NCBI GenBank assembly: GCA_018812625.1
Contig: JAHJDH010000010.1
Coordinates: 918-64,917, forward strand
Origin: Candidatus Micrarchaeota archaeon
Lineage (GTDB): Archaea; Micrarchaeota; Micrarchaeia; Anstonellales; Bilamarchaeaceae
Length of the DNA stretch: 64,000 bases
Reading direction: 5' to 3'
Shown here: positions 1-64,000 of the stretch, in pieces
Layout of the letters: every line of letters starts with the position of its first letter
Numbering within the stretch: position 1 is the stretch's first letter
The notes under the pieces: generated by a model
What the model was told of the DNA's origin: nothing
The model's database searches: none
What the model saw: only the letters and a program-made list of their open reading frames with translations
Position numbers and translations under genes: made by a program

Positions 1-2
1 TA

Positions 3-119
3 CTTTATGGAGACTCGAATATAAGAACAAAAGAGGTTCATGAAGAGGAAGCTGATACTGCAATCAAGTTAGCAGAAGGATATGTCAAAATAGTTGAAAA
101 AATCACAAGGGGAGATTAA
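3..119 (+). CDS. 3' end of an unidentified CDS entering from the left edge (partial)
   Basis: Stop-free frame from the window edge to TAA at 117-119 (..AIKLAEGYVKIVEKITRGD*). It overlaps the TTG start of the next gene. No family recognised. Confidence 0.3.
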   Translation, partial: LYGDSNIRTKEVHEEEADTAIKLAEGYVKIVEKITRGD

Positions 120-1416
120 ATTGGACTTTGAGAAATTGCTTTCAAATTTTCATTATGCAGAATTGCGAATTGAAAAAAGTGTTGAATCCTCAGTAAACAT
201 CAAAGATGGAGAAATAAAACATTCCTCAGGCTCAAGTTATGGAATCAGCGTCAGAGTTTTAGAAAACGGATCATGGGGATTTGCTTCTGGAAATAGTGGA
301 ATAAATGTCCTTCTTGATAGGGCAAAACGCCTTGCGAAATTGAGCACTGGAGAAATCAAATTAACAGTTCCAAAGGCAGAAAAAAAACAGATTTCAGTAA
401 AACATGAGTTTGCAGAACCAGAGGAAAAGATCAAGGCTCTGCTTGAAGGGTCAAAGGCAATGGAAGGGGTAAGCTCAAGAATGCTTGGCTGTACTGATTT
501 GAAAAGCAAAGTTGAATTTTACAACTCTGCTGGAGCAGAGATAACTCAGGAATTAGGATACACTTATCTTTCCTGCTCATCCGTTGCAAAAGAAAATGGA
601 ATTATTCAAAGGGGGTCAGAGCGAGACTGGTCAAGAACTGGTTTTGATGAAATTAATACAGTAGAAACAGCAGAAAAAGCAAGCAAAAAAGCACTACGGC
701 TAGTTCGGGCAGCGCCTTCTCCAAAAGGCAGATTCACAGTGGTTCTAGACCCTGAGATGACAGGGGTATTTGCGCATGAAGCAGTTGGCCATGCCTGCGA
801 AGCAGATGCTGTTGTTGATAAAGAATCGATTCTTGCTGATAGTTCGGGAAAACCAATCGGAAATGAACTTGTAACAATTATTGATGACCCGCTTGCAGAA
901 GACTTTGGACAATACACATATGATGATGAGGGAGTCAAGGCAAAAACAACTGTTTTGATAGACCATGGAAAGGTAAACGAGTTCATAAATTCAATGGAAA
1001 CTGCAAACACTCTTGGAGCAGAGCTAAACGGACATGCAAGGGCAGAGGATTACTCTCAAGTTCCAATTGTAAGAATGAGCAATACATATTTCCAAAAAGG
1101 AGAAAGTTCAAAAGAAGAAGTATTTGAGCTCAAGAAAGGAGTTTACCTCAAAGGAATGAGAGGAGGAAGTGTAGACACATTTTCAGGCGGATTCATGTTT
1201 AAGGCAGAAGAAGCATATGAAATTTCAAATGGAGAGCTTGGAAAAATAATGCGCGATGTAACGATCACCGGAAACATCCTTCAAACTATGAAAGAGGTTG
1301 AAGCTGTTGGAAAAGACTTTGGAACTAGTCCAGGAATTTGCGGAAAATTTGGACAGGGAGTTCCTGTTAGCGACGGTGGACCACATATAAGAGTAGGGAA
1401 CATCACGATTGGCTGA
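94..1416 (+). CDS. tldD: TldD/PmbA-family zinc metalloprotease (TldD-like)
   Basis: 440 aa with an HEAVGHACE (HExxxH) motif, GGxxF/G-rich C-terminal region and overall TldD-like layout. TTG start as in the ORF track. Confidence 0.85.
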   Translation: MKKSQGEIKLDFEKLLSNFHYAELRIEKSVESSVNIKDGEIKHSSGSSYGISVRVLENGSWGFASGNSGINVLLDRAKRLAKLSTGEIKLTVPKAEKKQISVKHEFAEPEEKIKALLEGSKAMEGVSSRMLGCTDLKSKVEFYNSAGAEITQELGYTYLSCSSVAKENGIIQRGSERDWSRTGFDEINTVETAEKASKKALRLVRAAPSPKGRFTVVLDPEMTGVFAHEAVGHACEADAVVDKESILADSSGKPIGNELVTIIDDPLAEDFGQYTYDDEGVKAKTTVLIDHGKVNEFINSMETANTLGAELNGHARAEDYSQVPIVRMSNTYFQKGESSKEEVFELKKGVYLKGMRGGSVDTFSGGFMFKAEEAYEISNGELGKIMRDVTITGNILQTMKEVEAVGKDFGTSPGICGKFGQGVPVSDGGPHIRVGNITIG

Positions 1417-1454
1417 TCCAAAAGAAATATAATTCTTGAAACTAATTCTTTATC

Positions 1455-2615
1455 GTGTTCTGGGGGATGATAGCACAGCTAGGCTTAGGAATTTTGCTAG
1501 GCATTCTAAGTGGCCTACTCCCAGGACTGCATTCAAATACTGTAATTTCAGTTATTTCTTCTCTTGGCGTGGATAAGCAGGCACTCTCGATAATTATCAT
1601 CTCACTTTTTCCAGCAAACCTGATTACTTCTTTTATTCCATCAATATTTTTTGGAATTCCTGAAGCAGGAACAATTGTTGCGATTCTTCCAGGCCAGAGA
1701 ATGGTTCGCAAGGGACTTGGGATTCATGCACTGAAAACAGTAATGATTTCATGCGTTTTTGCTGTGCTGATTTCAATAGTAGTGTTCTACTTTTCACTTG
1801 ATCTGTTCCCAGTTATTTACGGGATGATTAGAGCACATATGAGGTACATTCTTCTGGCAATATCATTGATTTTGCTCCTTCGAAGCAAAGCTCCGCATCT
1901 TTCACTAATCATATTTTTGCTCTCTGGAGCTCTTGGATATTACTCACTAAACAGCGAGATGAGTGATCCGTTCTTGCCAATGTTCTCAGGAATGTTTGCA
2001 ATTGCCGCAATACTAAACTACTCAAAATCCATTTTTCCAAAGCAAATAGATGAACCGGTTAAAGTGGATTTTTTAAAATTCACATTAATTGGAGTGTTTT
2101 TGGGATTTATTGCTGATTTGATTCCAGGAGTCGGTTCTCCGGCCCAAATTGCAACATTTCTCAGCATTTTCATGCCACTGAATACTCTAGGGTATTTGGC
2201 AGCTATTAGTTCTATTTCGATAAGCCAGGCCATATTTTCTCTTGCAACAGCAGTATCACTAAATAAATCAAGAGTTGGGGCAACTGCATGGCTAAGCGGG
2301 AACATAAATATAGAATCAAACTTAGTACTGCTTTTGATATTATTTCTGATAAGTAGTAGCGCAACTGTTTTCATTATATTTATTTTCAGGAAAAAAATTG
2401 CTAAACTAGCAAGCCTTGATTTTTCAAAAATGAATATAATCTTAGCTATTTACCTGATTGCAATTACATTTGTAATAAATGGATTTGAAGGAGTATTTAT
2501 TCTCATAATTGGAAGTGGGGTTGGGCTACTGACAATAAAACTTGGAGTTGAAAGAATTACATTGATGGGGGCAATCATTGCCCCCACGTTGTTATTGCTT
2601 TTTGGAATAGGCTAA
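1455..2615 (+). CDS. Polytopic membrane protein, TctA/DUF112-like
   Basis: 386 aa and almost entirely hydrophobic. Repeated G(I/L)PG..G motifs (GIPEAGT, IPGVGSPAQ) are typical of the DUF112/TctA family. An ATG at 1467 is an alternative start. Confidence 0.6.
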   Translation: MFWGMIAQLGLGILLGILSGLLPGLHSNTVISVISSLGVDKQALSIIIISLFPANLITSFIPSIFFGIPEAGTIVAILPGQRMVRKGLGIHALKTVMISCVFAVLISIVVFYFSLDLFPVIYGMIRAHMRYILLAISLILLLRSKAPHLSLIIFLLSGALGYYSLNSEMSDPFLPMFSGMFAIAAILNYSKSIFPKQIDEPVKVDFLKFTLIGVFLGFIADLIPGVGSPAQIATFLSIFMPLNTLGYLAAISSISISQAIFSLATAVSLNKSRVGATAWLSGNINIESNLVLLLILFLISSSATVFIIFIFRKKIAKLASLDFSKMNIILAIYLIAITFVINGFEGVFILIIGSGVGLLTIKLGVERITLMGAIIAPTLLLLFGIG

Positions 2616-3928
2616 AGAGACTGCTCTACTCCAATATTATAGGTTGGATCTTCAGAAACCCATCGCTTCAGCCTGATTTCGCCGAGCTCGGATTTTCCGC
2701 TAGGTTTGGTAACTTTCCAGTTGGAAACTTCGATTCGGATAGACAAACTGCTTGCCGGAGTATCAAAGACAGCAGGATAGCCATCAGTCCCGTTTACTGT
2801 TGGTTGTGCCTGATCATCCTTCCAAACCAAAGTAAGATCAAACGGATTTGCCGGATCGAAAAAGGAATTGTCAGGAGATTGAGAAGCATTTGCATAGGTA
2901 AGCCTTCCATGCTCATTAACCGTGAAATATGCACGTTCTGTAGAGCCTTCAAAACCTTCCGTTGAATTTCTATAGTAGCCGGAATCTCCAGTTCCTCCCC
3001 AATTTGGATGTTTAAGATCGAAAAATTCTAACTTCACTGGAGGAGAAAAGGTTTCTTTAGTTGCAATAGCATGCTCACAGGAATAAACAGTGGATGACTT
3101 TGCCTCAATCTGGAAAATGCCTCCATTTATGGAAAAGTTTTGCGTCCCGCAGTTTCCAGGATCAGATCCAGTATCAACGCTCCATTTAGACATGTCCAAA
3201 ACAGGTGCTTCAAAGTCTTCAAAGAATAAAAATGCAGCTTCTCCACTGGATTGGTTTTGAATAGCAGGGTTCCCATATGCAAATGCATAACTAAGCTCAT
3301 CAGGAGTTTCTGATCTTACAAAAACAGTATCGCCATCAACAAAAAATCCGCGCTCAGAATCTGGAGCCTCGCAGGTTCCAGATAGTACAGTTAGAGTTTC
3401 AAAATCAACTTGATTCCCGCTGAAGCTTATTTCGTGAGTATAATCACTAGGAAGAGTAACTGCATCACTGCTTGTCACTGTTCGGCAGAACGAATAACCT
3501 GCAAGAACAGAATTGGAATCAGAAGCAGAATCTTGAGTAGCATCAACTGAAGAGTCAGTTGCATCGACAATACTTGAATCAACTGTAGCATCTACAGCAG
3601 AATCCAGCATTGGAGAGTCATGCCCTGGAGCATCCACTACTGGACTGTCTGGAACATCATGAGCAGCATCTTTTGGACCAGATTCAAGTGCAGCTTCTGG
3701 TGCAGAATCTTTGGGCGTTTCACTATCAACTGCACCAGCATCAGATTGGAAGTGGTCGGCGGATGCATCAGCTGCAAGAGATCCAGATGTCTGAAACTTG
3801 TCACCGCCGCATGAAATTAAATTGCAGCAGATAATAGCTTCAACTGCTAGTTTAGAAACAGAATTAAATTTTTGCTTGTTTTTTCTTCTTTCTTTTTTTT
3901 CAGGAGTTCTTGGTTTTGTAAAATTCAT
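2612..3928 (-). CDS. Secreted lipoprotein-like protein: acidic D/S/A-rich low-complexity linker plus C-terminal beta-jelly-roll (LamG/GH16-like) domain
   Basis: N-terminal basic segment, then a hydrophobic helix and LISCGG lipobox-like Cys. About 100 aa of degenerate DSxVDAT-type repeats follow. The C-terminal half (LDMSKWSVD..GGIFQIEA..) resembles concanavalin-like lectin/glucanase folds. Confidence 0.6.
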   Translation of the reverse strand: MNFTKPRTPEKKERRKNKQKFNSVSKLAVEAIICCNLISCGGDKFQTSGSLAADASADHFQSDAGAVDSETPKDSAPEAALESGPKDAAHDVPDSPVVDAPGHDSPMLDSAVDATVDSSIVDATDSSVDATQDSASDSNSVLAGYSFCRTVTSSDAVTLPSDYTHEISFSGNQVDFETLTVLSGTCEAPDSERGFFVDGDTVFVRSETPDELSYAFAYGNPAIQNQSSGEAAFLFFEDFEAPVLDMSKWSVDTGSDPGNCGTQNFSINGGIFQIEAKSSTVYSCEHAIATKETFSPPVKLEFFDLKHPNWGGTGDSGYYRNSTEGFEGSTERAYFTVNEHGRLTYANASQSPDNSFFDPANPFDLTLVWKDDQAQPTVNGTDGYPAVFDTPASSLSIRIEVSNWKVTKPSGKSELGEIRLKRWVSEDPTYNIGVEQSL

Positions 3929-3945
3929 AACTATTCCTCATGTTT

Positions 3946-3961
3946 ATGGGAATTTTCCCAT
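3946..3961. promoter_or_regulatory. 7-2-7 inverted repeat ATGGGAA-TT-TTCCCAT, upstream of the secreted-protein gene
   Basis: Perfect 7-bp arms read directly from the sequence, 18-33 nt upstream of the ATG at 3928. A second TCCC-GT-GGGA element lies at 4002-4011. Confidence 0.3.
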
Positions 3962-4081
3962 TTTAGCATGTGAATTAACACCAAACCTTGTTATTAAAAA
4001 TTCCCGTGGGATTTCCTGTAAATCGTGGAAAAAGTAGCGCAACCATACAGATATTGTTTTTTATCGAGGAGAAAAAATTAA

Positions 4082-7000
4082 CTATTTTGAATATTGATCA
4101 AAAGGCCTTAGTTCAAGTTCACTTTCTCTAAGGATATGTATTGCTTTTAGAAGTTCAAATACAGTATTGATACTAGTAATGCATGGAATCCCATTCTGAA
4201 TGCTGGCGCGTCTCATCTTGAATCCATCAGTATGAGAAAGTCCTCCTTTTGTTGGAGTATTAATCACTAGATTCACTATCCCAGATTCTATAAGTTCGAG
4301 TGCATTAGGTGTACCGCGCCCAATCTTTGGGACAGTTATTGCACCCTCAATACTGCCAACAGTACCAATTGTTCCATAAATCTTAAATCCTAAATTTTTG
4401 AGAAGACCTGCCAGCTCTGGAACTTTTTCTTTATCCGAATCATTGAGGCTAATGAATGCTGCAGGCTTATCATGATCTAAAGAAACTCCGGCTGCTAAAA
4501 GTGCTTTGAAATAAGCCATTTCAAAGGTTTTTCCAATGCCCATAGTTTCACCGGTACTGCGCATCTCAGGACCTAATTTAATATCTGTTCCTATGAGCTT
4601 GAGGAATGGGAATACAACGCTTTTGACTGCATAGTGATTTAGTTTGGGATCAAGATTTGGAAGCGGCTTTCCAACCATCATGTGAACTGCGAGTTTTGCA
4701 AGTGGAATGTCAGTTGTTTTGCTGACAAATGGAACAGTCCTGCTTGCTCTTGGGTTTGCTTCAAGGATATAGATTACACCTTCCTTTGCTACAAATTGGA
4801 TGTTTACAAGCCCAACTATAGAAAGCCCATGTGCAATTTTTTCAGTATAATCAGTTATGATTTGTTTTTCATTATCGCTCAGGCGCATGGATGGAAGAGC
4901 GATATTTGCATCACCAGAATGAATTCCTGCAGGCTCAATGTGTTCCATTATTCCCCCAATGAAAACATTTTTTCCATCACTAATTGCATCCACTTCGCAT
5001 TCAATTGCATTGTCAAGATATTTGTCGATCAAAATCGGCTTTTTTTCAGTAAGCTCTACTGCTTCCTTGACATAACGACGAAGTTCTGCCCCATTGTAAA
5101 CGATTTCCATTGCACGCCCGGCAATAACATAGCTTGGACGAACAACAACTGGATAGCCTATTTTTGCAGCTATAATTAGTGCATCTGATTCGCAATATGC
5201 AATCCCATTTTCAGGCTGGGGGATTCCAAGTTCGATCATCAATTTGGCAAAACGATCCCGGTCCTCAGCAAGGTCAATACCGTCAATCGAAGTTCCTAAA
5301 ATTTTTGCACCTGCCTTTGATAGTGCATCTGCAATATTGATACTTGTCTGGCCTCCAAGCTGAACAATAACTCCTTCTGGAGATTCGTTTTCAACAATAT
5401 TCATGACATCCTCAAATGTCAGTGGCTCAAAATACAGCCTATCGCTTGAATCAAAATCAGTGCTGACAGTCTCTGGATTGTTGTTGATCATGATGCTCTT
5501 ATAGCCAAGTTCGCGAAGGGCAAATGCTGCGTGAGAGCAGCAATAGTCAAATTCGATTCCCTGTCCGATTCGAATGGGGCCTGCCCCAATAACAATTACG
5601 CTTTTTTCTTTTATTGGAATTGCCTCGTTTTCTCCCTCATAAACAGAATAATAGTAAGGAGTCAAAGCCTCAAATTCCCCTGCACATGAATCCACGATTT
5701 TATAGGTCGGAAGAATATTGTATGATTTTCGAAGGTTTCGAATTTCAAGCTCATCTTTTCCAATGAAACTACCGATCTGCAAATCCGAAAAACCAGATTG
5801 TTTTGCTTCAAGCAAAAGATCTTTTGTAAAATTTTTCTGAAGTTGTTTTTCAAGTTTTACCATTTCTTCAAACCTACGAAGAAACCATTTGTTGATTTTG
5901 GTAATTTCATAAAGCTCTTCAACTTGGCGTCCATGGCGAAATGATTCTAAAATCGCAAAAAGCCTAAGATCAGTTGCAGGATTCAGATGTTCATCTGGAT
6001 TGATTTTTGGAATTTTTATTTCAAGACAGCGGATTGCTTTATTTACTGCCTCTTGGAAAGTTCTTCCAATTGCCATAACCTCTCCAGTGCTTTTCATCTG
6101 AGTTCCTATTACTCGGGATGTTTTTGGAAATTTGTCGAATGGCCATCTTGGGATTTTAATAACGCAATAATCCAAAGCAGGTTCAAATGAAGCAGAAGTT
6201 CCTGTGATTGCATTTTTTATATCAGAAAGTTTTTTTCCAAGTGCAATCTTGGTTGCAACCTGTGCAATTGGATAGCCAGTTGCTTTTGAAGCAAGAGCAG
6301 ATGACCTTGAGAGCCTAGGGTTTATTTCAATTACGATAAATTCCCCCGTATCTTGATTCATTGAGAACTGAACATTGCATCCGCCTTTGATGCCCACAGC
6401 ATCCACAATTTTAAGAGCAGCATTTCGAAGAACCTGATGATCAGCATCGCTAAGTGTTTGGGATGGTGCAACAACAATGCTTTCTCCAGTATGCACTCCC
6501 ATTGGATCAATATTTTCCATATTGCAGATTATCTGAGAGTTTCCATCAGAATCACGGATTACTTCGTATTCGAATTCGCCCCACCCAAGTGCGCTTTGCT
6601 CAACCAAAGCTTCTCCAGTAGCACTCAAACGAAATGCATACTCAAGGATTTGTTCGAGCTCTTTTGCATTGTTTGCAGTTCCGCCGCCAGTTCCTCCAAG
6701 AGTAAATGAAGGCCTTATGATAAGCGGATAACCAATTGTATCTGCAAACTGCTTTGCCTGCTCAAAGCTGGAAACAACTTTTCCAGGAAGTATCGGAATT
6801 CCAATTTCTTTCATTAGGTTGTTGAATTTTTCTCTGGATTCTGCAACTTCAATTGAATTTGCATCAGTTCCAAGAAACTTGACATTGTGTTTTTTGAGAA
6901 CCCCGCTTTTCTCAAGCTGCATAGATATATTCAGTCCTGTTTGCCCACCAACAGTGGCAACTAGGGCATCTGGCTTTTCCGTTTCAATAATTTTCTCAAG

Positions 7001-7198
7001 GACAGGGGCAGTAAGAGGCTCGATGTAAATGATATCTGCAGTTTCCTTGTCGGTTTGTATAGTTGCAGGATTGGAATTGACAAGGACCACTACATGCCCT
7101 TCGCCTCGAAGTGCTTTGCATGCCTGAGTTCCTGAGTAGTCGAACTCAGCGCTCTGTCCTATAACAATTGGTCCGGAACCAATTACCAGTACTTTCAT
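4082..7198 (-). CDS. carB: Carbamoyl-phosphate synthase large subunit
   Basis: 1038 aa with duplicated ATP-grasp halves, an N-terminal MKVLVIGSGPIVIGQ..EFDYSG signature and a C-terminal MGS-like domain. Directly abuts carA. Confidence 0.95.
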   Translation of the reverse strand: MKVLVIGSGPIVIGQSAEFDYSGTQACKALRGEGHVVVLVNSNPATIQTDKETADIIYIEPLTAPVLEKIIETEKPDALVATVGGQTGLNISMQLEKSGVLKKHNVKFLGTDANSIEVAESREKFNNLMKEIGIPILPGKVVSSFEQAKQFADTIGYPLIIRPSFTLGGTGGGTANNAKELEQILEYAFRLSATGEALVEQSALGWGEFEYEVIRDSDGNSQIICNMENIDPMGVHTGESIVVAPSQTLSDADHQVLRNAALKIVDAVGIKGGCNVQFSMNQDTGEFIVIEINPRLSRSSALASKATGYPIAQVATKIALGKKLSDIKNAITGTSASFEPALDYCVIKIPRWPFDKFPKTSRVIGTQMKSTGEVMAIGRTFQEAVNKAIRCLEIKIPKINPDEHLNPATDLRLFAILESFRHGRQVEELYEITKINKWFLRRFEEMVKLEKQLQKNFTKDLLLEAKQSGFSDLQIGSFIGKDELEIRNLRKSYNILPTYKIVDSCAGEFEALTPYYYSVYEGENEAIPIKEKSVIVIGAGPIRIGQGIEFDYCCSHAAFALRELGYKSIMINNNPETVSTDFDSSDRLYFEPLTFEDVMNIVENESPEGVIVQLGGQTSINIADALSKAGAKILGTSIDGIDLAEDRDRFAKLMIELGIPQPENGIAYCESDALIIAAKIGYPVVVRPSYVIAGRAMEIVYNGAELRRYVKEAVELTEKKPILIDKYLDNAIECEVDAISDGKNVFIGGIMEHIEPAGIHSGDANIALPSMRLSDNEKQIITDYTEKIAHGLSIVGLVNIQFVAKEGVIYILEANPRASRTVPFVSKTTDIPLAKLAVHMMVGKPLPNLDPKLNHYAVKSVVFPFLKLIGTDIKLGPEMRSTGETMGIGKTFEMAYFKALLAAGVSLDHDKPAAFISLNDSDKEKVPELAGLLKNLGFKIYGTIGTVGSIEGAITVPKIGRGTPNALELIESGIVNLVINTPTKGGLSHTDGFKMRRASIQNGIPCITSINTVFELLKAIHILRESELELRPFDQYSK

Positions 7199-8269
7199 TT
7201 AGATCATCTTCAAAAACTCATCAAAGAGATACTTTGAATCGTGGGGGCCTGGAGCGGCTTCAGGATGGTACTGGACTGAGAGTATTGCCTTGTTTTTATT
7301 GCACATTCCTTCAACAGTTTTATCATTTAGATTTATGTGAGAAAGATCAAATCCATCTGGAATTTTATCGACTGCAAATCCGTGATTTTGAGTTGTGATT
7401 GAGATTTTTTGTGTGAGAATATCAATTACGGCATGATTTGATCCGCGATGTCCGAATTTCAATTTTTTGGTTGATCCTCCGTATGCATGGGCAATTAATT
7501 GATGACCAAGACAGATTGCAAAAATCGGGCATGAGCCCCCAAGTTCAGCAATTGTTTTGTGAGCATATGTTGGAACAGCAGGGTCACCTGGACCATTTGA
7601 TAGCATTATTCCTTCAGGCTCAAGTGAGCTCACTTCTTCTGCGCTAGAAGTTGCAGGAAGAACATGAACCTCGCAATTGCGCGTAACCAGTTCACGGACA
7701 ATTCCCATCTTTGCCCCATAATCAATGAGAACAATTTTTCGCCCCTTTCCATAAACCTGAGGTTTTTTTACGCATGCATTCTTGACAAAGTCAACGCCTG
7801 AATAATCAAAGCTCTCAAGATCTTTTTTGATTTTTTCAATATCCAAAGTATCAGTATAAGTTGCAATTGCAGATGGCACGACTCCATGATTTCGTATGCG
7901 CCGCACTATCTGCCGAGTATCTATCCCATATATTCCAGGAGTATTGTTTTGCTTTAGAAAATCATCCAGGTAACTAGAACACGTCCTGTGTTCTGCATCA
8001 AAACTGCAACTGCGAACAACAAAGCCTTGTGGATGAATTTTTTTGCTCTCAAAATCAGTATCATTAATCCCATAGTTTCCAATGAGCGGATATGTCATAA
8101 GAAGGATTTGTCCTCCGTAGCTTGGATCAGTTAGAGCTTCCTGATACCCAGTCATGGATGTATTGAAAACAAGTTCTCCCTGAGAAATGGCAGAAGCTCC
8201 AAAGCCATTTCCATGGAAGACTGTGCCATCTTGCAGTATTAATGCTGCCTTTAATTTTTCCGATTTCAT
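7199..8269 (-). CDS. carA: Carbamoyl-phosphate synthase small (glutaminase) subunit
   Basis: 356 aa. The class I amidotransferase motif GICLGHQL appears here as FAICLGHQLIA. HPE triad near the C-terminus. Stop is adjacent to the carB start. Confidence 0.95.
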   Translation of the reverse strand: MKSEKLKAALILQDGTVFHGNGFGASAISQGELVFNTSMTGYQEALTDPSYGGQILLMTYPLIGNYGINDTDFESKKIHPQGFVVRSCSFDAEHRTCSSYLDDFLKQNNTPGIYGIDTRQIVRRIRNHGVVPSAIATYTDTLDIEKIKKDLESFDYSGVDFVKNACVKKPQVYGKGRKIVLIDYGAKMGIVRELVTRNCEVHVLPATSSAEEVSSLEPEGIMLSNGPGDPAVPTYAHKTIAELGGSCPIFAICLGHQLIAHAYGGSTKKLKFGHRGSNHAVIDILTQKISITTQNHGFAVDKIPDGFDLSHINLNDKTVEGMCNKNKAILSVQYHPEAAPGPHDSKYLFDEFLKMI

Positions 8270-8333
8270 GTAGAACTAGGACATATTAACTCCATGAAAC
8301 TTTTTAATAGTAGCGAAAAAATAAAGAAAAAAA

Positions 8334-9230
8334 TTATTTTGAAAGCAGTTTTATCATGAGAGCTTCCTGTGCCCACATTCTATTTTCAGCCTGGTCCCAA
8401 ACTGCAGCATACTTACCATCCATAATACTGTCTGAGATTTCTTCGCCCCTGTGAGCAGGAAGACAATGAAGTACAATAGCATCAGACTTTGCCTGTGCTA
8501 AAAGCTCATCATTGACCTGGTATGCTTTGAGATCTTCAAGACGTTTTTGCTTCTCTGCCTCATCGCCCATGGAAACCCAAACATCTGTGTATATGACATC
8601 AGCATCCTTTACTGCATACGCTGGGTCTGACGTAACTTCTACTTTAGCACCTGTTTTTTGGACTTCTTCGAGATATTCTGCTGAAGGGTGATATCCATCT
8701 GGACCGCATAGAACAACATGCATGCCGTATCGTGCTGCAATGAGCATAAGGGAATTTGCAACATTGTTTGCAGCATCACCGATATAGACCAATTTTCCAT
8801 TTTGCTTCCCGTGCTCAAGAATAGTCTGCATATCAGCAAGTGCCTGGCAAGGATGTTCAACGTCAGTAAGAGCATTAATAACAGGAACAGTTGCATATTT
8901 TGCAATTTCCTCAAGATCAGTGTGCTTGAAGAGTCTCGCGCTAATTACATCGCAATATCTGGAGAGAACTCTCGCAGTATCTGCCATGGTTTCGCCTCTT
9001 GAAATTTGAGAGGTTTTGAAATCCATGACAATGCAGTGTCCACCTACGTTTTCAATTGCAGTTTCAAAAGACAAACGAGTTCTTGTAGATGGTTTCTCAT
9101 AAAGCGAGATCAAAACCTTTCCCTTGAGATCCTCTCTTTTCCTATTTCCTTCCTTTTTCAAGCTTTGTGCAAGGTCAACTACTTCCTTCATCAAAGCATG
9201 ATCCATTTCTTTTATTGTCAATAAACTCAT
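8334..9230 (-). CDS. argF: Ornithine carbamoyltransferase
   Basis: 298 aa with STRTRLSFE (carbamoyl-phosphate site), DVWVSMG and HCLPAHRGEE motifs. These are diagnostic of OTCase rather than ATCase. Confidence 0.85.
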   Translation of the reverse strand: MSLLTIKEMDHALMKEVVDLAQSLKKEGNRKREDLKGKVLISLYEKPSTRTRLSFETAIENVGGHCIVMDFKTSQISRGETMADTARVLSRYCDVISARLFKHTDLEEIAKYATVPVINALTDVEHPCQALADMQTILEHGKQNGKLVYIGDAANNVANSLMLIAARYGMHVVLCGPDGYHPSAEYLEEVQKTGAKVEVTSDPAYAVKDADVIYTDVWVSMGDEAEKQKRLEDLKAYQVNDELLAQAKSDAIVLHCLPAHRGEEISDSIMDGKYAAVWDQAENRMWAQEALMIKLLSK

Positions 9231-9381
9231 ACTATACGCCTCGAAAAGTAAAAACTAGAAACACCTTTCTCGGCTTTTGTTTATAAAGATTAAGTAGTCA
9301 AATTTGGAATTGTAGGACAAACTCATAAATTTAAATAACTTTGTTCTCACTAATGTACTCTATACTTTTTGAGGTATATTC

Positions 9382-9687
9382 ATGACTAAAGTAAGAATTA
9401 AACTCAGTGGAGAGGATTCAGCGGCTCTTGATAATGTAGTTTCACAAATAAGAAATCTTGCAGACACCCTTAGTATGAAATTTATTGGTCCTGTAAGACT
9501 CCCAAGAAGAACACTCTCGATCTCAACAAGAAAAACACCTTGTGGAGACGGAACAGACACATATGAACTATGGGAAAAGAGAGTTTTCAAAAGACTTTGT
9601 GATATTGAAGGAGACGAGAAATACATTAAGCAAGTCCTTAGAATCAAAGTCCCAACAAACGTTTTTGTCAAGATTTCAATCAGCTAA
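9382..9687 (+). CDS. rps10: 30S ribosomal protein uS10
   Basis: 101 aa. RIKLSG..LD..V..I..A, GPVRLPRR, TRKTPCGDGT..YE.WE.R.FKRL match archaeal S10. Confidence 0.9.
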   Translation: MTKVRIKLSGEDSAALDNVVSQIRNLADTLSMKFIGPVRLPRRTLSISTRKTPCGDGTDTYELWEKRVFKRLCDIEGDEKYIKQVLRIKVPTNVFVKISIS

Positions 9688-9720
9688 TTTTTAAGGAAAA
9701 AAGGTGCAAGTGCACCAATA

Positions 9721-10401
9721 CTATTTCTTTTGCATAAACGATAGAAGTCTCTGTGCAAGATTAGTTGCAGGCATTGTTTGAAGCCAGACCTTACCAGGTC
9801 CTTTCATAACTGCAAGAAACATTCCTTCTCCGCCGAACATTATATTGCGAACTCCCTTTACCATAGTAACATCATAATCAACAGTAGGCTCAAACATAGC
9901 AAGAGAACCAGTATCAACTTTCAGGATTTCGCCCTCTTTAAGATCAATTTCAGAAACTTCACCATCAATTTCTACAAATGCCATTCCTGACCCAGTTAAT
10001 TTTTGCAAACTGAATCCTTCTCCTCCAAAGAAACCAACTGTCAGTTTTTTCTTAAAAACAGTTTTAACAGCAACTTCTGTTTGTGCTGCTAAAAAAGAAT
10101 CTTTTTGGCAGATTATTGGCTTTTCTGGAGTGATTTTAATAGGAAGTATCTTACCTGGAAAGGATGGAGAAAAAGTAACTGTTCCAGGATCTTCCCCAGT
10201 TACTGAAAATCTTACAGTGAATAGGGATTCTCCGGAAAACACCCTGCCTAGTCCACCGCCAATTCCGCCGTGGATGGATGAATGCATATCAACATTGCCA
10301 GTCATCCAGGACATTGCACCAGACTCGGCATATACTTCTTCTCCCTCATTTAATTGAACTGTTAAAACCTGCATTACAGTGCCTTCGATTTTGTATTTCA
10401 T
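9721..10401 (-). CDS. AIM24/DUF124 (TIGR00266) family protein
   Basis: MKYKIEG..VL.V.L..GE.VYAESGAM.WM N-terminus and a repetitive beta-rich body are typical of the family. The ATG at 10401 is preferred over the GTG at 10416. Confidence 0.75.
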   Translation of the reverse strand: MKYKIEGTVMQVLTVQLNEGEEVYAESGAMSWMTGNVDMHSSIHGGIGGGLGRVFSGESLFTVRFSVTGEDPGTVTFSPSFPGKILPIKITPEKPIICQKDSFLAAQTEVAVKTVFKKKLTVGFFGGEGFSLQKLTGSGMAFVEIDGEVSEIDLKEGEILKVDTGSLAMFEPTVDYDVTMVKGVRNIMFGGEGMFLAVMKGPGKVWLQTMPATNLAQRLLSFMQKK

Positions 10402-10493
10402 AGAGAATTCATCCACACAGAAAGTTATTTAAGCAAGACGCTCAAATATTCTAGCTACGTCTTATATTAGAATTATTTACATTAGGTGTATTA

Positions 10494-10607
10494 ATGGGAT
10501 CAAAACCAAGAAAATGGAAAAAGAAAAACAGAATGCGCTGGAAATGGGTAAAGAAAAAGCGCAAAAGACTCAAGAAGAAGATGAGAAGGAGAGTTGGTGA
10601 CCTCTAA
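10494..10607 (+). CDS. rpl41e: 50S ribosomal protein eL41 (37 aa, absent from the ORF track)
   Basis: My translation is [37 protein letters not shown]. The RKWKKK.RMRWKW.KKR.RRLK pattern matches archaeal L41e as I recall it. Confidence 0.65.
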
Positions 10608-10864
10608 ATGAATAGAGAGGTACCCTGTCAATCTAAAATTTCCCCAGAAAAACGTAATGCTGCAACCAAAAGCGAACTCTGCTTTCCTATTTGGGGCTCA
10701 AAGTCTCCAATAATTGAAAGAGTTAGAGGGGCTGGAATGGAAGTGGCATGTGGAGAATTGAGCTTTCCGGTCTTCGGGAAGACTCCTCGAAAGTAATTTA
10801 ATACTAACTAATCATATTCTTCTCACCCGAAATCACTACTCAGTGGAGTAGGAGGGCTGGTTAT

Positions 10865-11494
10865 ATGGAAAAAAATAAATTAATAAGCGCCTTAAATAAG
10901 GCTCTAGAGAGCAAAGGAAAAAGAAAATTCAAGCAAAGTGTTGAACTCATCATTAATATGAGAGGAGTTGACTTCTCAAAGAGTGAAAACAGACTCAATC
11001 TTGATATTGTACTGCCAAAGGGTAAAGGAGGAAAAGAACTCAAATCCGCTGTTTTTGCTGAAGCTGGAGTTGCAGATCAGGCAAAGAAAGCCGGGGCAGA
11101 TCTTATCATCGGACCGGATGAAATTCCAGCCTGGGGAGACAAGACCAAGGCAGCTGAACTTGCAGACAACTACTTCCTTTTAGCTGAACCAAAGCTCATG
11201 GGTGTTGTTGCTAAATCACTTGGACAGTATCTTGGTAAGAGAGGTAAACTTCCAAAACCAGCAGTCGGAGACATTAAAGGAGTTATTGAAAGATCCAAGA
11301 ACTCAGTTAGAATTGTTTCAAAGGGAAAATACCTCCCAGTTGCACATGCATTTATTGGAACTGAAATCATGTCAGAAGATGACTTAGTTGAAAATGCAGA
11401 AGCAGTCTATGATGCAGTCAAGACCAAAGTAAAGGAAGGGAATATCAAATCCATTTTCGTCAAACTGACGATGGGTAAACCAGCGAGGGTGTAG
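10865..11494 (+). CDS. rpl1: 50S ribosomal protein uL1
   Basis: 209 aa. F.QSVEL..NL..VD....NR....V.LP.G.GK is typical of archaeal L1. First gene of the L1-P0-P1 cluster. Confidence 0.95.
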   Translation: MEKNKLISALNKALESKGKRKFKQSVELIINMRGVDFSKSENRLNLDIVLPKGKGGKELKSAVFAEAGVADQAKKAGADLIIGPDEIPAWGDKTKAAELADNYFLLAEPKLMGVVAKSLGQYLGKRGKLPKPAVGDIKGVIERSKNSVRIVSKGKYLPVAHAFIGTEIMSEDDLVENAEAVYDAVKTKVKEGNIKSIFVKLTMGKPARV

Positions 11495-11496
11495 AT

Positions 11497-12426
11497 ATGG
11501 ATTACGTAATTGATACTAACAGAAAAACAATCCAGGAAAAGATCAAAGAGGTCGATTCTTATGTTAAGGAGATGAAGAACTACAAAACAGTAGCTCTACT
11601 TAACTTGAAAAAACTTCCAGACTCACTTCTTCAATCTCTTAGAAAGAAGATCAAAGATGAAGGAGGAAAGGTAGTTATTCTTAGAAAACCTGTGATTAGC
11701 AGAGTTCTTGCAAGCAATAAGAAACTAGCTGGCCATGTGGATGAGTGCAAAAAACCAGTCGCATTGATTTTAACAAACAGCTCTCCATATGAGCTCAATA
11801 AGTTCTTCAATCAACACAAGAAGAAAAGAGCAGCCAAAGTTGGAGATGTTGCAAAGGCTGACATTGTTGTTCCGGAAGGAGAAACAGATCTTCCACCAGG
11901 TCCAGCACTTTCCGAGCTAAAAGCAGGGGGAGTAAATGTTCAGATCAAGGGCGGAAAGATCATTGTCAGCAAGGACAGTACTGTTGCAAAAGCAGGAGAA
12001 GAAATCACATTACCTAAGGTAAAGGCACTTCAATCTCTTGGGATCATGCCATTTGAAGTTATGGCAAGCTTGATCTTTGGATATGATGGAGAATACGTAT
12101 ATTCAAGCGACATATTGAGTCTTGGAGATACGATTGATGAGGATATTGCAGAAAGTCTTTCTGAAGCATTCAACTTTTCAATGAATGCAGGATATCCAAC
12201 AGAACAAAATGCAGACATTCTGCTTAAAGATGCCATTATGCAATCTGTTAATATGGCACTTAATGCAGACGTATATTCATCCAGTTCAATTGAGCAGCTT
12301 CTCACCTGTGCCATGAGGCAAGGTGGTGCTCTTGAAACTTTGGAACCAAAAGAGGCTCCAAAGGATGAGCCTCCAAAAGAGGAAAAAGCAGAAGGAAGTG
12401 ATGCTCCGGCTGCAGAAGAAAAATAA
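11497..12426 (+). CDS. rplP0: 50S ribosomal protein uL10 (acidic ribosomal protein P0)
   Basis: 309 aa. Starts 3 nt after the L1 stop. Acidic/Ala-Pro-Glu-rich C-terminal tail (KEAPKDEPPKEEKAEGSDAPAAEEK). Confidence 0.9.
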   Translation: MDYVIDTNRKTIQEKIKEVDSYVKEMKNYKTVALLNLKKLPDSLLQSLRKKIKDEGGKVVILRKPVISRVLASNKKLAGHVDECKKPVALILTNSSPYELNKFFNQHKKKRAAKVGDVAKADIVVPEGETDLPPGPALSELKAGGVNVQIKGGKIIVSKDSTVAKAGEEITLPKVKALQSLGIMPFEVMASLIFGYDGEYVYSSDILSLGDTIDEDIAESLSEAFNFSMNAGYPTEQNADILLKDAIMQSVNMALNADVYSSSSIEQLLTCAMRQGGALETLEPKEAPKDEPPKEEKAEGSDAPAAEEK

Positions 12427-12442
12427 TAATTAAGGTGAAAAC

Positions 12443-12754
12443 ATGAAGGTAGATCCATATTTGCATGCTGTACTTTTGCTCCACGGTGCTGGAAAGGAAG
12501 TCAGCAAGGAAGGAATTGTAGCTGTTATCAAAGCAAGCGGTGCAGAAGCAGATGATGCAAAAGCACAAGTTCTTGCAGAAGCAGTGAAGGGAGTCGACTT
12601 TGAAGATCTTCTAAAGCAATCAACTATGGTTGCAGCCGCTCCTGCAGCAGCTCCGGCAGCTGGAGGCGCAGCAGCTAAGAAGGAAGAGCCAAAAGAAGAC
12701 GAAGGAAAGAAGGAAGAAGAAGCAGCCGCAGGTTTGGCTAACTTATTCGGATAA
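12443..12754 (+). CDS. rpl12: 50S ribosomal stalk protein P1 (archaeal L12)
   Basis: 103 aa. MKVDPYLHAVLLLH N-terminus, Ala-rich hinge and an acidic EE..GL..LFG C-terminus are diagnostic of the P1/L12 stalk protein. Confidence 0.9.
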   Translation: MKVDPYLHAVLLLHGAGKEVSKEGIVAVIKASGAEADDAKAQVLAEAVKGVDFEDLLKQSTMVAAAPAAAPAAGGAAAKKEEPKEDEGKKEEEAAAGLANLFG

Positions 12755-12780
12755 TTTTCCAATTTTTTTATCTTTTTTTT
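12755..12780 (+). terminator. Oligo-T tract terminator after the L1-P0-P1 operon
   Basis: T7 (12763-12769) and T8 (12773-12780) runs sit immediately after the P1 stop. Archaeal RNAP terminates at oligo-T. Confidence 0.4.
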
Positions 12781-12830
12781 AATTCTATTTTTACGTAAGA
12801 TATATATTCCTACTATTAGTTACTAGAGAT

Positions 12831-13757
12831 ATGCACAGAGAGGTAACTAAAATCATTAAAGATATCAAATCTTTAAAAATTCAAGGTGCCCGAAATGTTG
12901 CAAAGGCATCTCTTAAAGCGCTGATCATTGTTGCAAAAAATTCAAAGGCAAAAACTACTTCTGATTTTATCAGAGAATTTGCAGATGCAGAAGACAAACT
13001 ATCAGTAAGCAGACCAACAGAGCCAATGATGAGAAATCTGCTTCGGGAATCATTGATATTTGCAGAAGAATCTGCAAAGAAAAAGACACTTGTAATGGCA
13101 AAAAAAGCAATAGTTTCCCATGAAAAGATGCTCATTAAAAAAATGGAGAGTGATGCAGAAAAGCTTGCAACATATGGCGCAAAGCTCATACCAGATAACG
13201 CACTTGTCCTTACACATTGTCATTCTTCAACAGTTACAAGAATTCTTATCACAGCAAAAAAGCTAAAGAAAAAATTCAAGGTGGTTTCTTTTGAAACCCG
13301 TCCAAGGTACCAGGGCAGAAAAACTGCAAAGGAACTTGCAGATAGCGGGATAGATGTTACTCTTGCAGTCGATGGTGCTATGGAGATGTTTATGAGAAAA
13401 GCAGATATTGTGCTTGTTGGTGCAGATTCAATTACTTCGAGAGGAGATCTGATAAACAAGATTGGAACTTCAACACTTGCACACATTGCAAAGATGAATG
13501 ATGTTTCATTTTATTGTGCTGCAGAGCTTTCGAAATACAGTCCAAAGACAATGTTTGGAACAAGAGAAGAAATTGAAGAGCGAGATCCAAAGGAAGTTTG
13601 GGAACGCCCGCCAAAAAAAGTTAAAATTAGAAACCCGGCATTTGAGGCAACAGCAGCAAAATACATCAATGGGTTTGTGACTGAAGTGGGGATTATACCA
13701 TCCCAGTCATTCTTTGCTGTAGCAACTGAAAAACTGGGAATAAAATTATACGAATAG
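12831..13757 (+). CDS. e2b2: eIF-2B alpha/beta/delta family protein, likely ribose-1,5-bisphosphate isomerase
   Basis: 308 aa. VLTHCHSSTV and VGADSITSRGDLINKIGT motifs belong to the eIF2B/MtnA/R15P-isomerase family. Sits directly upstream of AMP phosphorylase. Confidence 0.75.
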   Translation: MHREVTKIIKDIKSLKIQGARNVAKASLKALIIVAKNSKAKTTSDFIREFADAEDKLSVSRPTEPMMRNLLRESLIFAEESAKKKTLVMAKKAIVSHEKMLIKKMESDAEKLATYGAKLIPDNALVLTHCHSSTVTRILITAKKLKKKFKVVSFETRPRYQGRKTAKELADSGIDVTLAVDGAMEMFMRKADIVLVGADSITSRGDLINKIGTSTLAHIAKMNDVSFYCAAELSKYSPKTMFGTREEIEERDPKEVWERPPKKVKIRNPAFEATAAKYINGFVTEVGIIPSQSFFAVATEKLGIKLYE

Positions 13758-13767
13758 AGGGGAAAAA

Positions 13768-15330
13768 ATGAAAAAATTTGTTGAAAATGAAATAAAAGAA
13801 GTTGATGTCTGGCAGCTTAAGAAATATGCATGTAAAGCAAAGCTTATCGACATTTTTACTGGAAAAAATATAGTTGTCTTAAATTTAGATGAGGCAAAGG
13901 AACACGATATTTACGCAGGATACAGAACGCATTTGAAGGTAAATGGAACCACCATTACTGCACTAGTGGATGTCAGTGATGATCTGGTCAAGCCAGGAGA
14001 AATTGGACTTTTTAGGGATATTGCAAAAGAATTCAAGATCAAAGCTGGCCAAAGCATAGAAGTAGTTCACATGAACAGGCCAGAATCAATCTCATATATT
14101 AAGAAAAAACTGGACAAAGGAACATTGAATTCGTATGAGGTCAAGACAATTGTCAAGGACATCATGAAAGACAGGTTGAGTGAGGTTGAAACTGCTGCAT
14201 GGATTACAGCAGCATACATAAATGGATTTTCAGATGAGGAAGTAATTTCACTGGCCCAGGCAACAGTAGAATCAGGAGACCAGCTTAATCTTAATAAAAA
14301 ACCAATTTTAGACAAACACTGCATTGGAGGAGTTGCTGGAAACAGGACAACAATGATTGTAGTTCCGATCATAGCTGCAGCAGGATTGTATATTCCCAAA
14401 ACATCCTCAAGATCAATAACCTCAGCATCAGGAACAGCAGACACTATGGAAGTTCTCACAAACGTCACGCTCAGTATGGATGAACTTCGAGACATTGTAT
14501 GCAAAGCCAAAGGTGCGATTGTTTGGGGAGGTGGGATGTCACTTGCTCCTGTTGATGATAAGCTCATTAGGATAAGGCACCCGCTAAGCCTTGATCCAGA
14601 AGGAATGCTGCTTGCAAGCATTTTAGGGAAAAAGAAGAGTGTTGGTGCTGAGTATGCATTGATTGACATTCCAATCGGGCGCGGAGTAAAGGTCCCATAT
14701 ATGGAAAGAGGGCAGGTGCTTGCAAAACATTTTATTAAAATTGGCGCGAGTCTTGGGATGAACGTTGAAGCAATAATTACTGATGGGTCAGAGCCTATTG
14801 GAAACGGGATTGGACCAGGGCTTGAATGCATAGATGTTTTGCAGGTTTTAGAAGGCAACGGACCGGATGACCTTAGGCACAAAAGTATTTTGATGGCAGG
14901 AAAACTCCTCGAACTTTGTAAAAAGGTTCCAAAAGGAGGGGGATATCAGGCAGCCCAAAGAATAATTGAAAACGGCAAGGCACTGAACAAATTCAGAGAG
15001 ATAGTAGAGCTCCAGGGAGGAAGTCCAAAAGTCAAAACATCAGATATTGAAATTGGGGGCTATAGTAAAACAATCACTTCGGATATTAGTGGCAGCATAT
15101 TCCACATAGACAACAAAGCAATTTCAAAAATTGCAAGAATTGCCGGATCCCCAAGAGACAAGGGAGCAGGACTTCTTCTGCACATAGTAAGAGGAGACAG
15201 AATCAAGAAGGGAGATAAGTTATTCACGATATTTGCTGAGAGCGAAGCCAAGCTTGACTTTGCACTAAAAGCATTGAAAAGACTTGACCCGGTCGAGATG
15301 AGGAGAATACTGCTCGGGAGTATGAGATGA
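13768..15330 (+). CDS. deoA: AMP phosphorylase (archaeal thymidine-phosphorylase homologue with N-terminal extension)
   Basis: 520 aa. About 85-aa N-terminal extension, then a glycosyltransferase family 3 core (HCIGGVAGNRTT, SSRSITSASGTADTME) and a PYNP C-terminal domain. Confidence 0.8.
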   Translation: MKKFVENEIKEVDVWQLKKYACKAKLIDIFTGKNIVVLNLDEAKEHDIYAGYRTHLKVNGTTITALVDVSDDLVKPGEIGLFRDIAKEFKIKAGQSIEVVHMNRPESISYIKKKLDKGTLNSYEVKTIVKDIMKDRLSEVETAAWITAAYINGFSDEEVISLAQATVESGDQLNLNKKPILDKHCIGGVAGNRTTMIVVPIIAAAGLYIPKTSSRSITSASGTADTMEVLTNVTLSMDELRDIVCKAKGAIVWGGGMSLAPVDDKLIRIRHPLSLDPEGMLLASILGKKKSVGAEYALIDIPIGRGVKVPYMERGQVLAKHFIKIGASLGMNVEAIITDGSEPIGNGIGPGLECIDVLQVLEGNGPDDLRHKSILMAGKLLELCKKVPKGGGYQAAQRIIENGKALNKFREIVELQGGSPKVKTSDIEIGGYSKTITSDISGSIFHIDNKAISKIARIAGSPRDKGAGLLLHIVRGDRIKKGDKLFTIFAESEAKLDFALKALKRLDPVEMRRILLGSMR

Positions 15331-15331
15331 A

Positions 15332-15742
15332 TTACCATCTCCCAAATGAGATAAAAGTCCTGGTTTCGGAAACAGACTTGAGCTTTCGGATAAGATCGAT
15401 CTTTCTGTCGATCTCTTCCATATTCTCAGCTTCAAGAATTATACAGCCATCATATTCGCCAGAAATTTCATAGGCATCAAAATGAACAGCTAAATTATGA
15501 ATATCTTCCATCATTTTTTTTGTTTCTGTTTTCGCTTTTGCCATCAAAACGGCAAAAAGTACTGACGAAGAGGAAGTATCTATAGTAAATCGCCTTATTG
15601 TTTTGTTATCAAGCAATTTTTTTATTCTGGAGCGAACAGCACCTTCAGTAATGCCAAGTTTTTTTGAAATATCAATATTAGACATTTTTGAATTTTTCTT
15701 TAGAAGAGAGAGAATTTTCTGATCTTTTTCATCTATTTTCAT
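15332..15742 (-). CDS. Lrp/AsnC-family transcriptional regulator
   Basis: 136 aa. N-terminal HTH (D.KIL.LL..NS..S...I...LGI.E.AV..RIKKL) plus a RAM/ACT-like C-terminal domain. Confidence 0.85.
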   Translation of the reverse strand: MKIDEKDQKILSLLKKNSKMSNIDISKKLGITEGAVRSRIKKLLDNKTIRRFTIDTSSSSVLFAVLMAKAKTETKKMMEDIHNLAVHFDAYEISGEYDGCIILEAENMEEIDRKIDLIRKLKSVSETRTFISFGRW

Positions 15743-15791
15743 ATAGAACTAGTAGATGCGGAAAATTAATAATGTTTCGAAATTCGCAATT

Positions 15792-16247
15792 CTAGAATTC
15801 ATCGAAAACTGCGTCGAAGCAAGAGATAGTATGAGTCTTGAAGATGCCAGGAGTTTTGCGAATTCGCTCTACTATCAGCATTCCAATATCTTCGATATTT
15901 TTACCCCTGACTTTGATTAGAAGATCCCATTCTCCAGAAATGACATAAACACCATAAATGCCAGGAATACTCGAAAGTTTGGTTGCGAGCTGGGACTGAT
16001 TAAGATTAGAATTTCGGTCATAGGAGGCAAAAACAAATGCAAGTGTTGGCAGGCCTGTTTTCTTGTAGTCCTGCTCAATAGTAAACTTTTTGATTATGCC
16101 TAACCGCCGAAGCTTTGTGATACGCTCATGTACTGTGGCGCGAGGAATACCGAGCGCATGGGATAGCTCGGCAATTGTTTTCCTTGCGTTTTTTTTAAGT
16201 GCATCGAGGATAACATGGTCTTTCTGGTCAAGCCTTGCATCCTTCAC
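15792..16247 (-). CDS. Lrp/AsnC-family transcriptional regulator
   Basis: 151 aa. LD..D..IL.AL..NAR....ELS..LG.PR.TV.ERI.KL HTH plus a RAM domain. A TATA-like TTTTTAAT (minus strand) lies about 25 nt upstream. Confidence 0.85.
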   Translation of the reverse strand: MKDARLDQKDHVILDALKKNARKTIAELSHALGIPRATVHERITKLRRLGIIKKFTIEQDYKKTGLPTLAFVFASYDRNSNLNQSQLATKLSSIPGIYGVYVISGEWDLLIKVRGKNIEDIGMLIVERIRKTPGIFKTHTISCFDAVFDEF

Positions 16248-16427
16248 ATTGGATATTATCCGGGTATTAGATTAAAAACCCATCGTTTTTTGGATAAAAT
16301 CCGGCTTTTTCCAGTTATATTTTATATAATATAGAGGAGAGATAGATTATTAATGCTGGATAAACAGATCAGCATTGCCCGGTAAAGTGATAAGGAAAAG
16401 ACCACGTAAGGATGCCTTGGTAGATGA

Positions 16428-16452
16428 ACGGGCCTTTATGGCCCGTATTTTC
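16428..16452 (+). terminator. 7-bp GC hairpin ACGGGCC-TTTAT-GGCCCGT followed by a T-rich tract
   Basis: Perfect stem at 16428-16434 / 16440-16446, then ATTTTCT. It lies about 100 nt downstream of a TATA box at 16321-16328. Confidence 0.35.
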
Positions 16453-16509
16453 TACGAATATCGTAATAAAAATAGTAAAATAATCTGATTTTCGTAAAAA
16501 AGATACGAA
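16453..16509. promoter_or_regulatory. Two palindromes sharing the TACGA half-site: TACGA-ATA-TCGTA (16453-16465) and TTCGTA-N7-TACGAA (16491-16509)
   Basis: Read directly from the sequence. The first fits the 13-bp abcdeWWWe'd'c'b'a' form described for archaeal Lrp/FFRP regulators. Located between the Lrp genes and the purN-like gene. Confidence 0.35.
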
Positions 16510-16636
16510 TCTTTATAAATTGTAGTGTCCATAAAATAAATTATGTGTAGTTTAGATAACAAACCTGATTTTAAGAAAAAGGCCTAATTTGGCCACCGCA
16601 CAGTTTGAATTTTGATAATTATTAAGGTGAATAAAT

Positions 16637-17662
16637 ATGACGTTAACAGAAAATATACAACAAGATGATTTGGGATCAATAAGGCTTGCATACTTCCTTT
16701 CAACAAGGGAAATTGCAAGAAATGAGCCATTGTCAGCTACTGGCAATCCAGAGATAGATGGCCCGATAAATGATGCGCACAGAGGAAACCTTCCGAAAGT
16801 AATTCCGATACTTGAAGAACTTACAAGAGAAACTGGGATGAATGTGGAGGTTGCGCTCATTGTTTGCGATGACCCAACATTAATGAGAGATTTCAGTGAT
16901 TTTGAAATTCCACTTCATCAGGAACCTTCAACATATCCACAGGCATATAGGCAGGCTGGAATGAGAAAAGAAGAAGGCGAAACCAAAGGAGACTTCAGAG
17001 CGAGAATCGCCCCTGTTGTTGCAAGAGCAAAAGCAGAATATGAACAAAGGCTGCTTGATGTTTTAGAAGAACATGGTATTGACCTAGTCATATCAGATAG
17101 ATATATGAGATTGTTTGGCCCAACTTTCCTCAATGAATATATAGGGCTTGTACTAAACAGCCATCCAGCAATTCTTCCGGAAATTCCAGGTGCAATTCCA
17201 ACTAGTGGCGCTCTTGAGAGAGCTCGGGAAACTGGACATGATTTTACTGGAATCACTTGCCACATTGTAGATCATGGTGAGGATACAGGGCCACCTGTTC
17301 TTCAAAATGAGAATGTTCCGATTTACCCTAATGACAGTGAGGCAACACTTCGAGCAAGAAACTACCAGAATGAAGGAGGAGTTCTTGCTGAGGGAATAGT
17401 GCAACACTTGAGAAATCCAGATACCCAGAACCTCATTCGTTTAAGGCGAGAATGCAGCCAGGCAAATGGAAATAGAGAACAGGTGCTTGACAAAATGCGG
17501 ACAGTTCGAGAACGCATGATCGAAGAACACCACGATGCATTTTCTGCATTTAGGAGAAATAGAGAAAGTATAAAACCAGGAGAGTATAGATACAGATTTA
17601 GAAGGCAGGAAGCGCAGCAGCCGAGAAGGCCATTAAGACAGGCTGCCACTGCCTGCAGGTGA
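16637..17662 (+). CDS. Formyltransferase-family protein (PurN/GAR transformylase-like) with N-terminal insertions and an Arg-rich C-terminal tail
   Basis: LNSHPAILPEIPG resembles the N.HPSLLP motif. GITCHIVDHGEDTGPPVLQ..VPI...D..ATL..R resembles the catalytic His/Asp region. AAGGTGA SD-like sequence 7 nt upstream of the ATG. Confidence 0.65.
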   Translation: MTLTENIQQDDLGSIRLAYFLSTREIARNEPLSATGNPEIDGPINDAHRGNLPKVIPILEELTRETGMNVEVALIVCDDPTLMRDFSDFEIPLHQEPSTYPQAYRQAGMRKEEGETKGDFRARIAPVVARAKAEYEQRLLDVLEEHGIDLVISDRYMRLFGPTFLNEYIGLVLNSHPAILPEIPGAIPTSGALERARETGHDFTGITCHIVDHGEDTGPPVLQNENVPIYPNDSEATLRARNYQNEGGVLAEGIVQHLRNPDTQNLIRLRRECSQANGNREQVLDKMRTVRERMIEEHHDAFSAFRRNRESIKPGEYRYRFRRQEAQQPRRPLRQAATACR

Positions 17663-17666
17663 AATA

Positions 17667-18782
17667 ATGGATGATGTGCAATTGCTCAGAGAACTTGTCG
17701 CTATAAACTCAGTTTTTCCAAATGAAAAAAGTATTGCAGAATATGTGGAGCAGAAACTAAAGGATCAGGGATTTTTGGTTCAAAGACAACCACTATCAGA
17801 TGACAGATTTAATATACTCGCAGAGCGCGGAACTGAGGGAAACCCCATTTTGCTCTATGCGCATTTGGACACAGTACCTGCATATGGAACTTGGGAAACT
17901 GACCCGCTCGAACTTAGAGAAGACGAAGATCGACTTTATGGACTTGGAGCATACGATATCAAATCAGGAATTGCAGCAATCATTCAAGCTTGTGATATAG
18001 ACAGCAGCAGGAAAATCAAGATCGGATTTGGTGTTGATGAAGAGAATAATTCTGCTGGTGGGAATATGCTTGCAAATTCAGATTTTCTCTCTAATGTTGA
18101 GGGAATAGTTGCAACAGAAATCCTTGATTTTGAAGGAGCCACGTCGAATTCGATAATGCTTGGAAGACGAGGAAGAACAGTGATCGAAATTGAAGTTCCA
18201 GGAAGATCAGCTCATGGAGGACATGCAGAAGAAGGTATCAATGCTATTTCTGAAGCTGCAAGACTAGTTCATCTTTTAGAAGACATGAAACTTCCAACCA
18301 ATAAACCATTGCCAAACCCCAATCAGTTTATTCGCAAAATTGCAGCTGAAAGCACCTCGCTGTCAGTTCCAGATAGTGCAATAATTGAGATAGATAGGCA
18401 CATGATCGTTCCAGAAACACCAGAAACAGTAAGAAATGATGTTCAAATTTTTGTTGATTCTTTGTATGAAAGAGGAGAATTTGAGGACATAGATGGCAGA
18501 AGAATCAATGTAAGAGTAAAGCCTAGAGATGTGCCATATTTGATGCCTTATGTTACTTCAAAGGAAAGTGAACTTGTAAAGAAAGTAAGCAGTGTTTTTG
18601 AAGATCCAAAATATGTTTATGGTAACACTGTTGCAGATGAAAACGTTTTTGCAGCAACTGGACTTCCAGTTGTGAGTCTTGGTGCTGTTGGTGGAAATGA
18701 ACATCAGGCAAATGAATGGGTCTCAAAGAGCAGCTATCTTGATTTGATATCTAACTTGCGTAAATACCTTCAGCAAAGATGA
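17667..18782 (+). CDS. M20-family metallopeptidase (ArgE/DapE/LysK-like deacylase)
   Basis: 371 aa. LLYAHLDTVP, GAYDIKSG, DEE and GRSAHGG motifs are typical of M20 deacetylases/desuccinylases. Confidence 0.8.
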   Translation: MDDVQLLRELVAINSVFPNEKSIAEYVEQKLKDQGFLVQRQPLSDDRFNILAERGTEGNPILLYAHLDTVPAYGTWETDPLELREDEDRLYGLGAYDIKSGIAAIIQACDIDSSRKIKIGFGVDEENNSAGGNMLANSDFLSNVEGIVATEILDFEGATSNSIMLGRRGRTVIEIEVPGRSAHGGHAEEGINAISEAARLVHLLEDMKLPTNKPLPNPNQFIRKIAAESTSLSVPDSAIIEIDRHMIVPETPETVRNDVQIFVDSLYERGEFEDIDGRRINVRVKPRDVPYLMPYVTSKESELVKKVSSVFEDPKYVYGNTVADENVFAATGLPVVSLGAVGGNEHQANEWVSKSSYLDLISNLRKYLQQR

Positions 18783-19822
18783 GCAAGGCGAGAAAGCGCC
18801 TTTGTTTTTTCTCCGGATTTTGTTTCTGCAAGAACATCCTGCAAAAATGAAATAGAATTTTGATAAGTAGAGCGATCTACGGGATAGGGAATGCCATCTT
18901 TGCCTCCGTGGGCAAATGAATATTTTACTGGATCTTTCCAATCAAGTTCTGTTCCATGGATTAGTTTGGCAAGAAGGCCTAGTGCACGTAATTTCTTTTT
19001 GCCCATTCCCTGCAGACAAACAAGTTCTTCATAGTTTTTAGGTTGAAGTTCATAAGCATTGTGAAGCACTTCCCAGTCTTTTTTTGAAAGATCAGATTTG
19101 AAGATTTCATGACGCACTGGAAGAGTGTGATGATTATCAAGAAGAGTGGTCTGGCCGCCAAAATATTTTCGTAAGTGATTAGGATTGTCATTTACCAGAT
19201 CCAAAGAAACTTTCCTTGAATTTTCTGATTGATTGCTTGAGAGGTTTAGAGTTTCTTTTTCTTTTGATCCAGCGATTTTGTTTGGAGGATTTGCAACAAA
19301 GCGGTCTGCATTGAACCAGTGGTATCTTCTTGCATAATGATTTGCAGGATTCATGCCCTGCTGGATAACGCACCAGTTTCCTTTTTCATCAAAAAGAAAG
19401 GAGTGATGATAAAGATTGTAGCCATCCTGAATAACTGAACTGTCTACTTTTGCAGTTAGAATACTTGCTTTTCGAAGCTTTTTTTCAGAAGTGCCAAGTA
19501 TGTCGGATTTTTGCTGGATTTCCTGGAGAGTATTTCTTGAAGCCCTGCCCTTTCCCCCAGCTACTGCAATGCCCAAATCCATAGTAATTGCTTCCTTTAA
19601 TGCTCCACAAGTAGTAGTTGTGGTCCCAGAGCTGTGCCAATCAAAACCAATGGTGCAACTGAGAGCTTGGAAAAACATAGGATCAGAAAGTCGCACCAGT
19701 AGTTCCTTGGTTCCGTAATTGTCAATTATTATAGAAGTGATTTCTCTGGAAAGCTTTCTCATCCTAGTAAAGAGCCATACAGGGCATTTTCCAGGGTGGA
19801 GTGGAAGATCAATGGTTTTCAT
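18770..19822 (-). CDS. DUF763-family protein
   Basis: 350 aa. The N-terminal LPLHPGK.P.WLF.RM..L...I and WHSSG motifs match my recollection of DUF763. Function unknown. Confidence 0.55.
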   Translation of the reverse strand: MKTIDLPLHPGKCPVWLFTRMRKLSREITSIIIDNYGTKELLVRLSDPMFFQALSCTIGFDWHSSGTTTTTCGALKEAITMDLGIAVAGGKGRASRNTLQEIQQKSDILGTSEKKLRKASILTAKVDSSVIQDGYNLYHHSFLFDEKGNWCVIQQGMNPANHYARRYHWFNADRFVANPPNKIAGSKEKETLNLSSNQSENSRKVSLDLVNDNPNHLRKYFGGQTTLLDNHHTLPVRHEIFKSDLSKKDWEVLHNAYELQPKNYEELVCLQGMGKKKLRALGLLAKLIHGTELDWKDPVKYSFAHGGKDGIPYPVDRSTYQNSISFLQDVLAETKSGEKTKALSRLAHLC

Positions 19823-19843
19823 AAAAATCCCCCCAAAAGAGGG

Positions 19844-19874
19844 CTGCTGAGGGAATTGGGGAGGCCCTCAGCAG
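19844..19874. other. Perfect 10-bp GC-rich hairpin CTGCTGAGGG-(11 nt)-CCCTCAGCAG in a divergent intergenic region
   Basis: Arms at 19844-19853 and 19865-19874 read directly from the sequence. G/C tracts flank it. Not positioned as a terminator for either neighbour. Confidence 0.4.
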
Positions 19875-19987
19875 ACGAAAGGGGTGAAACTAAATAGGTA
19901 ACTTGGTCTTTGTTTATAAGGAAAAACGGAGTTCATTTCCGCAAGCATTTTTGAACGGTTGCCTTCAATAGGATATTGAGGGAATAT

Positions 19988-20824
19988 ATGATTAGGGGAG
20001 TTCTTTGTGACATAGATAATACACTGGTAGATTTCCTGACTTTCAAGGAAAAGACTGCAAGAGCTTCTGTTTCTGCGATGGTATCTCATGGCCTTCCAAC
20101 AACTGAAGAGGATGCATATAGGAGACTTTTCGAAGTATATGCAGAATTCACAATGGAATATGAAAAAACATATTACCAGATTATTAGCCAGTTTGGGCTT
20201 GATGTAAACAAGGCAGAAGAGATTCAACAGGCAGCAATTATTGCACATCAGAGAATGATGAATGAAGTTCTTTGCCCATATCCAATGGTAAAGCCAGTAT
20301 TAGCAGAACTTCGGCGAATGAAATTGAAAATAGGAGTAGTATCAGATGCTCCAAGAAACAAAGCATGGAAAAGACTTGTTTTGAGTGGATTGTTTGATCA
20401 GTTCGATTTTGTTATAACTCATCAGGATACCATGCAACACAAACCACACCCAACTCCATTTCAGCTTGGGCTAGAAAAACTTGGATTGCCTCCAAATGAA
20501 GTAATATTTGTTGGAGATGATCCGGCAAAAGATATTTTAGGAGCAAAACAGCTTGGGATTCTTTCATGCCTTGCACTCTATGGATTCAAGGACACACAGC
20601 GCTACAGAAAATACGATTTGGATAGTTTGCCAAAAGCAGATTTCGAAATTGAGAGGTTTGAAGACATCCTAGGCATGATTGCAACTGCAAATGACATTGA
20701 ACAGATGAAGGAAAAAGGCCGTTGTTCAAGACTATGGACATCTGGAAAACGAATGCTCATAACAGTTGGACAGAAATCAAGACTTGGATTTGCTAGAACA
20801 ATTTCAAGAGGAGCAAATCACTAA
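19988..20824 (+). CDS. HAD-superfamily hydrolase (phosphatase, subfamily IA-like)
   Basis: CDIDNTLVDF (motif I DxDxT), VSDAPRNKA (motif II) and FVGDDPAKDILGAK (motif IV). The ATG at 19988 is preferred over the TTG at 19976. Confidence 0.8.
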   Translation: MIRGVLCDIDNTLVDFLTFKEKTARASVSAMVSHGLPTTEEDAYRRLFEVYAEFTMEYEKTYYQIISQFGLDVNKAEEIQQAAIIAHQRMMNEVLCPYPMVKPVLAELRRMKLKIGVVSDAPRNKAWKRLVLSGLFDQFDFVITHQDTMQHKPHPTPFQLGLEKLGLPPNEVIFVGDDPAKDILGAKQLGILSCLALYGFKDTQRYRKYDLDSLPKADFEIERFEDILGMIATANDIEQMKEKGRCSRLWTSGKRMLITVGQKSRLGFARTISRGANH

Positions 20825-20859
20825 CTTTATAAGCTGTTTCTCGCTATTTTCTTCTTAAT

Positions 20860-20960
20860 CCCGCCTTAGCTCAACGGTAGAGCGGCCCGCTGTAGTTTTG
20901 ATTTTAACTGGAAAACCAGTAGAAACGGGCAGGTTACTTGTTCAAATCAGGTAGGCGGGA
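20860..20960 (+). tRNA. tRNA-Tyr (GUA) with a 29-nt intron at the canonical 37/38 position
   Basis: Hand fold:
- Acceptor CCCGCCT/AGGCGGG with a C1:G72 pair and discriminator A.
- D arm GCTC-AACGGTA-GAGC.
- Anticodon stem GCCCG/CGGGC, anticodon GTA at 20892-20894.
- Intron 20896-20924 containing a CTGG-AAAA-CCAG hairpin.
- T arm ACTTG-TTCAAAT-CAGGT.
- TATA TTTATAAG 26 nt upstream and an oligo-T tract downstream. Confidence 0.85.
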
Positions 20961-20968
20961 CTTATTTT

Positions 20969-22315
20969 TCATACACTTCTAGCTGCCCTCTCAACAACTT
21001 CGCTCAGTGCAGGATGGATATGTATTGTTCTAGTGATATCGCCGAGATAATTGCTGCCAGTTCTCATAAGAACCAAAACTTCATGGATAAGGGTGGATGC
21101 TTCTGGGCCCATTATATGGCAACCAAGGATTTTCCCATCATAGTCAGTAAGGAATTTCACGAAACCTTCCTTTTCTCCAATAGCAAGTCCCATTCCACTA
21201 TTTTTGTACATGTACTTCCCAGAAAGATATTTCATCTCTTTTTCCTTTAGCTCCTGCTCAGTATATCCAACTCCTGCAATCTGAGGAAATGAGAATACTG
21301 CATGAGGCATAGCAGAATAATCAACTTTGATTTTATTTCCTGGATTGAAGATGTTTCGAACTACAGTTTCGGCTTCGAGATTTGCAGAATGCTTGAAAAG
21401 ATATTTTCCGGCAATATCCCCAAGGACCCAGATACCATCGACATTGGTCTGCATATACTCATCGCACTCAACATAGCCATGCTTATTCAGTGCAACGCCT
21501 GTTTTTTCAACTTCCAGAATATCGGAATTAGATGTTCTTCCAGTTGCAATGAGCAGGTGAGTTCCTTCTGCCTTCTGACCATCTTTGCTATGGACAATGA
21601 TCTTATCTCCGTTTTTCTCAACTTTGCTTGATGCAAAATTAAGCTTGACTTCGCAATGTTTTGAAAATATTTCTGTGAATTTTTCTCCGATTTCCTGATC
21701 CTCACGAGGAAGCAATCGAACATTTCTCTGCAGGATAGTTACTTTTGACCCCATTGCTGAAAAGAAATAGGCAAGCTCGGTTGATATATATCCACCGCCA
21801 ATAACCAAAAGTTCCTTTGGAAGTTTCTTGAGGCGCAGAATTTCCCTGCTGGTCATATATGGAACAGAATCAATGCCTTCCAGTGGAGGAACTGATGGCC
21901 GGGTTCCTGCTGCAATAACAATCTTATCTGCAGAAATTTCTCCATCTTTTACTAAGAGGGTTTTTGGACCAGTAAACTTTGCTCTTTCTTTATAGAGAGT
22001 AATATTTGGGGATTTTCGAAGCGAATCTTCTATTTTTTTGGCATCCTCATCAACAACCCAGGATCTCTTCATTGCTTTTTCAAAATCAATAGATGCATCG
22101 CATTCAACATTTACTCCGAATTCACTGGAATTTTTTATTGTTTGAACGACATCTGCACTATGAACCAGGATTTTTGTTGGGATGCATCCGCGGTTGAGGC
22201 ATGTTCCGCCAAGAGGGCCTTCCTCGATGATTGCAACTTTAAGTCCTTGGGCTGCTGCTGCACTAACTACAGTGAGACCAGAGCCGCCGCCAATAACAAT
22301 TAGATCAAATTTCAT
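20969..22315 (-). CDS. Class I pyridine nucleotide-disulfide oxidoreductase (dihydrolipoyl dehydrogenase/mercuric reductase-like)
   Basis: FDLIVIGGGSGL FAD fold, redox-active GGTCLNRGCIPTK disulfide, a second NAD fold (LVIGGGYIS) and a C-terminal HIHPALSEV dimerisation motif. Confidence 0.85.
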   Translation of the reverse strand: MKFDLIVIGGGSGLTVVSAAAAQGLKVAIIEEGPLGGTCLNRGCIPTKILVHSADVVQTIKNSSEFGVNVECDASIDFEKAMKRSWVVDEDAKKIEDSLRKSPNITLYKERAKFTGPKTLLVKDGEISADKIVIAAGTRPSVPPLEGIDSVPYMTSREILRLKKLPKELLVIGGGYISTELAYFFSAMGSKVTILQRNVRLLPREDQEIGEKFTEIFSKHCEVKLNFASSKVEKNGDKIIVHSKDGQKAEGTHLLIATGRTSNSDILEVEKTGVALNKHGYVECDEYMQTNVDGIWVLGDIAGKYLFKHSANLEAETVVRNIFNPGNKIKVDYSAMPHAVFSFPQIAGVGYTEQELKEKEMKYLSGKYMYKNSGMGLAIGEKEGFVKFLTDYDGKILGCHIMGPEASTLIHEVLVLMRTGSNYLGDITRTIHIHPALSEVVERAARSV

Positions 22316-22345
22316 ATTTTGATATTGATGGGGCAAATTAAAAAA

Positions 22346-23557
22346 TCAAGCGAAAAGAGCCTTTACAAAGAAAACCGGATCTGTCAGATTTTTGTGATTG
22401 TCTGGATTGAGAATTGCATCCGAAATGACTTCCCTGATATCTTTGCTTCTATGAGCTTTTCCAATAATTAGATCAACTAAAAATGGATGATTGCACATCT
22501 TCAGAAGATTATTATTTGTATTAACTTCGCTTTGGATGATTCCGTAGAGTTTTTTGTGATATTCGGAAAATTTCTCTTCTGAGAAGTTGTTTTGCTCCAG
22601 CGCCTCAATAATAACTTGTGCAGATACTTTTCCACTAGTTAGAGCATTGCCAATTCCTTCTCCAGTAAATGGATCGATTAAGGATGATGCATCTCCAATT
22701 AGCACATAGCCATTTCCATAATTTCGGATCTTTTTTGTTGCAAGAGGAAGAAGCCAGCTTCGAACATCAGTGCTTCTTTTAGCATCTTTGAATCGCTCCT
22801 TGAAAACAGGATTTTTAGTTGTGATTTCTTCGAGCAATTTGGTGAGGTTGATTTTTTTGGATTTAACATGGCTGACCAAAATTGCAATACCAACATTAGC
22901 TCTTCCATCTGGCAGTGGAAAAATCCAGAAATAGCCAGGAAGGGTTTCTTTGACAAAATGCAACTCTATTTTATTGCCCATGCCGCCGACATTTTCATAA
23001 TATGCGCGAACTCCTGCAGATTGGTGTTTTTCATCAGAGTTGTTTACTCCTAGTTTTCTTGCAGTAAAGCCGGCTGCCCCATCAGCTCCAACGATCACTT
23101 TTGCACGATATTCAAACTGTTTTCCTTTTGAAGTTCCTTTTACACCAACAAGTTTTCCATTTTCTTCAATAAAATCAGTTACCAAAAATTCTTCTATTGT
23201 TTTGGTAGCGAGTTTTTTGGCATTTTGAAATAAAACATCATCCAGAACCATCCTGGTACAAACAAATCCAGGAGCATCCTTGCTGCCTGCTGCTTTTACT
23301 GGAACAACGGTTCCGTTAGGAGATGAGAAGGTAACTCCATACATATCTTTATGATCCTTAGTTTGAAGTTCTTTGAGAAGCCCCAGTTCCTTCAGTACAC
23401 TAACAGAGCGGCCGCTAATTCCATCTCCGCAAATTTTTTCCCTTGGAAACTTTGCGCGATCAAGAAGAAGAACTTTTTTTCCTGCCTTAGATAAGAATGC
23501 AGTACAGCTAGAGCCTGAAGGTCCTGCTCCTATTACTATTACATCGTAGTTTTCCAT
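22346..23557 (-). CDS. Geranylgeranyl reductase family flavoprotein (archaeal lipid saturation)
   Basis: 403 aa. YDVIVIGAGPSGSS, RE.ICGDGIS and LIGDA..LIDPFTGEGI motifs are typical of digeranylgeranylglycerophospholipid reductases. Confidence 0.85.
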   Translation of the reverse strand: MENYDVIVIGAGPSGSSCTAFLSKAGKKVLLLDRAKFPREKICGDGISGRSVSVLKELGLLKELQTKDHKDMYGVTFSSPNGTVVPVKAAGSKDAPGFVCTRMVLDDVLFQNAKKLATKTIEEFLVTDFIEENGKLVGVKGTSKGKQFEYRAKVIVGADGAAGFTARKLGVNNSDEKHQSAGVRAYYENVGGMGNKIELHFVKETLPGYFWIFPLPDGRANVGIAILVSHVKSKKINLTKLLEEITTKNPVFKERFKDAKRSTDVRSWLLPLATKKIRNYGNGYVLIGDASSLIDPFTGEGIGNALTSGKVSAQVIIEALEQNNFSEEKFSEYHKKLYGIIQSEVNTNNNLLKMCNHPFLVDLIIGKAHRSKDIREVISDAILNPDNHKNLTDPVFFVKALFA

Positions 23558-23609
23558 GTGATCACTGTAAAACTCGTCTATATAAAACTAAATACGCTAT
23601 TTACTGATT

Positions 23610-24125
23610 ATGCTTATAATCATATGCGGACTTCCAGGAAGTGGAAAAAGTTCGCTCTCAAGAAGGCTAAAAAGAATATTGCCTGCGATACACTTGAATA
23701 CTGATAAGGTAAGAAAAGAGGTGTTCCCTAATCCAAAATACACTGAACAAGAGAAGAAAATGGTTTATGATGAGATTGTAAATCAAACCGAAAAGCAGCT
23801 TTTGAAAAAAAGAAATGTTATCGTAGATGCTACTTTCTACAGCAAAAAATACAGGCAACGAGTAATCAATGTTGCAAGGGATACCAAGACAAAATACTAC
23901 GTGATAAAATGCATACTCTCAGAGGAAATGATAAAGAAAAGACTTGAGATGAGAGGCAAAAGAGGAACAGGGGTTAGTGATGCTGATTATGAGATATATT
24001 TGAAAGTAAAGGAAAAGTTCGAGCCCATTGAAGAGAAACATCTGGAAGTTGACTGCTCTTTTGAAGGAGAGGAACAAGTAAAAAAAGCAATGGATTACTT
24101 AGGTGTCAAACATGGAAAAAGATAA
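23610..24125 (+). CDS. P-loop kinase (AAA_33-like)
   Basis: 171 aa with Walker A GLPGSGKSS at residues 7-15 and a small kinase-sized fold. Confidence 0.7.
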   Translation: MLIIICGLPGSGKSSLSRRLKRILPAIHLNTDKVRKEVFPNPKYTEQEKKMVYDEIVNQTEKQLLKKRNVIVDATFYSKKYRQRVINVARDTKTKYYVIKCILSEEMIKKRLEMRGKRGTGVSDADYEIYLKVKEKFEPIEEKHLEVDCSFEGEEQVKKAMDYLGVKHGKR

Positions 24126-25077
24126 GATAATAGAGCTTACAAAAAAAGGGTTTGAACTGATAGAAACTCATATCTCCTGGGTGCTGCTTTCTGACGAATT
24201 TGCATACAAGATAAAAAAACCAGTAAAATTCTCATTTCTGGACTTTTCTACCATTGAGAAAAGAAAAACGCTCTGCGACGAGGAAGTAAGGCTAAACAAA
24301 AGACTGTCTCCAGACATATACATTGAGGTTGTTTCAGTTAATGATCTTGATGGAATATTAGAGTTCAATGGAAATGGGGATGTTATTGATTACGCAGTGA
24401 AAATGAAAAAACTGAACCAGGAAAACAGGATGGACATGCTGCTCAAGGATGATAAAATAGGCCAAGAGCATGTGAAAGAGATTGCCGGGATAGTTGCAGA
24501 TTTCCACAAGAATATTGATGTAATCAGAGAGACTGGATATGGAAGTGCAAAGACAGTAAAAAAACAGATCGATGATCTTGGAAATTTCAGGGGGGTAATT
24601 GAAAACGCATGCGGACTTGGAAAAACAGTTGATTTTATTTTGGAAAAATCAGATGAGTTTATTGGCAAACATAGAAGAGAGTTTGAAAAAAGACATGACA
24701 GTGGCAAGGTACGAGATTGTCATGGAGATTTGCACTCTGCAAACATCTTCATAGGGGAAAAGATAACTATTTTTGATTGTATTGAGTTTAGCAAAGATTT
24801 TAGGTTCATAGACACTGCAAGCGAAATAGCATTTATGGCAATGGATCTTGATGCATTTGGAAAAGAAAAGCTTGCAGATCTGTTTGTTGAGGGGTATATT
24901 GCAAAAAGTCAGGATGAAGACCTTCGATCAGTGATCCAAATTTACAAATGCTACAGGGCAAATGTCAGAGCAAAAATTGCTGCAATTGAATACTCCCAGA
25001 ATCCAGAAGAAGAACCAAAAGAAAGAATTAGAAAATATATTGAACTGGCTGAAAAATATGCCAAAATGCTCAATTAG
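24112..25077 (+). CDS. Aminoglycoside-phosphotransferase/protein-kinase-like fold protein
   Basis: The catalytic-loop-like DCHGDLHSANIF and IFDCIEF (DFG-like) motifs. Its start overlaps the 3' end of the P-loop kinase gene. Confidence 0.7.
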   Translation: MEKDKIIELTKKGFELIETHISWVLLSDEFAYKIKKPVKFSFLDFSTIEKRKTLCDEEVRLNKRLSPDIYIEVVSVNDLDGILEFNGNGDVIDYAVKMKKLNQENRMDMLLKDDKIGQEHVKEIAGIVADFHKNIDVIRETGYGSAKTVKKQIDDLGNFRGVIENACGLGKTVDFILEKSDEFIGKHRREFEKRHDSGKVRDCHGDLHSANIFIGEKITIFDCIEFSKDFRFIDTASEIAFMAMDLDAFGKEKLADLFVEGYIAKSQDEDLRSVIQIYKCYRANVRAKIAAIEYSQNPEEEPKERIRKYIELAEKYAKMLN

Positions 25078-26627
25078 TGCCTGAAATGACGAACTCCGGT
25101 GAAGACCATAGACATTCCATGCTCATTTGCAGCATCAATTACTTCCTGATCTCTAATCGAACCACCAGGCTGGATTACTGCAGTAATTCCACGCTTTGCA
25201 GCTGCATCTATCCCATCTCTGAACGGGAAGAAGGCATCAGAAGCCATAGCACATCCTTTGAGTTCTAATCCAAAATCAGCAGCAATATCAGCACCAAGAC
25301 GGGCTGCATCAACTCTTTTCATTTGTCCGGCTCCAATACCAATAACACGTGTTGGCTGTGCATAAACAATAGAATTGGACTTTACGTGCTTGCATACTTT
25401 CCAGGCATATTTCATAGCAAGAATTTCTTTATCGGTAGGGGTTTTCTTGGTTACTACATTGAATTGTTTATCATGAAGAATAACATTGCCATCCTGCACA
25501 AGAAGGCCCCCAACAACAGAACGATACTCTCTGTATGGTGGATGGTTCTTGTCAAGTCCATCAATTTGAAGAAGTCTTAGTTTTTTCTTTTTAGAGAAGA
25601 TTTCAAGCGCCTTTTCAGTAAATGATGGAGCAAGAACGATCTCAATGAATTTGGAAGTAATCTCAGCTGCAAGCTCCCCGCCAACTTCTCTGTTGAGGAT
25701 AGTAACTCCTCCAAAGGCGGCCTCTGGATCAACGGATCTGGCAAGCTTATATGCTTCAAGAAGGTTTTGGGCAGACGCTACTCCAGAAGGATTATTATGC
25801 TTCATTACAACTGCAGTTGTTTCTGAAAATTCTTTTATGAGTGCAAGTGCAGAATTGGCATCAAGAAGATTATTATATGATAATTGTTTTCCCTGAAGCT
25901 GTTTTGCATTTGCAATTGAAGACTCTTTGTATTGATCATCAACATAAAATGCAGCAGTCTGATGAGGATTTTCACCATAGCGCAAATCCTGGTTTTTATG
26001 GAATGAAATTGTCAGATATTCTGGATACTGAACAGAATTTGAAAAGACTTTCCTAAAGTAATTTTCAATTACTGCATCATAATGAGATATATGCATCCAA
26101 GCCTCAAGTGCAAGCTCTTCCCGGCTTTGAACTGAAAGTTCCCCTGTTTCTTTTAACTCGGAGGTTACTTTTTCATACGAATTTGGACTGACTACTACTG
26201 CAACGTTTTGATAGTTTTTAGCAGCAGCCCTAACAAGAGTTGGCCCTCCTATATCAATTTTTTCGATTGTATCTGCTAGGGAAGCGCCCTTTTTGATAGT
26301 GTCTTCAAAAGGATAGAGATTAACCACAACAAGGTCGATAAAGCCAATACCATTTTTCTCTGCTTCTTCCACGTGCTTTGTGTTGGTCCTGTCAGCTAGT
26401 ATCCCTCCGTGGATTTTTGGATGAAGAGTTTTAACTCTGCCATTCATCATTTCGGGAGAACCAGTATACTCTGAAACATCAATAACTTTGATGTTATTTT
26501 CAGAAAGAAGTTTTGCAGTGCCGCCACTTGAGAGTATTTCTACCCCTTGCTCAGAAAGAACTTGTGCAAGCTCAATCACGCCAGTTTTATCAAATACACT
26601 TATTAGTGCTCTCTTTATTTTTGCCAT
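25074..26627 (-). CDS. purH: Bifunctional AICAR transformylase / IMP cyclohydrolase
   Basis: 517 aa. MGS-like N-terminal domain ([10 protein letters not shown]), [12 protein letters not shown], and a C-terminal AICARFT domain ending [10 protein letters not shown]. Confidence 0.95.
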
Positions 26628-26771
26628 GAGATTATCCCTACAATAAAGTGTCCAAAGGAAGTAAGCTCCAACGGACTTTTGAGCATTAAATCTTCTGAGT
26701 GAAAACTCAAAAAATTCAAGAACCAGTTAACAATATTGTTTGAATGTTGCTTAAAAGGATTTCCATTTTGC

Positions 26772-27110
26772 CTACCTAAAGAGAATAATATCAACTACTC
26801 TTTGTGCTGCATCAATCATATCAAACATCCACACCCTAAGCTCGTCCTGATCAAAATAAACTGGCAATACAATAAGAGGGAATTTCCCGGGTTTGATCTC
26901 AGAGTTTGGAATAATAGAGGCATTGACAAGAACCTGTTCAATATAAGGATTTCCGGTAACTAAAACCATCTCTTGCGGAAAGCCAGCATCCACCATAAGA
27001 TGCCAGGCAGTCCTATCAGGTATTGTAATGAAATCAGGAAGATGTGTAATGTGATCATCAGGAAAAACAATGCTGCCATCTGGTTGAAGATTGCTAAACG
27101 GACCTATCAC
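26772..27110 (-). pseudogene. Internal fragment of an unidentified gene (possibly GT-B glycosyltransferase/epimerase-like)
   Basis: 112-aa ORF with no family-like N- or C-terminus. The ..GFP.E.VLVTGNPYIE.. pattern followed by FPLIVL resembles an inter-domain region of GT-B enzymes. It abuts the HsdS remnant head-to-head. Confidence 0.3.
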
Positions 27111-27734
27111 ATCCCACTAATTGATGCAATAATCGATCAGCTTGAATTGAGTAGATTGGAGCTCGTACCAGTAAGTGACGAAAGAGTGAGTAATCAAGTG
27201 ATATTGCCTGGCAGATTCAAACGCATCTATGTTACTGATGCGGACGGAATTCTTTTTTTAGGCGGAAAAAACATTCAACAATTCGATCCTCCTGACCCAA
27301 AATATTTATCTAAAAAAGGACATAAAGAAAGGATTACAAGGGAACTAACAATCCATCAAAACATGATTCTAATTACATGTAGTGGTACTGTCGGAAGAGT
27401 TGTCCTTGCACCAGAACATTTTGAAGGAATCGCTACCAGCCAACACATAATTCGTATTGTTCCAAGTGAACAAATAAATCCTGGGTATCTGTATGCTTTC
27501 TTAGCAAGCGACTATGGTTACCAGTTAATTATACGAAACAAGTATGGTTCGGTTGTTGATGAAATTGACGATCATCAGGTTAGTACAATACCAATCCCAT
27601 TGCCAGACAAAGAAACAATGGATAAAATTGGAAATCTCGTGCTTGAAGCAAATGATAAACTCACTCAAGCATATTATTTAGAAAAAGAAGCAATCTCTCA
27701 AGTTGAAAAATTGATTATTGATAATCAAAAATAG
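27111..27734 (+). pseudogene. hsdS: Orphan type I R-M specificity (HsdS) remnant: one target-recognition domain plus a conserved C-terminal helix
   Basis: GILFLGGKNIQ, ILITCSGTVGRV, SQHIIRIVP....NPGYLYAFL.S and a C-terminal coiled helix (ETMDKIGNLVLEANDKLTQAYYLEKEAI) match the methylase_S TRD-CR layout. The TRD has no ATG. The upstream part of the ORF is antisense to the neighbouring fragment. No hsdM or hsdR nearby. Confidence 0.6.
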
Positions 27735-27768
27735 GCATCCATGAGTGGATATATCAAGAGAACTAATC

Positions 27769-28257
27769 TTACAGTTGGAATAAGTCTGCTTTCATTAATC
27801 TCTCATATGCAACTTTTACTTCCTCTTTCGTATACTTGGATTTTAGGCTGCATATCTTATTTGAGACGGCTTCTACATCTTCCTTTAATTCTGGGTGTTT
27901 CTTAATTTGATATAAAATAGAGGCTAAAAGTTCAAGTTCATCTGGTGTGAATTTTGTGTCTCCTAAAAATTCCTTAAGTTGTTGTATTGGCTCAGCACGT
28001 AAATCTACCTTTTCGAACACTTCGTCTGAATAATAATCATTTGCTAATCCTGGGGAGTACGGGCCATTAAAATACCAGTTAAATGAATATTCTTTTGACC
28101 ACTGGGGGGCATTTTTCATACGTTGAAATAAATAAACTAACTTCTGGAGTATGATACGATCATTCTTAGTTCCATGAGATGGCGTATCTTCTAGAATTTC
28201 AGCAAGAGCAGATAAAACCTCATTTTTGCCCATATGTATCCGTATTTCTTTAAGCAC
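27769..28257 (-). CDS. Panacea/DUF4065 (SocA/GepA-like) domain protein, putative antitoxin
   Basis: 162 aa. ILQKLVYLFQ followed by W.FNGPYSPGL..DYY matches the kLqKLlY..q ... W.yGPv motifs of DUF4065. Last gene of the tight three-gene cassette. Confidence 0.55.
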   Translation of the reverse strand: MLKEIRIHMGKNEVLSALAEILEDTPSHGTKNDRIILQKLVYLFQRMKNAPQWSKEYSFNWYFNGPYSPGLANDYYSDEVFEKVDLRAEPIQQLKEFLGDTKFTPDELELLASILYQIKKHPELKEDVEAVSNKICSLKSKYTKEEVKVAYERLMKADLFQL

Positions 28258-28274
28258 ACGTACTATTTATTAAT

Positions 28275-28973
28275 TCAGGTATTTATCTCCTCCTCTAATT
28301 TAGACACTATCTCACCTATCTTGTCTCTGATTTTATTATTCCGGTTCCCCGAAGTGTCCCTCAGGAGTGCTAATAGCTCGTTAATCTCGATAATAAATGG
28401 GTCGTCCCTCATTTCAAAGTTGGCTGCAATGTCTAGGAATTGCTCCCTGAGATCATCCAATCCCTTTACTGGATTCTCATCTGCAGATTCATTCAGTTTT
28501 CCTAGGGTATTCTGGAGTTTGCATAATAATGCTCTGCGACGACGTTTTTCCTGAGCATCAAATAGTCTTCGAGCACCATCAAGTTGCCAGGCAGTTTCCT
28601 TGATTTCATTTTCCAACATCAGGTGCGGGGGGGTTCTAAAGTCGCTTTCTTCGAAGTTACACGCCTCTAATGATACCGATATCTCGGTTTTTTCCTCAGC
28701 TTTTAGGTAATCATATCCCTTTGAATGAATTTTACGCTCTATTCCAGTTCTTATGGTGTCAGCTACACTGGGTTCCAAGTCCTCAAATATGAACTCAACT
28801 CTGGGTCGGTTACGTCCATAAAGATTAGACACATAACCGCGGACTTTGAATTTTGATGCTACCCCAACAATCAACCGGCGCATTCCTACTCCAAAAATGA
28901 TATTCATGAGATTGGGGTCATTGTCTCTTGTCCTTACAGTTATTCGTTTAATTTTTACTGGCACTAGCTTCAT
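28275..28973 (-). CDS. Hypothetical protein: N-terminal acylphosphatase-like ferredoxin fold plus C-terminal coiled coil
   Basis: 232 aa. FGVGMRR and RGYVSN..(7)..VEFIFE weakly resemble the two acylphosphatase signatures. The C-terminal approximately 110 aa are helical and charged (EKRRRRALLCKLQNTLGKL..). Confidence 0.45.
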   Translation of the reverse strand: MKLVPVKIKRITVRTRDNDPNLMNIIFGVGMRRLIVGVASKFKVRGYVSNLYGRNRPRVEFIFEDLEPSVADTIRTGIERKIHSKGYDYLKAEEKTEISVSLEACNFEESDFRTPPHLMLENEIKETAWQLDGARRLFDAQEKRRRRALLCKLQNTLGKLNESADENPVKGLDDLREQFLDIAANFEMRDDPFIIEINELLALLRDTSGNRNNKIRDKIGEIVSKLEEEINT

Positions 28974-28986
28974 TTTACCTACCCCA

Positions 28987-29217
28987 CTAGTGTCCCTTAT
29001 TGTTTTCTCTTAGGCCAGTTTCTATTGCATCGACGAACATCCGTTCTAAAACCCTTTCAGCTCTCACTAGTTGAAGAGTGCCTGTCTTCTCGTTATAGAC
29101 CCAGAATGCGTCCTCCTTATGGCTCCAGCCCTTCTTTTTAAGTTCGAGTATGAGCTCTTTGGGCAGTGAAACTGCTTGGAGTTTGTCCATGTAAACTGTG
29201 GCTGTCTTGATCATCAT
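28987..29217 (-). CDS. Small AbrB/MazE/SpoVT-like DNA-binding protein (putative antitoxin or regulator)
   Basis: 76 aa. ..LQAVSLPKELILELKKKGW...DAFWVY....GTLQLVR resembles a swapped-hairpin beta-barrel antitoxin N-domain. First gene of the cassette. Confidence 0.45.
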   Translation of the reverse strand: MMIKTATVYMDKLQAVSLPKELILELKKKGWSHKEDAFWVYNEKTGTLQLVRAERVLERMFVDAIETGLRENNKGH

Positions 29218-29343
29218 GGAGGTACTATGAACTCACTAGTTTTTATGTGTTTCTAATTTTTCCATGGATTTCCATATACGAGATATTTTTTGTGCAGGAT
29301 TACCTCAGGTTAGGATTTTTGTGCAAAGCCTAATGAAAAAGCA

Positions 29344-30078
29344 TCAAGATCCGAAAACTTTAAGCACCCACATGAATAAAATTCCTGCAAAGAGTATAGT
29401 AAGGTTCTTGATCTTATCCCATCCTTCGGATTTGTGCATTTCAGGAATAAGATCTGCTGCTGCAATGTAAATGAAATTTCCAGCTGCAAATGGAACCAAA
29501 TATAGGGCAATGCCATCAACCATTCCAGAGAGGATATATCCAACAAATGCTCCGCCAATTATTGTAGACTGTGAGATAAAACTATAGGTTATTGCCTTGT
29601 TGCGGGAAAGACCTCCTTTTATCAAAGTTCCAAAAATACCCAGCTGCTGCGGAAGCTCATGGGCAACTATTGCAACCAATGTCGCAATCCCAAGAGGAAT
29701 GCTGACTAGGAAACTTGCTGCTAGGATTAATCCTCCAAGGAAATTGTGAACACCGTCTCCAATCAATACCATATATGAGAATGGATGAATATCGCATTCT
29801 TTGCAATGATGCCAGTGCACATAGGTTTCGAGGAATATGAAAAGAACAAAGCCAGCAAGAGTAAAGAGAAGAACAGATTCAGGATTAAATGATTCAAGCG
29901 ATTCTGGAAGAAGATGGAGAAATGCTCCGCCAAGAAGGCTTCCTGCTGCAAATGCCATTAGGATATGCGAAAGTTTTTCCATATTAGCTTTGCTTATCCA
30001 AAGCGAGAAAACTCCGATAAAGCCAAGCAACGCATCAATGATTGCCGCACCAATAATCCAGAAAAACTCATCTGCCAT
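29344..30078 (-). CDS. zupT: ZIP-family divalent metal transporter (ZupT-like)
   Basis: Polytopic membrane protein with HNFLGGL and VAHELPQQLG motifs characteristic of ZIP/ZupT. Confidence 0.85.
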   Translation of the reverse strand: MADEFFWIIGAAIIDALLGFIGVFSLWISKANMEKLSHILMAFAAGSLLGGAFLHLLPESLESFNPESVLLFTLAGFVLFIFLETYVHWHHCKECDIHPFSYMVLIGDGVHNFLGGLILAASFLVSIPLGIATLVAIVAHELPQQLGIFGTLIKGGLSRNKAITYSFISQSTIIGGAFVGYILSGMVDGIALYLVPFAAGNFIYIAAADLIPEMHKSEGWDKIKNLTILFAGILFMWVLKVFGS

Positions 30079-30110
30079 GATGAAATTATTAAGCAAAAGC
30101 TTTAAATTTA

Positions 30111-30983
30111 TTAACTTTTGGATTTTAACATCTGTAAAAATTCATCAGGAGGGCCAAAAGTACCAGGTTCCGGACCTTTTCCAGGAGCATGATAATCCGA
30201 CCCACCGCTTTCAAGCAGATCAAATTTCATTGCAAAATCATGCAAAATTTTGTATGTCCTCTCGTTGTCATTTTGGGTATAATTGTAATAGGGATAATTA
30301 GTCACATAATCATAAACAGATTCTACCCCATCTCCCCCCAGTCTTTTGAAATCCCGGAGCAGTTTTTCAAGATCATATTTGTATGCCCGGATTTCTGTAA
30401 AAACAAATGGATGGGCAAGAATTGCCTTGCCAGAAGCAGTATGAATGACATTGATTGCTTCTTCAAGAGAAAAGAAATTTGACCGCTCCACAAATGCAGG
30501 TTGTCCGGCATCAAGTAATTCGTCAAAAACCTGTGGGATGCTTTTGAATTCATCGGGATATTTTTCAATTAGCGCTTTTGCAATATGCGGACGGCCCAAT
30601 GAAGCCTTGGCAAATTTCTTCGCATCTTCGAATGTGATTTCATAGCCAAGTTGATTGAGCTTTGATATTATAGCCTTTTTTTGACCATCACGCTCTTGAG
30701 ATAACCTGCTTAAAGTTTCTAAAAGCTTTGGGGATTTTGTATCAAGAAAAAGCCCAACAACATGAAGATCCATGTATCCGAGAATATTATCATAAACAGA
30801 CAATTCAATTCCTGGAATAACTTCAATGGACGAATTAATGGTATGAATTCTTTCTGCGCTTTTTATTGTATCATGATCAGTAATTGCAATTGCAGAAAGA
30901 TTGGCATCTTCTGCTTTTTTTACAATTTGCTCTAAAGAATAAATCCCGTCTGAAGCTGTTGTGTGAAGATGAAGATCAATCAT
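30111..30983 (-). CDS. PHP-domain metal-dependent phosphoesterase
   Basis: MIDLHLHTTASDG N-terminus, AITDHDT and AHP motifs of the PHP family. Lies between feoB and the ZIP gene. Confidence 0.8.
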   Translation of the reverse strand: MIDLHLHTTASDGIYSLEQIVKKAEDANLSAIAITDHDTIKSAERIHTINSSIEVIPGIELSVYDNILGYMDLHVVGLFLDTKSPKLLETLSRLSQERDGQKKAIISKLNQLGYEITFEDAKKFAKASLGRPHIAKALIEKYPDEFKSIPQVFDELLDAGQPAFVERSNFFSLEEAINVIHTASGKAILAHPFVFTEIRAYKYDLEKLLRDFKRLGGDGVESVYDYVTNYPYYNYTQNDNERTYKILHDFAMKFDLLESGGSDYHAPGKGPEPGTFGPPDEFLQMLKSKS

Positions 30984-30986
30984 ATA

Positions 30987-32900
30987 TTACACCTGGAAAA
31001 AATACATTTGCAATAACCGCGAAATAATTCCAGCAAGGACAATTGCAAATATGATTTCAAAGACGGAAATTAAAAGGGCATTTTTCCATCCTTGCTCCTT
31101 TTTTAGGGCAGCTATGGTTGCAATGCAGGGTACATAGAACATAGTAACTATTGCAAATGTTATCATTTGAACAGGGGTGAGAACTGAATCAAATACTTCG
31201 GTTCCAAGAAGAGCAGCTAGCATAATCAAGGCAAGTTCTTTTCGAAGAACTCCGAATATCAAAGTGATCCCAACAATTGCAGGAAGACCAAGCCAATCAA
31301 CAGTAATAGGACTTAAGGCCTCAGATATTGAACCAAGCAGACCAAGAAGCTCTGCAACTTTCATCAAAAATGTTGAAACAATTATTATTGGAAATGCCAT
31401 GAAGATAAAGGCATGGAGCCTTCTCCAGGACTGGATTGCAATGTTCTTGATGGAAGGAAGCTTGTATGACGGCATTTCCATAATCAATCCAACAGGCTCA
31501 CCAGGAAGAAGTTTGAATGCAATTCGGCCAAGGACCAAGATTACAAGGAGATTAAGCCCATATAGTGCAAGTGCCCACTCTATTCCGACAAAGGATGCAA
31601 CAAGACCCATGATAACTACAGTAACAGCAGCACATGGAACTAAAGTTACTACAAAAGAAGCGAGCAGCCTGCTTCTTTGGGTCTCAAGAATCCGGCAGGA
31701 TAAACAGGCCGGAACATTGCAGCCATATGCAAGCAGCAACGGAATGAATGCTTTTCCGTGCATTCCTATTTTGTGCATCACAGCATCCATAAGAAACGCC
31801 ATTCTAGCAAGATAGCCAGAATCTTCCAAAATTGCCAGGATAATATAGAATGGAATGAGATATGGAAGTGCAATAGAAAGACCAGCAATTAGCCCTTCAA
31901 CTACACCTTCAATAAAAATTTCCTGTGCAATGCCGCTTCCGAAATAATTATGAAGCACTTGCTTAATCGAATTGAAAAATGCAAGCAATGAATCAGAAGC
32001 AAGAGCGCCTAGTGTAAATAAGCAATAGAAAGAAATTGCAGCAATTAAAAGCATGAAAAGGTAGCCAGCATATCTGTGAAGCAAAATTGAATCCAGTCTT
32101 TGGGTTATAGGAATTTCTTTGCTTCGAAGCACCATGCAGCTTCTTGCAATCATCTCAGAATGCGAATATCTTTCAGAAGGAATAACGATAGAAGCAGACT
32201 GACCAAATGTCTTTTCTATTTTTGCAAGGGATTTTGATGCAAGTTTGATAATTTTTGGATCTTTTTTTTCTATTAAAAGGGTTATTTGCTGGTCGGCTTC
32301 AAGAAGTTTTACTGCCGCCCATCGCGAAGGGTAATCAAGTTTCAGCTTATCAATTGCGACTGAAAGCTCAGATATGTGAGCTTCAAGTTTTTTTGAGTAG
32401 GGAATTTTTTGTTTTTTCAAAGAAACTTGAACTGCTTCTTGCATAAGTTTTGAGACGCCTGAACCCTTTGTTGCAATGATTGGAATTACTGGTACTCCGA
32501 GTTTTTTTGAAAGTTTCTCAATATCAATTTTAATCCCGCGAGTTCTTGCAATATCCATCATATTAAGTGCAATTACAACTGGAACATTAAGCTCAAGAAG
32601 CTGAAGAGTAAAGAAAAGATTTCGCTCAAGCACAGACGCATCAACAACATTTATTACAACGTCTGGTTTTTGTTTTGCTATATATTCTCTAGAGATAAGC
32701 TCTTCAGTGGAAAATGTTGAGAGAGAGTAGATTCCAGGCAAATCAATTATGTCAATTTCAGTTCCGTGGAAATTTAATTTTCCCTCTGCTTTTTCTATTG
32801 TTTTTCCAGGCCAGTTGCCCATGTGCTGATGAAGACCAGTAAGATGATTGAATAGGGCAGATTTACCAACATTGGCATTTCCAGCAAGCGCAATTCTCAT
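30987..32900 (-). CDS. feoB: Ferrous iron transporter FeoB
   Basis: 637 aa. N-terminal G-domain ([24 protein letters not shown]) followed by the polytopic FeoB membrane domain. Confidence 0.95.
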
Positions 32901-33508
32901 TTTTTAACCTCAACAAAAATCTTGCGCGCAAGACCACGGCCAATTGCAAGACAGGAGGAGCGAACATGTAGTTCAACTGGGCCTGCTCTTGATGAAGCCC
33001 GGGCAACAGTAACTTTGGTTCCTGGAGTAAGACCAAGATCAATAAGCCTTCTGGAGCTGGCCTTTCCGCCTTCAATTGAAATGATAGTGCCAGAGTCCCC
33101 CCGAAGTAGATCGCAAAGTCTTCTTCGAGCTCCAGTTGATGAAGTTGACATTACACCTCGAAGAGCAGTCTCAACATCATCAGAAAGAGCATGTTCCAAA
33201 ACACACGCTTCCTTGTGGATTTTGGTTTTTTTAACTCCTATAAATTCAAGGAATCTTTCTATCAAACGGTGCTTTCGAAGAACTTTTTTTCCAAGAGAAG
33301 TTCCTTTTTTAGTAAGCTGCGCCTCACCATAGCGTTCATATTTTACTAAACCTTTTTTTGATAATTTTTTTAGCATTTCACTAACACTGGCAGAGGAAAC
33401 ACCAAGATCTTTGGCAAGCTCTTTCACTTTTGGGTTTTTTCCAACTTCCTGGTAGCGTACTAAAGCCTCGAGGTATTCTTCACTCTCAGGACTTCGTTTT
33501 TTACTCAT
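32897..33508 (-). CDS. DtxR/IdeR-family iron-dependent repressor with a C-terminal SH3/FeoA-like domain
   Basis: 203 aa. The wHTH (LAKDLGVSSASVSEMLKKL..KGLV), metal-binding/dimerisation region (RKHRLIERFL, HE.AC.LEH) and FeoA-like tail. Its stop overlaps the feoB start. Confidence 0.85.
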   Translation of the reverse strand: MSKKRSPESEEYLEALVRYQEVGKNPKVKELAKDLGVSSASVSEMLKKLSKKGLVKYERYGEAQLTKKGTSLGKKVLRKHRLIERFLEFIGVKKTKIHKEACVLEHALSDDVETALRGVMSTSSTGARRRLCDLLRGDSGTIISIEGGKASSRRLIDLGLTPGTKVTVARASSRAGPVELHVRSSCLAIGRGLARKIFVEVKK

Positions 33509-33512
33509 AATG

Positions 33513-33530
33513 TGTTAGGTCTGCCTAACA
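33513..33530. promoter_or_regulatory. Iron box: TGTTAGG-TCTG-CCTAACA palindrome abutting the TATA box of the dtxR-feoB operon
   Basis: The core TTAGGTCTGCCTAA differs at 2 central positions from the DtxR/IdeR consensus core TTAGGTTAGCCTAA. It sits between TTTATAAA (33531-33538) and the ATG at 33508. Confidence 0.6.
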
Positions 33531-33602
33531 TTTATAAATTGCATGAAAAGGCCTATCGATGGATTTTTAAAACTGACTAACTAGAATTGTTCTACTTATT
33601 AT

Positions 33603-33707
33603 GCCTCGATAGTGTAAAGCATTGAGTTTTGAATAACTCAAAGCGCAACATGGTTAGCATACGAGACTGTCACTCTCGCGATCCGGGTTCGAACCCCGGT
33701 CGAGGCG
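33603..33707 (+). tRNA. tRNA-Asp (GUC) with an approximately 32-nt intron in the D-loop (non-canonical position)
   Basis: Hand fold:
- Acceptor GCCTCGA/TCGAGGC with discriminator G.
- D stem GTGT (33612-33615) / GCAT (33657-33660), enclosing 41 nt instead of 8-10.
- Anticodon arm CGAGA-CTGTCAC-TCTCG, GTC at 33669-33671.
- T arm CCGGG-TTCGAAC-CCCGG.
- The inserted segment forms TTGAGTT-TTGAAT-AACTCAA. Confidence 0.8.
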
Positions 33708-33946
33708 CTTTTCCAACTGACTCGAAATAAATTCAAGCAAAGGCTCTTATTTTTTACATCTAAAGGCGCCATGATAGGCCTTGGTCTTTTTCTCAGAAAA
33801 GTCATTATATTTGTGTTAGAAAATGGGTTTTCAGATATATTTATAAATAGTTTCAGTCATATATACTATTACACGCTTTTTACAACAAAATACTAAGCTT
33901 TATATATGATAATTGAGAGATTTAGTATACAAATTGAGATGAGATT

Positions 33947-34240
33947 ATGGCCGACATTATGGATAGGATGCTGAGCAGCCTTGTAAAGCACAAGGGATCC
34001 AGTGAAACCAAGTCTTATCTTATTGGCCTTGAGAGAGGCAGAATCTGGGCATCAGACAGTGCAGACTACTTTGAAATGAGAGAATGGAGCGAGATCAACC
34101 TAGAAGAATATGAAGATAATGTACTTCCAGGAAATGAAGAAGTGCACTTTAGAGTACTTCAAACAGAAACATCTCTTGAGTGGGATGCTTATGTTAAAGG
34201 TTGGGTAGACGGAGTTCGAGAAATTGTTTCGAGATACTAG
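33947..34240 (+). CDS. Hypothetical acidic protein (97 aa)
   Basis: Intact ORF with a TATA-rich upstream region. No recognisable motif. Confidence 0.4.
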   Translation: MADIMDRMLSSLVKHKGSSETKSYLIGLERGRIWASDSADYFEMREWSEINLEEYEDNVLPGNEEVHFRVLQTETSLEWDAYVKGWVDGVREIVSRY

Positions 34241-34281
34241 TTTTTAATTAATACTTATGAATACCTCTCTGGAGGTACTTT

Positions 34282-35184
34282 ATGAGATTTGTAATCCTTA
34301 TTTTAGCAGCATTACTTGTATTTGGATGTACAAGTAGCGCTCCGGAAGATAAAACAGAGAATACTCCAATAATTCCAGGAGTCCCTACAAATCCAGCTGA
34401 AGAATGTACATCAGATTATTCATTTTCAGAACTGGGAGATGGGATATTTTCTAAAGAAGAAAGCCTTGTTGCAACAGTCACCTGCGCTGCTGGAAAAACT
34501 TTTGTCCTTAGTGTTGATGGCAAAGTAGTTGACAGCAAAACAGTTAGCGAAAATGCAACTACCCCTGTCGAATTCGAAGTTCCAGCAATAAGAGACGGAA
34601 CAGTTGAAGTGAAGGTCGATAGTGAGGGCGAGACTTTGTTCTCAAGAGAATGGGAGGTTGCTCCTCTTGGAAACCAGGAAACTCTGGGCGCTGGATATGA
34701 GTCATATTCATTCAAGCGATGGATAGCAATGTCATATGACATTGAAAGCCAGGTTGATGTTGGCCAAGTAAAAATATATATGAAAAGACAAAGTTCCAAT
34801 ACACAACCAAGCTCCAAAATTGTCCTAGAGATAAGAAAGGATAATGCAGGAGAAATAGGTTCACTTGTTTCAACAAAAAGTTTGCCAATAGAAGCAACAA
34901 CACTTTCAGAAAATTGGATTAAGTTTGATTATGATGAAAAGGTAAAACTTACTCCCGGCAGTTACTGGTTTGTTCTAAAGATAGATCAAACTGAGGAAAT
35001 CAGCCTTGTTAGCGATGTTGTAACTGTCCACTATGAGATTATTGACAAACAAGCTCTTGGTAATGACTATACAAAGTCAATGACTCTTGCGGTTGATGAA
35101 AAAACAGGAAAGGCATCAGAAACTTCTTGGGAGCCTCTTCCATATGACAAAGAGTTCAACATCGTATTAAGCTACGGAAAGTAG
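34282..35184 (+). CDS. Secreted lipoprotein-like hypothetical protein
   Basis: Signal peptide MRFVILILAALLVFGCTSS with a lipobox Cys, then a beta-rich body. GGAGGT SD-like sequence upstream. Confidence 0.6.
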   Translation: MRFVILILAALLVFGCTSSAPEDKTENTPIIPGVPTNPAEECTSDYSFSELGDGIFSKEESLVATVTCAAGKTFVLSVDGKVVDSKTVSENATTPVEFEVPAIRDGTVEVKVDSEGETLFSREWEVAPLGNQETLGAGYESYSFKRWIAMSYDIESQVDVGQVKIYMKRQSSNTQPSSKIVLEIRKDNAGEIGSLVSTKSLPIEATTLSENWIKFDYDEKVKLTPGSYWFVLKIDQTEEISLVSDVVTVHYEIIDKQALGNDYTKSMTLAVDEKTGKASETSWEPLPYDKEFNIVLSYGK

Positions 35185-35579
35185 CCATCTATTTTTTTTG
35201 CTATTTTTTTTAATTTTCCAAAACGGCTAATCATATCGTTTTCCATCTCTTCAAGAGTATTCTCAAGAGTATGCCCACGAAGATAATAACTGCGTCCGTC
35301 TTTTACAATTAAACCAGATCTTTTAAAGAGATTAAGATGGTATATAATTGCAGCTTGACTAACTGCTCCAAGCTGCGCGATATCACGGGAGGAAATTCCA
35401 GAATCATTATGACTTGCTTTGACAAGTGCTCTAAAAACAAGTTTTCCAACCTCATCACGATCATCTCCGAGGCCAAGGCATCGATAAATCCAATCAATGC
35501 CATGATTGAGATCTTCGTCCTCGCTTGGAATAGAAATATAGCGAATGATTACCTGTCGGTAATAGCGCTTGTCTGCCAT
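35172..35579 (-). CDS. ArsR-like winged-helix transcriptional regulator, divergent from the grpE-dnaK-dnaJ cluster
   Basis: 135 aa. ISSRDIAQLGAVSQAAIIYHLNLFKRSGLIV is a typical wHTH. Confidence 0.65.
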   Translation of the reverse strand: MADKRYYRQVIIRYISIPSEDEDLNHGIDWIYRCLGLGDDRDEVGKLVFRALVKASHNDSGISSRDIAQLGAVSQAAIIYHLNLFKRSGLIVKDGRSYYLRGHTLENTLEEMENDMISRFGKLKKIAKKIDGYFP

Positions 35580-35737
35580 ATTTGATAAAGAACCTAAAAT
35601 TTTAAAAAACCTTCTAAATATTAAACAGATTGTTAAATAGATAAAAGTTCGAAATAAAAAATATAGGTGATTCTACGAAAGAAGAAACCCCAAAGATAGA
35701 AGCTGAAAAGAAAGAGGCACTTCCACTGCATGAGGAT

Positions 35738-36217
35738 ATGAAACTCGTGGAACATGCAGATATTGAAGAGCTTGAAGGGCCAAAAAAGATTGGAGAACTT
35801 GAAGAACAAATTCTCAGGCTAAGAGCTGACTTTGAGAATTATAAGAAAAGAACAGAAAAAGAAAACATTGCATTTCGGGAATCTTCAAAAGCAGATATAT
35901 TGAATAAGATACTGCCAATATTAGATGAGCTTGAAATTGCATTTTCACATATGGAAACCGCATCTGATAAGGACTTCAAACATGGAATGGAACTGATATA
36001 TTCAAAGCTCTCAGAACTCCTGAAAAAAGAGGGAGTCATTGAGATGAAAACACTCGGAGAAACATTTGACCCATATCGACATGATGCCATAAGGCAAGGA
36101 GATGGGGAAGAAGGAAAGATAGTCGAAATAGTACAAAAAGGATATTTATTAAATGGAAAAATATTGAGACATGCTAAAGTAGTTGTTGGAAAAGGAGAGG
36201 TGAAAGAAAATGAGTAA
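35738..36217 (+). CDS. grpE: Nucleotide exchange factor GrpE
   Basis: [22 protein letters not shown] and FDP..H.A motifs. The in-frame upstream region has no ATG, so the true start may be a non-ATG codon further 5'. Confidence 0.9.
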
Positions 36218-38081
36218 AATAATTGGAATTGATTTAGGAACTTCAAATTCAGCTGCCGCATATTTGGAAGGCGGAAGGCCAAAGATTATCCCCAGTTCAG
36301 AGGGAATTACACAGTATGGGAAAGCATTCCCAAGCTATGTAGCTCTCACTCGTGATGGACAGAGAATTGTTGGTGAGCCTGCAAGAAGGCAAGCAATCAC
36401 AAATGCAACGGGTACCATAACTGCATTCAAAAGGAAGATGGGAACTGACCATAAATACAACATATTTGATAAGGATTACAGACCCCAGGAATTATCTGCA
36501 TTTATTTTGCAAAAAATCAAGAAAGATGCAGAAGAATTTCTCGGAGAGAAAGTAGAAAAAGCAGTGATTACTGTTCCAGCGTACTTCAATGACAATCAGA
36601 GACAGGCAACAAAAGACGCAGGTGAAATTGCAGGTCTTGAGGTTGTAAGATTAGTAAATGAACCTACTGCAGCAAGTCTTGCATATGGACTTGATAAATC
36701 CGACAAGGAACTGAAAATATTTGTATTTGATCTTGGAGGCGGAACGCTCGATGTTACAATTATGGACTTCGGAGGAGGAGTTTTCGAAGTAAAGTCAACA
36801 AACGGAGACACGCAGCTTGGCGGAACAGATATGGACAAGATCATTGCAGAATATCTTACAGATCAGTTCAGAAAAGAAAGCGGTATCGACATAACAAAAG
36901 ACAGGCAAGCACATGAAAGAATTTTGGAAGCTGCTGAAAAGGCAAAGATTGAACTTTCTACAACTCTTGAATCATCAATCAATCTGCCATTTCTTACTTC
37001 GGTTGACAATCAGCCAAAACACTTCCAGCATACGCTCACAAAGGCAAAACTTGAGGACTTAGTTAGGCCAATAATTGATAGATGCAGAGGGCCAATTGAA
37101 CAGGCTATGAAGGATGCAAAACTCAAACCATCTGAAATTGACAAAATTATTATGGTAGGCGGACCAACAAGAATGCCGATCGTGCATAAGTTTGTTGAAG
37201 ATACTGTAGGAAAGAAAGCTGAAAGGGGAATTGACCCAATGGAATGTGTAGCAATGGGAGCGGCTATTCAAGCAGGTGTCCTCTCAGGAGAAGTCAAAGA
37301 CATTCTTCTTCTTGATGTTACTCCACTTTCTCTAGGTCTTGAGACTCTTGGTAATGTATTTACAAAACTGATTGAAAAGAATACAACAATACCAACAAAG
37401 AAAAGCCAGGTATTTTCAACTGCAGCAGATATGCAAACAGCTGTCGACATACATATTTTGCAGGGAGAGCGGCCAATGGCAAAAGACAATGTCTCATTGG
37501 GCAAATTTACCCTCGTAGGAATCCCGCCAGCAGCAAGAGGAGTTCCACAGGTTGAAGTAACATTCGACATTGATGCAAACGGAATTCTTCATGTTAGTGC
37601 AAAGGACAAAGCAACAAACAAAGAGCAGAGTATGCGCGTCACATCTCCACTGAAGATGTCTGATGATGAGATCAAGAGCAAAATGTCCGAGGCAGAAGAC
37701 TATGCCGAAAAGGATAAACAAGAACTTGAGCTTGCCCAGGCAAAGAACGAAGCAGAGAGTATGATTTACGTTGCTGAAAAAACAATCAAAGATCTTAAGG
37801 ATAAACTGTCTAAAGATCAGTTTGACAGCATTAGCCAGGTAAAGAAAAAGCTTGAGGATGCACTATCTGAAAAAGATGTTGCCAAAATCAGAACTGAAAC
37901 AGAGAATCTGCAGAAAGTTCTGCAGGAAATTGGTGCTTCTGCATACCAGGCCGCAGGTCCAGGAGTCGGAAGCGATGGAGCATCATCCGAAAGTAACGAA
38001 AAGACTGAGCAAGAAAAGAAAAAACCAGATGATACTGTAGTGGAAGGAGAATATGAAAAAGTAGATGATGATAAAAAATGA
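36210..38081 (+). CDS. dnaK: Hsp70 chaperone DnaK
   Basis: 623 aa. [19 protein letters not shown] and the EEVD-less acidic tail. Overlaps the grpE 3' end by 8 nt. Confidence 0.97.
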
Positions 38082-38428
38082 CAAACTACTATGAAGTCTT
38101 GGGAGTTTCTAAAGATGCAGGCAAAGATGAGATAAAAAAAGCTTATCGAAAGCTTGCAAAGAAATTCCATCCAGACAAAAACAAATCAAAAAATGCTACC
38201 CGAAAATTCCAGGAGATTACAGAGGCATACGCAGTACTTATGGAAGGAAAACCTATTGAGAAGGATCAGCCAGGACCATTTAATGAATGGGAGTTTGCAG
38301 TAAAAGAGGCAATCCTTGCACATAGGCAAAAATGCAATGTATGTCACAGTGGAAGATGCCATGCCGTATCTATGATGCAGTCTATGATTGACGTTGTGGA
38401 TGCAGATCACAACAATGCATACAGATGA
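38078..38428 (+). CDS. Stand-alone J-domain protein with a short Cys/His-rich tail
   Basis: 116 aa. YYEVLGV....[19 protein letters not shown] is a J domain with HPD. The tail is [18 protein letters not shown] overlap with the dnaK stop. Confidence 0.8.
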
Positions 38429-38432
38429 TTGG

Positions 38433-39539
38433 ATGAAACGAGATTATTATGAAATTCTTGGCGTGGCAAAAAATGCAAGTGCGAGTGAGATAAAAAAAGC
38501 TTATCGAAAACTGGCACTCAAATATCATCCAGACAAAAACAAAGAGCCCAGTGCAGCTGAAAAATTCAAAGAGATTAGCGAAGCATATGCAGTTTTGAGC
38601 AATGATCAAAAACGAGCCCAGTATGACCAGTACGGCCATGCAGGCTTTGATCAAATGTATAGCCAGGAGGATATTTTCAGAAGTGCTGATTTTAGTGGTT
38701 TTGAAGATATGTTTGGAGGAGAAAGCCCGTTTGGAAGCGTTTTTGGATCAATGTTCAGCTCCATGTTTGGTGGGGGAAGAAGACGGGGAGACTACGGTGC
38801 GAATCTCGAAGTTCAGATTGCAATTAGCCTAGAAGAAGCTGCAAAAGGAACCAAAGTAGATGTTACATATAATCGAACAAAATCTTGCCCAGAATGCAAA
38901 GGGACAGGTGCAGAACCTGGAAGCCAAATGATTACCTGTAATGCATGCAATGGACGTGGACAGGTGAAACAAGCAAGGCGTGCCGGACCAATGGCATTTT
39001 ACACAGTAACAACATGTCAAAGATGCAGAGGAGAGGGAAAATCAGTTGAAAAACCCTGCAAACAATGCAATGGATCTGCAAAAGTCAGCTCAAAGGAACA
39101 TATCAAAGCAGATATTCCAGCTGGAATTCATAGTGGAATGAGATTGCATTTGGAAGGCCTTGGAGAGTTTGGAAAGGACGCACCAGGAGATTTATATGTT
39201 AGAGTGTTTGTAAAAGAACACAAAAAATTCCAACGAGAGGGAGATGATCTTCTTATTGAGATGCCCATAAGCTTCCCGCAAGCAGCACTTGGAGCTCAGA
39301 TAAAAGTACCAACCCTATTTGGACATGCAAAACTTACCATCCCATCAGGAACCATGTCTCACACAATCTTCAGGCTTAGAGAAGAGGGAATGCCAAGACT
39401 AAATAGAAGAGGGAAGGGAGATGAGATGGTGAGGGTCATAATAGAAGTTCCGAAAAAACTCACCAAAGCGCAAAAAGAACTCCTGAAGGAACTCGAAAAA
39501 ACAAAAGAAGATAAAGATAAGTTCCTCGGGTTTATTTGA
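38433..39539 (+). CDS. dnaJ: Hsp40 co-chaperone DnaJ (type I)
   Basis: [16 protein letters not shown], a G/F-rich region, four CxxCxGxG zinc-finger repeats and C-terminal substrate-binding domains. The ATG at 38433 is preferred over the track start at 38388. Confidence 0.95.
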
Positions 39540-40419
39540 GAAACTCTATAAGATCTGATTCTAAAGTAGTACCTTCAAAAAGATCAGTTCCGTGGTTAGA
39601 GCCTTCATATATTTTTACTGTGGTTTTAGAAGAGCTTTCTGCTTCGATTTCTGAAACAGCACTGGCAGAATAGTAATCAGCTCTGGCAGTTGCAAGGAAC
39701 AATGGATGTATATAGTCATCAACAGAAGTACTTATTTTAACATCACGATACTCCATACCAGGAGAAATCATTGCAAGTTTTACAATATCAGAATCCAGTT
39801 TAGTTGCAAGAATACCTGCACTTGAGCCCATACTTGCCCCAACGACATAAACATTGTCAATCGTAGGATATCTTGTTTTGAGGTATTGCCTTGCTTCAGC
39901 TATATCAGATGCCATTCCCTTGAATTCAGTAAGTCCGAATTGATCCCAGTTGCCAAAGTTGGTGCTTTTTCCTTGGCCTCGAGGGTCTAAGGTTATGATA
40001 ACTGCATCTGGTATGTTGTTATGGATTGATTCGACAAAGCTTTGTGGATAGCTATCTCGAGTTTGCCCAAGCATTGGAACAAGAATTACTGCTTTTTCTG
40101 GATTGTATTTATCAGTTTTTGAAGTATAGAGCGTTCCATAAATTTCCCAACCAGATGACTTGAACATAATTTCTTCGGAGTTCAAGGATGATTGTTCCGA
40201 GACATGGTCTTCTTCTGGTTCTGTAACTTCATTAGGCAATGTTTCTTCAGTAACCACTTCTTTGGGTTCTGTTGAATCATCAGAAGATTCACTCTGATTT
40301 GAAGCAGGTTCTAAAGGAGCATCTGGCAGGGTTTGCTCGGTGGTTTTGGTAGTTGGAGCACCAGTTTGCGTGCATCCAACAAGTAGACCAAAGAGAATAA
40401 GAAAAATAAAAATTTTCAT
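39532..40419 (-). CDS. Secreted alpha/beta-hydrolase lipoprotein
   Basis: Signal peptide plus LLVGCTQ lipobox, an acidic linker, the GASMGS nucleophile elbow (GxSxG) and a C-terminal His. Confidence 0.7.
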
Positions 40420-40422
40420 GGA

Positions 40423-40776
40423 TTACCTTCTCCTTTTCTTTTTTGAAGTTTTTTTCTTAGAAGATTTTTTTACGGGGTTCTTCTTTGAGACCTTCTTTAC
40501 AATCTTTTTCGTTGTTGTTTTTTTCTTTGAAGGTTTCTTCTTCACAGCTTTCTTGGCAGTTACATGGGTATGTACATGTGTATGAGCTGGCTGTTGGGAT
40601 AAAGTCTCGATTCCAACTGCCATCAGATCAAGTGTAACTGAAAGTTTATCAAGTGAAATCACAAGACGATCTAACCAGCTTGCAACTAATTCTGCATCTG
40701 CAGTTTCTCCAGATTCATACATCTCTTCCCTGATAATCCTCAAGTCCTCTTGAAACTCTTTTACGGTTTTTATCAT
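40423..40776 (-). CDS. Small coiled-coil protein with an HTHVHTHV segment and a lysine-rich (H1-like) C-terminal tail
   Basis: 117 aa. The last approximately 45 residues are about 50 % Lys/Arg (KKAVKKKPSKKKTTTKKIVKKVSKKNPVKKSSKKKTSKKKRRR). Confidence 0.55.
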   Translation of the reverse strand: MIKTVKEFQEDLRIIREEMYESGETADAELVASWLDRLVISLDKLSVTLDLMAVGIETLSQQPAHTHVHTHVTAKKAVKKKPSKKKTTTKKIVKKVSKKNPVKKSSKKKTSKKKRRR

Positions 40777-40809
40777 ATCTTCACCTTAAAACGCTAACCA
40801 AGTTAGATT

Positions 40810-41556
40810 TTATAAGTTTTTCAATTTTCCGGCAATCTCAAGAACCTCCTCTTTTGTAAGAGTTCTGCCGCGTTTTTTTGCAAACTTGTCAATAAGAGCA
40901 ACTTCTTCTTTTGTAAACATCTTTGAATCTAAAAGTGCATTCTTCACAGTCTTGTTTTTGTGCTGGAAGATATATCTAATCACATTCTCTTCAAATTGAG
41001 TTAGCTTTTTTCCAGTTGGTTTGAGAAGAATAATTGCAGAGTCAACTTCAGGTACGGGATTGAATAAGTGACGAAGAACGATGCGCTCAAGTTTCGTCTC
41101 AAAGCTAAGCTGAGATGTAACACTCAGCCTCCCGTAGTTCCGATCTCCAGGCTTCGCAATCATTTTCTGTGCAAACTCTTTTTGCACCATCAAAACAGCC
41201 AAATTTACTGGAATAGTTTTGATTTTGAAAACAATATCCGAAGATATGTAATATGGAATATTTCCAATAATTACATCAACTTTTGGAAGTTCAATTTCAA
41301 GAAAATCACCTTCAAGAACTTCTATATTATTGAATTTTTCTCGAAGAAGAGCCGCAAAACGAGAGTCTTTTTCAACAACATAAACTTTTTTGGGGTTTTG
41401 TCTGAGCAAAGCTTTAGTTAGCCTGCCATCACCAGCAACAATTTCAAGAACAGTCTTGCCCTTTATTTTTGCAAGTTTTGCCTCTAAGTCCAGGATATTC
41501 TTATCCTCAAGAAAACATTGTCCAAGTCTTTTGTTCTTAGATGGCGTTTTGCTCAC
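40810..41556 (-). CDS. rsmA: 16S rRNA (adenine1518/1519-N6)-dimethyltransferase KsgA/Dim1
   Basis: LGQCFL.D.NI N-terminus, a SAM-binding VLEI.AGDG motif and NIPY(Y)ISS, typical of the RsmA/KsgA family. Confidence 0.9.
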   Translation of the reverse strand: MSKTPSKNKRLGQCFLEDKNILDLEAKLAKIKGKTVLEIVAGDGRLTKALLRQNPKKVYVVEKDSRFAALLREKFNNIEVLEGDFLEIELPKVDVIIGNIPYYISSDIVFKIKTIPVNLAVLMVQKEFAQKMIAKPGDRNYGRLSVTSQLSFETKLERIVLRHLFNPVPEVDSAIILLKPTGKKLTQFEENVIRYIFQHKNKTVKNALLDSKMFTKEEVALIDKFAKKRGRTLTKEEVLEIAGKLKNL

Positions 41557-41791
41557 TTTTTTTTCCCTCTATCACAAGTACTGCATCTATGAAGCCATAT
41601 GCATAATTTGCTGCTCCAAATGATGAAAAATAATCCTGTTTTTCATAAAAGTGCTTTGAATCTGCTCCGTAATTTTCTGCATATTCAAGAACCTGAGGAT
41701 ATTTCTTGCCAAGACCCATCTCCTTGAAAATTTTGATGATCTTGTCCAGTTTGTCGATATCTTTTTTTGCACGCTCATCAATTTTCATCAC
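41537..41791 (-). CDS. DUF357-family protein (conserved archaeal neighbour of ksgA)
   Basis: 84 aa. ..A.NY..D...F....D...SFGAANYAYGFIDA.. matches my recollection of DUF357. Its 3' end overlaps the ksgA start. Confidence 0.55.
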   Translation of the reverse strand: MMKIDERAKKDIDKLDKIIKIFKEMGLGKKYPQVLEYAENYGADSKHFYEKQDYFSSFGAANYAYGFIDAVLVIEGKKSEQNAI

Positions 41792-41793
41792 AA

Positions 41794-42306
41794 TCAGACC
41801 TCCCTAAGAATTTCAGCTAGAGGACGCCTTGTAGACTTTTGAGGCGATTCTCCGGAATATCCAATGGGAATAATTGCAACAGGAACAAGATAAGGATCTG
41901 CAGAAATGATTCTTGAAACTTCAAGAGGGTCAAAAGCCCCAACCCAAACAGAAGAAAGGCCCTCGGCAGAAGCTGCAAGCTGGCAATAAGATGCCACGAT
42001 AGAAGCATCCTGCTCCGCATAAAGCTCTCCACGATCCTCATATTTGGTTGAAGAGCGCTTTACATCTGCACAAAAGACAAGAACTGTCGGAGCTTGAGAT
42101 AAAAAATCCTGATAGGAACATGCTCCAACAAGCTCAGTCTTTGCATCCTTTGAATTCACGACATATATACCATAGGATTGAAGATTTCCTGCAGATGGCG
42201 CACTCATGGCTGCCTTGAGCACTTTTCCAAGTTTTTGTGGCTCAATTTCTTTATCCAAAAAACTTCTACTGGAATGTCGGTTTTCCAAAACTTCATAAAA
42301 TTCCAT
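41794..42306 (-). CDS. Nitroreductase-family flavoprotein
   Basis: MEFYEVLENRHSSRSF N-terminus and SAPSAGNLQ motif. The 33-aa upstream extension in the ORF track looks non-coding. Confidence 0.8.
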   Translation of the reverse strand: MEFYEVLENRHSSRSFLDKEIEPQKLGKVLKAAMSAPSAGNLQSYGIYVVNSKDAKTELVGACSYQDFLSQAPTVLVFCADVKRSSTKYEDRGELYAEQDASIVASYCQLAASAEGLSSVWVGAFDPLEVSRIISADPYLVPVAIIPIGYSGESPQKSTRRPLAEILREV

Positions 42307-42393
42307 AAAGGAATGATATGTCCTAAATATAAAAAAACCAGTGTGTGAGCTGAATAAATGGAAATTAAAGGATTTTGTTACAAGTAAATAATT

Positions 42394-42852
42394 ATGTGTG
42401 CTCAAGAGGTAAAAGAACCATCAAAGGAACTACAAAGGGAATTCTATACTCCACAAGAAAGAATTGAAATTAGATTAACTGAATTTTTACAGGCTGTTAG
42501 AGCTGCTCCTCTAAGAGACATAAAAAGTGAAGCAAATCATATTGCTCAGTCCATGACTCATCTGGCAAATGGATTAGAGCCTGGAAGAAGCGAGGAAGAG
42601 GACAGGCATATAGAGAGACTTAGATCATTTGCAGATGACCTTCGGCAAACTGCTGAGCAGACTACTGGACTCAATAGAGGAACTCTGGAGACGCAGATTA
42701 TTGCTGGACACAGGTTACTTGCTCAGTTCAGAAGTTGGGCAAGGGAAAATAGAAGACCTGGAGGACTCATGGCATGGCCTGATACTGGAGACTTTATGCC
42801 AAGAGTAGGTCAAAGAGCTCCAATATCAAGTGGACTGCAAAGAGAGTTCTAA
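42394..42852 (+). CDS. Hypothetical helical protein (152 aa)
   Basis: Intact ORF with charged helical composition. No recognisable family. Confidence 0.4.
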   Translation: MCAQEVKEPSKELQREFYTPQERIEIRLTEFLQAVRAAPLRDIKSEANHIAQSMTHLANGLEPGRSEEEDRHIERLRSFADDLRQTAEQTTGLNRGTLETQIIAGHRLLAQFRSWARENRRPGGLMAWPDTGDFMPRVGQRAPISSGLQREF

Positions 42853-42880
42853 TCAATTATAAAATAAGATAAAGATGAGT

Positions 42881-42994
42881 GTCAGCAGCAGTGCACTTTT
42901 CCGCTCGAAGAGCAGTACTCGTAACACCGTAGAGGGGCTTGACTTCTGAGTTCGGAATGAGATCAGGTATTTCCCCCTCCCTATGGCCGCTAAC
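42881..42994 (-). rRNA. rrf: 5S ribosomal RNA (solitary)
   Basis: The minus strand reads GUUAGCGGCCAUAGGGAGGGGGAAAUACCUGAUCUCAUUCCGAACUCAGAAGUCAAGCCCCUCUACGG...GCUGCUGAC. This includes the universal CCGAAC..GAAGU.AAGC loop C/helix III-IV motifs, and a 9-bp helix I closes the ends. Ends are accurate to about 3 nt. Confidence 0.85.
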
Positions 42995-43016
42995 AGAATT
43001 CTTATGAGATGACGGG

Positions 43017-43024
43017 TTTTTAAA
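43017..43024 (-). promoter_or_regulatory. TATA box (TTTAAAAA on the minus strand) for the 5S rRNA gene
   Basis: Ends 22 nt upstream of the inferred 5S 5' end, which is the expected archaeal spacing. Confidence 0.45.
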
Positions 43025-43110
43025 GGTTTCCAAGAGCATGTTTGAACTCAGAGCACACCTCACAAAACAGATAGTTGGCTTTAAAAAAACAGAGGAGAAT
43101 ATTCTATTTT

Positions 43111-44616
43111 ATGCATCAGCATTGGTCAGAATGGTTAGCGGATAGAGTTATTGAAGAAAAAAAAGAGCCATATGTAATTAGTGGCGGAATGACAACGTCA
43201 GGCCCAGTACATTTTGGAACTCTTTGTGAATTACTGTTTCCATCAGCAATCAAAAAAGCATTGGAAAAAAGAGGCAAGAAATGCAAATACTATTTTGTTG
43301 CAGATATCTTTGATGCTTTTGATTCAGTACCCAAATCAATGGAAGAATTTACTGCAGAACTTGAGCCGCATCTTGGAAAGCCACTATGCGATGTTCCAGA
43401 CCCAACTGGAAAAAGCAAAAGTTTTGGAGACCATTATCTTGATGAGGCAAAAGACCTTATGAAGAAATTCGGAATTGATGCAGAAGTTATCAGAATTAAT
43501 GAATACTATGAAAAGGGAAAGTTCGATGAGTATGCCAGATTCTATTTAGCAAATGAGGCCGAGGCAAGAAAAATCGTTGAAGATACAAGTGGAAAAACTG
43601 AGAAAAAGGATTGGTCACCTCTTATGCCAGTGTGCCAAAGCTGCGGAAAAATTGCAACTACACGGGTACTTTCACACGATGAAGATGAATATGAGTATGC
43701 TTGCGACAAGGATGTCAAATACGTAAAGGGATGCGGATTCAAAGGAAAAAACAGTATCAGTGATCACAAATACAAGATAGTCTGGAGACTTCATTGGCCA
43801 GCGTGGAAACAAATTTTTGGATCAAGCATTGAGGGTGCTGGAGTAGATCATCATACAAAAGGCGGAAGTGAGGATACCTGCGAGGCGATTACAAAGCAGC
43901 TTATGAAAAAGGATTATCATATTCCATACAAATATGGATTCATATTATTCCAGGGCAAAAAATACTCCAAATCAAAAGGAACTGGAATGGGCATAAGTGA
44001 GATCAGCACACTTCTAATGCCTGAAGTGATAAAGTATATGTTGCTCAAACCAGATCTTGAAGAAAACATAGATATTGATCCACAAAGCGAGAAAATACTT
44101 AGAAAAATCGAAGAATTTGAAGGCGCATCGAGATTAAAGCTTGATGAACCTGAGATCAGCAGATCAGACAGGAAAAAAGCAATTGCATATGGACTTAGTA
44201 CCGATAATGCGAACTGGAAGGCATCATTTCTAGATGTTCTTTTGTATTTCCAGCTATACCAAAGCTGGGAAAAGGTAGGAGAACTTACAAAAGACCCAGA
44301 AGGAGTAGCATACCTCAAACCCTACATCGAGGAATGGATCAAAAGAGGATTTATGCCCGAAGATTACAAATTCAGATATGAACCAAAAGAACCAAGTGCA
44401 AATGCAAGAAAATTCTTTGAAAGTCTTGAAAACGAAATGGACGCGCTTGCTGTGCACAATGCAGTATTTGAATTTGCCAAGGCAAATGGAATGGAGCCAA
44501 AAGCACTCTTTGCAGATATTTACCAAGCACTTATTGGAAAACCGCGTGGACCAAGGCTTGGAAAACTTATAGCTGCACTTAGTGTTGATAAAGTAAAGAA
44601 AGATTTGAGGATATGA
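43111..44616 (+). CDS. lysK: Class I lysyl-tRNA synthetase
   Basis: Rossmann-fold aaRS with a HIGH-like GPVHFGT motif and a KMSKS-like KYSKSKG motif. Its length and overall layout are typical of archaeal LysRS-I. The ATG at 43111 is preferred over the TTG at 43075. Confidence 0.88.
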   Translation: MHQHWSEWLADRVIEEKKEPYVISGGMTTSGPVHFGTLCELLFPSAIKKALEKRGKKCKYYFVADIFDAFDSVPKSMEEFTAELEPHLGKPLCDVPDPTGKSKSFGDHYLDEAKDLMKKFGIDAEVIRINEYYEKGKFDEYARFYLANEAEARKIVEDTSGKTEKKDWSPLMPVCQSCGKIATTRVLSHDEDEYEYACDKDVKYVKGCGFKGKNSISDHKYKIVWRLHWPAWKQIFGSSIEGAGVDHHTKGGSEDTCEAITKQLMKKDYHIPYKYGFILFQGKKYSKSKGTGMGISEISTLLMPEVIKYMLLKPDLEENIDIDPQSEKILRKIEEFEGASRLKLDEPEISRSDRKKAIAYGLSTDNANWKASFLDVLLYFQLYQSWEKVGELTKDPEGVAYLKPYIEEWIKRGFMPEDYKFRYEPKEPSANARKFFESLENEMDALAVHNAVFEFAKANGMEPKALFADIYQALIGKPRGPRLGKLIAALSVDKVKKDLRI

Positions 44617-45224
44617 CAACAGTTTTGAAGATTACAGAGGAAGACTTCGATGTTGCAATAGATGCAGCGATTGCAGTTTTGAGATCAGGAGGGTTGATTA
44701 TATACCCAACAGATACGGTTTATGGGATAGGAGCAGATGCAACATCTGAAAGCGCAGTAAAAAAAGTCCATGTGCTAAAAGAATCAGATCCATCTAAACC
44801 ATTATCAGTCCTGGTAGGGGGCCTGGAAGTAGTAGAACAGTACTGTGATACCGGAATTTGGGAAGATATGATAATTAAGAATTTCCTTCCTGGACCATAT
44901 ACATTTATTCTAAAAAAACGTGGAGTGCTAGCAGCTTCACAAAATGAAAAAATTGGAATCCGTTTTTCTGAAAACTTGTTTTGTCAGTATCTTGCACAAA
45001 AATTTGGCAGGCCAATAATAACAACAAGTGCAAACAAAACAGGAGACGCACCTCCGGTTAGCTTTGATGAGGTTAACTCAAAAATAGTCGAAGGTGCAGA
45101 TCTTGCAATTGATGGAGGGCAAACAAAATACAGGGGACCATCTCTTGTTATTGATTTGATTACACATAAGATGATCAGAGATGGAGGAGAGGAAATTGAC
45201 CTTCTTGAACTTCCAGAAAGTTAA
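44613..45224 (+). CDS. tsaC: L-threonylcarbamoyladenylate synthase (Sua5/YwlC/TsaC family, single domain)
   Basis: 203 aa. GGLIIYPTDTVYGIGADA, SANKTGD motifs. ATGA overlap with the lysK stop. Confidence 0.85.
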   Translation: MTTVLKITEEDFDVAIDAAIAVLRSGGLIIYPTDTVYGIGADATSESAVKKVHVLKESDPSKPLSVLVGGLEVVEQYCDTGIWEDMIIKNFLPGPYTFILKKRGVLAASQNEKIGIRFSENLFCQYLAQKFGRPIITTSANKTGDAPPVSFDEVNSKIVEGADLAIDGGQTKYRGPSLVIDLITHKMIRDGGEEIDLLELPES

Positions 45225-46258
45225 AACCAGTTATCGAGTTTGCTTTGAGCAGCGCGTTCTTTTACTCGTTTTTGTAAATCTCCCATGATTTTTACAATCC
45301 TATCCTCAGAAAAATCATGCTCATCCACAAGCAACTTGGAAATGGATTCCTCGTCCAATTGACCAAATTTGAGATTCTCAACTGGTTTATATGGAGGATC
45401 AAGGAATAAGTGGAATACTTCCTCGGCATCAACCTCAAATTGATAATCATATTTTTCTTTTACATATGCAATGATCTCGTCGAGAGTTTTATGCTCTCGC
45501 ACTATTTTAAGAGCGGTTTTTGGACCAACTCCACGGATTCCTTCATTGAAATCAGTACCAGAGAGCATTCCGATAAATATCAACGAAGTACGATCAATTT
45601 GCAGCGATGAGAGGGTTTCTTTGAGATTGATTAGTTCTGGCTCAACCATAATGTACCTATTTTGACGCGGGACTTTTATTCTTCCTGTTATGGATAGATT
45701 TCGAAGAAGAAGGGGAGAGCCGAACATCATAGCATCATAATCCTGAGATGCAGTAGCATGTGCAAGGCCTTGCTGAACCATGATAGCAGCCTGCGCTTCA
45801 CCGTCTGATGGAGCTTGTACAACAGGAATTCCCATAGACTCGAGAAGCTGCATGCTCTCCTTCACCATTAGCGGGGTTAGTTTTGATGTTGCTTGTGCAA
45901 ACTTTCTTGCATCAGCATATTTTTCTTGCTCTAGTGCTTCTTTCCATTTCTGCTCTGCCTGTTTTTTTATTGTCTTTCGCTCAGTTTGAACCCTTTGCTT
46001 CAAAGGATGTGCCTTGCCATCAAAAACATATATTGGTTTAATGCCAGCATCAAGAAATTTGGCATTTCGGTAGAAAAGACCAGAGAGATGAGCAGTGATA
46101 TTGCCCTTAAAATCACTTAGAGGAGTCCCATCTTCCTGCCTTATTGAAGCTAAGAACTGATAGATGATATTGAATGCATCAACAGCAATGATTTTACCAG
46201 AAAGTGAGGGAAGTGCAATCGTATTTTTAACAGCCAGATCTCCAAGGTCTACTCCCAT
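45221..46258 (-). CDS. fen: Flap endonuclease 1
   Basis: 345 aa. MGVDLGDL N-terminus, XPG-N/XPG-I acidic motifs (AVDAFN, PSDGEAQ, SQDYDA.MFG) and a C-terminal PIP-like ..QSKLDNWF. Confidence 0.95.
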   Translation of the reverse strand: MGVDLGDLAVKNTIALPSLSGKIIAVDAFNIIYQFLASIRQEDGTPLSDFKGNITAHLSGLFYRNAKFLDAGIKPIYVFDGKAHPLKQRVQTERKTIKKQAEQKWKEALEQEKYADARKFAQATSKLTPLMVKESMQLLESMGIPVVQAPSDGEAQAAIMVQQGLAHATASQDYDAMMFGSPLLLRNLSITGRIKVPRQNRYIMVEPELINLKETLSSLQIDRTSLIFIGMLSGTDFNEGIRGVGPKTALKIVREHKTLDEIIAYVKEKYDYQFEVDAEEVFHLFLDPPYKPVENLKFGQLDEESISKLLVDEHDFSEDRIVKIMGDLQKRVKERAAQSKLDNWF

Positions 46259-46747
46259 TTACTCCTGCTCCAGCATATCCTCAAGTGTGGGTTCTTTGAA
46301 ATTCTTCACAGAAGTAACATTAGAAGGACCAGAACCAGGTTTTTCTATAAGAATAATTTTTAGCTCTTTTTGAATTTTCTTTGCAGTTTCAAGTGTTGGC
46401 ATGATCCTGCCGCTTTCTATTGCATGCATATAATTTCCTCTTTCCATGATGCGAGAGGCAAGCTCCTCTATTGTCAAACCTGCTTTTTGACGCGCTTTTC
46501 TAATAACAGTACCCCAATTTTCAATAATCTCCTCGTCAGTAGCAGCATTTTTTGGAAGAGGTTTTGCTGGCATTGCCCTCAGCGGCTCGTTAGAATCATC
46601 ACTGTCCCTAAAGTAATGTATTACTTTCCCGCCTTTCATACACCTGGAACAAGCAAGCATTTTCGCACCTTCAATAAGAATTTGCGCTCTGATGGGCGAA
46701 TTTCCACAAATATCACAAGAAAGATCCATGAAGAAATGTTTGTTCAA
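46259..46747 (-). CDS. Archaeal multiprotein-bridging-factor-1-like regulator (zinc ribbon plus XRE HTH)
   Basis: N-terminal CDICG..(x)..CSRC zinc ribbon and a C-terminal HTH_3 domain (IRKARQKAGLTIEELASRI). Confidence 0.8.
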   Translation of the reverse strand: MNKHFFMDLSCDICGNSPIRAQILIEGAKMLACSRCMKGGKVIHYFRDSDDSNEPLRAMPAKPLPKNAATDEEIIENWGTVIRKARQKAGLTIEELASRIMERGNYMHAIESGRIMPTLETAKKIQKELKIILIEKPGSGPSNVTSVKNFKEPTLEDMLEQE

Positions 46748-46781
46748 TAGCTATAAAAATCCCTAACCCCAATCTAGTTCT

Positions 46782-47927
46782 ATGATTATTTTAGGAATAA
46801 TAGTAGCGATAGCCATTGGCTTGTTCTGGCTTATTTTAGAGCAGGACATACCAGGATTATGGAAATTCTTGCTAGTATTTATTGAAATGCTTGCAGTTAG
46901 TCAAATATTCATCAAAAGATATAAGCTTCCAAGTGAACTTGGACTTGTTTTGATAAAAAGCAAAAAAGGGATAGACCTCATCGATAAAATTTCAAAATCA
47001 GGAAAAATATTTGATTTTTTATCTGATGTTGGAAACTCAATTGCATATGGTCTTCTTAGCCTAGTCATTACTAGAAAAAACACCACGCCGGTAAAATTGG
47101 TTCTTGGACTTGTGATACTCGCAGTTGTTTCTCTATTGGTTGCTCCTACTGCATGGTTCCTTTTATCCGGACTTATGGGGGTTGGAGGAGAAGATGGAGA
47201 CTCAGTAAAATCAATCTCAAATGATAATGGACTTATTAGTCTTCCAGTAGTTGCAGGACTATTGCTCGTTGGAGGATTATTTTTGTTTATACTATTTGGG
47301 ATTGTCTATTATGGAGCAGTTGTGCTCAGCCGAGTAATCAATTACCTAGCTTTTGGAAATACGGATATATTGACTACTGAACCAGGCGGAACATTCCTCC
47401 TGCCAGGAGTAAATCTACCGCTTTTTGAAGGAATTATTGCACTTACAATAGTAATGATTGTGCATGAAGGAGCTCATGCCATACTTGCCAGAATTGGAAA
47501 AGTTCCGATCGAATCATCTGGAATCGTCCTATTTGGAATTATACCAGTAGGAGCATTTGTAGAGCCGGACGAAGAAAAACTAAGAAAAACAGATCAGATA
47601 AGACAGACAAGGGTTTTGGTTGCAGGAGCAACATCAAATCTAATAACAAGCTGTCTTGTATTTGCATTGTTCTTTGCATTTGCATGGACTGCAAATGGTT
47701 TTGGACTTGGACAAAATGAGGCAGTTGTATTTGTTAAAACGACACTTATGCTTACATTCGCACTGAATTTCATTGTAGGTGCAGTTAACCTATTGCCACT
47801 TCCAGTGTTTGATGGATACAGAATAATAGAAACAAACATAAAAAACAAATTAGTAGTACAGGCAATTATGTACGTGGCACTGATTTCCTTTGCACTGAAC
47901 TTCCTGCCCTGGTTCTTCCACGCTTAG
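46782..47927 (+). CDS. Site-2 protease family (M50) intramembrane metalloprotease
   Basis: Polytopic membrane protein with an HEGAHAILA (HExxH) motif within a TM segment and an LLPLPVFDG (NxxPxxxLDG-like) motif. Confidence 0.8.
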   Translation: MIILGIIVAIAIGLFWLILEQDIPGLWKFLLVFIEMLAVSQIFIKRYKLPSELGLVLIKSKKGIDLIDKISKSGKIFDFLSDVGNSIAYGLLSLVITRKNTTPVKLVLGLVILAVVSLLVAPTAWFLLSGLMGVGGEDGDSVKSISNDNGLISLPVVAGLLLVGGLFLFILFGIVYYGAVVLSRVINYLAFGNTDILTTEPGGTFLLPGVNLPLFEGIIALTIVMIVHEGAHAILARIGKVPIESSGIVLFGIIPVGAFVEPDEEKLRKTDQIRQTRVLVAGATSNLITSCLVFALFFAFAWTANGFGLGQNEAVVFVKTTLMLTFALNFIVGAVNLLPLPVFDGYRIIETNIKNKLVVQAIMYVALISFALNFLPWFFHA

Positions 47928-49626
47928 GCATGTAAAGACCAATCATAGTATTGAAATAATAGTTTTGAATCTTTTTCTTTTTTCTGTTTTTTGCTTGTTT
48001 TATTTTTGATTGGATCTTTGCAGTTTTTTTAAGTAGAATTTGTTTTTTCCTAGACGTTTGAAGCTCTTTCTTTATTTTGGTTTTAGAAATAATTTTCTTG
48101 GCAGATTTTACTTTGATTTTTGGAGCAGATTTTAGTTTTGTTTTTCCTAATTTCACAGATTTCTTTGGTAAAATCTTGGGTTTTAAGGAAGGTTTTATGG
48201 ATCCTGGTTTTTGTGTCTTTGAGGAATGTTTCTTTATTCTAGAGCTTGCAATTTTGGGTTTCTTTGTCGCTGGTTTGTGGATTTTGCATTTGGATTTTTT
48301 AGCCCTGAGTTTTTTCTTTTGATTAGTTATAGGTGATGACATTAGTCTTTTCGCGCTTTTAGCAGCCCTCGTTTTTATTGTTCTTTGCTGCTTTTTGGAA
48401 ACTTGCTGCTGCGTACTTTTTGGAGATTTGATTTTTGCCTGAGTAGATGATATGGGTTTTTGATTCGGCTGATTTGGAAGTTCTTTCTTGATTGGCTCTG
48501 GCAAAGGGCTTGCTGTTATAGGCAAAATTGTCTTTGGAATTTTTGGAATGATTAATGGAGCAGTAGGAGTTTTTAGTGAAGTGTGAACTTGTTGAATTTG
48601 AGGACTAGGTAGAGCAGGTGAATTGTTTTGAACACAATTAGAAATTTGATCAGGGGTGGTTTGAATCGATTCTTCTTTTTGCAAAGAAGGTTGTTGCTCT
48701 GAAAATTCACCGCATCCATCAAATGACGGATAATTGACCTTGATTGCACCGGTTACTTTTCCATCAAAGAGCTTGATATGAGAATATGGAATTCTGGAGT
48801 TAGAACCATCAAATGGGATATTCATGGTTCCAAGATCAGTTGGTATTGATAGGCCCACTTTAACTTGTTCAGCTATGACATTAGAAAGCAATTGAAATTG
48901 GGTTTGATAGGCAAATCCCTCTGCTGCGATATTTCCGGCAAATTCTGCTGCTGTTTTTATCTGACCGCTTTCGCGCCCAAGAATTAAGACGCTGCTATCT
49001 GGAAGCATGAGTTTTTCACTGCGGACCCCGCCATGTGACTGCTCAATTTCTTCTTTGGCAGACATGCTCAGTACAGTGCCATTTTTGTATAAGCCATCAA
49101 GGTCAGACAATGATCTTGGATCTACATTAAATTCAACTGCTGAAAGAGATAAATTCCGAATATTAGAATTAATTCTCAGCTCTTCTCCATTTGGAAAAAC
49201 AATTCCATTATCTTCAGCAGCAGCCATTGGAATTCCATCTTTTCCTACAAAGAAATGGATACCTCCTGTTGATGAGGATGCAGTAGATACGGCATCTCTT
49301 TTTACAGAAGCAGAATCATTAAAATCAGAAAAATCAGCTTCGGCAACTCTCTTTGGATCGTTCTTAACCAGAAGCTGATTGCCAACCTTAACAGCAACGA
49401 TTTCATAGGTTTTGAATTCAGGATAATATACTTTTGCAACTCCCCCACCATTTTCTTTTGCAACTTTTTCAATCAGCTGCTCGACACTGGCCCCTTCATG
49501 GATCAGGGTGCGGAAAGTTTGTCCATTTAGAGAAATGCTTGCCTGGACTAAAAGTGGCATTTTAGGCATTTGTCTTCTCTGAGACGTGGATAAATTTGGA
49601 CGTAATTGCAATCTAGAATCCGCCAT
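47866..49626 (-). CDS. Hypothetical protein: approximately 330-aa globular N-terminal region, Pro/Gln linker, and approximately 200-aa lysine-rich tail
   Basis: 586-aa intact ORF. The tail is KKKLRAKKSKCKIHKPATKKPKIASSRIKKHSSKTQKP..KIKVKSAKKIISKTKIKK... Its 3' end overlaps the M50 gene convergently by 62 nt. Confidence 0.6.
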   Translation of the reverse strand: MADSRLQLRPNLSTSQRRQMPKMPLLVQASISLNGQTFRTLIHEGASVEQLIEKVAKENGGGVAKVYYPEFKTYEIVAVKVGNQLLVKNDPKRVAEADFSDFNDSASVKRDAVSTASSSTGGIHFFVGKDGIPMAAAEDNGIVFPNGEELRINSNIRNLSLSAVEFNVDPRSLSDLDGLYKNGTVLSMSAKEEIEQSHGGVRSEKLMLPDSSVLILGRESGQIKTAAEFAGNIAAEGFAYQTQFQLLSNVIAEQVKVGLSIPTDLGTMNIPFDGSNSRIPYSHIKLFDGKVTGAIKVNYPSFDGCGEFSEQQPSLQKEESIQTTPDQISNCVQNNSPALPSPQIQQVHTSLKTPTAPLIIPKIPKTILPITASPLPEPIKKELPNQPNQKPISSTQAKIKSPKSTQQQVSKKQQRTIKTRAAKSAKRLMSSPITNQKKKLRAKKSKCKIHKPATKKPKIASSRIKKHSSKTQKPGSIKPSLKPKILPKKSVKLGKTKLKSAPKIKVKSAKKIISKTKIKKELQTSRKKQILLKKTAKIQSKIKQAKNRKKKKIQNYYFNTMIGLYMPKRGRTRAGSSVQRKSVPRT

Positions 49627-49658
49627 GGCTCTAGATAATGCACTGCAATTTTTTAAAC

Positions 49659-51530
49659 CTAGATGATAGGCCTCTTTGAAAGTGCTTTTGGAAGAGTGAG
49701 TTTTTCAAATGGTTTGTCTTTGTTCTCACTCTCAATCATCGAGGTTAATTCTTCGAGGCTAAGGTCCTTTTTCTCTCCAGTTGATCTTATAGTAACAGAA
49801 AGTTTTCCAGATTCGAGTTCTTTATCTCCTACAACTGCAATGAATGGGACCCATTCTTTTTGAGCATCTCGGATTTTCTTTCCAAGAGGCTCATCCCGAT
49901 CATCATAATCTACCCTAACCTCGCAAGAAGAAAGTTTTTCAATAAGTCCGCTAACATGATCCTTCTGAGCTTCTCCAACAGGAATAAGCCTAAGTTGAGT
50001 TGGGGAAAGCCAGACTGAAAACATTGCCTTTTTTCCTTTGGCCATTTTCATTGCTTCGGCCTCAAGAAGAGCATAGATAACTCTTTCAATACTTCCACTG
50101 ATTGAAGCGTGAAGGATAAGAGGACGTGTCTTTTCACCTTCAGAGTTTACATAGTTGATATCATACGTATCTGCATTTTCAACATCGATCTGAACAGTTG
50201 TCAGTGCACTTGCTTTGTCCATGCTGTCAATGAAATTGAACTCGAATTTGGTGATGAAATATGCATATCTTTCTTTGAATAGTTCAACTAGGATTGGTTT
50301 TCCGCCTCTCTTGACCATTGAGACATACCATTCTTTGTTCTCGTTGAAAAAGTCTTCCTGTATTCTGAATGCAACTTCAGTTTCAAGACCAAGAGCCGTA
50401 TTCCACTTAAGCCCCATATCATATTGAGCTTCAAATTCTGTTTGTGCCTGGCCCATATCAGCTGCAAGTGTATGCATATCAGGCATTGTAAATGCACGAA
50501 GTCTTTTGAGGCCAGTAAGTTCACCGCTTTTCTCTCTTCTGAAACTATATCTTGTGAGCTCAAACATTTTGAGCGGAAGATGTTTGTAGGAAGTTACCAT
50601 GTCATGAGAGATTAAAAATTGACCAAAGCATGCGGCAAATCTAAGGAAAAGTTTGCGATCTTCGCTCAAAACAACATATTGACGAGCTGGGAACCTATCG
50701 AGATATTTCTTAAGTGTTGGATGTTCAAAATCATACATTATTGGAGTTTCAACTTCCATAGCACCATCGTCAATGCACCAATCAGTGATCATACGCTCAA
50801 GTATTTTTTTCACCAGCCTACCGTTTGGCAAAATCCGGAAATTTCCGGGATCAGAACCAGGCTCATAATCAATGAGAGAATGCTCCTTCATCATTTTGAT
50901 ATGTGGAGGTTCCTTGGAGTATGCACGAACTTTTTTTGTTTCGTATTTTGCAAGCTTTTCAAGGCCAGAATATTTGCCAAAGTTAAATTTGTCAATTTCA
51001 TGCAACTGGCCATCAAGGTCTAGGATCATGAATCTGCTTTTGAGTGCATCTTCTTGTTTCAGACTCTTAGAAACTTCTTCAACTTCATTTGCACTTACAT
51101 CAACAGTCCCAGGACCGCAGAATTCTCGAGAAAGCTCAGATAAAGGATGTCCTTTGCATTTGAGTGTGTAACCTTTGTACCATCCAAAAGGAGAATGAGA
51201 AGTAGTATAGCCCATCTCTACCAGTTTTGCTTCTGATTTTGAGAGAACAGATTGTGCGACTCTTGGAGGAGATGGTTTTGAAGTTAGGTGGACAAGTGGA
51301 TAAAGAAGAATATTCTTTGTTTTTACTTGTTCTGCAATCTTTGCAACTTCATCAGATAATCTGGAAGCAGCAACATCAGTATCCTCATCACCAGCTTCAA
51401 CAGCAGTAAATACAACAAGCACTTCTTCGAATCGTTTTTTTCCTTTGTCACTTAGTTCTTCTGCATCCTTTACGGCTTTTTTCATTGGTTCTACTTCTAT
51501 AAAGTCAGAATGTACTGCGAGAATTCTCAT
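49659..51530 (-). CDS. thrS: Threonyl-tRNA synthetase, archaeal type with N-terminal archaeal editing domain
   Basis: 623 aa. MRILAVHSDFIEVEP is the archaeal DTD-like editing domain, followed by class II motifs (FRRE, GL.R.RAFTM.D.H) and an anticodon-binding domain. Confidence 0.95.
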   Translation of the reverse strand: MRILAVHSDFIEVEPMKKAVKDAEELSDKGKKRFEEVLVVFTAVEAGDEDTDVAASRLSDEVAKIAEQVKTKNILLYPLVHLTSKPSPPRVAQSVLSKSEAKLVEMGYTTSHSPFGWYKGYTLKCKGHPLSELSREFCGPGTVDVSANEVEEVSKSLKQEDALKSRFMILDLDGQLHEIDKFNFGKYSGLEKLAKYETKKVRAYSKEPPHIKMMKEHSLIDYEPGSDPGNFRILPNGRLVKKILERMITDWCIDDGAMEVETPIMYDFEHPTLKKYLDRFPARQYVVLSEDRKLFLRFAACFGQFLISHDMVTSYKHLPLKMFELTRYSFRREKSGELTGLKRLRAFTMPDMHTLAADMGQAQTEFEAQYDMGLKWNTALGLETEVAFRIQEDFFNENKEWYVSMVKRGGKPILVELFKERYAYFITKFEFNFIDSMDKASALTTVQIDVENADTYDINYVNSEGEKTRPLILHASISGSIERVIYALLEAEAMKMAKGKKAMFSVWLSPTQLRLIPVGEAQKDHVSGLIEKLSSCEVRVDYDDRDEPLGKKIRDAQKEWVPFIAVVGDKELESGKLSVTIRSTGEKKDLSLEELTSMIESENKDKPFEKLTLPKALSKRPII

Positions 51531-51644
51531 ATGAACCTACCTTTGTAACGATATTTGAGGTAATAGTATTAAAAGCGTGTATCGCGCGAGCACTAGAATA
51601 TCATCTGGGAATCATATTTAGTGGTGAAAGTAAAGTATGTAAAA

Positions 51645-52142
51645 TCAGCTTTTTATATAATCAAATACTTTGTGTTTTTTCTTGATCTTCACATACTTCT
51701 TTATGAATGTGAGGAAAACAACAGGCCTCTCAAAAATATACCTCATTTCCCTTTTTCTGAGGATAAAGCCCAAACGAAGAAGAAGCATTTGATCCTGGTA
51801 AGAAAGATTCCCAATGGAAACAATCCCCTTTTCATCAATAGTCCCAGTAGCATCAAATAGCCCAGCCAGATAATTTGCTGCATATTCATTGAGATACTTA
51901 AAGCGCTCAAGCTGTTCTTTTTCAATTTGTTGAAAGAATTTTCTATATGAAGAATGATAAAAGAAAACGCGGCCATGTTCAGTTAGTAGCTTATCTGTTG
52001 TAGTGAGTTCTTGGTTTAGAACTTCCATTGAAAAAACTTCAAGCAAGATGTCATCTCCACGAACACCTATTCCTTCAATAGTCTTGGTTTTTCTCCAAAG
52101 ACCAATGATATATGATAGTTCAGGAGTTAGTTTTATTTTCAT
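51645..52142 (-). CDS. Free-standing LAGLIDADG-fold protein with one intact and one degenerate motif
   Basis: 165 aa. The second motif YLAGLFDATGTID is canonical. The first, LSYIIGLWRKTKTIEG, lacks the acidic residue. It is not embedded in an intron or intein. Confidence 0.6.
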   Translation of the reverse strand: MKIKLTPELSYIIGLWRKTKTIEGIGVRGDDILLEVFSMEVLNQELTTTDKLLTEHGRVFFYHSSYRKFFQQIEKEQLERFKYLNEYAANYLAGLFDATGTIDEKGIVSIGNLSYQDQMLLLRLGFILRKREMRYIFERPVVFLTFIKKYVKIKKKHKVFDYIKS

Positions 52143-52169
52143 TTAAATCGCCCATATGAACAAAGCTGT

Positions 52170-52658
52170 TCATAGTCTTGCTTTTTTCTTTTTCTCTGTC
52201 TTTTTTGGTTCTGTGTTTAAATTTTCTTCAAACTTCACTGTTTTCTTTGTTGGAACGCCAATATCAACTCTTCGCGTACCATCTATGAATTCTTTTATTT
52301 CTTCGGCTAAAAGTTCATCCATTTGCAAAGAAAACCATCTAGTTGTTTTTGATGAGATATAAGCGCGATCAAATATTTCTGAGAGTTCGGACCGCTCTGA
52401 ATTAGTAAATGGTTCTTCGTCATTAGATATTTTATCCTCAGCATTTTTGAGCAAGTTTCCAAATCTCTCAACATCAGCATCACTGGAGCCGCCAGCTGTC
52501 AAGGCAGATAAGATTCCTTTTGCTAAAACAGTATTTCTTTTTCCTGTTCGAATTAACAGGTTATCTAATTTTTTTAAATCTGCAACAGCCAGACCACCTT
52601 TTTTGGCAGCATCAGTAACACGACGTGCAAATTTGAAAAAACCTCCTATGAAACGCAT
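52170..52658 (-). CDS. Hypothetical protein (162 aa)
   Basis: Intact ORF downstream of the LAGLIDADG gene's neighbourhood, with a Lys-rich C-terminus. No recognisable family. Confidence 0.45.
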   Translation of the reverse strand: MRFIGGFFKFARRVTDAAKKGGLAVADLKKLDNLLIRTGKRNTVLAKGILSALTAGGSSDADVERFGNLLKNAEDKISNDEEPFTNSERSELSEIFDRAYISSKTTRWFSLQMDELLAEEIKEFIDGTRRVDIGVPTKKTVKFEENLNTEPKKTEKKKKARL

Positions 52659-52737
52659 GAATATCTATCGGGATAACTCGCAGAATATTAATAAATTAAT
52701 GCTAAAAAACAAGTCATTTAAAGCTGAATCAACAAAG

Positions 52738-53730
52738 ATGGATAATATGAAGTATAATGTAGACGTGGGAGAAGTTAGAAAGATTCAGACTAGTATTTGG
52801 GATCGTATCAAAACCACATTTGCGTTTAGAAAAGGATATGGAGAAGCAGTTCCCATATTTGGCCACTATGGTGGAATTTTCAAATGCGGGGAAGAACAAT
52901 TAGTTATCCACACGGATGGAGTTGGAACAAAATTACTTGTTGCCCAGGCTGTTGGAAAATACAATACAGTTGGTATTGATGCAATTGCCATGTCAGTTAA
53001 TGACATCCTTTGTGTTGGTGCAGAACCACTTGTCGGAGTAGATTATATTGCACTTGCCAAAGAGGACAATGCATTAGTTGAGCAGATAATGGATGGCCTT
53101 GTTAAGGGGGCTGAGGAAAGTAGCTGTACAATTCTTGGTGGGGAAACAGCAATTGTTCCAGACTTATTGAAAGGAAATGCATTTGATTTAACATTCACGG
53201 TTGTTGGAAGAGTAAAAAAACTTATTCTTGGTGATGAGATTGCCAAGGGAGATGTAATAGTGGGTTTGGAAAGCTCGGGACTCCATTCAAATGGATACAC
53301 ACTTGCCAGAACTGCTCTTGATATGAAAGACTGGGGAGAGGAAATGCTTGTTCCAACAAAAATATACGCAAATCCTCTGCTTGAGGTCATTGATGCTTGT
53401 GATGTTCATGGAATTGCACATATCACAGGCGGATCATTTTCAAAATTAACGAGATTGAATAAAAAAGTTGGCTACAAACTGGACAGTCTGCCAGAGCCAA
53501 AACCGATTTTCAAGGAACTTGCAAAAACAGTCAAGAGTGATCTGATAATGCATAGAACATTCAACATGGGTGTCGGTATGGCAATAATTCTTCCAGAGGA
53601 TCGTGCAGACACAGTAATTAACATTGCAAACAAACACGGTGTTGATGCTGGAGTGATAGGCAGAATAACTGAAAAGAAAGGGGTCTGGATTACCAGCAGA
53701 AAAAAAGAGATCAACCTTGCATTTGAGTGA
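52738..53730 (+). CDS. purM: Phosphoribosylformylglycinamidine cyclo-ligase (AIR synthase)
   Basis: 330 aa from the ATG at 52738. DGVGTK, AMSVNDI, ..GGETA and SSGLHSNGY motifs. The track's 97-aa upstream extension is antisense to the neighbouring gene. Confidence 0.9.
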   Translation: MDNMKYNVDVGEVRKIQTSIWDRIKTTFAFRKGYGEAVPIFGHYGGIFKCGEEQLVIHTDGVGTKLLVAQAVGKYNTVGIDAIAMSVNDILCVGAEPLVGVDYIALAKEDNALVEQIMDGLVKGAEESSCTILGGETAIVPDLLKGNAFDLTFTVVGRVKKLILGDEIAKGDVIVGLESSGLHSNGYTLARTALDMKDWGEEMLVPTKIYANPLLEVIDACDVHGIAHITGGSFSKLTRLNKKVGYKLDSLPEPKPIFKELAKTVKSDLIMHRTFNMGVGMAIILPEDRADTVINIANKHGVDAGVIGRITEKKGVWITSRKKEINLAFE

Positions 53731-53736
53731 TTGAAT

Positions 53737-54297
53737 ATGAAAACTATTTTAGGAATAATACTTGTAGCTTTATTGCTATTTGGATGTACTTCAGAAACAC
53801 AAAATGATAGTGCAGTAGATGATGTAAAAGAAACTGGAGACCAAAAAGAAATCGAACCAGTTGTTGAAGAGCAGAATGAAAAGGAATCGGTTCCTGGAAT
53901 TCTGGAGGTCCCCGATCAGAAAGATGTGATTGAACAAAAGGATGGAACTCCTGCAAAATCACAGGATGATTGCTCATCATTATCTCCTAACTGCGAATCT
54001 TGCGTAGCACAATCCGGATGCAACTGGTGCAAAACAACCAATGGATGTTATTATGAGGGAATAGTTCCGACAATAAGTTCTTGTGATCCTGGAGACTGGG
54101 CAGAAGAAGAGATAGAATGCCAAGGGCCAAAAGGCGGATCAACCTGCGATGAACAAACCAATTGCGCAGATTGCCTAAGTGGATCTGGATGCAAATGGTG
54201 TATCCAGGGATCTGTTTGCAAAGACGCTACTGCAAATGCAGACTGTTTTGGCGGATGGCTAGCTGAATCATTCCAGTGCAATTATGCATCAAGGTGA
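53737..54297 (+). CDS. Secreted lipoprotein-like protein with two PSI (plexin-semaphorin-integrin)-like cysteine-knot modules
   Basis: Signal peptide plus LLFGCTS lipobox, an acidic linker, then two copies of C-x5/6-C-x2-C-x5-C-x-W-C-x5-C-x8/11-C (CESCVAQSGCNWCKTTNGC and CADCLSGSGCKWCIQGSVC). Confidence 0.6.
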   Translation: MKTILGIILVALLLFGCTSETQNDSAVDDVKETGDQKEIEPVVEEQNEKESVPGILEVPDQKDVIEQKDGTPAKSQDDCSSLSPNCESCVAQSGCNWCKTTNGCYYEGIVPTISSCDPGDWAEEEIECQGPKGGSTCDEQTNCADCLSGSGCKWCIQGSVCKDATANADCFGGWLAESFQCNYASR

Positions 54298-54301
54298 AAA
54301 A

Positions 54302-54778
54302 ATGAAAGTTATACTTTTAGCCATATTATTGCTTCTTGCAGGATGTACAAGCACAGAACAAAGCGGAAATGAAAATACAGTTGTAGAAGAACAAAACACT
54401 GCATCCGATGACCAAAATACGCAGTCATTTGACATTGATTCGTGTCTTTCTGAATGCGATGGGCTCAAAGGAAGTATACTCAATATCTGCCAGGCAAGCT
54501 GCCACCAGGACAATGCAATAGCTCTTGAAAACCCAGAGAAATGCAAGGTGGTTGAAGATTTGATGAATTCGACAGCAGCACATGCGGTTTGTCTTGAAGA
54601 AGTGGCATTAAAAATTGGTGATGCTAGCCCCTGTGAAAATTTGGAAAACGAATTCGACAGAGATTTGTGCTACATAACAGTTGCAGAAGACCTTGGAGAT
54701 ATTTCAATCTGCGAAAAAGTATCATCAGATGGAAATGATCCGCTGGATAAACAAAGTTGTCTAAACAAACTCGGCTAA
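54302..54778 (+). CDS. Secreted Cys-rich lipoprotein-like protein
   Basis: MKVILLAILLLLAGCTS lipobox. Repeats of the C..x(6-9)..D.CY..VA....D...C type. Confidence 0.55.
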   Translation: MKVILLAILLLLAGCTSTEQSGNENTVVEEQNTASDDQNTQSFDIDSCLSECDGLKGSILNICQASCHQDNAIALENPEKCKVVEDLMNSTAAHAVCLEEVALKIGDASPCENLENEFDRDLCYITVAEDLGDISICEKVSSDGNDPLDKQSCLNKLG

Positions 54779-54798
54779 TAACTCGATATGGATAAAGA

Positions 54799-55431
54799 CT
54801 ATGCGTCAAGGTAAGCATCTTCAATTTCAGCAACTCCTCGAACACCATCCCAAGTTTTTTTCCATTTTTTTATTATTATCCTTTTTTTGAAGCATGGTGC
54901 ATTTGTGACAAATGTCTCACCTTCTCCACCTTCAAGAAACGGGTGGATGCCAGGAATTTTAGCATCCACAATTTTTTTGAAAGGCTCTGCAAGAAATTCT
55001 GGCCCAAGGCCTTCTGCAGAAACAGCAGTCACATAGATCTCAAACTTAGTCAGCATTTCATTGAGCAGTTCCTCTCCTTTGTGCCAAATAGGAGCATAAC
55101 TTTGAATCCCAAGCTGTTCTGCAATAGAATCAATGCGCTTTTTTTGATATTCGCTTGCAATAGCACCAGTAACAATTCCAGAAACATTTAGCTCTCGAAT
55201 TGTTTCTATGAGTTTTTCTCTCCAGTTTGATTCGGTAGTCTCTACAAAAATCTGTTCAAGTCCCATTGATTCTGCCTGTAATTTTGTAAGCTCAACATTA
55301 GGATGATGAAACATCATTGAGTATTCAGGAGGTCTTACTGTTACAAGAACTGGCTTGAAGCCTTTCTTTAATGCCCAAAATACCGAATAGACACTATCTT
55401 TGCCACCTGAAAAAAGAACTACAACTCGCAT
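54799..55431 (-). CDS. Dph6-related ATP pyrophosphatase (MJ0570 family, diphthine-ammonia ligase-like)
   Basis: MRVVVLFSGGKDS PP-loop (SGGKDS) and GAIASEYQK motifs of the MJ0570 family. Confidence 0.8.
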   Translation of the reverse strand: MRVVVLFSGGKDSVYSVFWALKKGFKPVLVTVRPPEYSMMFHHPNVELTKLQAESMGLEQIFVETTESNWREKLIETIRELNVSGIVTGAIASEYQKKRIDSIAEQLGIQSYAPIWHKGEELLNEMLTKFEIYVTAVSAEGLGPEFLAEPFKKIVDAKIPGIHPFLEGGEGETFVTNAPCFKKRIIIKKWKKTWDGVRGVAEIEDAYLDA

Positions 55432-55464
55432 AATATTATAAGATGAGGCAACAGTATAAAAAAC

Positions 55465-56220
55465 ATGATAAAGGCAGTAATATTTGATTTGGATGGCACA
55501 CTGTTTCTTGGAAAGACTGCAATTCCAGGAGCAGCAAAAAAACTTGAAGAACTTAGATCAAAAGGAATAAAAATGATTTTTCTAACAAACGCTGCAACAA
55601 GAAGCAGAGAGAATTTACTTGAAAAGATACTTTCGATGGGGCTTTCTGCGCAAAAAGACGAGGTTTATTGCAGTTCATATTTTCTAGCAAAATACATAAG
55701 TGAATTTCACAAAGGAAAAACAGTATATATAGTCGGAGAACAGGGAATTAATGATGAGCTTGGGGAACATGGGATTAGGGTAGTGGATGAAAAGGCAGAT
55801 ATAGTAACTGTGGGTCTTGACAGGGGCTTTACATATGAAAAACTTGCAAATGCATTAAAGCAACTGCAAAATGGGGCAATACTTTTATCATCAAACAAAG
55901 ATACAACATACCCGACAGAACACGGAGTTATGCCAGGAGCAGGATCCATTGTTGCTGCTGTTGAGGCAGCATCAGGAAAAGAAGCTATTTCATTAGGAAA
56001 GCCAAACACGTATGCTCTTGAGCAAATCATATTGGATCATGGACTTGAAATTGATGAGGTTATCATGGTTGGTGATAGACTTGATACGGACATCACATTT
56101 GCAAAAAAGTGCGGAATAAAATCAGTCCTCCTGCTAACTGGTGTAAGTAAAAAAGAGGATATAAAAGAAATAAAACCAGATTATATTTTTGATTCAATTG
56201 CTGAATTTAATCTTCCATAA
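55465..56220 (+). CDS. HAD-IIA subfamily phosphatase (NagD-like)
   Basis: VIFDLDGTL, FLTNA.TRSR, GKP and MVGDRLDTDI motifs. Confidence 0.85.
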   Translation: MIKAVIFDLDGTLFLGKTAIPGAAKKLEELRSKGIKMIFLTNAATRSRENLLEKILSMGLSAQKDEVYCSSYFLAKYISEFHKGKTVYIVGEQGINDELGEHGIRVVDEKADIVTVGLDRGFTYEKLANALKQLQNGAILLSSNKDTTYPTEHGVMPGAGSIVAAVEAASGKEAISLGKPNTYALEQIILDHGLEIDEVIMVGDRLDTDITFAKKCGIKSVLLLTGVSKKEDIKEIKPDYIFDSIAEFNLP

Positions 56221-56494
56221 TATCCTTTAGCGTATCGCTTGGAGTATCTGAATAAAATAGAGTATCGTCAAGATTTGGAGTAGAAGATGAAGAATCATCA
56301 GATGGAAGCTCGCTTTGGGGATGTTCTGGTAAAACATCTTTTTCAATAACACTATAATTTACCTGCATTGCACTTCCGCATTTGATGCATTTGCCCATAA
56401 CAGAAAGCTCGCGAAGCTCAAGTTCACTATTGATGTAGATAGTTACTTCATTGCTACAGTTGGAGCATTTTATACTTCTTCTTAGGTCGGTCAT
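56207..56494 (-). CDS. Small zinc-ribbon protein with an acidic C-terminus
   Basis: 95 aa. The CSNCS ... CIKCGS pair of CxxC knuckles. Confidence 0.5.
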   Translation of the reverse strand: MTDLRRSIKCSNCSNEVTIYINSELELRELSVMGKCIKCGSAMQVNYSVIEKDVLPEHPQSELPSDDSSSSTPNLDDTLFYSDTPSDTLKDIMED

Positions 56495-56522
56495 ACTGGA
56501 TTCACCAGAACTATTTCAAGCA

Positions 56523-57071
56523 TTACATTATTATCCTTTTCTCTGTTATGATCTCGTCCATACGCTCATCATTCTCGTGTTTTGGAAGTTCTTCCATTAC
56601 TTGGAATTCAAAGCAGATGCCGATCCTATATGTCTGAGAATTTTTGAGGTAATGATCAAAACAGCCCTTACCGTATCCGATCCTATGCATGCAATGGCCA
56701 AAGCATACCCCAGGAATAATGATAATATCTGGCTCCCTTGATGGAAGAATTTTTGTCTTTGGCTCAAGAATCTCATATTTGCCTACAACCAAATCTTCAA
56801 ATGAGGAAAATTTGTAGAATTCGATATGACCATTTGTCACTGGAACCAAAACCTCTTTCCCCATTTTCAAGGATTCTAAGATAATTTTTTTGGTTGATAC
56901 CTCACTTCCTTTAGGAAGATAAACGGCGATGGTAGACGCTTCCTTGAATTTCGGATGATGGAAAAGTTTTTCTACAATGGCATTGCTCTTTGTATTGATT
57001 TCGTCTTCAGTGAGATTGTTCCTAAGTTCCAGCATTTTTTTCCGAAGTGCTGCCTTGGCCCTACTTACCAT
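56523..57071 (-). CDS. 5-formyltetrahydrofolate cyclo-ligase
   Basis: 182 aa from the ATG at 57071. K..LR...L..R..L, PGV.F....RIGYGKG.FD..L motifs. The upstream 62 codons of the track ORF look non-coding. Confidence 0.8.
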   Translation of the reverse strand: MVSRAKAALRKKMLELRNNLTEDEINTKSNAIVEKLFHHPKFKEASTIAVYLPKGSEVSTKKIILESLKMGKEVLVPVTNGHIEFYKFSSFEDLVVGKYEILEPKTKILPSREPDIIIIPGVCFGHCMHRIGYGKGCFDHYLKNSQTYRIGICFEFQVMEELPKHENDERMDEIITEKRIIM

Positions 57072-57149
57072 ATAGTAAAATGCGCTCTCTATCATTAAAA
57101 ACTTTGAGAAAGGAAGAAAAACACTTGAAAATATTTGAGAGCTGATAGA

Positions 57150-57716
57150 ATGAATAGGATAACAGACTATATTTTTGAAGTTGGAATGCTTAAGAGAGTT
57201 GCAAGAAGCGGATGGTGGGCAGAAAAAATCAAGCATCCAGAAAGCGTTGCAGATCATTCACACAGAACAGCAGTAATCGCATTCATATTAGCAAAACTTG
57301 AGGGCATGAGCGAAAATCAAGCTCGAAAACTATGCACAGCAGCAGTATTTCATGATATGCATGAAACACGATTACTCGACCTTAACAAGATAACTGCCAG
57401 ATACATTGATATTAGAAAAATTGAGGATAAAGTTGAAGCGGATCAGGTTGCAGGAATCCCAAAGGAAGTTAGTAAGTCTATCATCTCTGCACTTGATAGT
57501 CTTACGGATGAAGAGAAAACAATTCTCAAAGATGCAGATAGTCTTGAGTGTGCTTTTCAGGCCAAAGAATATCTAGATATTGGACATGCGGGAACTGCAA
57601 GTTGGATCAAGAATATCGGTCTTAGGCTGAAAACAAAAAGCGCAAAGAAGATATTCTCAAAGATGAAAACCCAGGATTCCAATTCATGGTGGAAAGGATT
57701 GAAGAAGCTTGATTAA
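57150..57716 (+). CDS. HD-domain phosphohydrolase (YfbR-like 5'-nucleotidase)
   Basis: LKRV.RSGW, ESVADHSHR and FHDMHETR (H..HD..E) motifs. Confidence 0.8.
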   Translation: MNRITDYIFEVGMLKRVARSGWWAEKIKHPESVADHSHRTAVIAFILAKLEGMSENQARKLCTAAVFHDMHETRLLDLNKITARYIDIRKIEDKVEADQVAGIPKEVSKSIISALDSLTDEEKTILKDADSLECAFQAKEYLDIGHAGTASWIKNIGLRLKTKSAKKIFSKMKTQDSNSWWKGLKKLD

Positions 57717-57738
57717 TGTAAACTAAAAGTTGACAATC

Positions 57739-57758
57739 GTAAACTTTAAATAGTTTAC
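57739..57758. promoter_or_regulatory. Inverted repeat GTAAACT-TTAAAT-AGTTTAC overlapping the TATA box of the MNT-HEPN operon
   Basis: Perfect 7-bp arms read directly from the sequence. The spacer is the TATA-like element, and the ATG lies 17 nt downstream of the right arm (leaderless geometry). Confidence 0.4.
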
Positions 57759-57774
57759 AATACACAAGTATTTT

Positions 57775-58422
57775 ATGCGCATTTCGGATGAACCAATAGC
57801 AAAAGCAGTGTTCGGCTCCACGCTAAAAAGAAAGATCCTCAGATTCCTATTCAAAGACCAGGAACCAGTCAGCGAAAGAGAATTGTCAAGGATTTTCGGT
57901 GTGAGCCACACGGCAGTCAACAAGGCAATGAAACAGCTTCTTGATCTAAATATCATAAAGGGCAAAACAATAGGAACGGCTTTGGTGTGGGAGATAAACA
58001 AGGATTCGTTTGCTTATCCTCATGTAAAGGCCTTCCTAACTGCTTCTGAGACAAGTCCACTTGAATCACTAAAGGAGACAATAGAATACGAAGTTTCATT
58101 ATACAACCTTATGACTAGTCTTGGTAGAGACAAAAACAAAAAAACTGAGAAGGTCTGGTATCCCTTCATATTGAGGGTTTATATCATAGGATCAGTTGCG
58201 GAAGGAACATCCAAACCAGATAGTGACATTGATGTGTTGTTTGTTATCGAGAATGACTATGACACAGAATATGTCAAAGAATTAATCCATGAAAGAGGGG
58301 TGACAATCCTTGAGAAGTACGGAAATATACTGTCTGCACATTTATATTATGAGAAAGACGTAGAAAGAAACAACCCCAAATGGCTTGGGCAGGCTATAGC
58401 CAATGGAATAAAGGTTGTTTGA
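57775..58422 (+). CDS. wHTH-fused minimal nucleotidyltransferase (MNT, antitoxin-type)
   Basis: N-terminal wHTH (SERELSRIFGVSHTAVNKAMKQL) and the pol-beta NTase motif IGSVAEGTSKPDSDIDVLFVI. Confidence 0.8.
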   Translation: MRISDEPIAKAVFGSTLKRKILRFLFKDQEPVSERELSRIFGVSHTAVNKAMKQLLDLNIIKGKTIGTALVWEINKDSFAYPHVKAFLTASETSPLESLKETIEYEVSLYNLMTSLGRDKNKKTEKVWYPFILRVYIIGSVAEGTSKPDSDIDVLFVIENDYDTEYVKELIHERGVTILEKYGNILSAHLYYEKDVERNNPKWLGQAIANGIKVV

Positions 58423-58850
58423 TGACACGTGTAAAGCATGTATCCAGAGAAAAATTCAAAGGATTCCGAAAGAAAGCAGAAGAAGATTATGAGGGAATGA
58501 TAAGTGAATTTGATCATGGACGCCATAATACTGCAGTGATATTGGCAGTCCATTGTGCAATATCATGGGCAGATGCTTTCACAGTCCACAAACTAGGAAA
58601 AAAATCATCCTCCCAAAATCATGGAGAAGCAATCCTATTACTAAAAGAAGCAAAAGCATCTGACGAAAAAAATAAAGCACTGATTTACAGGTATTTTTTA
58701 CAATTGATACAATTAAAGACGCCTGCTGAATATGAGGATGGTATTCTAAGTAAAAAAGATGCAAAAAAAGCATTACAATTGTGTGAGAGAATTAGGAAAT
58801 TTTTTATTGATGAATTTGAAAAAATCGAAAACCAGATTGAGGGTAGATAA
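58422..58850 (+). CDS. HEPN-domain protein (toxin-type partner of the MNT)
   Basis: All-helical, 142 aa. NTAVILAVHCAISWADA and a KKSSSQNH segment sit where the Rx4-6H motif is expected (Arg replaced by Lys). The ATG overlaps the MNT stop (TGATG). Confidence 0.7.
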   Translation: MTRVKHVSREKFKGFRKKAEEDYEGMISEFDHGRHNTAVILAVHCAISWADAFTVHKLGKKSSSQNHGEAILLLKEAKASDEKNKALIYRYFLQLIQLKTPAEYEDGILSKKDAKKALQLCERIRKFFIDEFEKIENQIEGR

Positions 58851-58934
58851 AAGTACGACTAATTTTATTGTGGGAAAAGAGAGAAAAAGATAGAAATGCT
58901 AATGGTTATAAACGCCAGATGCGTAAAATAATAC

Positions 58935-59570
58935 ATGGGAAGAGAGCTTGTTCAAGGCAATAATGCACTACGCAAACCGTCTAGATCAATCTCCAGACCA
59001 ACACTCTGGCAAAAAGGCCTTCTTGAGAGAATTTTAAAGAAATCAAAAGGTCCCATGGAAAGGCTTGAGACCGAATTTTCAAGGCAGAAAACAGGAGATA
59101 AACTACTTGCTATGAAAAATGCCATCCACATAACACTGCACGAAGAAGGATACAGTAAAGAATTGCGAGCAGGAGTTATTGCAAGGGGGACAAGTGATAC
59201 AACAGACCTAATGTTTACAGCTGCACTTGAGATATTTGAGGATGAGTGCGGAAAACTTTGTGATGATGCTGGAAGAATGGCTGAAGATTTGCTGCTTCGA
59301 GTATCTGAGGAAAGCATTTGTGAAAAACTATCCTACATAAAGCCAACAGATATGCTCTCGAGAGGAACAGAAAGTAAAAGAGAGAGAACAGCAACTGTTC
59401 TGGCCAAAATGTGCCGCCATGTTGCATTCACATCAGACATATTGGTTGAAAAAATAACGGATAATGTTTCGGTATTAAGAGAACATGGCACTGAAATGGA
59501 ACAAAAAGCAGCAGTCGTATTCTTAGATAAAGTGAGGCCCCAGATCATAGATGTCCCTGCAGTGGCTTGA
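58935..59570 (+). CDS. Hypothetical helical protein (211 aa)
   Basis: Intact ORF, 28 nt upstream of the next gene. Helical-repeat-like composition. No recognisable family. Confidence 0.5.
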   Translation: MGRELVQGNNALRKPSRSISRPTLWQKGLLERILKKSKGPMERLETEFSRQKTGDKLLAMKNAIHITLHEEGYSKELRAGVIARGTSDTTDLMFTAALEIFEDECGKLCDDAGRMAEDLLLRVSEESICEKLSYIKPTDMLSRGTESKRERTATVLAKMCRHVAFTSDILVEKITDNVSVLREHGTEMEQKAAVVFLDKVRPQIIDVPAVA

Positions 59571-59598
59571 CGTGGACAGATATAGTTTTTAAAAACAA

Positions 59599-61143
59599 AT
59601 GGATCAGAATGCTGTGATGAACGAAAACTTCAGCGCCAGCCTTAGCAAGATCATGGGGCTTGAGATGACACTTGAAGAGGCATATGCAGAAAATGCAAAA
59701 CTGCCGTTACTTTATTATGAAAATCTTTTCAAATTAACAGAATTTCTAAAAGTAAAAGATCCGGAAAAACGAATTTTTAAGGGGGTTTCAAGTGAGGAAT
59801 TCAGAAATCAGCTGCGAGAACTGGTCGGACTTGTCCATAGCAGAGACATTGGATGCGAAGAAGTAGATTTTTTTAGAAGGATTATTGCTGCTGAAAAATC
59901 ATTTCCAAGAATATTAATCTGGCACAAGATGTTAGAGGAAATAATAGTTAGATCACAAGATGAGGCAGTCTGGAGGGATGCAATGGACATCCTTGCAGTT
60001 CCACTGTATAATGGAGTACATAGGCAAATTGCTGGAACATCGCGAGAAGAGCTTTGTATTGGATGCCTTAAGCGGGTTTATGATGCAGGCGAAGGCCAAA
60101 AACGGAATTTGGCATCGCAGATTCTTGGCGGAGTGCAAAAAATTACCCTAGTTTCAGATGTTCTTGCAGGAGCATTGTTTACAGATGATGTAAAAGTTGC
60201 ACATGAAATTTCATCTGCAATATGCGCAGTGGATGATGAGATTAGCCTTGCTGCAATGGTTGTTTTTTCTAATTTTACTGGAGGCAGATCAGTTCGGATC
60301 ATGGATCGTTTATTGCAACACGGAGAGAGAATAGACCAGGAAGAAGGAAGAAAACAAATGATGCAGATTGTAGTTTCAGGAGAGGAAAATGGATATAAGA
60401 ATGGAGTGTATCTGAAAGTCATACAGGGGATAAGAAAAATCCTTGATGTGAGAAGAATTACACTGCCTCATCCATGGTACGCAGAGCAGCCAAATACAGG
60501 AGGACTTCCAATCCCAACTTTTGCCAGAGATGGAATTCAATTGGCAGCATTTGATACGCTTGCAAAAATGGGAAATGGAGAGGCGTTAGTTACAATGGTT
60601 GATGGAATTGCTCATTTGATCGCACCGCACATACAAGGAATTGAAGAAAACAGGATTAGAGGAGTCCCGCAAGTTGGCAGAGCAGTAAGACCAGTTGCCA
60701 GATCATTTGTTTCACTACTTCAAAATAACGGAGTCTTCAAATCACAAGCAACAGACATTTCAGGGATATTGTTTGGATATCCATCAATTAAAAAAATACA
60801 GGACGTAGAGGCTGGGACATTACTAAGTTTATCGCCAGTTCTCGGAAGGCTTGCTAGTGCTGCTGCTGAAGTTGGAGCAGAAGATGAGTTGATTCCATTA
60901 ATTGCAGGTGAAGGATTTGTTCGCGCAGTGCTGCTGGAAACAGGTGGAAAAGATAGGGATGAGAGAACAAAATTAGTAGGAAGAAACATTAGAAGTTCTC
61001 TTCAAAGCCAAAAACAAATTTTTGGAAATATGTCAGGCCTGCCCAATATGGATACAACGAAAGAATTTCTCAGAACGCTTGCAAGAAACCAGGCAATAGC
61101 AACTAGAATGAAAGCAGGACAAGCCCCAAAGAGATTGAGGTAA
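59599..61143 (+). CDS. Hypothetical large helical-repeat (HEAT/ARM-like) protein (514 aa)
   Basis: Intact ORF with an all-alpha composition and periodic hydrophobic helices. Basic C-terminus. No catalytic motif recognised. Confidence 0.55.
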   Translation: MDQNAVMNENFSASLSKIMGLEMTLEEAYAENAKLPLLYYENLFKLTEFLKVKDPEKRIFKGVSSEEFRNQLRELVGLVHSRDIGCEEVDFFRRIIAAEKSFPRILIWHKMLEEIIVRSQDEAVWRDAMDILAVPLYNGVHRQIAGTSREELCIGCLKRVYDAGEGQKRNLASQILGGVQKITLVSDVLAGALFTDDVKVAHEISSAICAVDDEISLAAMVVFSNFTGGRSVRIMDRLLQHGERIDQEEGRKQMMQIVVSGEENGYKNGVYLKVIQGIRKILDVRRITLPHPWYAEQPNTGGLPIPTFARDGIQLAAFDTLAKMGNGEALVTMVDGIAHLIAPHIQGIEENRIRGVPQVGRAVRPVARSFVSLLQNNGVFKSQATDISGILFGYPSIKKIQDVEAGTLLSLSPVLGRLASAAAEVGAEDELIPLIAGEGFVRAVLLETGGKDRDERTKLVGRNIRSSLQSQKQIFGNMSGLPNMDTTKEFLRTLARNQAIATRMKAGQAPKRLR

Positions 61144-61166
61144 TCAAAGCAATAATTTAAAAAAAA

Positions 61167-61784
61167 TTAGAGTTTTTTTATTATTTTTCCTCTTCCCCGT
61201 TTGAATTTCTTGATCTTCCCAACGGCCTCAAGCTCAGTTAGTATTAAACTCAGTTTTGAATCTGAAAAACCAAGAGTATCCCGAAGTTCTCTTTGAGTTG
61301 TTCGTCCTTCAAAGGATGTAAGAACGTCCATAATTTTTTGTGCATCATCATCCAAGGGTTCTGGTGTTTTTGGCTTTTCAATGTTTTTTGATTTACCATG
61401 CCAAAAATGATTAGACCAGATAAAGATAGCAGAAAGAAAAACTAAAACAAGAATAGCAGTTGGTAACATCAGTTCATTTTCAGCAGGTTTTAGAACAAGA
61501 TCAATTTGTTGATCATCTGATCCTACATGAATATCTTCTTGAGTATGGAGTATTAGATTTCCTGATTCGTCAAAACTACTTGCCGAAATAGTATATTGAC
61601 CCTCTGGAAGAAAAATGGAATAATTCGAGGTGTTAGTAACAAGCTGATATGAGAACTGGCCTTCAATTTTGATTAGAGTTTTATTGAGATCTTCAAGATT
61701 ATTTTGATATATCTGGCCAAAGACGAATGCACAAAACGAACTTGAGATAAGCATTAGAAATGTCAAAATGCCCAATAATCGCAT
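61167..61784 (-). CDS. Membrane-anchored winged-helix regulator (extracellular beta domain - TM - cytoplasmic wHTH)
   Basis: Signal/anchor MRLLGILTFLMLISSSF, a beta-rich approximately 95-aa domain, the TM segment LPTAILVLVFLSAIFIW, and a C-terminal wHTH (TQRELRDTLGFSDSKLSLILTELEAVGKIKK). Confidence 0.65.
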   Translation of the reverse strand: MRLLGILTFLMLISSSFCAFVFGQIYQNNLEDLNKTLIKIEGQFSYQLVTNTSNYSIFLPEGQYTISASSFDESGNLILHTQEDIHVGSDDQQIDLVLKPAENELMLPTAILVLVFLSAIFIWSNHFWHGKSKNIEKPKTPEPLDDDAQKIMDVLTSFEGRTTQRELRDTLGFSDSKLSLILTELEAVGKIKKFKRGRGKIIKKL

Positions 61785-61873
61785 AGGATGATCTGGAATT
61801 TTCTTATTTATAAAGATATTTTAGTAGAAACTTTAGATATAAATACGGAATTTGAAGCTATTTTGTGATTCAA

Positions 61874-63106
61874 ATGAAAAAAATATTATTGAGTTTTCTT
61901 GTGCTAGGACTTTTCCTGGCAATTGGATGCATAGCACAAGAGGAACAGACACCAAAGGAACAAATAGAAGTCAAAGTAGAGAATCTAAGTATCATACCAC
62001 AAGATGGACTAATTACAGTTAGCGGAGATGATCAGATATCAGTTGCTAGGATAAAGGCAAAGAAAGAGTCAAACAAATGGCAATTTCCTCTTGAAGAGCA
62101 TGTTGATGAATTCATTGATGTAGGACTGCATAGCGATACTTTCCTTGTCTTGGACAATAGTCATATCAAAATGCTTGATGAGAACGAATCAATTTGGCTG
62201 ATTCCGATGGTCCAGAGCGGAAATTCAGCAGTTCTCTTTGATGCAGTATATGCAAAAGAAGTTTCTTGTGAGGACAAAAAAACAAACATTCTTGGAAAAG
62301 AATATGATATATCTAAATTTGAAGATGGATCTGGCTTTGAATTTGATGACAAATGGAAAATTGGCCTTGAGAAGGAAAATGATTGCACAAAGAGAATTGT
62401 GATTTATCTTGACGGTTACTTCTATGATTTGAAAGATAATGAGCAGCTCAACTTATTTAGAAATGACAATACAATCTTGTTTAAGTTCAGTAACCTTGAG
62501 GATGAGCCTCTAGTAGAAGTAATAGGAACAAAACCAACAGAAGAATTATCTGAAAACATCATTGTAAAAGATGAGAAAGGAATTTACTTGGAGTTTAGCC
62601 ACCCAATCCCAAAAACATGTTATGGCTGTCTTAATGATGGTTTGCTTGTCGAAGATGGTAAGAGGATTAAAACTGAGATTAATGGGGTTGAATGGATTGT
62701 CACACAACTGGATAATAACACCCTAGAAATAGGATTGGAAGAACAATTCAAAACACTAATGGAATGGGACAATACAACAACAATCCAAACTAGGAATAAG
62801 AGTTGGTATGTAAAAACGCATGAATGCCATGGAGATTTTTGTGATCAGATTTTCACGAACCTAGATGATGAGCAGGAAACAAACAGATTGCATAGTGGTG
62901 AAACGGAATTCATTGATGGTAAGTACGTGCATGTATGGAGTTCGCTAACATGGGGCCCTTTTCCATACCAGTCTACAGTTTCAGTATTGTCAAAACGTAC
63001 CTCAATTAATTCAAGTGAAACGGAGTTTGTCTGGGAAGGAGAAAGTATCTCATCGATCTTCATCCCACAATCAAGCCCCATGTTTGAAAAACTATCCGGT
63101 CAATAA
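61874..63106 (+). CDS. Secreted lipoprotein-like hypothetical protein
   Basis: MKKILLSFLVLGLFLAIGC lipobox-type signal, then a beta-rich 390-aa body. Divergent from the membrane wHTH gene. Confidence 0.55.
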   Translation: MKKILLSFLVLGLFLAIGCIAQEEQTPKEQIEVKVENLSIIPQDGLITVSGDDQISVARIKAKKESNKWQFPLEEHVDEFIDVGLHSDTFLVLDNSHIKMLDENESIWLIPMVQSGNSAVLFDAVYAKEVSCEDKKTNILGKEYDISKFEDGSGFEFDDKWKIGLEKENDCTKRIVIYLDGYFYDLKDNEQLNLFRNDNTILFKFSNLEDEPLVEVIGTKPTEELSENIIVKDEKGIYLEFSHPIPKTCYGCLNDGLLVEDGKRIKTEINGVEWIVTQLDNNTLEIGLEEQFKTLMEWDNTTTIQTRNKSWYVKTHECHGDFCDQIFTNLDDEQETNRLHSGETEFIDGKYVHVWSSLTWGPFPYQSTVSVLSKRTSINSSETEFVWEGESISSIFIPQSSPMFEKLSGQ

Positions 63107-63122
63107 TAGATGAGTTATCCAT

Positions 63123-64000
63123 ATGGGAATCCAAGAGAAAATCAAAGACATAGAAGCTGAAATGGCCAAAACTCAGGTTAACAAAGCAACCGAGTTTCAT
63201 TTGGGAATTCTTAAGGCAAAGCTAGCGAAGCTGCGCCGTGAATTGACAACTCCCAGTGGAACAAGTGGCGGTGGTGGATTTGATATTCGAAAATCCGGGG
63301 ATGCTACAGTAGTTTTAATCGGACTTCCCAGTGTTGGTAAAAGTACTCTTCTAAATAAATTAACAGATGCAAAATCAGAAATTGCAGCATATGCATTTAC
63401 GACGTTAAAATGCATACCTGGAGTTATGAAATACAAGGATGCGAAAATTCAGATTTTGGACCTTCCTGGGATCATAGAGGGTGCAAAAGACGGAAAGGGA
63501 AGGGGACGTGAAATCATTGCAGTTGCGAGAAACGCAGATCTGATTCTTATGATGGTCGAGGCAACCAATATACAGCAAATAAAAATACTCGAAAGCGAAT
63601 TATACGGATTTGGAATTCGGCTGGATAAAAGCCCCCCAAGAGTTTCAATTGCAAAGAATGCAAAGGGGGGCCTTGAGATAAATTCAACTGTAAGACTCAC
63701 AAAAATAAGCCGCAATGAGATAAAAGCTGCAATGACCGAATACAGAATTTTCAATGCAAATATCGTATTGCATGAGAACATAACAATTGATGAATTCATT
63801 GATGTTCTTGAAGGAAATAGAGCATATATGAAGAGCCTCAAAGTATTGACAAAATGTGATTTGAGCAAAAATGAACTTCCAAAGGGATTTGTAAATATCT
63901 CTGCAGGAGACAAAAAAAGCATTGAGAAATTAAAGAAAAAATTATACACTACTCTGGATTTGATAAACATTTATACAAAAAGAAAAGGTGAGAAAGCAGA
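63123..64000 (+). CDS. DRG/Obg-family GTPase (partial, runs off the right edge; absent from the ORF track)
   Basis: My translation is MGIQEKIKDIEAEMAKTQVNKATEFHLGILKAKLAKLRREL..VVLIGLPSVGKSTLLNKLT..YAFTTL..GV..Y....IQILDLPGIIEGA..G.GRG.. It shows G1 (GxPxxGKS), G2 (FTT), G3 (DLPG) and G4-like TKCD motifs. Confidence 0.85.
   Translation, partial: MGIQEKIKDIEAEMAKTQVNKATEFHLGILKAKLAKLRRELTTPSGTSGGGGFDIRKSGDATVVLIGLPSVGKSTLLNKLTDAKSEIAAYAFTTLKCIPGVMKYKDAKIQILDLPGIIEGAKDGKGRGREIIAVARNADLILMMVEATNIQQIKILESELYGFGIRLDKSPPRVSIAKNAKGGLEINSTVRLTKISRNEIKAAMTEYRIFNANIVLHENITIDEFIDVLEGNRAYMKSLKVLTKCDLSKNELPKGFVNISAGDKKSIEKLKKKLYTTLDLINIYTKRKGEKA

What the first reader, a model, noticed from the sequence alone, without database searches (positions are those of the whole stretch)
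27769..29325. Tight three-gene cassette (AbrB-like / acylphosphatase-fold plus coiled coil / Panacea-like): candidate undescribed toxin-antitoxin or defence module
**Seen in the sequence**
- Three minus-strand ORFs (76, 232 and 162 aa) are separated by only 13 and 17 nt.
- They sit in a roughly 2.6 kb islet between two housekeeping units (purH and the ZIP/feoB metal operon), next to a decayed R-M specificity gene.
- A 10-bp direct repeat TTTTTGTGCA occurs twice upstream (29287-29296 and 29316-29325), along with an ACCT-C-AGGT palindrome.

**Family-level reading**
- The last protein carries ILQKLVYLFQ...WYFNGPYSPGL, which resembles DUF4065/Panacea. That domain is reported as a promiscuous antitoxin paired with many unrelated toxins.
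- The first protein looks like an AbrB/MazE-type swapped-hairpin DNA binder.

**Inference**
- The middle protein has an acylphosphatase-like betaalphabeta N-domain (FGVGMRR, RGYVSN) and a long charged coiled coil, and matches no toxin family I know.
- It would therefore be the effector of a three-component system.
Basis: partly seen in the sequence, partly recalled or inferred. Interest (0 to 1): 0.72.

Follow-up and report, generated by a model that had tools for sequence, protein, structure and literature searches.

The report
Candidate toxin-antitoxin cassette in accessory islet
A 2.6-kb strain-specific insertion in a tiny archaeon (Micrarchaeota) carries an intact three-gene operon whose last gene resembles a known toxin-neutralising domain and whose middle gene is a near-orphan acylphosphatase-like protein, making it a plausible but untested new toxin-antitoxin pair.

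Summary
Three minus-strand genes (76, 232 and 162/154 aa; gaps 13 and 17/41 nt) lie in a 2,586-bp insertion (26769-29354). The insertion is absent from a sister genome whose flanks are about 95% identical; there ZIP and purH are 153 nt apart.

- g3 has no Pfam DUF4065 hit. Both of its halves match the C-terminal toxin-binding domain of DarG collinearly (PADLOC E=2.5e-7; none of 8 shuffled or reversed controls hit). It also matches a Panacea profile I built (empirical P about 4e-4). It is a macrodomain-less DarG-CTD/Panacea-type protein.
- g2 belongs to a two-member family among about 15 billion proteins. Its N-domain is acylphosphatase-like by fold (Foldseek top hits) and by sequence (0 of 5,000 shuffles; hhalign P=2e-4), and it keeps the catalytic Arg and Asn. 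It matches no toxin family.
- g1 as AbrB-like is unproven (no Pfam hit; weak profile signal).
- The only g2 relative sits in an AT-rich patch of a GC-rich genome, has no g1 upstream, and its contig ends just after the gene. Pair conservation therefore cannot be shown.

Best reading: a PanAT-like type II toxin-antitoxin or defence module with a novel candidate toxin (confidence about 0.45). Toxicity is untested.

The parts
26769..29354 (.). Strain-specific accessory insertion (2,586 bp) between the ZIP stop codon and the purH promoter
   Evidence: blastn against sister MAG L025: L025 5484-9839 = window 33710-29355, and L025 9861-21551 = window 26768-15080. tblastn finds no g1, g2, g3 or hsdS in L025 or in 14 other Micrarchaeota loci. 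No target-site duplication or att repeat; GC 0.386 against 0.389 for the window. Three further assemblies hold copies 99.97-100% identical.
29218..29343 (-). Upstream control region of the operon. On the coding strand it holds two TGCACAAAAA repeats (+ strand 29287-29296 and 29316-29325) flanking a short palindrome (29302-29310), then A/T-rich TATA-like stretches.
   Evidence: Sequence. The repeat reaches P about 0.011 in region shuffles. The operator and promoter roles are inferred.
28987..29217 (-). g1: 76-aa orphan protein, a possible small DNA-binding regulator (AbrB/SpoVT-like topology suggested, not established)
   Evidence: No homologue other than itself. No Pfam, NCBIfam or PHROGs hit. 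AbrB profile 0.9-1.6 bits, reached by 10-12 of 5,000 shuffles, with only 'SLPKELILEL' aligned. Coding signal +0.14 bit/codon.
28275..28973 (-). g2: 232-aa candidate effector or toxin. Acylphosphatase-like N-domain (aa ~8-113, nt 28635-28952) with R32 and N50; conserved Arg-rich helix (aa ~124-150); variable helical tail to aa 232.
   Evidence: Only one relative, P0002 (42-44% identity), in both the indexed and the exhaustive searches. AF2 pLDDT 73. Foldseek top hits are acylphosphatases: 3br8 E=0.012, TM 0.60. AcP profile 11.5 bits with 0 of 5,000 shuffles; hhalign P=2e-4. No PADLOC, Pfam or PHROGs toxin hit.
27769..28257 (-). g3: 162-aa (154 aa from the ATG at 28233) macrodomain-less DarG-C-terminal-domain/Panacea-like protein, the candidate antitoxin
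   Evidence: PADLOC DarG E=2.5e-7; NCBIfam DarG E=4.6e-5. The halves hit separately and collinearly, and none of 8 controls hit. Own Panacea profile 12.1 bits, reached by 2 of 5,000 shuffles; hhalign P=0.0012-0.006. No PF13274 hit.
27727..27731 (-). T5 tract about 38 nt downstream of the g3 stop codon: a candidate archaeal oligo-T terminator in the 34-nt convergent spacer
   Evidence: Sequence only. Inferred.
27180..27734 (+). 5'-truncated half S-subunit (Type I R-M / MADS MAD5-like) remnant, convergent with g3. The nominal ORF is 26973-27734.
   Evidence: PF01420 E=3e-10; NF047740 E=8e-55 but 186 bits against a 400 cutoff, covering 45-221 of 461. The 5' part of the ORF has no coding signal. 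No other copy in the window.
26772..27110 (-). 112-aa ORF at the purH-side edge of the island, probably a gene remnant
   Evidence: Coding signal +0.46 bit/codon. Only a weak Epimerase_2 similarity, E=0.059.

Best explanation
The region is a 2.6-kb accessory insertion in one Micrarchaeota population. It holds two decayed gene remnants and one intact, probably co-transcribed three-gene operon that most likely works like a PanAT-type (type II) toxin-antitoxin or abortive-infection module.

Shown:
- The insertion is absent from a sister genome about 95% identical in the flanks.
- g3 is homologous over its whole length to the helical C-terminal domain of DarG. That domain inhibits DarT by direct binding, and the literature says it is homologous to Panacea/DUF4065 antitoxins.
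- g2 is a near-orphan with an acylphosphatase-type N-domain that keeps the phosphate-binding Arg and the catalytic Asn.

Inferred:
- g3 binds and neutralises g2.
- Free g2 harms the cell, either by hydrolysing an essential acyl-phosphate or phosphoanhydride compound through its acylphosphatase-like site, or by binding RNA through its RRM-like fold and Arg-rich helix.
- g1 is a small DNA-binding autoregulator acting on the TGCACAAAAA repeats upstream.
- The cassette stays intact among decaying neighbours because it is addictive or protective.
For: - Presence/absence polymorphism with exact boundaries, and identical copies in three other assemblies.
- Tight same-strand spacing of 13 and 17/41 nt, with no terminator-like site on the coding (minus) strand between the genes.
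- g3: DarG profiles at E=2.5e-7 and 4.6e-5. Both halves hit collinearly and none of 8 shuffled or reversed controls hit. An independent profile of 14 real phage Panacea proteins gives 12.1 bits on LQKLVYLFQ / FNWYFNGPYSP, with empirical P about 4e-4.
- PMC13621843 states that DUF4065 proteins are homologous to the DarG C-terminal inhibitor domain. My Panacea profile's second-best PDB hit is 7yk3_B, DarG.
- PMC8832971 reports that Panacea pairs with at least 88 unrelated toxin domains, many of them unknown, and allows three-gene architectures.
- g2: AF2 plus Foldseek give acylphosphatases as the top hits. The directed profile test gives 0 of 5,000 shuffles for g2 and for P0002, and hhalign gives P=2e-4 over 75 columns. 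R32 and N50 are invariant and 18 residues apart, as in acylphosphatases.
- The only g2 relative lies in a 38-43% GC patch of a 61-70% GC genome, which implies horizontal mobility.
- The neighbours inside the island are decayed while the three genes are intact and coding.
Against: - No curated family threshold is met. PF13274, PF04014 and PF00708 all fail, and the DarG scores (23-28 bits) are far below the 250-bit model cutoff.
- g3 shows no alignable equivalent of the C-terminal Panacea columns L116, H121 and W127 of alignment A2.
- g1 and g3 have no homologues at all, and g2 has one. The conserved-neighbourhood criterion for TA prediction therefore cannot be met.
- The one g2 relative has no g1-like gene upstream, and the minus strand of the 71 nt after its stop is open, which would allow a convergent gene.
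- A full-text literature search found no acylphosphatase-fold toxin.
- RRM-like folds cross-hit acylphosphatases in profile searches (PMC8195603).
- The g3 structure model was too poor to test its fold.
- DUF4065 proteins are not always antitoxins.
Confidence: 0.45

Rival explanations
1. The cassette is not a toxin-antitoxin or defence module. The three genes are leftover cargo of a decayed mobile element or former R-M/defence locus, with unrelated or lineage-specific functions. For example, g2 could be a regulatory, RNA-binding or phospho-metabolite enzyme, and g3 a Panacea-fold protein used for some other protein-protein interaction.
For: - The island also holds two gene remnants and no mobility genes.
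- All three proteins are orphans or near-orphans, so no conserved pairing exists.
- The g2 relative appears without g1.
- No toxin family hit for g2.
- No acylphosphatase-fold toxin in the literature.
Against: - g3's only detectable relatives are toxin-binding antitoxin domains.
- The three genes are intact, tightly spaced and coding while their neighbours decayed.
- Both g2 family members sit in horizontally acquired DNA, which is typical of selfish or defence genes.
Confidence: 0.3
2. The toxin-antitoxin pair is g1-g2: a small AbrB-type DNA-binding antitoxin upstream and the toxin 13 nt downstream, which is the canonical type II order. g3 would be an accessory third gene or a second, unrelated antitoxin.
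For: - A 13-nt gap with an SD-like GGGGTAGGT before the g2 start.
- g1's size and beta-beta-alpha-beta-beta sequence pattern, with a weak in-register AbrB profile signal.
- Upstream direct repeats that could serve as an operator.
- Most fetched phage Panacea loci have the antitoxin gene first.
Against: - The AbrB assignment is not significant by any curated model.
- The g2 relative has no g1-like ORF in its 149-nt upstream spacer, so g1 is dispensable for carrying a g2-type gene.
- g3 is the protein with real antitoxin-domain homology.
- Toxin-first order is also known, for example toxSAS-PanA in phage Lily and darT-darG (own knowledge).
Confidence: 0.12
3. g2 is an ordinary housekeeping acylphosphatase paralogue, and the cassette is a metabolic or metal-related extension of the upstream ZIP/feoB operon.
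For: - Acylphosphatase-like fold and catalytic residues.
- Same strand as, and 126 nt downstream of, the ZIP gene.
Against: - Absent from the sister genome and from all other relatives.
- 232 aa with a 120-aa helical extension, against about 90 aa for acylphosphatases.
- Below the Pfam and NCBIfam acylphosphatase cutoffs.
- Canonical ~95-aa acylphosphatases do occur in more distant Micrarchaeota loci (L024 and L073, found).
- Only two family members among about 15 billion proteins.
Confidence: 0.05
4. One or more of the ORFs (especially g1 or g3) is a chance ORF and not a gene.
For: - g1 and g3 have no homologues.
- Their coding signal is lower than in native genes.
Against: - In-frame signal is positive and both off-frames are negative for all three, whereas the antisense ORF 28234-28554 is negative in all frames.
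- g3 has significant profile hits.
- Three independent gene-calling runs call all three genes.
Confidence: 0.03

Closest known systems
PanAT systems (Panacea/DUF4065 antitoxin plus diverse toxins; Kurata et al. 2022, PMC8832971)
   Same: - A small helical protein carrying the 'L.LQKL.Y' and 'W..GP' hallmark motifs lies within 100 nt of an unrelated, unannotatable partner gene on mobile or accessory DNA.
- Three-gene variants and both gene orders are known.
- The partner toxin is often a domain never before seen as a toxin.
   Different: - g3 does not reach the PF13274 threshold and shows no alignable equivalent of the C-terminal His/Trp columns.
- It scores better against DarG-CTD models than against Panacea.
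- The partner is acylphosphatase-like, which the literature searched does not report.
- The host is a DPANN archaeon.
- Conservation in two or more species, a criterion of that study, cannot be shown.
DarTG (DarT ADP-ribosyltransferase toxin plus DarG antitoxin)
   Same: - g3 aligns collinearly with the whole DarG C-terminal domain, the part that binds and inhibits DarT.
- The gene order, candidate toxin first and DarG-like gene second, matches darT-darG.
   Different: - g3 has no macrodomain.
- g2 is not DarT: it has no DUF4433 or PADLOC DarT hit, and its fold is acylphosphatase-like rather than that of an ADP-ribosyltransferase.
Acylphosphatases (PF00708) and the acylphosphatase-like domain of HypF
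   Same: - Beta-alpha-beta-beta-alpha-beta fold.
- A GVGxR phosphate-loop Arg and a GYxxN Asn with identical 18-residue spacing.
- A C-terminal 'DF' motif.
   Different: - Scores are below family cutoffs.
- The upstream part of the phosphate loop (GxVQ) is not conserved.
- A 120-aa helical extension with a conserved Arg-rich helix is added.
- The gene is accessory and horizontally mobile, not housekeeping.
Three-gene TA operons with a dedicated regulator (paaR-paaA-parE; TAC chaperone systems), as cited in PMC8832971
   Same: A small first gene lies upstream of a two-gene pair, and repeats upstream could serve as an operator.
   Different: g1's DNA-binding fold is unproven, and g1 is absent from the only related locus.
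Defence or TA genes embedded in Type I R-M / MADS loci
   Same: A MAD5/HsdS-like specificity-gene remnant lies 34 nt from the cassette, convergent with it, inside the same insertion.
   Different: No methylase or nuclease subunit is present. The S gene is a 5'-truncated half. Whether the two arrived together is unknown.

Membership tests
Panacea / DUF4065 (PF13274 SocA_Panacea) | Match to the Pfam HMM at or above the gathering score (25.7 bits) | tested here: not met
   No hit for full-length g3 at E<=1 or for its N-half at E<=10. Positive control: PanA of phage phi52237 scores 65.8 bits.
Panacea / DUF4065 (PF13274 SocA_Panacea) | N-terminal hallmark motifs (L.LQKL.Y...; W..GPV.p) in register | tested here: met
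   Own profile of 14 phage Panacea proteins: 12.1 bits over g3 11-67, reached by 2 of 5,000 shuffles. hhalign P=0.0012 and 0.0061. BLASTP to PanA aligns WYFNGPYSPGL with WRF-GPVLPGL.
Panacea / DUF4065 (PF13274 SocA_Panacea) | C-terminal conserved columns (L116, H121, W127 of alignment A2; the 'TH..PW' motif) | tested here: not met
   The profile alignment stops at g3 residue 67. The invariant columns are listed. g3 has no Trp in the corresponding region.
Panacea / DUF4065 (PF13274 SocA_Panacea) | [quoted passage not shown] | tested here: inconclusive
   Spacing is met at 17 or 41 nt. Conservation cannot be assessed: g3 has no homologue, and the contigs of the g2 relative end 46-71 nt after the gene.
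Panacea / DUF4065 (PF13274 SocA_Panacea) | Neutralises the neighbouring toxin by direct binding | not testable with these tools
   Needs co-expression and pull-down, or a multimer prediction.
DarTG | DarG C-terminal (DarT-binding) domain | tested here: met
   PADLOC PDLC02990 E=2.5e-7 and NCBIfam NF048014 E=4.6e-5. The halves hit 167-216 and 268-327 of 329 separately, and none of 8 controls hit. Scores are far below the full-length model cutoff of 250 bits.
DarTG | DarG N-terminal macrodomain (ADP-ribosyl glycohydrolase) | tested here: not met
   g3 is 154-162 aa and matches only model positions of about 167 and above. No Macro hit in Pfam.
DarTG | DarT (DUF4433) ADP-ribosyltransferase toxin encoded upstream | tested here: not met
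   g2 has no Pfam or PADLOC hit. Its AF2 model matches acylphosphatases, not ADP-ribosyltransferases.
AbrB / SpoVT / MazE swapped-hairpin (PF04014) | Match to the Pfam HMM or to a profile of validated members | tested here: inconclusive
   No Pfam hit at E<=10. Own profile, with seeds validated at E 1e-7 to 1e-15, gives 0.9-1.6 bits at E=0.013-0.02, reached by 10-12 of 5,000 shuffles, with only residues 10-26 aligned. No structure model could be made.
Acylphosphatase (PF00708) | Match to the curated HMMs at threshold | tested here: not met
   PF00708 12.8 bits against 22.5. NCBIfam PRK14449 14.5 bits against 103.
Acylphosphatase (PF00708) | Beta-alpha-beta-beta-alpha-beta fold resembling solved acylphosphatases | tested here: met
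   AF2 model pLDDT 73. Foldseek PDB ranks 1-4, 6 and 8 are acylphosphatases; best E=0.012, probability 1.00, TM(target) 0.60.
Acylphosphatase (PF00708) | Phosphate-binding Arg and catalytic Asn in the conserved motifs with canonical spacing | tested here: met
   GVGMR(32) and GYVSN(50) align to GVGFR and GWVxN. Both are invariant in the two family members. Profile test: 0 of 5,000 shuffles for each member; hhalign P=2e-4.
Acylphosphatase (PF00708) | Acylphosphate hydrolase activity | not testable with these tools
   Needs an enzyme assay.
Type I R-M / MADS specificity subunit (the neighbouring gene) | Full-length S subunit with two target-recognition domains and partner M/R genes | tested here: not met
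   Only model positions 45-221 of 461 are covered, at 186 bits against a 400 cutoff. The 5' part of the ORF is non-coding. No partner genes lie in the island and the window holds no second S-gene copy.

The most novel reading that the evidence does not exclude
g2 would be the first acylphosphatase-fold toxin. It would poison the cell through its retained Arg/Asn site by hydrolysing an essential acyl-phosphate or phosphoanhydride metabolite, or it would use the RRM-like fold and Arg-rich helix to bind RNA. A macrodomain-less DarG-CTD/Panacea-type antitoxin would hold it in check, and a small AbrB-like protein would regulate transcription. That would make a three-component module in a genome-reduced DPANN archaeon.
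Probability: 0.2. Interest if true: 0.7.

Novelty: new variant of a known kind. Interest (0 to 1): 0.45.

Why it matters
If g2 is toxic and g3 neutralises it, three things follow:
- An enzyme fold not known among toxins (acylphosphatase-like) would join the toxin-antitoxin repertoire.
- The reach of the hyperpromiscuous Panacea/DarG-CTD neutraliser domain would extend into DPANN archaea.
- It would show that even very small, host-dependent archaeal genomes keep addictive or defensive cassettes in variable islets.

It is also a clean, cheap test case: three short genes with two obvious catalytic point mutants (R32A, N50A).

If g2 is not toxic, the finding reduces to an ordinary strain-specific islet of orphan genes.

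Tried and rejected
- **Structure of g3:** the single-sequence AF2 model had pLDDT 59, and its Foldseek results were meaningless (best E=2) and were discarded.
- **g2 against viral structures (BFVD):** only low-TM, high-rmsd helical matches.
- **More homologues:** the searches were indexed searches for all three proteins, an exhaustive HMMER profile search for g2 (where the only extra hit was a coiled-coil artefact, P0005), viral contigs, JGI metagenomes, and tblastn against phages and plasmids. Only P0002 was found.
- **PDB sequence searches:** phmmer and hmmsearch gave nothing relevant for g2 or g3.
- **Integration signatures:** I found no target-site duplication or att repeat, no tRNA in the window, and no GC anomaly.
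- **DarT identity for g2:** rejected. It has no sequence hit and the fold is wrong.
- **Scottie gp77 'MazE' as an AbrB seed:** dropped because it has no Pfam hit.
- **Organism carrying P0002:** no name is on record and no close relatives occur among the fetched loci.
- **The three extra island copies (L097-L099):** they are identical and add no comparative information.
Full report
**1. The observation**

The three minus-strand ORFs are at the stated coordinates: g1 28987-29217 (76 aa), g2 28275-28973 (232 aa) and g3 27769-28257 (162 aa from GTG). The gaps are 13 and 17 nt. NCBI annotation and two of three gene calls start g3 at the ATG at 28233 (154 aa), which makes the second gap 41 nt.

The source is a Candidatus Micrarchaeota MAG, locus tags KKE92_01325/01320/01315. 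A frame-specific codon test trained on the window's long ORFs gives positive in-frame and negative off-frame scores for all three genes (+0.14, +0.19, +0.25 bit/codon). Native neighbours score +0.40 to +0.52, and an antisense ORF is negative in every frame. The ORFs are therefore real genes with less-adapted codon usage.

Pfam confirms the flanks: purH, ZIP, PHP, FeoB and a DtxR/FeoA fusion.

They are only mildly unusual: 1.1% of dinucleotide shuffles of the 126-nt region contain a 10-nt repeat, as do 2.4% of window tiles. The 4-bp-arm palindrome is unremarkable.

**2. The islet is a true presence/absence polymorphism**

A purH-anchored scan of GTDB genomes returned 15 Micrarchaeota loci. In the sister MAG L025 the flanking proteins are 95-97% identical (the 324-aa protein beyond purH is 90%) and the DNA is 94-95% identical. 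There the ZIP stop and the purH start are 153 nt apart, and none of g1, g2, g3 or the S-subunit gene is present.

blastn places the window-specific insertion at 26769-29354 (2,586 bp), replacing 21 nt. Relatives at 69-75% identity also have ZIP or PHP directly next to purH.

The junctions show no target-site duplication or att-like repeat. There is no integrase or transposase and no tRNA, and the island's GC (0.386) equals the genome's.

Besides the cassette, the island holds two remnants:
- A 5'-truncated half S subunit. It matches the MAD5/HsdS model at 186 bits against a 400 cutoff, covering positions 45-221 of 461, and the 5' third of its ORF is non-coding.
- A 112-aa remnant ORF at the purH-side edge.

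Three further assemblies or samples carry the island at 99.97-100% identity in the same context.

**3. g3 is a macrodomain-less DarG-C-terminal-domain/Panacea-type protein**

Pfam's PF13274 gives no hit, even on the N-half at E<=10.

Other evidence supports the relationship at superfamily level:
- PADLOC's DarG model hits at E=2.5e-7 and NCBIfam's at E=4.6e-5, in the non-macro part of DarG.
- Scanned separately, the two halves of g3 hit DarG positions 167-216 and 268-327 of 329, at E about 2e-3 each. Seven shuffles and the reversed sequence hit nothing.
- PMC13621843 states that DUF4065 proteins are homologous to this DarG domain, which binds and inhibits DarT (PDB 7YK3).
- I fetched PanA of phage phi52237, an experimentally validated antitoxin (PMC8832971) confirmed here as PF13274 at E=8e-18, together with 13 diverse phage relatives. 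A profile built from them scores g3 at 12.1 bits over residues 11-67, aligning LQKLVYLFQ and FNWYFNGPYSP with the family hallmarks. The g1 and g2 controls are negative.
- Two of 5,000 shuffles reach that score, and hhalign gives P=0.0012 and 0.006.
- The same Panacea profile's second-best PDB hit is DarG 7yk3_B, on the same motif (E=0.31, weak).

g3 shows no alignable equivalent of the C-terminal Panacea His/Trp columns. It has no homologue in any collection searched. Its single-sequence AF2 model was unusable.

**4. g2 is a near-orphan with an acylphosphatase-type N-domain**

The word-indexed search of 5.8 billion proteins and an exhaustive HMMER profile search of 1.84 billion cluster representatives (about 15 billion proteins) find one relative, P0002 (244 aa, 42-44% identity).

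Structure:
- AF2 on the two-sequence alignment gives pLDDT 73 and pTM 0.56.
- The model has a beta-alpha-beta-beta-alpha-beta domain (residues 8-103) followed by four helices (128-231), not an obvious long coiled coil.
- Foldseek against PDB ranks acylphosphatases first (3br8 E=0.012, probability 1.0, TM 0.60; also 4ojg, 1y9o, 2w4d, 9sv1). No toxin fold appears.
- BFVD gives nothing.

Curated models are sub-threshold: PF00708 12.8 bits, PRK14449 E=0.025.

A directed test gave a clearer answer. I built a profile from five acylphosphatases validated at E 1e-22 to 1e-30, plus two real archaeal ones found in the fetched loci.
- g2 scores 11.5 bits and P0002 scores 8.1 bits. None of 5,000 shuffles reaches either score.
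- hhalign gives P=2e-4 over 75 collinear columns, from GVGxR through GYxxN to the C-terminal 'DF'.
- R32 and N50 are 18 residues apart, as in the acylphosphatase seed sequences, and are invariant in both members.

One caveat applies: RRM-like folds cross-hit acylphosphatases at profile level (PMC8195603).

The most conserved stretch of the family is IKETAWQLDGARRLF.AQE.RRR (residues 124-146). The last ~80 residues are the most variable.

g2 has no PADLOC, PHROGs or Pfam toxin hit. A full-text search for papers holding both 'acylphosphatase' and 'toxin-antitoxin' found 11, none with either term in its title or abstract; the one I opened mentions acylphosphatase only as a fold comparison.

**5. 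g1**

g1 has no homologue and no family hit. Against a profile of validated AbrB/SpoVT/MazE domains it scores 1-2 bits (E=0.013-0.02; 10-12 of 5,000 shuffles), and only 'SLPKELILEL' aligns. By eye the sequence pattern fits beta-beta-alpha-beta-beta, but the AbrB call remains a lead and is not a result.

**6. The one comparative locus**

P0002 lies in a 38-43% GC patch of a 61-70% GC genome, so g2-type genes move horizontally. Upstream there is only a 149-nt spacer and a divergent secreted protein, with no g1-like ORF. Both independent assemblies stop 46 and 71 nt after the gene, so whether a g3-like gene follows is unknown. The minus strand of that tail is open, so a convergent gene is possible.

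**7. Interpretation**

Shown:
- an accessory insertion;
- an intact, tightly spaced operon among decayed neighbours;
- a last gene whose only relatives are toxin-binding antitoxin domains;
- a middle gene with an enzyme-like acylphosphatase domain and no known relatives.

Inferred: g2 and g3 form a PanAT-like type II pair or abortive-infection module in which g3 sequesters g2, with g1 as autoregulator. PMC8832971 documents that Panacea pairs with at least 88 unrelated toxin domains, many unrecognisable, that both gene orders occur, and that third genes are sometimes present. My fetched loci show both orders.

I put this reading at about 0.45. The main rival is leftover cargo with no toxin-antitoxin function (0.30). 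Next come a g1-g2 pair with g3 as an accessory (0.12), a housekeeping acylphosphatase (0.05) and spurious ORFs (0.03).

**8. Novelty and score**

If the reading is right, this is a new variant of a known kind: a Panacea/DarG-CTD-type neutraliser with an unprecedented acylphosphatase-fold partner, in a DPANN archaeon. The hyperpromiscuity of Panacea makes a novel partner unsurprising in principle, and nothing functional has been tested.

Noticed in passing
L025 4717-5484 (sister MAG), corresponding to window 33710-33811: The sister genome has a 767-nt segment encoding a 222-aa RelA_SpoT-domain protein (PF04607, 33 bits, above the gathering score) where the window has only about 100 nt, just upstream of the DtxR/FeoA-feoB operon. 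This is a second small accessory insertion in the same neighbourhood, possibly a toxSAS-like gene.
   Followed up: partly
window 26772-27110 (-): A 112-aa ORF at the purH-side edge of the island has native-like coding signal (+0.46 bit/codon) and a weak UDP-GlcNAc 2-epimerase-like similarity (E=0.059). It overlaps the non-coding 5' part of the hsdS ORF and is probably a gene remnant.
   Followed up: partly
L001 7860-8806: The only g2 relative lies in a 38-43% GC patch of a 61-70% GC genome. Two independent assemblies both break 46-71 nt after the gene, which suggests a strain-variable or repeated region there.
   Followed up: partly
L019, L021, L022, L023 around positions 9900-10000: The ZIP transporter gene is itself variably present. 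Several Micrarchaeota relatives have the PHP gene directly next to purH, so the junction upstream of purH has changed gene content more than once.
   Followed up: no
L005 (Cylindrospermopsis phage Cr-LKS4) 559-1017: A Panacea/DUF4065-type gene lies between two annotated CRISPR arrays in a cyanophage genome.
   Followed up: no
L011 (Paenibacillus phage Scottie) 248-1394: Three tightly packed genes are annotated 'antitoxin MazE' (gp77), DUF4065 (gp78) and DUF5406 (gp79). gp77 has no Pfam hit, so its annotation is unverified.
   Followed up: partly
window 24103-25077 (+): A 324-aa protein with no Pfam hit is conserved (56-90% identity) next to purH in all Micrarchaeota relatives examined. It contains an HGDLHSANIF motif that looks kinase-like by eye.
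   Followed up: no
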